In this document: positions 1-64,000 of the stretch, in pieces
Layout: every line of letters starts with the position of its first letter
Position numbering within the stretch: position 1 is the stretch's first letter
Assembly: GCF_003704095.1 (NCBI RefSeq)
Contig: NW_020846357.1
Span: 682,001-746,000 of the forward strand
Direction: 5' to 3'
Source: Pocillopora damicornis
Lineage: Eukaryota
Length of the DNA stretch: 64,000 nt
Notes under the pieces: model-generated
Databases searched by the model: none
What the model was told of the DNA's origin: nothing
Seen by the model: the letters and a program-made list of their open reading frames with translations, nothing else
Translations under genes and position numbers: made by a program

Positions 1-446
1 TACTTTGTTTATCCATAAGATTGATGTTTAAGTTTTCTTAATAGTTACTTTCGTTGATTTTTTTTCTTATCCTTTTTTTTCTGGGTTTATAAGGGGATAT
101 GACTCACGAGCAATAAAATGGTGTATCTATGCTCTGTGCTATGCATTGTCATCAATTAAATTTAAAAACGATATATCATGTGGTTTTCTTTTCCATTTGT
201 AATTTTTTTCGACTTCATGCATCTATTTTTAAAGAAATCTTGATGCAAATTATTTTTTTCGAGGTAAAATCAAACGTAATTATCTAAAAGAGAACTATCT
301 CGAAGACAATAGTTCCTTACGTTAAGGCACGGTAACAATATACAAATAAATATTAAATGATGCTTTAAAATCACGCAAGATTTGAACAGAAACAGCTTCA
401 CAGAGGGTTCTACAGACTAAAAAACTTTTGCATATCTTTATTGTAG

Positions 447-2587
447 ATTGCATTCACTGCTCTAGCGCGAGAACTGGAGTAACACACAGGACGAAGCAGT
501 GCAAGAGAAGGACATCATCTGATAATCTGGTTCTCCTTTGTTCCCTCTATGCCCTGTGCTTGATAAAACCTGTGGCGCATGCGCATCACTGGATACCGAA
601 GAGAAACGAAATGAACCACTATGTTCACGTTGGACCAGCACATATTGTAAAACGACAAGCATTTTCGCAGAAAATGCGCTTCGAAGTTGTATATGACGAT
701 AGTATTGGGGATTTGGACGAGGAAAAGTACGGTTTAATTACAGGAAAACTCATTCCAGAGGCAGTAGATTATTTCCATGAAGCTTTCAGCGTAAAGCCAA
801 CTAAACAAGCTATAAAGTTACAACGGACGTGTCAAAATAATGCTTACTTTCTGAAAAACCTAAAAGGAGACTCTGCAGGCGATATTCAGTTTTGTAAGCT
901 AAATTGTGTTAACACGCAGTGCGGGCCTGTGAACGTGCCTGCCGACCACCTAGATCAATGTCGCGTGTGTGATAAGGATGGTGTCAAGTGTTTCAATGTC
1001 CCGGGTGAGGAGTGGGAGTCAGGAATGGGTGTAGAGTCACGTGATTTCATACTGTACGTGTCTTGCATCCAAACGGACCACTGCAATGCGGCAAATGCAG
1101 TAGCGTACGCATCCTATTGTCAACAGGAGCATGCACTCGACAGACCTGTTGCTGGGTTTGCTAATATCTGCCCTAAACGCTTAGATACGGATCCCAGACA
1201 CTACCCGAATTTGCTGTCTACTGTAAAGCATGAAATATTCCACGCTCTGGGATTCAGTGCGGGACTTTTCGCGTTTTACAGAAATGAGCACGGTGTGCCA
1301 TACACGCCGAGAGAAAAACACGGTCTACCTCCGTACAACGAGAAATACGGTTTGTATCAATGGAGCCCCAAAATAGTTCAAAGAATAGAACGAAAGCAAT
1401 GGGCGACGCGGCACGGAGACGTGTCACATCAGGTTCACATGATTGTGACGCCACGAGTAAAGCGAGAAGTACGAAGGCATTTTAACTGCCCGAGTTTGGA
1501 AGGAGCCGAGATCGAAAACCAGGGCGGTATAGGAACAGAATACACTCACTGGGAAAAGCGTTTATTTGAGAATGAAGCCATGACAGGTACTTACACGCAA
1601 AATCCTGTTTTCTCGAGGATAACCTTTGCTCTTATGGAAGATACAGGCTGGTATAAACCAAACTACAGCCTAGCGGATGAACTCGATTGGGGAAAGGGAC
1701 TCGGTTGTCTTTTTACCAAAGCGAGCTGTAAAACATGGATGGAGAAACACCTGCGAGAAAAGCTACCTGCGGTGCCTTTCTGCTACGCCATCAAGAAAAC
1801 TCCTTTGCACATGCGGTGTACCCACAGTAAGCTGTCGGTAGCTTTGTGTAACCTTCGTAAGTACGGCCGGGCCATACCAGAAGAGTATCAATATTTTAAT
1901 CATCTACCAATCAGCGAAACAAGCCCAGGCTTAGGAGAGCTCGGCAGTGCGCGCGGCGTGGTTATTCGAGACACCGCGTGGTACGGTGGCGCTGTTCCAT
2001 TAGCAGACTACTGCCCGTTCTATCAGAAATTCACTTTAACCGAAACGGATGGCGCAAAACGTGAAACAACGTGCACAGTGCCAGAGAACGCGCCCGCCCG
2101 TCTTGATAACTACGCTTTGGAACATTACGGTCCAAGCGCGAAGTGCGTCGAACAAGGTCGCGCGTGGTTGGCCAAGAAGGGATTTTTAACGAGAACAATG
2201 GTGGATTGGGGAAGCGGATGTTACAGGTTCCATTGCGACGGAGGATTGCAGGTGGAGGTTGGAGGGGAGTTTTACACTTGTCATCGCAAGGGACAACATC
2301 TTGAAATTCTTGGCTCCCTGAACGACTGGAAGATTAATGGCTCACTGATTTGTCCCTCTTGCGAAGAATTCTGCGGCGTCCATAAAGGCTGTCCACAGGA
2401 AATGAAAAGTTCTTCCGAAGGGATTGCGTTTGTTGAAGGAGAGAGACCAAACCGTAGAAACAATGCTCACAGTTTTAGGATATCGACCTCAGAACTAATT
2501 TATTTCATAATTTCAAGAGTCTTTTTAATTTTTACCGTGATGGGGTGTTTTGTTCCCGCTTTTCATTTCTTAGATATTTTTGTCTGA
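447..2587 (+). CDS. LMLN: Leishmanolysin-like peptidase (invadolysin, peptidase M8); large terminal coding exon, start codon probably upstream of the window
   Basis: HEIFHALGFS zinc motif, downstream THWEKR (third His) and NEAMT Met-turn, GAEIENQGG, YASYCQQE..DRPVAG, Cys-rich C-terminal half and a hydrophobic C-terminus (GPI-signal-like). The ORF-track TTG start at 428 is not real; acceptor tctttattgtag ends at 446. Confidence 0.93.
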
Positions 2588-3412
2588 AAAAAGTTTGTTT
2601 GTCGGAGATAGGAAAGTAAAATCTGTTCAACGAACCAAGTTTGATCAAAGCACTTGTTATTTTCATTATTAGCCACTTTGTGATGCTCCAATGGTCTATA
2701 CCACACGTTTATGACCCACACATTTTATTCTTTGAATAAGCTTGATTTCAAGGGATTTTTAGATTCAACTTAACCAGTCTCCCTGGAATAATGTCACGTG
2801 CACATAGCGTGTTGCCCAAATGTTTTGGTGTAGAACGACGGGATGCCACTTGGGACATCCACATGACCAAATTCGCCGCACCTGATTGGATATCTTAGAT
2901 CACTGAAAAACGGGATTGATCCTAGGAGTTATTTCAAGGACCATCCTCAACATGGATCGTGCATGAGAATCGTGAAAAATTCAATCTGTCAGCCTGGAAA
3001 ACAATAGTTTCATAAAACGTTTGTTACTGCAAAGAAAATCAGATCACATTCGATGTAAATAGAGCCTGAAGATCACGTTAAAGTAACCATTAGTTGACAT
3101 GCTTTCCCTTCCCTCCGTCAAGCTTACGCGGATGAGAGGAATGCAAGTTTTTCATAGTCGAATTTAAAAATGTTCTGTATCCTTTTAGGATTACATAGTA
3201 ACGAGAGTTTTCTTGATTCTTATTAATAAACAAATAATTTTGCACAATTATTTTCTCGCTTAATTAAGCAAATTTTCTCCAGTGAGTCCTATTTTTCAAA
3301 TAACAAACGGGATAAGATCTCACAGAATATAGAGAATATCGATCATCCATTAAATGAAAGCGTGGCAGTTCTCCCAACCTAAACAAACAAATCTTTATTA
3401 GAAAATCTCATT

Positions 3413-4948
3413 CTAAATAAGTCTTAACTTTGAACACTCACTCATTAGTGGAACGCAAATTTGGTGTCTGAGCGTATTATGCATAAATTTACAAATTGTA
3501 CAAGAAATGTAATTTGCTTTATGAGTTTTCAAATTCAGCTGCCCGTAGCTTGTCGCGTTGCGAGGCGGTAAGATGCGATGTCTTCTCTTGACAGTGTGCC
3601 CCGCCCACCTGACAGCTACGTGATCAACAAGGAGACCATCCTTCTTTTCGGCCTCATGAATGCGACCTCGTCGAATGAGGTACGGCTCCGTCGAGCCTGA
3701 GTATAGTCTAGCATATTTACAAATTACTAATCCAAGGAGTTCTGTCACATCGTACCGTACAAATGAGCTAATCCCTGAAGGATATAGATCCTTAGATAAG
3801 TATATCTCATAGCCCTGAGTTCGTAACGGTTCAAAATGTGACAGGTTGTTTACATGAGTAATTACATACAAGACATTTGTTATGCTACGAAATTTCCTCT
3901 TTTCCATTTGTTTCAATCTGTAATGAAGAATATTGCTTATATTTCTTTCTTCGTTTCTTGATATCAGCATTGCATTGTACGGCTGTTTTATTTTTGCCAT
4001 GATTTTTTGAAACTTTTCCTGAACATATCGTGTAAAACGAATGTAGTTATCGGTCCATTCTTGTGCCAGTGCTGTCCGTCTCCTGGACAGAAATCGTATG
4101 TCAGAGGTTGCTATGGATCCTGCACGAAAATGTAACACATCCTCCTTAACACTGCTTAACTCGGAGATGATCCCTCTTATAACAGGTTTGGGATGGTAAG
4201 AACCACTTTTCACCTCAAGTCCATAATCACAAGCAGGTCCTACTGCAGAAACAGGGAATGACAAAGGAGAAAAGTTTTGCGCTTCGAGCACTTTCCAAGC
4301 GTTTTTATTAGTTGCAGATGGCACAAAATCGACCCAAAAACCTACTGAGTCGCGATGACAGACATCGAACCGTGTCAAGTTTTCAAAATTGTTTATAAAC
4401 TGTCGATGAGGTACACTTCGAACCCTGATCAGCTTGGATAAGTGATTCAGGTCTATTATGGAGGAAATTGGGACGGTGAATTTTGTGTCCAAAATGTCAA
4501 AGACCTTTGAGTCAGGCTGAAAAGTTCGTTGGACGACTCGCGAAAGTCGCTTTATTTCTAGTTCACTGGCCAAAGGCTGAGCGAGAAGAGTTCTGTTTAG
4601 CATTTTGGATATTATGACGGCATTCTCAAAAGCTTGAAGCTGTTTACTCCAACTGCCAACTGGTGGCTCATACGACAGGTATTTTTCTTTCTCGTGGAAT
4701 GGAATAAAAAAAAATCCATCGTCCGAGAAATCGCTTGACAGTACGACATCTGCAACAGGTTCTTCGTAAGACAATGTTCTTCTGTGACGGCGAAATATCT
4801 TTGCGGGTTTGTAGATCAAAGTTAGTGACACCATAACCAAAACCATGACAACGAAAAAGTCAAAGATTCTTTTCAACGAAGTCAGTGAACAGTTGCGAAG
4901 AACGTTTGGAAAACATACTCTGTCAACAATGTCTTTTGTCCCGGGCAT
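3413..4948 (-). CDS. O-fucosyltransferase-family (POFUT/GT-B fold)-like type II membrane protein, single exon, possibly catalytically degenerate
   Basis: First ATG at 4948 (MPGTKD...). TM segment IFDFFVVMVLVMVSLTLIY, then YLSYEPPVGSWSKQLQAFENAVIISKMLNRTLL resembling the O-FucT N-terminal motif; later PYNAMLISR, LYVITH and E.LGLVIC..A..Y.GS blocks. Confidence 0.7.
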   Translation of the reverse strand: MPGTKDIVDRVCFPNVLRNCSLTSLKRIFDFFVVMVLVMVSLTLIYKPAKIFRRHRRTLSYEEPVADVVLSSDFSDDGFFFIPFHEKEKYLSYEPPVGSWSKQLQAFENAVIISKMLNRTLLAQPLASELEIKRLSRVVQRTFQPDSKVFDILDTKFTVPISSIIDLNHLSKLIRVRSVPHRQFINNFENLTRFDVCHRDSVGFWVDFVPSATNKNAWKVLEAQNFSPLSFPVSAVGPACDYGLEVKSGSYHPKPVIRGIISELSSVKEDVLHFRAGSIATSDIRFLSRRRTALAQEWTDNYIRFTRYVQEKFQKIMAKIKQPYNAMLISRNEERNISNILHYRLKQMEKRKFRSITNVLYVITHVNNLSHFEPLRTQGYEIYLSKDLYPSGISSFVRYDVTELLGLVICKYARLYSGSTEPYLIRRGRIHEAEKKDGLLVDHVAVRWAGHTVKRRHRILPPRNATSYGQLNLKTHKANYISCTICKFMHNTLRHQICVPLMSECSKLRLI

Positions 4949-6125
4949 GTCGGTGAACAAACTTTTGCAGCATTCATTGTTTCGTTTTGCGAACAATTTC
5001 TTCAGAGCTACTAGGCTCTTGAATTGAAGTAGTAAAATTCTCTAGATTTCGTCATCACTGGTTCAGAAGAGTCAGTGGCTTTGGGGTAAAAAGGGGCTCA
5101 AATTAATTGGTTTTTGACAAAGTGGCGTGAAGTCATGGCGTGTTTGTTCTAACTGTGCATCTCATTGGCTCAATCTAGCAAGCACTGCTCGGGCAGCAGG
5201 TAATTGATTACTCAGGCGCCAAATTACCCGTAAGCACATTGATAAGTTATTTCAGTCGTCAAAACCTTCTATCAGCCTCTTTTATGAGAAGGGAATTGAT
5301 TTATAAATAGACGGTAATACGTTGGCGGGTGATGGAATGATGTTAGTTTATTGCCATGAAGTTTATTCTGGGAAAAGAGCCTCACCTAGCAGCCGAAGCT
5401 CTAGGGACAAGTGTTGTTTGAGACAATTGTCGAAATGCAAGGGCCTTCCTAACGGTTTGCGAGTTATCCATGATTAGTTTTTCACAACTTTTAACCTTCA
5501 CAACCTCGGCGTAACCGCTAGTTCTCTATATTCCAACAAACGACAAGCATATATGAGTAAGGCAAGGAAATAGTTTCGTAAAATCAAAACCTAAGGACGT
5601 ATTTACTCAACCGCAAATACATATCTGGACCAGAATAACGTTCCAACACGTGTCATATTGTCTGCGCGAAGTTTTGCGCGGTTAAGTGGTAAAAATTCTG
5701 GTCAATTTACGGCTAACGGTTAATATATTTCCATTGTGATCATAAAAAAATGCGGTTAATTTTTTTCGACTAAAACATTTAAAATCTGTTAGTTTTCACG
5801 CATAACAACTAAAATTTTTGGCCGTTTTACGGCTAACGGTGAATCTCATCGGGACCCATTTGTCGCCTGCGTATTTCATCGTAGTAGACTCTTATAAAAA
5901 ATCTTGCATTTGCAATTCGACGATTCGATATAAATGATCAAATTTAAAGGCTGAAGACAAACTAGAGACTAATTTAAGTTTTGAATCTGATACTGGGAGG
6001 GGTGCCTAAACTAAGTTACTCTACTTTTTTTCCAGATCTATCACAAAGCGACGTGAAGGAAATCCAGTGCAATCTTAGAATTCCTTATCAAAAACGAGCG
6101 AGTAAACGATATGCTTGCCTCATAG

Positions 6126-6131
6126 TTTATT
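6126..6131 (-). promoter_or_regulatory. Candidate polyadenylation signal of the ADAMTS gene
   Basis: AATAAA on the minus strand ~290 nt downstream of the stop codon. Confidence 0.4.
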
Positions 6132-6422
6132 CATTATTTCCCATTTTACAAAATTAACAAAAATATTATTTGATTAAAGAAACAATCATAATGAAACTAG
6201 ATCAAATTTGTCTTTGCTGCCTCTAGGATTCTTCGATCATCGTTAACGACCTGCAAGAAAAGTTTTAAAGTTAATCGCATTATTAGAATAGAACTTATTC
6301 TCTTGCGGTCATTCTTTTCCAAGTTTTTCTTTCTTTCTTTGAGCTTCAAGTAAATTTACCAAATAGTATTGTGATTAATTATACCTTATTCCTTTAGGTA
6401 AACTGTTATTTCTTTTTTTCTC

Positions 6423-9400
6423 CTAATTCCTGCACACATCAGAGCAACGTTTCATTTTAGCCAAGGGCTTTGCGGCGCTGCATTTTTCATCCGGGACAAT
6501 CTGTCCATTTGCTACGTAGATGCAATCAACACGAGGCTGGGAAACCATGCCTAGGAGAGAATATTTTCAAATAAGTATTCTTTTCAATATTCAGTTCATA
6601 TGAGCATAATCCCCAAAGTGGCACATGTAAAGACCGACAGTTATACCTAGAGTGAGGTAGAACTATGCGAGAAGGGGAGTAAGTTTCTAAAAAATTTGTG
6701 GTGCTGCGTCGGTGGGGGTATTATGAACTGAGTTGATAGTGTAACTTGACCGCCGTGTCAGGCGTCAGCCCTTTTTTAGAGCGAACACGACGAAGGGCGA
6801 ACGCTCGAAACGTGAGCTTTTGAAACTCTTTACATGGGTCAATTTTAAATATCAATTCTGTTGATAAATACAGAACTATGCAAGCAAAGACAGACAAAGA
6901 GGATGGCCATTAAATGCCCTCAGTTAAAATCCACTTATTTCAAATTAATTTGTATTGTCGGAGAGGGGTCTGATATCTGATGAGCTGAGTACAAAGAGAA
7001 GATAACGAGAGCAAGACACTTGATGATATTAGTAAATGTGTGAACAAATATTGGTGGCGGTGATAATGACGATGACGAGAATAATAATGATGATGATCAT
7101 ACCAAAATCACTTACTGGTGAAGGCGTAAACGTAGTTATTATTTGACTTTCCCACTCCTTCCCAACAACCTTGCAGATTAAAACCATCCTTATCGTAGGT
7201 TTTGTAGCCTTCGTCGCCCGACCAGCATTCTCCGTAGAACTGGACTCCGAAGACATCGTAATGCTTGCTCAAAGCATCCTCAGCACATTTCTTTACCGTT
7301 TTACTCATGTGGTACCAGTCAATGCCGTTACGAAAATTTGCAACCAATTTTTCTAACGGTCGCTCCCCGATGTGTTTGTCCATGAAACAACCGATCGGAA
7401 AGTAACTCATATCCGAACCTGAAAGTTCGAGAATAAAACAAATAAAAGTTGTTGTTGAGTATCATTTAAATCTGAAACTGAATTTGAGCATTTAACTTTA
7501 ACCTAGGGATAGGTAAAGCAATCTTTGTTTGGGTTGGTGTCAGCCTTAAAATGTGTCAATGCTGATCAGAGAAATGTCTGACTTTTAGGGTTTTCTTCCA
7601 CCCCTCGTTAGCTCCACCCATACCTTCTTAGTCTCTCCCTTCCTCCTCTCCATGCAACCTGTGTAAGCTCCTTCTCTTCTTCCCTAGTCTCTCTCTTATC
7701 CTCCTCTTTCTCTCACCTTCTCAAACTCCACGCCCTACCTCCTCCTCTTTTAGATTAGTCTCACCCTTACTCCTCTATGTCCAACCATTCCATTCGCTCT
7801 GACGAATGGCAAACGCTAGAAACGTCAGCTTTTAAAATCTTTACGGCCAGTTTTACGTTCTCAACTCAGTTGATAGTACTAAATACCCTGTTACACTCCC
7901 ACCGATGCAGCACCAGTTTCTTTAGAAACTAACCCTCTTTATCCATGTATCTTTAACCTCTGCTTTTCCACCTTCCTTTTTCTTCCTTTTTCTTCCGTTT
8001 TCTTCCTTTTTCTTCCTTTTCCTTCCTTTTTCTTCCTTTTTCTTTCTTCTCCTCCTTATCCTTCCCCTTTCTCCTATTATATACTTCTTTACATGCCCCC
8101 CTTCCCGCTCCTTCTCCTAGATATACCTCTCCCTCTTCCTCCACCACTTTCTTCCCTTCTGTTTTCTTTCTTTCTTTCTCCTCATTCTTCTCCTCTTCTC
8201 CAGCTCCCTCTCCTTTACTTCTTTCGTCGTCCTCTCAAAGCTGTTACTCCTTCTTTTCCCATTCTCCATTCGGTTCTTACTCCTTCCTCTTTTCTTCCAT
8301 CCCCTCCTCTCCCTTCTCTCTCCCTTCCTCCCCTATTCCCCCTTGTTACTCCCATCAAACGAAACGAAGATGCCTACCTCCACAGCTGGCACAAGGATAC
8401 TGAACTTGCCATTTGTAACAGGGCACATTATTGCATGAAGTTTGTGAAGATGGCTTCTCAGTACAATGATCTTCTGGCAAGGCAAGCCAGGAGCCATTAG
8501 CAAGCTTCCTCTTACATTCCACCAGACGTGTTTTAGTGCCATTACCACCACAAGGTACCGAGCACTGAAAACATAGTGACGACAATAATATATCGCGTGG
8601 AAATCGAAAGTTGTGAAACATATGGTTTTGAGGCCAGTAGGACCCCTATGAAATGGATCATGGGTATCTGTAAAACTCAGAAAACCGTGAACACCAAAGA
8701 TAAATAAGAAACGTTTTGTGTTTCAAGAAAAAAGCTACTCCAGGATCACAAAGTGATAATTAATTTGTATATCTTACCCTCAACTTAGCTTAGATCACAA
8801 CTGACCTTTCAGCATAAAAGGAAAATGTTCGCGGTTTTCTGGGTTTCACGGTTAAACTACTCCGGCTACCAACGAATAAGTATCTTTAATGTCAACTCCG
8901 GATTTTGCATTTCTAGTGTTCTGATTGGTTCATTCAACTCCGGTTATCAGCTCGTACTCTAAGTCACCTTTTATGGAAATGCATTTAGCCAACTGTTGCA
9001 GAGCTGAAAAAGGTTCCAAATATCCAAACGTGCAGAATTTATTTGATATCAATAAAAAAATAATAAATAAAAAAAATTCATTCGCAAGCTTGTTAAATAC
9101 GAGATTGGCCATAGCAAACTCGGTACTATGAGCTCGTTAAACAATTGTTAAATATTACGATAGTTTCTCTAAAAATCATATTTTCTGAGCACTTATTCGA
9201 TAATTTCGGCGGGAACCTAAGAACTTAATAGATTTAAAATAATTGCCTTTACGAGCCCCAGAATCCTATTCCTCTCGAGAAGGCACAATGAACAATCTCA
9301 CCAATAAGAGCATTCACTGATATTATTTAAAGCCTGGTATGCGCATTCGTTGTTTCTTACCTGTGTCCATTCTCCAGTAACCCATTGAGGCATACAATCT

Positions 9401-12400
9401 ATATTGTTGCAGGGTTTGTAACTTTCTGGTTTTGACAAATTGGTGCAACTAGAATCTGGTAGAATTTTGGTGTACTTCTGTGTCATGACTTGTGCGCATG
9501 TCAGATTTCTGTGCTGCTGACCACCTCCACACAATTCGGAGCATTGACTCCAGGCTCCCAACTTATATCTGCGTGAATTGTAAGAGAACAATTATAATAA
9601 AAAAACAAGGCTAAACTTAAAACTAAAACCAAAGTTTGGAGATTTTGCGTTATACTTTGAATAGCCTTTATCAAACGATTGAGGCGACTAAAAGCTTGCA
9701 TTTATCTTGAAGTGTGTCAAAGACGTTTACCCATGTTAACGCTAACTGTTTAATCATAGTATCACTCGTTGTATTGTTGCGAGTTAATCCCGAGAATTAG
9801 TTTGATAGGCGCTAAACTCTTCAAAGTTCTACGAACATAAGAGAACAACACTTTGTTATCATAAAAACACAAGAAGGCGAAATACGTCTTCTCTTATTTA
9901 GGATGGCTTCTCGCTCAAGCTTTGCGCACCACAGTATTTTCAGGTTTAAGAGTCATACTTACTCCTTCGGACAAGGGGCCAGGTTACAGAACTTGGACTC
10001 CACTGGTTTAGTGTTCTTGTCACAATAATCAGAAGAGACCTCACTTGCGTCATCCTCACGGTGGCACGTGACTTTAATATGCTGAACACCTAATAGCAAA
10101 TGGAATTGGCGTTTTACACACTTCATGCGTTATGCTTATTTGCACACGCCTCTATTTTACATCAGGCGTTAATCACCGAAGTTCAGCGACTTTGAAGTTG
10201 AGGAACTAGCTTTTGTCGGTTTGGAAGGAAAACTTAGTTCCACTCGTCGACAGGACGGGCGTGTTTCCACGCAGCTGATTTCAGGAATTGTCTGCTTAAG
10301 GCCGTATAAACGAAGTGGTTCTTTTCAATAGACAGACTTAGTTCTGTCACTTTTTTCCGAAAATGGTACTCCGAGTGTCCAAATTTTAAAATTCTAAACC
10401 GACACACGTTTCACTCTTTTATGAGTAATTTCCGCTGCCTTCTTGACCCCGACGTGTTTAGCAACCTTATATTACTTGTATATCTTTTAAAATGTCTACC
10501 TCCGGCACATGTGGTACTGCATTCGCCGTTGATTATTTGTTTCCATTTGAAAGTTGTGCTTTTTCCATTTCCAGGGATATAATAGCTATAAGATATACCC
10601 GGATTGCCATGTCTTCCAGGATGAACGTACTGTGGCAAAATCAAGAAAACATAGTTAAATTGTTTGTACATGCAGTGGAGAGAGAGAAACAAAAAAAACG
10701 CGGCTGGAGGTTGGTAAGCGGATATATTTCTAGATGTGAAATTATATGTCAAGGTTAAAATTTTGTTTACTTAGTTATTACATAGTCGATATGTAGCGGT
10801 GGCCACCTTAACCACACTGAAAACACGTAGATATAATGCATTAAACAAGACATGGCATAGTAAGCAATATTTTGATTTTTCTTCCCGCTTACTTCAGTTA
10901 AATCAAAAGCCAAACCAACTCTCGAACCCAGATCTCTCAGTCCACAGATCAACGCTGCATACAGTACGTGAGGTATACTTAAACACCGTTTTTAAAAAAA
11001 ATGATAAAATCAAATAATTACCATCGCATCTAGGTCTTCATTTGTCGGTCCTCTGATAGTAATTCGCTCAGCATCAATATACTTTTTCATGTAGTGGTAA
11101 ATGAACGTGCCTGCGGCCGCGTAAGTATTCGTCCAGCTTGGGACTGGGACGTAGTAATCGACTGCTTTGACTGCTTTCGTTGACTTTATACCTGGAAATA
11201 CAAGGTACGGAAAAATTGTGAATGTTCGTGATCCAAAGGGAACTTAGAGACTGAGCTTTGTGAAATTTAAACCAAAGTAAAGTAAGAGAGATCTTCTAAA
11301 TACGTGTTATTTATTGTAAGAAAAGCCAAAAAAGATAAGTGATGAATTGACAGGGGTTTTCAATGGGGTTCGGAAAGTTTCAGTGTTTAGATCTCAGGCC
11401 GAGGCCCAACTCCGTCGAAAACTTTACCGAACATTACTTATCCCCCTTCTACCGGGATGGAGGAGGGGGGAGATATTATTCTTCGTACTCAGGAAGTTGT
11501 AAGATTTGTTCATCTCCTGAATCTGGACATTTGTCGCTCCTTTTGGAATGGTGAACATGATGTCTCCGTTGTTGCGCCCTGCAAAGTATAGAAATACGGA
11601 AGAAGTAAAAACAAACGAATGTTTATCAGTGCCTGTCTGTCAAACGCACATACGTGTATAATTATGTGTTAGGGTCGTAGCCATTATTTTAACATTATAC
11701 ATTCCTCTCAGTGTGAGCCCGTTAATTTCTTTTTCCAACACCATAACCCCTCAATCTTCCGCTTGTTCTATCAAAGATCCTCCACCCGTTGGGAAAAAAT
11801 ATCAAGACATGATGCGATCAAAGAGTGTGGCGCACGATTTGAGTTTCTTCCCTGACAATAGAAGTTTTTAAATTCCAAAATACGATAAAGAAATAGCATC
11901 ACGAATGCTTCATTTAATATTCCCAATGAAACGGAATGAAGATGAGAAGGGAGGTATAAATATGTTTAAATCTGAGTCCCAGTTTTGACATCCAGTGTTT
12001 TAAGAAAATCTATTCTAAACTATTCAGAAAATCTGACTCCAATTATTACCATATACTCGATAGTCCTTTGTGTACATCCCCCCAACCAAAACACATGATC
12101 CACCGTCTCCTCCACAATTCAAACATCGATCCAATACTTTGCCAGATCTCAGCTTCTTATCACAACCGACCGGCTGAAAAATAACAGACAAGGAAGTATT
12201 TCATCCGACTGTCAAGATAATTGGCGAAAGAAATTTAAATGTTTGCGTTCATGCATTCATCTATTTCTTCATTTATAGGGAAATTTAAGTAAATAGTCAG
12301 GTGGTCACTGGGTAAGTTAATCAGTCAGTCAGCCAGTTACTCCCTCACTCAGTGAGCTGGCCGGTCGGTCAATCAGTCAGTCAGTCAGTCGGTCAGTTAG

Positions 12401-15400
12401 TCGGTCAATTAGTCGGTTAGCTAGTTAGTTGGTCAATCGGTCAGTCAGTTGGTCAGTCAGCCAGTCAAGTACTCACCACACATTTTCCTTCAATGCAGAC
12501 ATCAAACACATTTTTATTCCCCTCACAACGAGTCCCATCCGTGACGTCGCCAAAATAATATCCTCTACCCCCGGTCACGCAAGCCAAAGTACACTTGCTA
12601 CTGCCTGATTAGGAATAAGAGAAATGACGAGTTCATCAATTCCTTGCAATGCTGTACTTTTATAGAAATTCAACACAAAGTGTTTTAAAAGAAAAAAAAG
12701 GGACGTGCTGGATTCAGCAGCGTCAACTCAGTGCCAGGTTTTCTAGAATTCTCCATTGCAAAGTATATATTGCAATGTCAACTAAAGTTTCCCCAAGCAA
12801 ATTTAATGTTATTACCTCCCAAAAAGTGAGGACGGTATTTCGTACTGTCCGTGTTGTGTGCTTCACATTGCTGATGACGAAAACGATCAACACTGCACTC
12901 CTGAGGGGGAAAACATACAAGCAGTTGTAAATTCATGCTTTCCTCTTCAAGTCAACCAATGATTTAGCTAACTTGCATTTTGTAAACATGTCAAAAAACA
13001 TCAGTTTAAGTTTAGCTGAACTGTAAAATCTTTCAATGAAACACTCGAGGTTGAGGTGAGACGACCCCCACACGTCGTATTTTGTTGATATCCCTTATCA
13101 TCAGCTTTAACCAACGGTCAAGGCAATGAAATACGTCTCCATTAAATACACAAATAATTTTCCTTAACTGAACAACGAACCTGAGTGTTACACATTTCAA
13201 AGTGACCTTTGCTGGATCCCTCGCACGCTTTTCCGTAGAATTTAGGTCTTCAGGAAAAAGGAAGAAAGACGTGTTCATTTAGTTTAAAATTCTGGATTTT
13301 AGGACAACATTGGTGTTAAGATAAGTACGATGCTTACACTGGGTTGTTGCACTGTCGACTTCGGTATCTCACCCCTCCCCCACAAGTTCGTGTACACGCT
13401 TCATACGATCCCCAAGAGCCCCACCCACCGTCAATTGGCCCTGGTACTCTTGGTTCATGTCTGCAATGTCCGGCCAGGCAGATCTAAAGAAAAAAAAGAT
13501 TAAAAACTTAAGAAAACCGCCTATTCTTTCTTGAGAACTCTTAAAGTTTTCTAAAATCGTATTTAGCAGTTTTACCTTCCTGATGCCACATAACGTTCCC
13601 TCAGCGATTGGTGAAGATCTAGTGAAGCAGCTTCCTCCTTTTCCTTCACAGAAAAGTGCTCCGCAGCTTTCCTAAGAAAAACATTTATCAACTTTCTTTA
13701 ATGTCTGAGAGTGCACAGTCTAATTCATGGACAAACTCATCCCCTGAAGCAAAGCCCATGTAATTGACAAGATCTTACAGACTATGATATCTGAGTTCAT
13801 ATAAAATGGACGAAGCATTTTCGCAATACTCAAGTCAATTAAAAAATTTCATCAAATTTATCTGATGAAAGAATTACTCTACTAGCGCTACTCGTGAATA
13901 CATCTATCATCTCATATCCAACGCATGTACACGGAAGAGATGCTGAATATACCATAGTGGCCAGTCAAGAGCTCATAGCCTAACAGATAACTCCTCAGTG
14001 TTCTTGAATGGGTCAAAGCTGGTACCTTCTGTGATACGTGACGTCCATGACGTCACTGAGAGAAACTCGGCAAGAAAGTTACTTCTCATCTCACACTTAG
14101 CGCAAACTAACACAGGACAAACGACCATGGAATCGGCTTTACAATCGCTACCAATCTTAACTGTAGAACTAAACTATACAATTCTTTAGCTTCTCTTAAG
14201 AAGCTTTTTCTATGGCGTACTTACTCTAAGTGTTGGACCGCACACAGTATAGTCTTTCCCATAGGCCATTTGGCACTGTTCGTCAGCTGAAAAGAGAGGA
14301 GGAAGACTGGGGAGAGGAAGCTGTGCCGGTGGTTGGTTGTGTAAGCATTTGTGTAACCTGGGAGTAAAGATGCAATTTGAGTATCGAGATTGAAACTTAC
14401 CCTACACAAGATTCCTAATCTTAATCTTTCTGGATAACAAGTAAATTAAGAGGTAGTTTCCTCTTGCTTTCCTGTTTTCAAGACAAACTCAAGTAAGGTA
14501 AAACTGGGGCTTCGACGGGATTCGAATCTGTGCTTCCCAGATACCACCAACTGGGCAACTAAGGCACACGTCGGAAGTGGGAAATATTCTTCCTTGACTT
14601 GTTTATTAAAGTTCAGATGTTTTGCACTTCGTGAGCAGATCTAGAGACAAGGAGGAACAACAATAAATACTTACGTAAACCTCTCTTTCAGTTTCTTCAT
14701 GCTGCAAGGGGACCAATGGAATGCGTTCGGGCCATGAGCCTGTTGCCTGTGCATGATAGCTCCCATCCTGTGGCAGTCCCCATTATCATGCCCTACACCA
14801 ATGCTATGGGAGATAAAAACAGAATCAATCCAAGGTACTGAATATCCCGTGAAGACAGATCTTTTCTCGTATAGGCTTGATGCCTATGTATGATAGTTCC
14901 TATCTCGTGGCAGCTTCCGTTATCATGCCCTACACCGATGCTACAGGAAATAAAAACAGAATCAATTTTGGTTACTGAATATTTGATAAAGACACAGCTC
15001 TTTTCTTGCAAGTTTCATTTAAATTTTCATTCAAACTTTTTTCGCTGAGTTGCCCGCATATATTGTGAAATGTTCGTCACACAAATTGTTGATACCATGC
15101 ATTTTTGGCGGAGAAAGATAGATTCCACCGAAGCATATTTCGTGAAAAGAAATTGGTTATTTTCGGGAAAACCGGAGATTTCAGGAAAAGGCTATTCGTA
15201 AGATTATGTTTGTAATGAGTGCCACATACTAATTCAGAACCATTTGGCGACAAATTAAAGTAATTATCGATGATTTGAGATAAGTTTTAGCTAAAAATTT
15301 GAATACGAAAAAAAAGAATAACAGACCAAGAGAACTGGTGATACCTTTGCACTGAGACATACACCTACAATAACGATTCAGTGTTAGTTCAAATTATGTC

Positions 15401-18400
15401 TTCGGGTTAAGTTCCATGTTCATGAGAGAGAACCAATTAACAAGGCAGAAACAGTATTACAAATAAGAATTACTTGTGAGCCACTTCGTGCGTCACAGTG
15501 TATGCTGCACTGAGTCCAATAGCCACGTTTATGCTCACGCCAGGGTATTTGCCACAAAGTCCCATATTTGCGACCCCTGTTAGGAGATAGCAACGTTAAA
15601 TATCAATAAAATTTCAAATTAAAATGCAACTATCAGCAGTGTCTCATTCTCGAAGTGCTTCTTAGTCCAACGATTCCTAGTCGCTCTGGTACTTCGCTTT
15701 TGTACATTTGAAAGTAGGTGAGAAAACCACAGAGGCCGAAGAATATTCAACGAGTCGAGGCAATGGCATCGACCACAAACAAATGCAATCCCATAATTAT
15801 ACTCAATTTGGTCTGGTAGTTGAACCTAGACCATAGTAGTGGGAGAGGGGGGAGGGGAGGAATTTCTTTGATGCGCCTGTGAGGTCTCTATTACTTAAAA
15901 AAGAAGCAAGCAGATATTTGTATTGAAAACAAAAAACAAAAAACAAAAAAAACATACACAAGTAAATTAATTTGCCAATAAGTGCACGTGAACTGAGTTT
16001 TAAGCTCATCCTTACCATTGATGGAGCAGCTGTTCAGACCGCATACGTTCCTGTTTCCAACAAAAGATAAAATGTTTTGTCATAAATGAACGAATGGTTA
16101 AAGTTTACTCTAACTTACATGTGTTATCATGTTTAGTTATTTTGTGTGCCAACCCCATTTTGGTGCAATGAAACCGAAAATAGAGTATTTTAAAGAACTG
16201 AAAGAAAAAAAGCGCTCGAAAACGTAACTGATTAAGTCGCCATTTTTTTTTTAACTTTGCATTGGATTGGTTCAGAGGGTGTCGCGTGCTTTATAGACCA
16301 ATCACATGGCGCATTTAAATAAAAACGATTCAATACAGATTTTATATGAATGTCCACTTGAAAATGCTCATGATGATACTTACCTTGTAAGCATGGCAGC
16401 AATATCATAATGTTCTTGTTTACCATTTGCAGGGTTCCTATCGAAGGCCCAATTTTTGAATTTCCCATGGTACGATCCTGCAGAGCGTATGTTGTTTGCT
16501 GCAAAGTCCAAGTCCGGCTATTCGTAAAGACAGGAAAAAACAAACAAACAAAACCAATTAAAAAAATTATAAATTTTATTGATGTATAAATTGCAGGTTT
16601 TGATAACTCCCACTTACGTCGAACCCTTCGATGAGGAAGACCTTCGTGAGAACCCAGGACACGGGCATTCCAATGGACTTATCTTTGTAAAGCCGATTGA
16701 CCTATATGAAAATTGAACCAAGAAAAGTTTGAAAAAAAAATGTTAAAAATGGAAAGTCAAACAGCTTCGCATTTACCTAGTTAACCTGATCGTTTGGGCG
16801 GCGGAACGGATCGAGGGCTCTGGTCCCAATGGTGTCTATGACTTGTGTCGATAAACATGGCTTCGATTATTGCATTACCTATATTTTTTCCGGAGGCAGT
16901 TTAATTTGAAATCAGGAAAAGAATAATTCAATTGGGAAGCCAACAGGATCGTAGATTCGAGGCTGAGATTGACTAACTAGCACATGGGTAAATTTTAAAT
17001 AATATTGAATTGAATATCCATATTGCCTTGCACGAAATATTTAATTTGGCAAAAATAAAAACAACTCTTTATTTATCTATGTTTCACTAAGAACTGAAAG
17101 TCCATCTTATTATTACTAGATTAGCAATGTTCAGGAGGTAGTCAAGTGTGCCGTTGCCATAGAAATCGCAGGTTGTTTTGTCAGCGGTAAGCATGGCCTC
17201 GATATATATATTGCCATTGTAAATGTTGTCACGTTTAGTTCTACTCTTGGGAGTCTCGGTCTGATCAACTTGGATCTCCTCTTGTTCTTGCGTCTTCCCT
17301 GGTAATTAGGGAAAAATGAAGCACCGTTGGAAATCTTAAAATGATCTCTAAATTGTTGGCAAAAAACTGACGACTGCGCAAGGGCAGAGGTGGTGAGGGG
17401 AGGGGGGGGGAAGGCGATCACCTGGTATGGAGAGGAAAATTTACTTAAAAAGATTGGCATTAACTGTTCTGACTCGCTTTGAGTAAATAAAAACAGGACT
17501 GTGGTGTGACCCCCCCCCCCCTGCTAATTCACAATGCCTTTGTGATCACAAGAAATCGGAAAGAAAGAAAAAGTGAACAATGGAAATGCTGGTTTTCCAA
17601 GTGGAGTAATGTTATGATATAAGTTGGTTTATATCCAGGGTCTTGTTTGTAAAATAAATTAGAAATACCTTTATTATGAGTCGACATAAGGTTTTGGTTT
17701 AGCATATCTCGAATGCTTCGTTTGGAGATAACATGGTACTCGGATCCTTGTAATGCCGCTCGCCGATGAAGATGACTTGACAGAGGCTCCAAATGGTACA
17801 GATGGCCACCACTCACTAAAGCACCACTCTACAAGATTTACAATTTTTAATAACTTTTTGTGGACCGCTTTCAAGAGATGAGCCAAGCTCATTAGAGACT
17901 TACAGCATCATTCCCACTAATATCTGTTAATAGCCAAGCCAAAGACGCAAATTCTGCCTAGGCGGACTTCTTTTTTCCGCAAATCACTCACTAAACCTCT
18001 CGCTCTGAGTTAGTTATAATTATTCCTTTGAGACTGGATACTTTCAGAATAAAAATAGCCTTGCTCTGCGGCCATTTAAACAACACCTATATTAAGCCTG
18101 TAGTCTCTTTCCTTCACTCTCTATTGCTTGGAATTAAAAACTCTGTACTTTAAATCTCAAAAAAAAAAAAAAAAAAAATGACGCCGAAATATCTTACGAC
18201 GGTGACGTATTTTCAGATTAGCATAACTTACCAGCTGACCCTTATCATCAGTCTCCCGAACAGCTACATGAGAATTTGGATCCGAAGTTACGTGACCCTC
18301 ATAAAATATTCCATGTGGACGGTGGATCTCTTTGACAACCATACCGTCTCTTTTTCGCCTCTTTATGGGCAGCCCTGTGTCGGGAATGACGTCATCATTT

Positions 18401-19244
18401 TGTTGCAACGTCAGTGCAAAGTCTTTTCCAAATGCTGACAGTCTGTAGTCCTGCTTTGTGGAAAATGGACTTCGCTTGCCTCTGTGTTTATAGATTCGTA
18501 CGACATCGTATTCTGGAACTAAGGATAGACACTAATGTTAAAATTATTGCTTTACTAACGTCAAAATTCGCTGGTTGGGAAAGAAAAGCGTCATGTGATG
18601 CATCATGTGTGCATCATGTCATCATCACGAAAGCATCATGTGAGACACCTGACCTGATTCGTGGGAATCTGTATGTAAATATCTTCTTAATTCATCATTT
18701 GATAGAAAAGTATGGAGGTCTTGTCTTGCAGCGGCTCTCCTCTGTAAAACAGCACAAATTATAGCTATCAAATCATCAGTTATATAGTAATTTTTCGGAG
18801 AGTCAAATGCATTCCCGAGCACCAATTCAAAGCGAAAAGTATATTCTGAAATAGTTACAGCTGTTGAGTGTGTATGGAAACAAGAAAAATCGTTTCAATT
18901 TAGAAGAGGAATTTGGCTGTCGGCCTTCCAACGAAAGTATCGTTATTTGCAGTTTGGTTGTTAGGTGTTAAGAGATTGTTCGAAAGTAAAGTATAATTAA
19001 ACTTAAATTTGGGAAAACTCTTAATGAGAGAATCAACCTTAAACGAAAAACCGATTTTTCTTGGTTGACTGAATGCTCCTTTAATTTTTCTCTCTGTGAG
19101 GTCCCTTTGAGGTAGACTGCTTTAATTTCATGAAGCTTATTTCCCTTGTTGTAAATACGTTCCCTGAGATTATTACATTTACGTCCTACTCACCTGGTAG
19201 AGGAAGAGGGTTAGATGCAGAACAAGTGAGAAAAATCGACTCAT
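6423..19244 (-). CDS. ADAMTS-like secreted metalloprotease with thrombospondin repeats, 25 coding exons, ~1124 aa
   Basis: Exons in transcription order: 19194-19244, 18654-18741, 18232-18518, 17669-17828, 17117-17298, 16618-16701, 16384-16517, 16016-16050, 15474-15576, 14675-14803, 14225-14357, 13576-13671, 13338-13483, 13181-13247, 12816-12900, 12477-12604, 12050-12173, 11489-11578, 11022-11191, 10500-10629, 9963-10089, 9361-9568, 8378-8564, 7116-7418, 6423-6550. All GT-AG, phases consistent, 3375 nt total. Signal peptide, prodomain ending RTKR, HEVAHNIGVGHD zinc motif, IMH Met-turn, disintegrin-like domain, TSP1 ([17 protein letters not shown]), Cys-rich domain, spacer, 4 further TSP1 repeats and a WSC-like module. 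Confidence 0.93.
6684..6870. repeat. Two fragments of an interspersed repeat (Penelope/retrozyme-like family): minus-strand tail plus plus-strand degenerate head
   Basis: 6684-6756 is roughly the reverse complement of 7845-7930; 6788-6870 (cgacgaagggcgaacgctcgaaacgtgagctttt...) matches 7799-7875. Confidence 0.6.
7116..7418 (-). CDS. WSC-like module exon of the ADAMTS gene (303 nt, phase 1-1)
   Basis: IGCFMD...RPL...NFRNGIDW...VKKCA...[13 protein letters not shown]...GCWEGVG...NYVY resembles WSC-type Cys modules; acceptor ttcag at 7419-7423, donor gtaag at 7111-7115. Confidence 0.75.
7796..7930 (+). repeat. Interspersed repeat headed by a minimal type I hammerhead-ribozyme-like motif
   Basis: gct-CTGACGA-a-tggc-aaac-gcta-GAAA-CGTC-agc: core boxes, 4-bp stem II and 3-bp stem I. 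Same family at 6788, 38270, 49415 and 56365. Confidence 0.6.
7940..8350. repeat. C/T-rich low-complexity tract including (TTTTCTTCCT)n-like units; similar tract at 7590-7790
   Basis: Almost pure pyrimidine on the + strand inside an ADAMTS intron. Confidence 0.85.
12320..12468. repeat. Degenerate tetranucleotide microsatellite (AGTC/GGTC/AGTT)n
   Basis: cagtcagtcagtcagtcggtcagttagtcggtc... directly visible, intronic. Confidence 0.85.
14505..14566 (-). mobile_element. tRNA-derived SINE head fragment
   Basis: Minus strand reads gccttagttgcccagttggt...gattcgaatcccgtcgaagcccc (A-box/B-box-like) with no complete cloverleaf. Confidence 0.5.
14804..14968 (-). repeat. Partial tandem duplication of the acceptor and 5' half of ADAMTS exon 10
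   Basis: attgattctgtttttatttcctgtag|CATCGGTGTAGGGCATGATAAC (acceptor 14941) vs attgattctgtttttatctcccatag|CATTGGTGTAGGGCATGATAAT (acceptor 14804); offset 137 nt. Confidence 0.85.
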
Positions 19245-21878
19245 TTCTCTTTCTCTGTGGTCGAGGTCTTAAACAGACCCTAAGAGTGCCAACCGGCAAA
19301 TTTGAGTAAACGGCGAATCATTGAAAAACGTTTCGTGAACGCCGTTTTTATGTCTGCTCAGAGATGGCAAAGAAGACAAAGCCCAGGAAATCCTTCGGAA
19401 AACAAGCTCTCTTTGAAATTTGATCCTCCTGCGTGCGGGGTCTATTAAGAAGCTTTGAACGCACTTAGATGAGGAAATTTACTGATGGCCTCTCAGTTAA
19501 TGGAGTTTTTCTATAACTGTTGAGATATCTCCATTCAATTAAGAACTTGAAACAAGATATCCGATGCCAGTAGTTTGTAATAACGAAAGTCAACAAAACT
19601 AAAATAGTTATACCGTGTTTCTTTTTCTGCGTATTTGTTTCCTTGGCCTCGTTGAGCGTTTTGTTAACCCGTATGACTTCGTCGTTCATTTTAAAAAAAA
19701 AAATACTAGTTAGACCAAGACTTGGTTTTTTATTTAGTTTCTTTTTCCGTAATTTTTTTGGTCTCTTTCATTCTCTAATCTGTTGGTTGTGGAAATTATG
19801 GTCTTTTAACATTGTAAGGTCTCTTTCGATCTCTTTAAAACTTTTACAATTAGCATGGACTACACTCCCTAAGTTAGTTCTGTTTATTCAGAACTTGTCG
19901 GACGCTTTTGAGTTACGTTCTTTTTTTGATTCAAATTGGTTGATTCAACAGTTGAAAACTATTTTAAAAAATGAAAACGTATTGCTACTTTGTGCCAAAA
20001 GGAAAAGAACTGAATTAAAATTTGACCGACAGCACAGATCGCATCTGGCAGAATCCTAAAAGGAAGTGAATTTCGTCTATAATTTTCTTTCATGTTACAT
20101 TTTTAATCCGCAAAAACCCCAACAAAGGAAGATTAAAGGAAATAAAAAAAAACATTTCCTCTTCCAAAAGGGATCAAAGCAGTTTGGGAAGTGTTAAATG
20201 TCTGTTTAAATTTGCGTTAAACCAAAAACAAAAAAATTCCGCAGTTTATTACTGTGGGAACATTGTGATCCATAGCACCTGGATAATTTACAATAAATAT
20301 CATTTTGTATTAAGCCAAGCCTTTACGGTTTTTTTCACACAAATGCAAGATTATTCCTAACAGTTTTTTCCCAGCATTTCTCTGTTCTGCAATGATGAAA
20401 GCCGGAAAAGAAGCTCCATAAATATTAATTATCATTTATCATCATTTTATTTTGGAGTTTGGGTCTATTCGTAACGACAGTTTCTTTGCCAAAGATGCTT
20501 TTCCAAGTTTCACTGTGCGGTAAATAAAAAAAATTAAAAATCGAGTTTATGACATTTAGAGCTATGTAAAAATTATATGTGTCTATTAGAGATCATGACA
20601 CATTCAGTCCAACTGACATACTTACATGGAAAAAAATTACACCACTTTTTGTCTAAGACAATTTGGAAGCGATTATTAACAAGATCGATTTTGACGTTCA
20701 AAGCAGCTTTGTTCTGAAAATCAAATATTTGCTCATATATCCCCGATCCACAGTGAAGACATCTACATAAACGGAAAAGAGTTCAACTCATTTAAATAAC
20801 TCGTTCGAAAGCGAGTCTAGAGAAGTGCTCGGTTTATTTACCACCAAGATTACATGACACAGGGTACCTAAACTCACGCGCTGCAATTCCTAGTTAAACT
20901 AATTAGTTTATATATTATCCACAGTTCCCAAATCGACGAGACTAGTTTTATCTATAAAAATAATTCAGCGATTTGGTCCTTCTCGCGCGTTTTGGCACTT
21001 CTTTCGCCCGAGCCGAGCTTGTATCAGATAAATAATTTCAACATATTCATGCCAAAATAGTGTTCATTTGATTTGGCCTGGGCATGAACATGCATACATT
21101 GTTTTCAATTAACATGGTTTCTTGAATTCGTGAATTATGAGCTTCAATTTTCAACATGAAAGAAAAAAGGGCTTTGGTACCAGGTATAAACATGAATATT
21201 TAGTTTTCTCTTTTCTCTGTAATGATTTTCCTACCAAATGCTTCACGGGAAGAAGTAAGTTGTAAGTTTATTAACGCAAAATCTCTCTGATATCATTATT
21301 TTAATTTGAGGTTTTCAAGTCTAATTTAAACGGGTCAGTGAAGCGAACTGTGGCAAAAAAATTTACATAACGGCTTTTCCTATTTACCTCACAGTCATCT
21401 TCGTATGGCAAAGAGAAACTTGATATTTCGTATATAATTTTCTGCCTTTAGAGTTTCTTCTGGTGTTGTTTATTTGTTTTTTCTTCTTTTTCGTGAGTAG
21501 AACAAGATTGATTCTTCATATTGCTGAGATTATAATATCAAGCGTGCATAGTAACAAAAATAAACACTGTATTTGAAACAATGTTATGTTGGTTTCCAAC
21601 CTGGTCATTATGCTCAGAATGTACGTCGTTTATAATACTTCTGATAAAACAGCTTTTTTATGGCGGTGTTTATGAACGCCACTGACCGCGCTAAGAGCGT
21701 CGATCAATGAATTACACTCCATTTAAATCGTTCGGAGGATAATATATGTTGACAAGAATCAGGGTAATATACTGACTGATGTCGTGATATATTGGACTTA
21801 GCGTGATGTTCCTTTCAATTTGAAGTCTTAAATGGTATCGTGCGAGTGATCCCTTACTCCTGACTGATTTTTGTTCAG

Positions 21879-22508
21879 TTACTCGAAGTAAACGCCGTAT
21901 ACAGTAGCCACAGCGAATAACGTGCCATTTTCGATACTTGCTGTGACATGCGTGTCTGAATCCGGGTTCCACAAACATCGACTTGCGACCCTTAGACCTT
22001 GATTATGTTTCGACCCAACGTTGACAACACAGACAAGCTTATATCGTTCAATATTAAGACTCTTTACTTGTTCCATAATCCTTGAACTCAGCAGCTTTGT
22101 GAGGAATCCAAACTCGGAGCCTGAATAAGTCAACGCGCCTAACAACGCCTCCAAACTGTTTTTAATGATCTCCCTTACTTCTCGCTGAGGAAATTTCCTC
22201 TTCGGCTCCATGCGGTACGTATTCTCAACCTCTTGCTTCTTCACGTCTCCTTGAAAGTCGTTCCCCGCCTGATCGCGGAGGGAATCAGACAGTCCGCGCC
22301 ATGACCGGTAAGGTGAAACATACGAGGTCGCCTTGGAAGTTTTTCGTCCAGGTTGGATAACCGAAATGCGTCGGGAGGACGATGTTGTGCTCGCCTCTGA
22401 CATCGCTGACATGCGTCTCGCTGAGGTACGCGAGGCGTTATCATCCTCCGAAGATGATTGGATAGGGTCTTGAAAGCTTAGAAAGCGAGGTTTTGGCTCC
22501 AATTCCAT
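21879..22508 (-). CDS. Tctex1-domain dynein light chain (TCTEX1D1/DYNLT5-like), single exon, 209 aa
   Basis: ENTYRMEP..KF, RYKLVCVVNVG...QGLRVASRCLW...D......N.TLFAVATVYGVYFE is the typical Tctex-1 domain; Ser/Arg-rich N-terminal extension. Confidence 0.92.
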   Translation of the reverse strand: MELEPKPRFLSFQDPIQSSSEDDNASRTSARRMSAMSEASTTSSSRRISVIQPGRKTSKATSYVSPYRSWRGLSDSLRDQAGNDFQGDVKKQEVENTYRMEPKRKFPQREVREIIKNSLEALLGALTYSGSEFGFLTKLLSSRIMEQVKSLNIERYKLVCVVNVGSKHNQGLRVASRCLWNPDSDTHVTASIENGTLFAVATVYGVYFE

Positions 22509-22923
22509 TCTTGTAAGAAAGTGTAACTATAACATGGGTCAATAGTAGGATTACAAATAAACAGCGCGTTGCCAAAGGTTCCCTGGCTCTCTACGGCTGC
22601 AGATGTACCGGTTCGGTGAACACAATTGTGTGTCATCATCTATGTAGTGGTAAAGAGGTTACGTCAAAGCATTTTTAATTACTTTGCCTATGGCGTTCAG
22701 GAAACGTTCACAAAAAAATATTCATTTTGGCAAAAAAGAAAATCAAAACAGGATGATTAAACGGAAACTGAATAAACAAGGATTTTTACGGATTTCAAAC
22801 TACCAACTTGAGATATTGATAGAAGCCATTTTTTTCAAGACGCACAGTACGTGACGTAGCTCTTCCTAACAAATTGATGCACTGTCAGAAAAATTTCTCT
22901 CCTTCCCACGTTCGTTATTTATG

Positions 22924-23111
22924 ATTAAAGTACAGGGTTTGCAGAGTGAGAATGATTAATCTGTTACAGACGCTAGTCTCACGTGCTCTTAAGAAACGAA
23001 TGACAACTTAACGGTTGATGGTTTGTTACTAGTAATTAAAGTACGGAGTTTGTAGAATGAAAATGATTAATCTATTACAGTCGCTAATCTCACGTGATCA
23101 AAAGAAACGAA
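22924..23111. repeat. Direct duplication of a ~77-bp unit (22924-23000 and 23035-23111)
   Basis: attaaagtac...tttg.aga.tga.aatgattaatct.ttacag.cgcta.tctcacgtg...aagaaacgaa occurs twice. Confidence 0.8.
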
Positions 23112-23379
23112 AACAACGACCTACAACATTAAATACACATAAAACAATTAACTTGTTGGAATGACTTAATAAAGTTTACTTCAAATAAGTGTTGTTTTGG
23201 AACTCAGATGTATAATTTGCAACACTCATATGTGTCTACTTTTATTTCTCTTTGTTCATATCTATTGCTTTTCATTTTCCCCTCTTTTGGCCCGTTTATT
23301 ACCGAAAACAGATCATGAAAAATCACGAATCAACAATGGCTTTTCAGAAGACTTAATGGAACAGATACAATTGCAACTT

Positions 23380-49100: not shown

Positions 49101-52100
49101 CCCATGAAACATGCATTTCATTTATTTATCCAGGTGATAATGACCAATATTTCAATCTCCGAAACCACCATGAAACTATTATCAAGTAAACATGAAAACT
49201 GATGATTTGAAGTCAAGTTCTACTTTGAGCCAAGCTAAATAAGCCGTGGTTTGTTATTTGGAAATTCTCCCATGAGGGAGGGAGAACTATTTTAAGTAAA
49301 GTGATTATCTAATAAACAGTAAGTGCTTACGCTTACAAATAATTGCCCATACTTTCCTGACAATTTGAAAAAGAGGGTAATTTAGTATTATCAACTGAGT
49401 TCATAACGTACATTGGCCACCGTAAAGAGTTTAAAATCTGACGTTTCGAGCGTTAGCCCTTCGTCAGAGCCCTTCATATCGCCCTTATTACGAAAAGTAG
49501 TAAAGTTTCTACTTAATAGTTTCAAGACTGACACAAGATTTAAGGACTTTCTCCGTCAATTATCATTACCTTAAAAGTAATTTTGAAACTGGATCAATAC
49601 AGCTGCTCTTGTTATTTTTTGTCTTCGTTTCAACCCAGCAACCGTTGTCACAGGTGCACACGGACCGAAGGTGCTAACGATATTTGCATCGCGTCCATTT
49701 AGATATGAAAAACGAAAAAAATTACTTTAAAAATATAGAGATGTAGTCTCTGTTATCCGTCTGGCTTAACTGTAAAAGCCATGGGTAACACAATTTTATA
49801 ATAAACCCTCCTTCGGCCCTGCTTTGCTAGTCTCGCTCCGCTGGTCATTATCATGCGCCAAATATTTTCCCGTGTCAGGTCTTCAGCTTAGCCAATGAGT
49901 ACATATTGTTTTATTTGCTTTTCACTATTTCCCCAGCTTTATTGTTCTCGTAAGTCATACCACATTTCTTGAAGCCCGTATATTTGGTCCGTCCAAGTTC
50001 TGTTCGTCTCATCTCTAATTGCAACATATACTTACACTAAATTTAGCCCTCTTACTAGTTTCCTATTAAAAAAATATATATATATATCATTTTAATTTCT
50101 CAGTGGCACCTAAATAGAGAGTTTCTGAAACATATGATATTCTGAATATATCTTGAGTTGAGAAGTATTACCGACACTCCGAAGCACTTTTAAAAAGTTA
50201 CTCTAAAATCTTGTGTAAGATTTATATGTATACTTCTAATCTTTGTAAAGGGCTCCGAGGATCCATGAGAGACCAATTTTGAACTTTTAGTCGCTCAAAA
50301 TAGTGAACTCGTTTGAATTAAGGGCAATGATTTCAACCGTTTTATGTACATACTCAGGGTAAATTCAGTCAATGTCACAAAAAAACGAAGATATTTTTAC
50401 TTGCAAGAATCTCCTACTTTATGAGACAATGCTGTGTTATTCGTGATACCTAAAAGATGAGTTTTATCAAAAATATCCTCCTTTTTTATCAGGTGGGATC
50501 ATTGGCTATCATTGTGGCTGTGTATCTGAGTTTGACAGTTAACACTGCGAATGATTCGCGAAGTGGGGCAGAATTAGATTAAGAATTTAATTTATTACCC
50601 AATATTATTCCTCATCTCCCCTTCCCTAACAAAATCAATGCCTATATTCTGACAAGTGTCTGGAGAGGAGAACGAGATGCTTGATCTATGTTTCAAATCT
50701 ATGTTTGCTTGATCTGCGTTTCGAAACGCAGTCAGCAAAGCGGAACATATTTGCCGAGATGATGGAATCTAAAGCTATGATAAAATCATTCAATGGAAAA
50801 TGGTATTTGGTGCACGTAATGAATTCTTAGTTCATTGTAGACAAGTTTGAGCGTTTTTGTTTTCTTTTTCTTACTTTGCCAGTCACTTGGATAACAATTT
50901 ATAAAGATTTTAAACAGAAGGTGTAGTTATAGCTTTTTTTTTTTCGGTTAGGATCCACCTCAGCGGCGTTCAATTTCCCGTATGACGCACGGCTCATATG
51001 AAGAGGCACACTGTAAATAAGACATGCAAAAAGACACATATGCTTGGGAACCAGTCTCCTGAGACATTCAATTCACAGGACGCAATCTTAGAGGAGTTTT
51101 CCACGCGGAGTTTCAGCCTCAATCATCAAATGTGATCCCTGGGTGCTATTATATACTTTCCTTAACGTGATTTTACGACTAAAAGTAAAAATAGGGTCAA
51201 TATTAGGTGATATTGTCAAACAGAGGAGCAGAAACAATCGTATCATGCTCAAGTTTTATCGGTCACAAACACCACTCCGAATTTTATATAGCTACTGTAA
51301 CCACCGGCATATAACTCAATTTTCGAAAAAAAAAATTGAAAAGAAATCACATGTGGAGTCTTGAGAACAGTTTGAGAACAGTTTTTGGTTGCTTCATCCA
51401 ACGCACACCCACGTAAATTCACTTACACTGAAAACGGAGAATACTCTGAATCCTTAAAAATAGTTTAGCTGTAATAGTATGGATGTCATACCTACTGACT
51501 CAGACTTCTGTTTGATCGGCTTACTTTGGCATTGCTCAGCTACTAGGCTGGAAGAAGAAAAATTCCAGTCTGATTGGAAAACGGTAAAAGAACAACTAAT
51601 CCCTGATTAAGATAACTACTAATGAACAACCGAACCACTAACACAAAAACGAACTTTCAAATTCACACTGAAATTTATATCGGTTGAAAATTACAAGCGA
51701 TCGGTTGTATTCATCAAAAATCCGTACAATAAATTGCGCGAGGATGGGAAAATCCGGTTTTTAACAGACAACGCAACGTCGTGTAAGTGAGCATGAGATA
51801 ACGCACGTTGACATTGTCAGTAATGGCCGCGTCACGTATCACGCGCACGTATTATTTCTTCATACGTGCCTGACTGAAAACCGAAACGTATTGACCTGTT
51901 GACACCCATAAAGATTCAGAATGCAAATTCCTCCTATAAACTCTATACAAGGTCAATAAAAAGGAGTTGGGAATATAGAGATAGATCAACAAGGTCGATC
52001 CGTCTAGAAATCAAGGTCAATATGGAGGACTTGCGATCGGATCTTAAGAGCGAGCGAGTTAAAAACTCCCTGCATTTTCAGTGTGTTTCATTTGAGTTTG

Positions 52101-52135
52101 AAGAATCGAAGAAGAGATATTGCCACTTATCCGCA

Positions 52136-55100
52136 ATGGCAGTTTTAGTGAAAATATGTTGCTGCGGATGCAGTCTACGAATCGGTGGTTTACTTATTGG
52201 AATCTTCGGCTTGGTGAGTTAAGATAATTAGCCATAAATTACCAAACACTATTTTGCCATAATATTACAGACAGCCCAGTCATAATACTCTTTAAAAGTG
52301 AATCGAGCGGTCATTTCCTAATATAGCTACACCGCTGGTGAAGATTGAATTATTTCTGTTTTTGGGTCATAACACAACTCAGAGTTAATAAGGAGTTGCA
52401 GAGCAGTGTTTATCGATTAAGTAACAAATTTCAAGACAAACGAAAATCGTCAAACTTCATAGGTAAAAAAATAAGGGAAAATAGGAATAAAAAATTCTGG
52501 TCTGAGCCACCAGCAGATTCTGACTTTAAAAAATAGAATTAAAAATGAAAACTAAAACTGACGAAAATCAAAAAACCGAAAGCCACAATGCTGACGCCAC
52601 TTAAATAAAAGTAAATGGATAAAAAAAATGCCACAGGGATCTTTGAATAACTTGAACACGCACTTTCCACTTCTACTCATTTTGATAAAATNNNNNNNNN
52701 NNNNNNNNNNNNNNNNNNNNNNNNNNNNNNNNNNNNNNNNNNNNNNNNNNNNNNNNNNNNNNNNNNNNNNNNNNNNNNNNNNNNNNNNNNNATGCAATGT
52801 GTCATTGCTAATATCCGTTGGCACGGTAAGTAAAGAAAAATCGAGGCGGCGTAAGGTTTTGTACTATGAAGTGCATTTTAGTTGTGCGTTCTGGCATAAT
52901 CTTCAACTGTGGTCTGTAAAATTTCTTAGACACGGCTGACTTCATCGAATGTGGGCACAGTTTTAAACACATTTGCGAGGTTTTTTCCGAATTGATCCCA
53001 GAGGCTCGATAAATGTGAAGCAGGAGCTGAAATATTTACCAGTATCAGTTGTTATCATATACTCAATCTAACTAAAGGCTATCCTTGAGAATTTTCATTG
53101 TCATTTTATGCATTCTCTCCCCCCCCCAAGTAAATTTTCGCCCGGCACTCCGTCAAATGTCTCCAATAATTTTTTCATTATTAGCCTAATTTGTGCACAC
53201 ACAGCGTGCATATTTACCGGGTTCATATCTTTGTTATTTGTCCGGCAAGATCCTGATATGTCCTTATCGTTGTTGTTGTAATTGTTTCAGTATGACAGCA
53301 AAATTTGTTCCCCTTGTTGCAGAAAAACATTTATTTGGCTGTGGTCTGGCTGGTGTGGAACATTCTTGATTTTGCATGCTCTGTTGTAGTGACAAGTTTC
53401 CTGTTGTCCGTCTCCGACGTGGTGAGTACAAATGGCAAAACGGAACAGTTCATTATCTTCACATCAAATACTTGAGGTGTCTAGCGTGGAGTTCAATGAC
53501 ATTATCACACGACTCGGAGTACAATTTTTGACAATAATGACACAGTAACTTCATATTTATACAAAAAAGACAAACAACTATGAAAAATAGCTAAGATTGG
53601 CAAAAAACTGTACATAAAAAGCATGCATGTTTAAACTCTTCCAGCCCGACGTCTTGTATGTTTAGTATTAACGCGTTAGATTCCTCTTCCTAATTTGCAA
53701 AATCTTACTTTTCCTAGTAAAGTAGGTTTCATAGAACTCGAGAACAGATTGCACCTTTTTTTTGGATAAGTTCAAATATTTTCAGACATCGAACTTTTTT
53801 CTCTCTCTTAAGTTCAGCTGTTGATAGTCTGTCAGCATTAAATTCATATTGTCTTGAACCAAGAGATTATATCTTTCCTTCACAAATATGAATTTTTTTT
53901 GCGGCCAGTTTCAATCACACATGTGAAACTATCCTAAACTAAACTGTCGGTCAATTCATATTATAACAAAGTGAACTAACAATATTTCTTTGTTTATCGC
54001 ATCACAGTTTATATATGCAGATATTTTGATAATCCTGTGGTGGTTGCTTACGGTAAGTTATTTTTTTTTTCATTGTATTTATCACTGATCACGGGCGTGC
54101 GTATGCAGAAATAGTAATAACTGTTACTTTTTAATGCCTATTTTTCGATAAGTTTTGCTAAGGACCCTGAATCACTAAATTAATCCCTCTTCCTGTGCTA
54201 GGAACATGTTGTCTTTTTTCCTTGGTGTATAAGTTTTATACCCTATGTTCAAGAACCGCAAAACTCTTTCACTGCTAGTTTCAATCATGATACTGAAAAG
54301 TAGAAACTAGCCTATAATAAACGTCATGATTGACATATAAAACGAACAAAATCACCTTAATCCTCCAATTGAAAAATTAATTTATCAAATAACTATAATA
54401 TACAATAGCTGCAACGAGTAAACATGGACCAATCATTATTATGTTTAATTTTCATCATTTACTTTCATTTTCTATTTCGTTCATTTATTTCATCTCGTAT
54501 TTCAGATCTATTTCATGATTGTGGTTCATTCGTACATAGAGGCCCTCCGTGAAGATCCATCAGGGGCAAGCGCCGGTTTTCCTAGAGCACACGTTTACCA
54601 GTTTGAAATGGTAACCAGATTTACGTCAAGATCTTACTGAACACAGATTTCCGTTTATGACCTTATGGAGTACAAAGCTTGTGCATCAAATTTATTGATT
54701 CTTCTTTAGATCAATAATTAATCTGTGTTTAATATTTTGCCTCGATCCACAGGTTGGTTTACGATATGCTCGCCCATGCGCACTACCACCAAACACAGCT
54801 GTGACGTCACATATTGGTGAAGGATACCCTCCCGCATGCGCAGTACCGGACAAGAATACCATGACGCCACAGGCTGGCTATGTTTATCCTCCTCCATATC
54901 CAGCTGTGACGTCATATACTGACGTAGGATACCCTCCTCATCATCCAATGGCTGGTAAGATTACCCTGTCGTCATACGACGACACTGGATATCTTCCTTC
55001 ACATACAGCACATGGCAGAACTACCATGACGTCACAAGATGGCTCAGGGCATCCTTCTACTTACACAGCTCCTGGCACGACCGCTGTGATGTCTCAGAAT

Positions 55101-55163
55101 GGGAATTCTTCTCAACACACAGTACCTGCCAAGGCTATGGTGACGTACGTAGGCTCTGAGTGA
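52136..55163 (+). CDS. LAPTM4-like four-transmembrane protein, paralog 2 (exon 2 and part of exon 3 in the assembly gap)
   Basis: Exons 52136-52213, [gap], <52792-52825, 53323-53421, 54008-54052, 54506-54610, 54753-55163; same exon sizes as paralog 1 and no visible disabling mutation. Confidence 0.8.
52692..52791. other. Assembly gap (100 N)
   Basis: Flanks match copy 1 at ~41928 and ~43494, so about 1.55 kb including exon 2 is probably missing. Confidence 0.95.
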
Positions 55164-56705
55164 TGTCATGATAAGCTGTGAATGACGCAAGAGCTCACCG
55201 GTCATTGACAAGCCTGAAAAACGACTGGGCATGATAAACATTCTAAACCAGTTAATTTATGTAAATGTAAAAGTGGCCCCAGAATAATTCTAAGTAATTT
55301 CTTAAGTTTGCAGTATTTTTTTTTTCACGTTATCATTCCCTGGTATGGTTATAAATCATATTTCAAGATTTTTGCATGTAACACATTATAAGATAATGTT
55401 AACCTTTGCGCCGATTGGCGCGCTAATAGGTAGTTATTAGGCAGTATTCACCAGCAAGCGAAACTAAATGGCCTTGGTGTACAAGTTTGGCTTAAAAAGC
55501 GTTTTTTTTTTCCGAAATGAAGCCTTTTTGCATCCTTAAGTTAATAGGAGGTATTTCGGGACACTTTGAACGTTGATTTATCATAATAGGTCTAGAATTC
55601 CAGTTGATCAAGATCACTGTAAATTTTAAAAAAAGCATAAATCTAAGTAAATATGCTATTGATATACCATGGTTCTCCTTCATCTTTTCATTGGAATCTT
55701 TTGTTCCTTTCTGGTCGCTTGGAACCCTCGTAGACCCGCTAACTCAAGTCTCCTTGAACGTTGGCAGCTAGTGCCATGCCCCTGGCCATTAGTTCGGACA
55801 GTTGTCAATTTGTTGTGACGGGGACTTAATGGCATGAGTGGGGTACGCATATCTTGGACAACTTGCGAAGAACACTCGGCTGAGCCATTTAATTTGTCCT
55901 GCATCTCTTGAAATTCCTCAGGATGAATAATTCTGAGTCATATCTTAAGATTGCAGTATTATATACTGCACTATATCTCCCAAAGAATTCAATATTTTGA
56001 TCTATCTTTCTCACACACTTGTCAACTCAATGAACTTAGCATTTGTGCCAAATTTGAGCATTATCACCCTGGCCTGGTTTTCTCATGGACACGCTTTAGA
56101 AGCAAACCGTTCTAGAAGCGATTATCAATTAGCCTACAAGACAGGTCTACTTTGTCTATTTATTAAATTTCGCATTTTATTTTTTGCGCATTCGCAAGGC
56201 GGGGCGCGAAGTACTCAAGCGGAGATTTGCACCAACTGTACGAAATAATACAGCTGAATTCGTCAAGCCCTAAAAATTTCGATAATAGTTTCACCATGCC
56301 ACCTTCCCTCATTACCACCAGTGTTAGAAATTCTCATAGCCCTTTAATTTTGTCCAATCGCTTTGACGTTAAACGCCTTTAAACTCTTTACGGTGGTCAA
56401 TTCACCTTATCAACTCAGTTGATAACAATAAATTTACCTTTAATATATCCTGAAAGTGCTTATATGGAATTGTGAAATACTAAATTACAATTTACTTTCT
56501 CTTTTCAAAAAATCAAAACTAGTCTAACGAAGACTGAGGAATTCTCATTTGATAAAAGTTACTTTTAAATACTTCAACAGTTGGCTTATAGTATCAGGGG
56601 CAGTCGAGGCAACCAAAAGCTAATTTTTCACTCTTCGTCATTCTTCTGAGTTCTTGTAACGAACTGTTGTACAATAAATATCGACGCAACCGTGGAATTT
56701 TCGGA

Positions 56706-56821
56706 AAAATTTCCGCACAGCCCCATACTTAAATATGCATGCACACCTTAATGGTGATACAGTGAATAATAAAGCCTCAGATATGGAAGCACAATGAAGT
56801 ATGGGGCTGTGCGGAAATTTT
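56706..56821. repeat. 25-bp perfect inverted repeat with 66-bp spacer (small MITE-like element)
   Basis: aaaatttccgcacagccccatactt (56706-56730) / aagtatggggctgtgcggaaatttt (56797-56821). Confidence 0.8.
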
Positions 56822-57285
56822 GCCCAATTTCCTGCCTATTTCTCTAAATGGCATTAATTAAGATACCCATGGAAATAAAATCAAACGCGTTCGAATCTGC
56901 ACGTTTCTACTCCGAACAGCCATCGATATTCAATTGTACACCCACGGCGGCACGTGCACGATGTTTTCGTTGAAACGTGCGTGACCGCATGTTAAAAACG
57001 TGAGTCATTTTCTTAACCTTTGACTTCAAGAAAAAAAGGAATAAAAGATATCAGCTCACTTACTCATAGACAATGGCCATAGAAACAGACCGTCTAGGTC
57101 AATACTGCCTCGATAGAAAACAAATTCTCATAACTTCCGGCCGAAGAAATGTGCGAAGTTCAGAAAGGTGAATTAGGAGTCGGATCTTTGAAGTGGAGAA
57201 GTGGAAAAGTATTAAAGTATTCAGACGCAACGTTTGCAACTCAGATGAGTTTGACGTTCGGAAGAGTTACTTCGATTTATCAACT

Positions 57286-60200
57286 ATGGGAAAGTTTCTA
57301 TGCGGCAACGTTTTACGAATAATCGCTCTGCATATTGCACTCTGTGGCTTGGTAAGTTCTCATGCCCAGATCAATATTTTAATGTCTCAGTTCTTTTTTC
57401 AGCCTCAAAAAAAACACTCCCAAACTTTAAAGCCGCCAGGTTTTAAAAACCGCATGCGAAACTTTTTAAGTTCTTCATTTCCAGTCATGTTAATCTTCTC
57501 GATTTTTGTCCACCGTTTTCTTTTCTTTGCTTTACTTATTATGGACTCTTTTGTGTTTTCCTAACATAGAATATTTGACAAATTTTCAAGTCATCCAGCC
57601 ATTAATTTCCTCTCATACCAACTTTTAGCTACTTGCTAATTAAAACGTTGCTTTATCAGTTTCTTGCGTTAATGTATAGGTTCTTAATCACTCCGTTCTC
57701 TCTTGTGAGTGATTGATTCAGCTATAAATGCGGACGAACTTAAGTTGATATTCATCCTTTGGATTTCAAATTCGATTACTGGTAGTCATCTATCGAGCTC
57801 GGGTGTCGTCTACGGCGATGTTAGTTCGTTTAACAGTCCTAATGGAAACTTTGCATGTCACGCATGTCACGCATGACCTCTTCGGAGTCTGTAAACAACA
57901 TATAATTTATAGGGTGCACTTATTCATTTCCATTCAAAGAGCTAGAAAATATAGACTAAGGACACCAGGAGTTCTTAAGAATTATTTGAATTTGGATTTA
58001 CACGCTCTGCAACTAACAACATCCCCAATCTGCAAAAGTTTTCGTCAAATTGTACTTTGCATTTTCATTATTCTTGTCATCCAAGACAAAAACGTCCTTA
58101 TTCCAGCGAAATACGATCACTTGAGCCCTAAATTTGTGTATAAGGTTGAAAATTAAAAAGAAACCAGAGACGCAGAGGCGATTAATAGATAACGATAACA
58201 TATTTCGCTTCTAAGAGAGATCGAGCAGTTAACAACTGACGTGAACCGGAAGTAACATACGTAGTGTTTACAAATTTACGTTCTCAAACTCACGTCCCCT
58301 TTCAGTTGAGAGATAACGCCATTTCATTCTGGATGTTTCGTTCGTCTTGTGGCTGCAACCAGCGTTGAAACATGACGGCGAAAGCAACGATAATTTAGCG
58401 AAAATCTAAAGATTTAATGGACAGAACAAAAGCGTTTCGTGCGTGCTTGCGTGTGTTATCAAATTTATACATTTCCAAACAGAGATGCAGATAGAAGGAT
58501 GGATTAAAGGTATTATTGCAAAAAACAATCCTTCAAGATTGGGTTGCTGTAATTTGTACAAACTGTAGTAATTTGCAACATGTCATCTATACCCGTTTTT
58601 CAATTTCAGGGAGTGTCAATGTTTTCAATTTACTATCAAATTCAATTTGTTAAATGGCTTAAGCCTCTCGAAGAGATCTACACCAGGGACTTTCCATTCA
58701 CCAGAGACTCATTTGAAGGTAATTTGATTTAATTTTTCCTCTTCCTCGAATTTATGGGGGACATTTTGGAATTACACATATTGACCTCATTTTCGTTCCA
58801 AAACAGGATTTAACAACGGGAACCAAACCGTTCTCTGGTGATCTTTAATTTGGTTCAATGTTATGTTCAACAAGATTATGATCTAATACGATACACGACT
58901 GAATTTACCGGTGTCAATTTTCATTGAGCCCTCAACAAACTCTAAAAATACCTAAAAATTGCACGGAGACTGCTAGCCCACATGTTAAAGTTATTCTAAA
59001 TATTATTTAAACTTTTGAAATCAGTTTCTGGCTATATTTTCTGACTAGTGTTCAAATGATTTGGGGAATAGTTTGAATTGCAATAAGTAAGTGCGAGTAC
59101 ATATACATTTTTCAAAGCATAATCAATTTGCTCGCCCAACGTACACAGGAACTTGAAATTAGTCAAGCTCTTTTAAAGTCTAATTGTGTTTTAGTATCCA
59201 TACTCCAAAATCCACTCGAAATTTATTACCAATATACTTCAAAAAAATCACTTGTGCATTTTCCGATCACTAAGGCAATCTTTTTGTTATTATTGTTTGG
59301 TTTTTTTTTTTCTTCTTTACTAACTACAAGCTTATATTTTTCTTTCGTCCACTTAAATAGAGTATTATAAATTGAGCCGAGCCTATATCGCTTTTAAAGC
59401 AATTACCTTGTTGGTCAACTTGTTGCTGCTGGTATCTATTGCCTTGGTAAGCTCAACATGGAAATTTTTATGCATTAAATTCTGATGGATTAACGTTATA
59501 TTTAAGTAATTAGGTAAGTTTGTCCAGTTTTTCCAGAGTACCTCTTACACTATTTTTCACTCAAAATTTACAGCTTGCTTCTGTTACCTTCTTTTCACAG
59601 AAGAACCAATATTTGGCAATAACCTGGCTTGCTTGGGGCATTATCGATGTTCTTTTCATGTTAGCACTGTTGTTTTACTGCATCTCTGAATGGAAACTGG
59701 TGAGTAAAGATTAATGTTCACCTAATACGATGCCTGTCATATCTAAAGAACAACTGCTAAAGAATCTCTGAAACATGTCATTTTTTTTTCTACTTTTCCT
59801 AATATCAGCAACACCGTTACTTGGTTGGGATACTCGCCTGGTGCGTCATAAAGGTACATTTAGTCGTTACTTTATTCACCTGCCGAGTTTATCTTACAAT
59901 TCGTTGGGTAAAGGATGCGAGATATTTCATAATTCAGCAATCGATTTAACTGGAAATCAAATGTGTCAAAACATCTCTCCCAAAGTGCCTCCATCAACCC
60001 AGGAAAATATTCTGCATAGTAACTGCAAACTATCAGCAAATTGAAAAAACTACCAGGAGGTAACCTTTAGATAAATGGACTAGCATTTCATCCTGAGGAA
60101 GTGGCAATATTTCTCGTGGCTTCATGGGAAAATGGAACGACCTTAGATAAGGTACAACATGAACTCATTCCTAAAGCTGGTGAAGAGTCTAAGATATCGT

Positions 60201-61023
60201 ACCCACACTGTATCAAGATTTCTCTACAATTTGCAGGAAATGAGACTCAACTAACCATTGCTGGTTCTTTTTCTCTTAAGATTTTCTTCATCTTCGTGAT
60301 GTGTGCATATATTGCGTTCCTTCGTAAAGAACTCTTAGCTCAGGATATGGAAATACGAACTGTTACTTGTGCTGATATCCATGGCAATCAAACTCAAACG
60401 GTAACTACATCTTTATCTTGATTTTTTCACTACCAAAGTACAATTTTTAATCAGCGAATATAGATTTTAGACAGTGTAAGTGAGCCGTGATAACATCTGC
60501 CTGATCGGTCGATAGACTTGATAAAAGTATTGATGAAAACTATTTTGCACTGGAAATCTGTTTTTGGTAAATATTACCAAAATAGGATCACACCAGGAAA
60601 ATTTATACCAAACTGTTGCTTAAATAATGTCTGTACGTTATGACACGGCTCGCTTTCGTTGTTAACAATAGCGTCGTTCTATTTGTTAGCTGCCGCTTCA
60701 GAAAGATGCGGACTAAGCACAGGAGTTATTACTGATCATTCTCGTTTTATTCATCTGGTTGGCTTTTTTTTTATCGATTCATTCATTTATCCGTTTCATT
60801 TTCTAATTCACAGGTTGACATGGGACATCTTTTCCAATACGCGGCTCCGTGCCAGGCCTCTGTGACGTCAAAGTCTGACGTAGGATACCCTCCCTTACAA
60901 GCCGCACCGCACAATACTGTGACGTCTTATGATGGCTTATTGCTACCTGAAACGATGCAAGTTGACGAAAGAAATCTTTCTGCATCAGCGGTACCGGACA
61001 AAACTACTGTGACGTTACTTTAA
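57286..61023 (+). CDS. LAPTM4-like four-transmembrane protein, divergent paralog 3, 7 exons, ~244 aa
   Basis: Exons 57286-57351, 58610-58718, 59361-59446, 59601-59699, 59809-59853, 60281-60400, 60814-61023 (735 nt). Exons 3-5 are 86/99/45 nt exactly as in paralog 1; KNQYLAITWLAW matches KNINLAVVWLVW; QTQT end of exon 6 and VTS..DVGYPP tail are shared. Confidence 0.8.
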
Positions 61024-63223
61024 GGCGTAGAATATCCACTTCGAGACGTCGTAAGATGGGAGTAGCACCCGTCAAGGTTTCTGTGACGTCTGCCGGTCTT
61101 GCATGACGTCACGGCTAGCAAGCATAACTAACTTAAGAATTTGCTGATTACCGCTGGTGATGTTTTATTTTGCCTGAACAAAATAGATAGGGCAAGCTAC
61201 TCTTTTGAGTTATTCATTTTACCTCTAAACGTAGCGTTAGGAATAACTTATTGCACACCTTTTCCATAAGAGCTGGAAGGCTTCAACAAGATACGGTAGC
61301 AAATTAAGGAAACGATGGATGTTAATAACAATAACACAAGCGTCCAAAGGGTTGGCGCAAATGAAAGACTCGTGTACGTTATACTGGGAGACTTAGGTGT
61401 CTGTGGCTAGGTAGGACTATGAAGATAAATAATCCTAAATTATGTTACCAAATGGTTATGTATTGTTACTAAATTAAAGGCGGCTGGATAGGAAACCCGA
61501 TCGACTTCTTTGATATTATGGAGCTGACTATGCAAACCGTCCAAATATCTCAATAAATCTCTAAGAACTGATCTCTGATGCAAATTCCTTTACTTTATCC
61601 AATCACATTATGTGAACACAGGAGCACAGTCGGGGAGCTCTTAGCCTAAACGGCACCATCACTCTTTTCGTTTTTGATTTTTACTACTTTCCTTTGCAGC
61701 AACCTTCGGTAACCATAAATATTTTATTTTGAAATAGTCACTTATGAAAGATTTTCATGTAATCCTTGGAATTAAGGCTTTCTTTAAAAATGATGATTAT
61801 GAGTTACTGAGTAAATTTTCCCCGCTTACTATCCCTATCGCTAAAGCAAGAATGTCGGGATTAATGCAAGCGCGAAGTACGAGCTAATCCATAAAGATGT
61901 TATATATATGGCTGTGAGGTCTTCCGCGCATAATTTTATCAGACGCGTTTTGCAATCCACGCTGTCTTATGTTGTACGCAGACTCGTGACTTAAAACGTC
62001 GCATACATCTTCCTGATAGGACTATTTATCTTGTGAAAACATTTTCATTTAGCCTCTGTCCTGTTTCCCTTGAGAATCGTGCTTGACATCAGGTTAAAAT
62101 GGTCAAAATAAACACCCATTTTTTAACAAAAACTTCTCGTCAGGGTTTCTCGCACGAGACGAGCATGTTTGCACTGCCACATATCAACCAGTTATTTCAA
62201 CACAAACACAGAGATGTTTATGAACGCTTCACGCCCTGACATTAGTGTACATCCTCTCCATTCTGTTCTCTATATATTTCCAAACATGCTGACAAGGAGA
62301 ATTTGTTTAACCTGCAAGCAAGAACTTTTGTAATTTGTGATCATTTCTCTTATCCTCGTGACCTTTAAGTGTGACCCAGGGGTGATATTGTAAGAAGAAA
62401 GTCGTTGCTAGCCACTGTTTGGGTCAAAGGATCGAGCAGGACTTTCTGGAAGCGAATATCAATAAGCCTACAAAACAGTTTTTTTAAGGCGATATGCGAG
62501 GTGAGGCGCGAAATGCGAGCCACGAGCAAGAGCAGAAATCGCCTTCCACTAGTCTCGCATCCACTCTCCTGGAAAAAAAAACGCAGAGAAATTACGCTTA
62601 TTCTGCAAGATAGTATAGTTACTCAATGGATCAGCAGGTTGAAGGATCGCTGATTAACTGTTGCCTAAAGGTTTGCTTGTTTTTTATTGGACGAGAGTTG
62701 CTCAACCGTCGAGAGCCCGATTAACATGTCATGGACCATGCTCCCCCGGAAAATTTTCAAATTTTGATCTAAGGGCAGAAAAAATACAGGGCATAGAGGA
62801 ATACAAGGAAGGGTACACCTAATACCCTTTCCTTCGGGCTTCAGAATACACGCGGAAAACTTTATCACTGAAGAGCTGATGAAAACAAATTGGACGTCGT
62901 TTGTTTGTTGACTGTTCAGAGGAAGTAAATTAATCAGTTTTCAACGCATCCGTTAATTCTGTTTTCCGAGCTCACCATGCGCGTTTCCATGTTTGCATGT
63001 TCAATTGTAACCCTGTATTCAAAAATATGATGAAACAGGATACAAACAGATTAAACGTGTTCTCCGCTCCAATTGGCCGCCATATGTTTTGATTGACAGA
63101 TGTTTTTCAGACATTTCATCGTTCAAGGATTACAGCGCCCAGACAAAGAGCAAATAGCAATTAGTGTCCTGACTTTCCCGTTTCTTTACTTTACGTTTAA
63201 AAAGCAACAAGTGGGCTCGAGCT

Positions 63224-63301
63224 ATGGCGATTCATATGCAGACTTTTTGTTGTGGATGTAACCTGCGAACAGGCATTATGTTAATCGGCCTCTTCGGCAT
63301 C
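63224..63301 (+). CDS. First coding exon of a fourth LAPTM4-like paralog (continues beyond the window)
   Basis: MAIHMQTFCCGCNLRTGIMLIGLFGI followed by donor gtatgt; 78 nt, phase 0, same size as exon 1 of paralogs 1 and 2. Not in the ORF track. Confidence 0.8.
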
Positions 63302-64000
63302 GTATGTATCCATATTTTCCATACGTAGTTTGCCATGTTTGTCATCGAATGACAGTATCGATCCTGCGTAGTTGGTTGTGTTTTGGTAGTTTCCAGCGGC
63401 GGAGCCGCAGCCAATTCTTATGGAAACGGAGGGGAGAATACAGGGAAACCGCCTGCTGAAAATTTAAAGGATTACAAATCTAACGAGCTCATCAGAGAAC
63501 GGAAATTCAGAAATGCCACCGAAGCAAATTATCATGTCGCAAGAGCATTATTTTTTGTGGCTTTAGACTCGTAACTACTCAAAAGTCCTTTTTTCTTTTG
63601 ACTGATATAGTTCTGCAGTTGAAATTGTGTTCAAGTTTGGATAGTGCATGATGCATAGTGTACCCGGAATGAAAAGGAGGAAATTAATTTGGCGCGGTTT
63701 TTCTTTAAGGAGATAATTAGATTTATTTAGTAAAAATTCGTAAATGTGTTGTTGTGAGTCCTTCTGCGAATGGGGCTTTGAGCGCGAAGCACAACGAGTT
63801 TGCTTGAAAATTTCAAAAGGTATATAAGGCGGTGTTTTGCCGCGGCAAAACACCGCGTTATATCAGTTAGGGCTATTTTCATAATTATAAAACGGAGCTT
63901 GTTTTAAATCGATCTCGTTCTCTGATAGCATTCCACCTTGATGTGCATTATATCGATTTTTTTTTTTAGGAAACAAACCTTTGAGAGTAGTAAACAGTGA

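What the first reader, a model, noticed from the sequence alone, without database searches (positions are those of the whole stretch)
6423..8564. WSC-like domain inserted as a symmetric cassette exon inside the last TSP1 repeat of an ADAMTS
Seen: exon 23 ends ...[14 protein letters not shown] (first half of a TSP1 repeat) and exon 25 begins [28 protein letters not shown]...C (second half). Between them lies a 303-nt phase 1-1 exon encoding a complete WSC-like module. Skipping it restores an in-frame, contiguous TSP1 repeat. Known: canonical ADAMTS C-termini carry PLAC, CUB or GON-1 modules; WSC modules are putative carbohydrate binders. Inference: exon shuffling produced a protease with a possibly switchable glycan-targeting module.
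Basis: partly seen in the sequence, partly recalled or inferred. Interest (0 to 1): 0.7.

Follow-up and report, generated by a model that had tools for sequence, protein, structure and literature searches.

The report
Module nested inside coral protease repeat
A secreted coral protease carries a small WSC-like module spliced into the middle of its last thrombospondin repeat; the arrangement is shared with sea anemones, was present in every transcript examined rather than switchable, and likely helps the enzyme bind its matrix target.

Summary
In a 25-exon ADAMTS gene of a stony coral, a 303-nt phase 1-1 exon lies between the two halves of the last TSP1 repeat. RNA contigs from 4 of 4 runs splice it to the last coding exon. 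It has the WSC/PAN fold (Z 12.4 to Kremen1) but four cysteines, not eight. Cutting it out restores six cysteines at TSP1 spacing. The 'switchable' reading is not supported: 58 of 58 stored proteins with both half-repeats keep the module and none skips it; raw reads were not available, so rare skipping is not excluded. The nesting is old: all stony-coral orthologues have it and Nematostella has two modules at the same site. The module is a mobile class 1-1 exon with about 100 matches in the genome, and other cnidarian ADAMTS carry it as an ordinary tail. Most likely an exon landed in a pre-existing intron and became a fixed exosite; glycan binding is untested. A real, apparently undescribed architecture made by a known mechanism.

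The parts
6423..19244 (-). ADAMTS gene, 25 coding exons, 1124 aa: signal peptide, prodomain, reprolysin domain with intact zinc motif, Cys-rich, TSP1, spacer, three intact TSP1 repeats, then the split repeat
   Evidence: model built against orthologues; one stop; Pfam architecture of the orthologue P0003
8378..8564 (-). exon 23: most of the third C-terminal TSP1 repeat plus the first half of the last one; phase 0-1
8378..8417 (-). N-terminal half of the split TSP1 repeat (Cys 1 and 2, only two residues apart; O-fucosylation consensus lost)
7116..7418 (-). exon 24: 303-nt phase 1-1 exon, four-cysteine WSC-like (PAN-fold) module
6423..6550 (-). coding part of exon 25: C-terminal half of the split TSP1 repeat (Cys 3 to 6) and stop
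10090..10499 (-). phase 1 intron at the same place inside the first C-terminal TSP1 repeat of this gene: the empty version of the insertion site
   Evidence: predicted splice sites; repeat spacing 3,10,13,11,4
6251..6384 (-). 134-nt intron in the 3' untranslated region, 38 nt after the stop
   Evidence: joint in 4 of 4 runs; ends read

Best explanation
The gene encodes a secreted ADAMTS protease whose last thrombospondin repeat is interrupted by a WSC-like module that was included in every transcript examined, likely inserted long ago by exon shuffling and likely serving as a fixed binding site that targets the enzyme. Shown: the exon structure, splicing of the module into the mRNA, conservation in stony corals and sea anemones, cysteine spacing of the two halves. 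Predicted: the WSC/PAN fold of the module. Inferred: (1) a mobile class 1-1 exon recombined into a phase 1 intron that the repeat already had, before stony corals and sea anemones split; (2) the two halves still fold as one TSP1 domain, tied across the insert by two disulfides, with the module looped out, which the PAN fold allows because its first and last strands are neighbours; (3) the host repeat then drifted (shortened first cysteine pair, no O-fucose site) and inclusion became the rule; (4) the module works as an exosite for an extracellular-matrix ligand, protein about as likely as glycan.
For: Splicing: 7116>6550 in 4 of 4 runs from 4 studies; one 2912-nt contig runs from exon 23 through exon 24 into exon 25 unbroken. 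Constancy: of 60 stored proteins with the first half, 58 have module plus second half, 1 is a partial model ending after its modules, 1 reads into the intron, 0 skip. Age: Stylophora, Oculina, Desmophyllum, Montipora, Acropora; Nematostella has two modules between the same halves, Actinostola two after the first half. These genes form one clade, 9 of 9 rows, 100/98, and their nested modules one clade, 99/96. Same phase 1-1 flanks in two other coral genomes (L015, L016). Mobile module: 102 matches in the genome; best acceptor in phase 1 in 31 of 31 single-exon copies scored, a good phase 1 donor in 19; found on astacin, F5/8, ZP and EGF proteins too. Pre-existing intron: the first C-terminal repeat of this gene is split in phase 1 at the same place and has the same 10,13,11 spacing. 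Fold: pLDDT 94-98 over the module, 82-92 over the halves, halves with the strand pattern of the intact repeats; Z 12.4, rmsd 1.8 A, 85 residues to Kremen1. Cys 3-6 kept in 57 of 58; Group 1 repeats pair C1:C5 and C2:C6 (PMC13597200, passages).
Against: Contact between the halves was not seen directly: coordinates of the model were not available, and no fold match spanned both halves. The joined repeat scores below all 111 intact ones, and in the anemones the glycines after Cys 2 are not kept. Skipping was tested only on assembled contigs, which drop rare forms; 71 loose-end rows and 367 pieces were not shown, and in 2 of 4 runs the contig breaks at the exon 25 acceptor (explained by intron-containing contigs, but not proven so). 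Part of the protein set was found with the module as query. No orthologue without the module was found, so the order of events is inferred. No evidence on the ligand.
Confidence: 0.78

Rival explanations
1. Regulated cassette exon: the module is skipped in some tissue, stage or stress, giving a protease with a plain TSP1 tail.
For: The exon is symmetric and skipping is in frame; the C2-C3 distance of 10 residues is restored exactly in 11 of 11 orthologues tested; contigs cannot show rare forms.
Against: 0 of 58 proteins with both halves skip it; the two annotated Oculina isoforms both keep it; no loose end at the exon 25 acceptor among the rows shown, and the depths of the spliced joints (41.2, 11.9, 23.3, 16.2) about equal those of exon 25 (41.2, 11.9, 18.6, 18.3). 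Symmetry is a property of the whole module family, so it needs no splicing explanation.
Confidence: 0.08
2. Same present-day protein, other history: the ancestor already ended in one or two WSC-like modules, as its sister ADAMTS do, and the exon order was reshuffled so that the second half-repeat came to lie behind them.
For: The sister clade (10 rows, 98/95) carries the module as a tail; medusozoan and several anthozoan ones end in two modules, and the anemone orthologues have two nested.
Against: The nested modules do not group with the tail modules in the domain tree, though that tree has 96 columns and is unresolved at depth; the tail module of a paralogue in this genome is split by an intron, unlike the nested one (L109).
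Confidence: 0.25
3. The halves no longer form one TSP1 domain: the first half is a short cysteine loop and the second a separate small cap.
For: C-x2-C occurs in 0 of 111 intact repeats; the score comes mostly from the second half (15.7 of 20.4 bits).
Against: The first half is the best conserved segment (75% mean identity in 9 orthologues against 51-65% for the others); both halves are modelled with confidence and with strand pairing; all six cysteines are kept and the coral modules have an even number, four.
Confidence: 0.15

Closest known systems
ADAMTS metalloproteases (M12B) with C-terminal ancillary modules (PLAC, CUB, GON-1; names recalled)
   Same: Prodomain, reprolysin domain with zinc motif, Cys-rich, TSP1, spacer, TSP1 array.
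   Different: The extra module is WSC-like and sits inside the last repeat, not after it.
Other cnidarian ADAMTS with a WSC-like tail (Actinia P0067, Nematostella P0080, Rhopilema P0065, Paramuricea P0011 and others)
   Same: Same module family on the same enzyme family; sister clade in the tree.
   Different: One or two modules follow a complete repeat and end the protein.
WSC domains of human Kremen1 (5FWS) and yeast Wsc1 (7PZ2)
   Same: PAN-like fold, Z 12.4 and 9.9; Pfam PF01822 match.
   Different: Four cysteines instead of eight, no CGG motif; ligand unknown.
Class 1-1 module shuffling in animal extracellular proteins
   Same: Single symmetric phase 1-1 exon, extracellular, found on many unrelated proteins (PMC8001218, passages).
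   Different: The module landed inside another module. Insertions into introns were under 10% of domain gains in PMC2926785 (passages); the passages seen do not count insertions inside a domain.
Hydra metalloprotease-MAM-WSC proteins with TSP1 repeats; Nematostella trypsin-WSC
   Same: Published cases of WSC on cnidarian secreted proteases (PMC4820225; 10.1101/645952; passages).
   Different: Other protease families; no nesting described in the passages seen.

Membership tests
ADAMTS | Reprolysin domain with HExxHxxGxxHD zinc motif | tested here: met
   motif present in the 25-exon model; Pfam reprolysin in orthologues
ADAMTS | Prodomain, Cys-rich, central TSP1, spacer, C-terminal TSP1 repeats; no transmembrane tail | tested here: met
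ADAMTS | Proteolytic activity and secretion | not testable with these tools
   signal peptide judged by eye from the hydrophobic first exon
WSC domain (PF01822) | Pfam gathering score | tested here: inconclusive
   26.9 bits against 27.8, E 5.5e-6, profile 3-62 of 82
WSC domain (PF01822) | PAN/apple-type fold, five strands and one helix | tested here: met
   predicted model; best of 48,161 chains is Kremen1, Z 12.4, rmsd 1.8 A over 85 residues
WSC domain (PF01822) | Eight conserved cysteines, four disulfides, CGG motif | tested here: not met
   four invariant cysteines in 74 aligned sequences, GVG in place of CGG; definition from PMC9024836 passages. Filed as WSC-like, not canonical WSC.
WSC domain (PF01822) | Binding of glycan or protein | not testable with these tools
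   both are on record for other WSC domains; single yeast WSC has no glycan pocket
TSP1 repeat (split one) | Six cysteines at TSP1 spacing | tested here: met
   2,10,13,11-12,3 in 11 of 11 tested; first and last gaps one shorter than the mode
TSP1 repeat (split one) | O-fucosylation consensus C1-X-X-(S/T)-C2 and WxxW | tested here: not met
   C-x2-C in all orthologues; consensus present in 90 of 111 intact repeats
TSP1 repeat (split one) | Three-stranded fold formed by both halves | tested here: inconclusive
   strand pattern and confidence fit; no fold match spanned both halves
Alternative cassette exon | Length divisible by three, same phase on both sides | tested here: met
   303 nt, phase 1-1
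Alternative cassette exon | Skip isoform exists | tested here: inconclusive
   0 of 58 proteins, none in displayed RNA rows; contigs only, so rare forms cannot be excluded
Class 1-1 mobile module | Phase 1 introns at both boundaries in many copies, many host proteins | tested here: met
   31 of 31 acceptors, 19 of 31 good donors in phase 1, 1 in phase 0, 11 weak or terminal; own ad hoc splice score on 29 loci chosen from 102 matches; hosts

The most novel reading that the evidence does not exclude
The phase 1 intron in the middle of this TSP1 repeat is an expansion slot: the repeat folds around one (corals) or two (anemones) inserted WSC-like modules, which hexacorals use as an exchangeable, possibly glycan-reading targeting head on a matrix protease, with exon skipping able to remove it in some cell states.
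Probability: 0.15. Interest if true: 0.72.

Novelty: new variant of a known kind. Interest (0 to 1): 0.45.

Why it matters
It is a clean natural case of one extracellular module nested inside another and kept since stony corals and sea anemones parted (several hundred million years, recalled), which shows that a TSP1 repeat can carry one or two folded domains in the loop after its second cysteine. It also points to a four-cysteine WSC-like module family with about 100 matches in this genome and 726 representatives in the library that Pfam barely detects and that tails many cnidarian ADAMTS. Nematostella has the orthologue, so the role of the module in matrix remodelling can be tested.

Tried and rejected
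Skip isoform: looked for in RNA contigs, cluster members and 73 metagenome loci (that scan used patterns from the module itself, so it could not find skip forms); none found. P0052 stops after the first half but reads like intron read-through when held against the genomic locus L015. Complex prediction of the two halves as separate chains gave no answer (score 0.20, mark 0.34, alignment not used) and is not counted either way. The first fold with 16 sequences left the module unresolved (pLDDT 61.5); its Foldseek search found only TSP1 proteins. Sequence search of the PDB with the module found nothing significant. The protein atlas held neither sequence tried. The domain tree did not resolve the donor of the module. 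Four of 27 proteins were dropped from the enzyme tree because the zinc motif pattern did not match, and no cnidarian ADAMTS without the module was in it. Earlier findings of the scan: nothing. Literature: nine searches gave no paper on a WSC module in or on a cnidarian ADAMTS; PMC5446238 and PMC12549020 have no occurrence of WSC in the main text; their figures and supplements were not seen and may show such architectures. Artefact of assembly or gene prediction: rejected, as transcript contigs of several species carry the same order.

Full report
Observation. On the minus strand exon 23 spans 8564-8378, exon 24 7418-7116 and exon 25 starts at 6550 with its stop at 6423. All have AG/GT ends, exon 24 is 303 nt and phase 1-1, and both the inclusion and the skip form read in frame. 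Built against orthologues, the gene has 25 coding exons and 1124 residues with an intact zinc motif; some upstream boundaries are predicted only. The closest named relative is from Stylophora pistillata (86% over the module), so the organism is likely a pocilloporid stony coral.

The module. Pfam WSC matches at 26.9 bits, just under its cut-off of 27.8. With 74 aligned sequences AlphaFold2 models the Stylophora tail at mean pLDDT 85.6, 94-98 over the module. Against 48,161 solved chains the best matches are WSC domains: Kremen1 Z 12.4, rmsd 1.8 A over 85 residues; yeast Wsc1 Z 9.9; PAN domains follow at Z 6 and below. Only four cysteines are invariant, against eight and a CGG motif in canonical WSC (PMC9024836, passages). 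It is WSC-like, a reduced variant. In this fold the first and last strands are neighbours (PMC5014086, passages), which suits insertion into a loop (inference).

The host repeat. With the module cut out in silico, the halves give six cysteines spaced 2,10,13,11-12,3 in 11 of 11 sequences; 107 of 111 intact repeats from other ADAMTS-type proteins have the same 10 between the second and third cysteine. The joined window sequence scores 20.4 bits on a profile of those repeats; 200 shuffles reach at most 10.9, and the training repeats at least 25.9. So it is a real but degenerate repeat: C-x2-C occurs in 0 of 111 intact repeats, and the O-fucosylation consensus found in 90 of 111 is lost (consensus from PMC13597200, passages). 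The last four cysteines are kept in 57 of 58 proteins. If the repeat pairs as Group 1 (C1:C5, C2:C6, C3:C4), two disulfides cross the insert; this is inferred. The model gives the halves pLDDT 82-92 and the strand pattern of the intact repeats, but no fold match spanned both halves.

Splicing. Four RNA runs of four studies, held as contigs, were laid on 6200-7600 (4 of 22 runs listed; one is RNA by guess). The exon 24 to 25 joint stands in 4 of 4. In run X1 a 2912-nt contig carries exon 23 letters as its loose end and goes on unbroken through exons 24 and 25; in the other three the contig also leaves the window at the exon 24 acceptor. No loose end at the exon 25 acceptor is among the rows shown, but 71 rows and 367 pieces were hidden, and contigs drop rare forms. 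In two runs the contig breaks at that acceptor, where an intron-containing contig branches. Among 284 stored proteins, 60 have the first half; 58 go on through the module to the second half (44 from Logan or JGI contigs, 14 NCBI models, by the source columns), one is a partial model, one reads into the intron, none skips. Many of these are near-copies (19 distinct pairs of halves) and some were found with the module as query, but and the cluster lists did not depend on it. Inclusion is the rule; rare skipping is not excluded.

Age and origin. The nesting is in Stylophora, Oculina, Desmophyllum, Montipora and Acropora, with the same phase 1-1 flanks in two other coral genomes. Nematostella has two modules between the same halves; the partial Actinostola model has two after the first half. 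On the enzyme and ancillary region these genes are one clade (9 rows, 100/98), sister to ten cnidarian ADAMTS that carry the module as a tail (98/95), against four bilaterian rows (23 of 27 rows kept). The coral module groups with the second anemone module (99/96); the donor is unresolved. The module has 102 matches in this genome and 726 representatives in the library, on astacin, F5/8, ZP and EGF proteins among others. In 31 single-exon copies from 29 loci, the best acceptor is in phase 1 in all 31; 19 have a good phase 1 donor, 1 phase 0, 11 weak or none, five of these ending in a stop (own simple score, not checked against RNA). The first C-terminal repeat of the same gene is split by a phase 1 intron at the same place and shares the 10,13,11 spacing. 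This is the pattern of class 1-1 shuffling (PMC8001218, passages) into an intron that was already there; such insertions were under 10% of domain gains in PMC2926785 (passages). A reshuffle from an ancestor already tailed with the module cannot be excluded.

How it likely works. ADAMTS C-terminal modules act as exosites for substrates and matrix (recalled). The nested module is as conserved as the intact repeats (65% against 58-60% mean identity in 9 orthologues), so it is under selection. WSC domains bind protein in Kremen1 and glucan in some fungal proteins, where several domains act together and a single one has no pocket. I put a fixed targeting role at about 0.65 and, within it, glycan and protein ligand near even. 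None of this is tested. Presence in Nematostella and in Desmophyllum (both without algal symbionts, recalled) argues against a role special to symbiont glycans.

Novelty. Nine paper searches (listings, then passages of twelve papers by term search) gave no description of this architecture. The survey of cnidarian TSP1 proteins (PMC5446238) and the Nematostella matrisome paper (PMC12549020) do not mention WSC in the main text; figures and supplements were not seen. WSC on other cnidarian proteases is in print; PMC4890752 and PMC4877951 mention it only in other proteins. The protein sequences are in public databases under automatic names. Verdict: a real, old, apparently undescribed domain-in-domain architecture made by a known mechanism; the switch that made it exciting is unsupported. 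Interest 0.45.

Noticed in passing
window 6384-6251 (-): An intron in the 3' untranslated region, 38 nt after the stop, spliced in 4 of 4 runs; closer than the 50-55 nt usually needed to trigger nonsense-mediated decay (recalled).
   Followed up: partly
window 6670-6850: A very abundant short repeat in the last coding intron (summed contig depth in the thousands), probably a small mobile element.
   Followed up: no
window 6551-7115 (-): Contigs that retain this intron occur in two runs (depth 2.9 and 8.7); unspliced RNA or DNA is the simplest reading.
   Followed up: no
P0090, P0062: The sea anemone orthologues carry a second, different WSC subtype in front of the shared module; it passes the Pfam cut-off in Nematostella (40.8 bits).
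   Followed up: partly
L109 (G000:C3577:896300-899200): A paralogous ADAMTS-type tail: complete TSP1 repeat, phase 1 intron, then a WSC-like module that is itself split by an intron.
   Followed up: partly
G000:C2706, C4228, C1390, C3577, C4317: Clusters of many WSC-like exons on single contigs, more than 15 on C2706, suggesting poly-WSC proteins; one library protein has 38 matched stretches (P0095).
   Followed up: no
window 24100-32900 (-): At least two tandem lipase genes; three exons match Pfam Lipase.
   Followed up: partly
window 22526-21882 (-): An uninterrupted reading frame matching Tctex-1 (dynein light chain) just upstream of the ADAMTS.
   Followed up: partly
window about 4960-4000 (-): A long open frame with an N-terminal hydrophobic stretch, downstream of the ADAMTS; no Pfam match at E 0.01 over 4900-4001.
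   Followed up: partly
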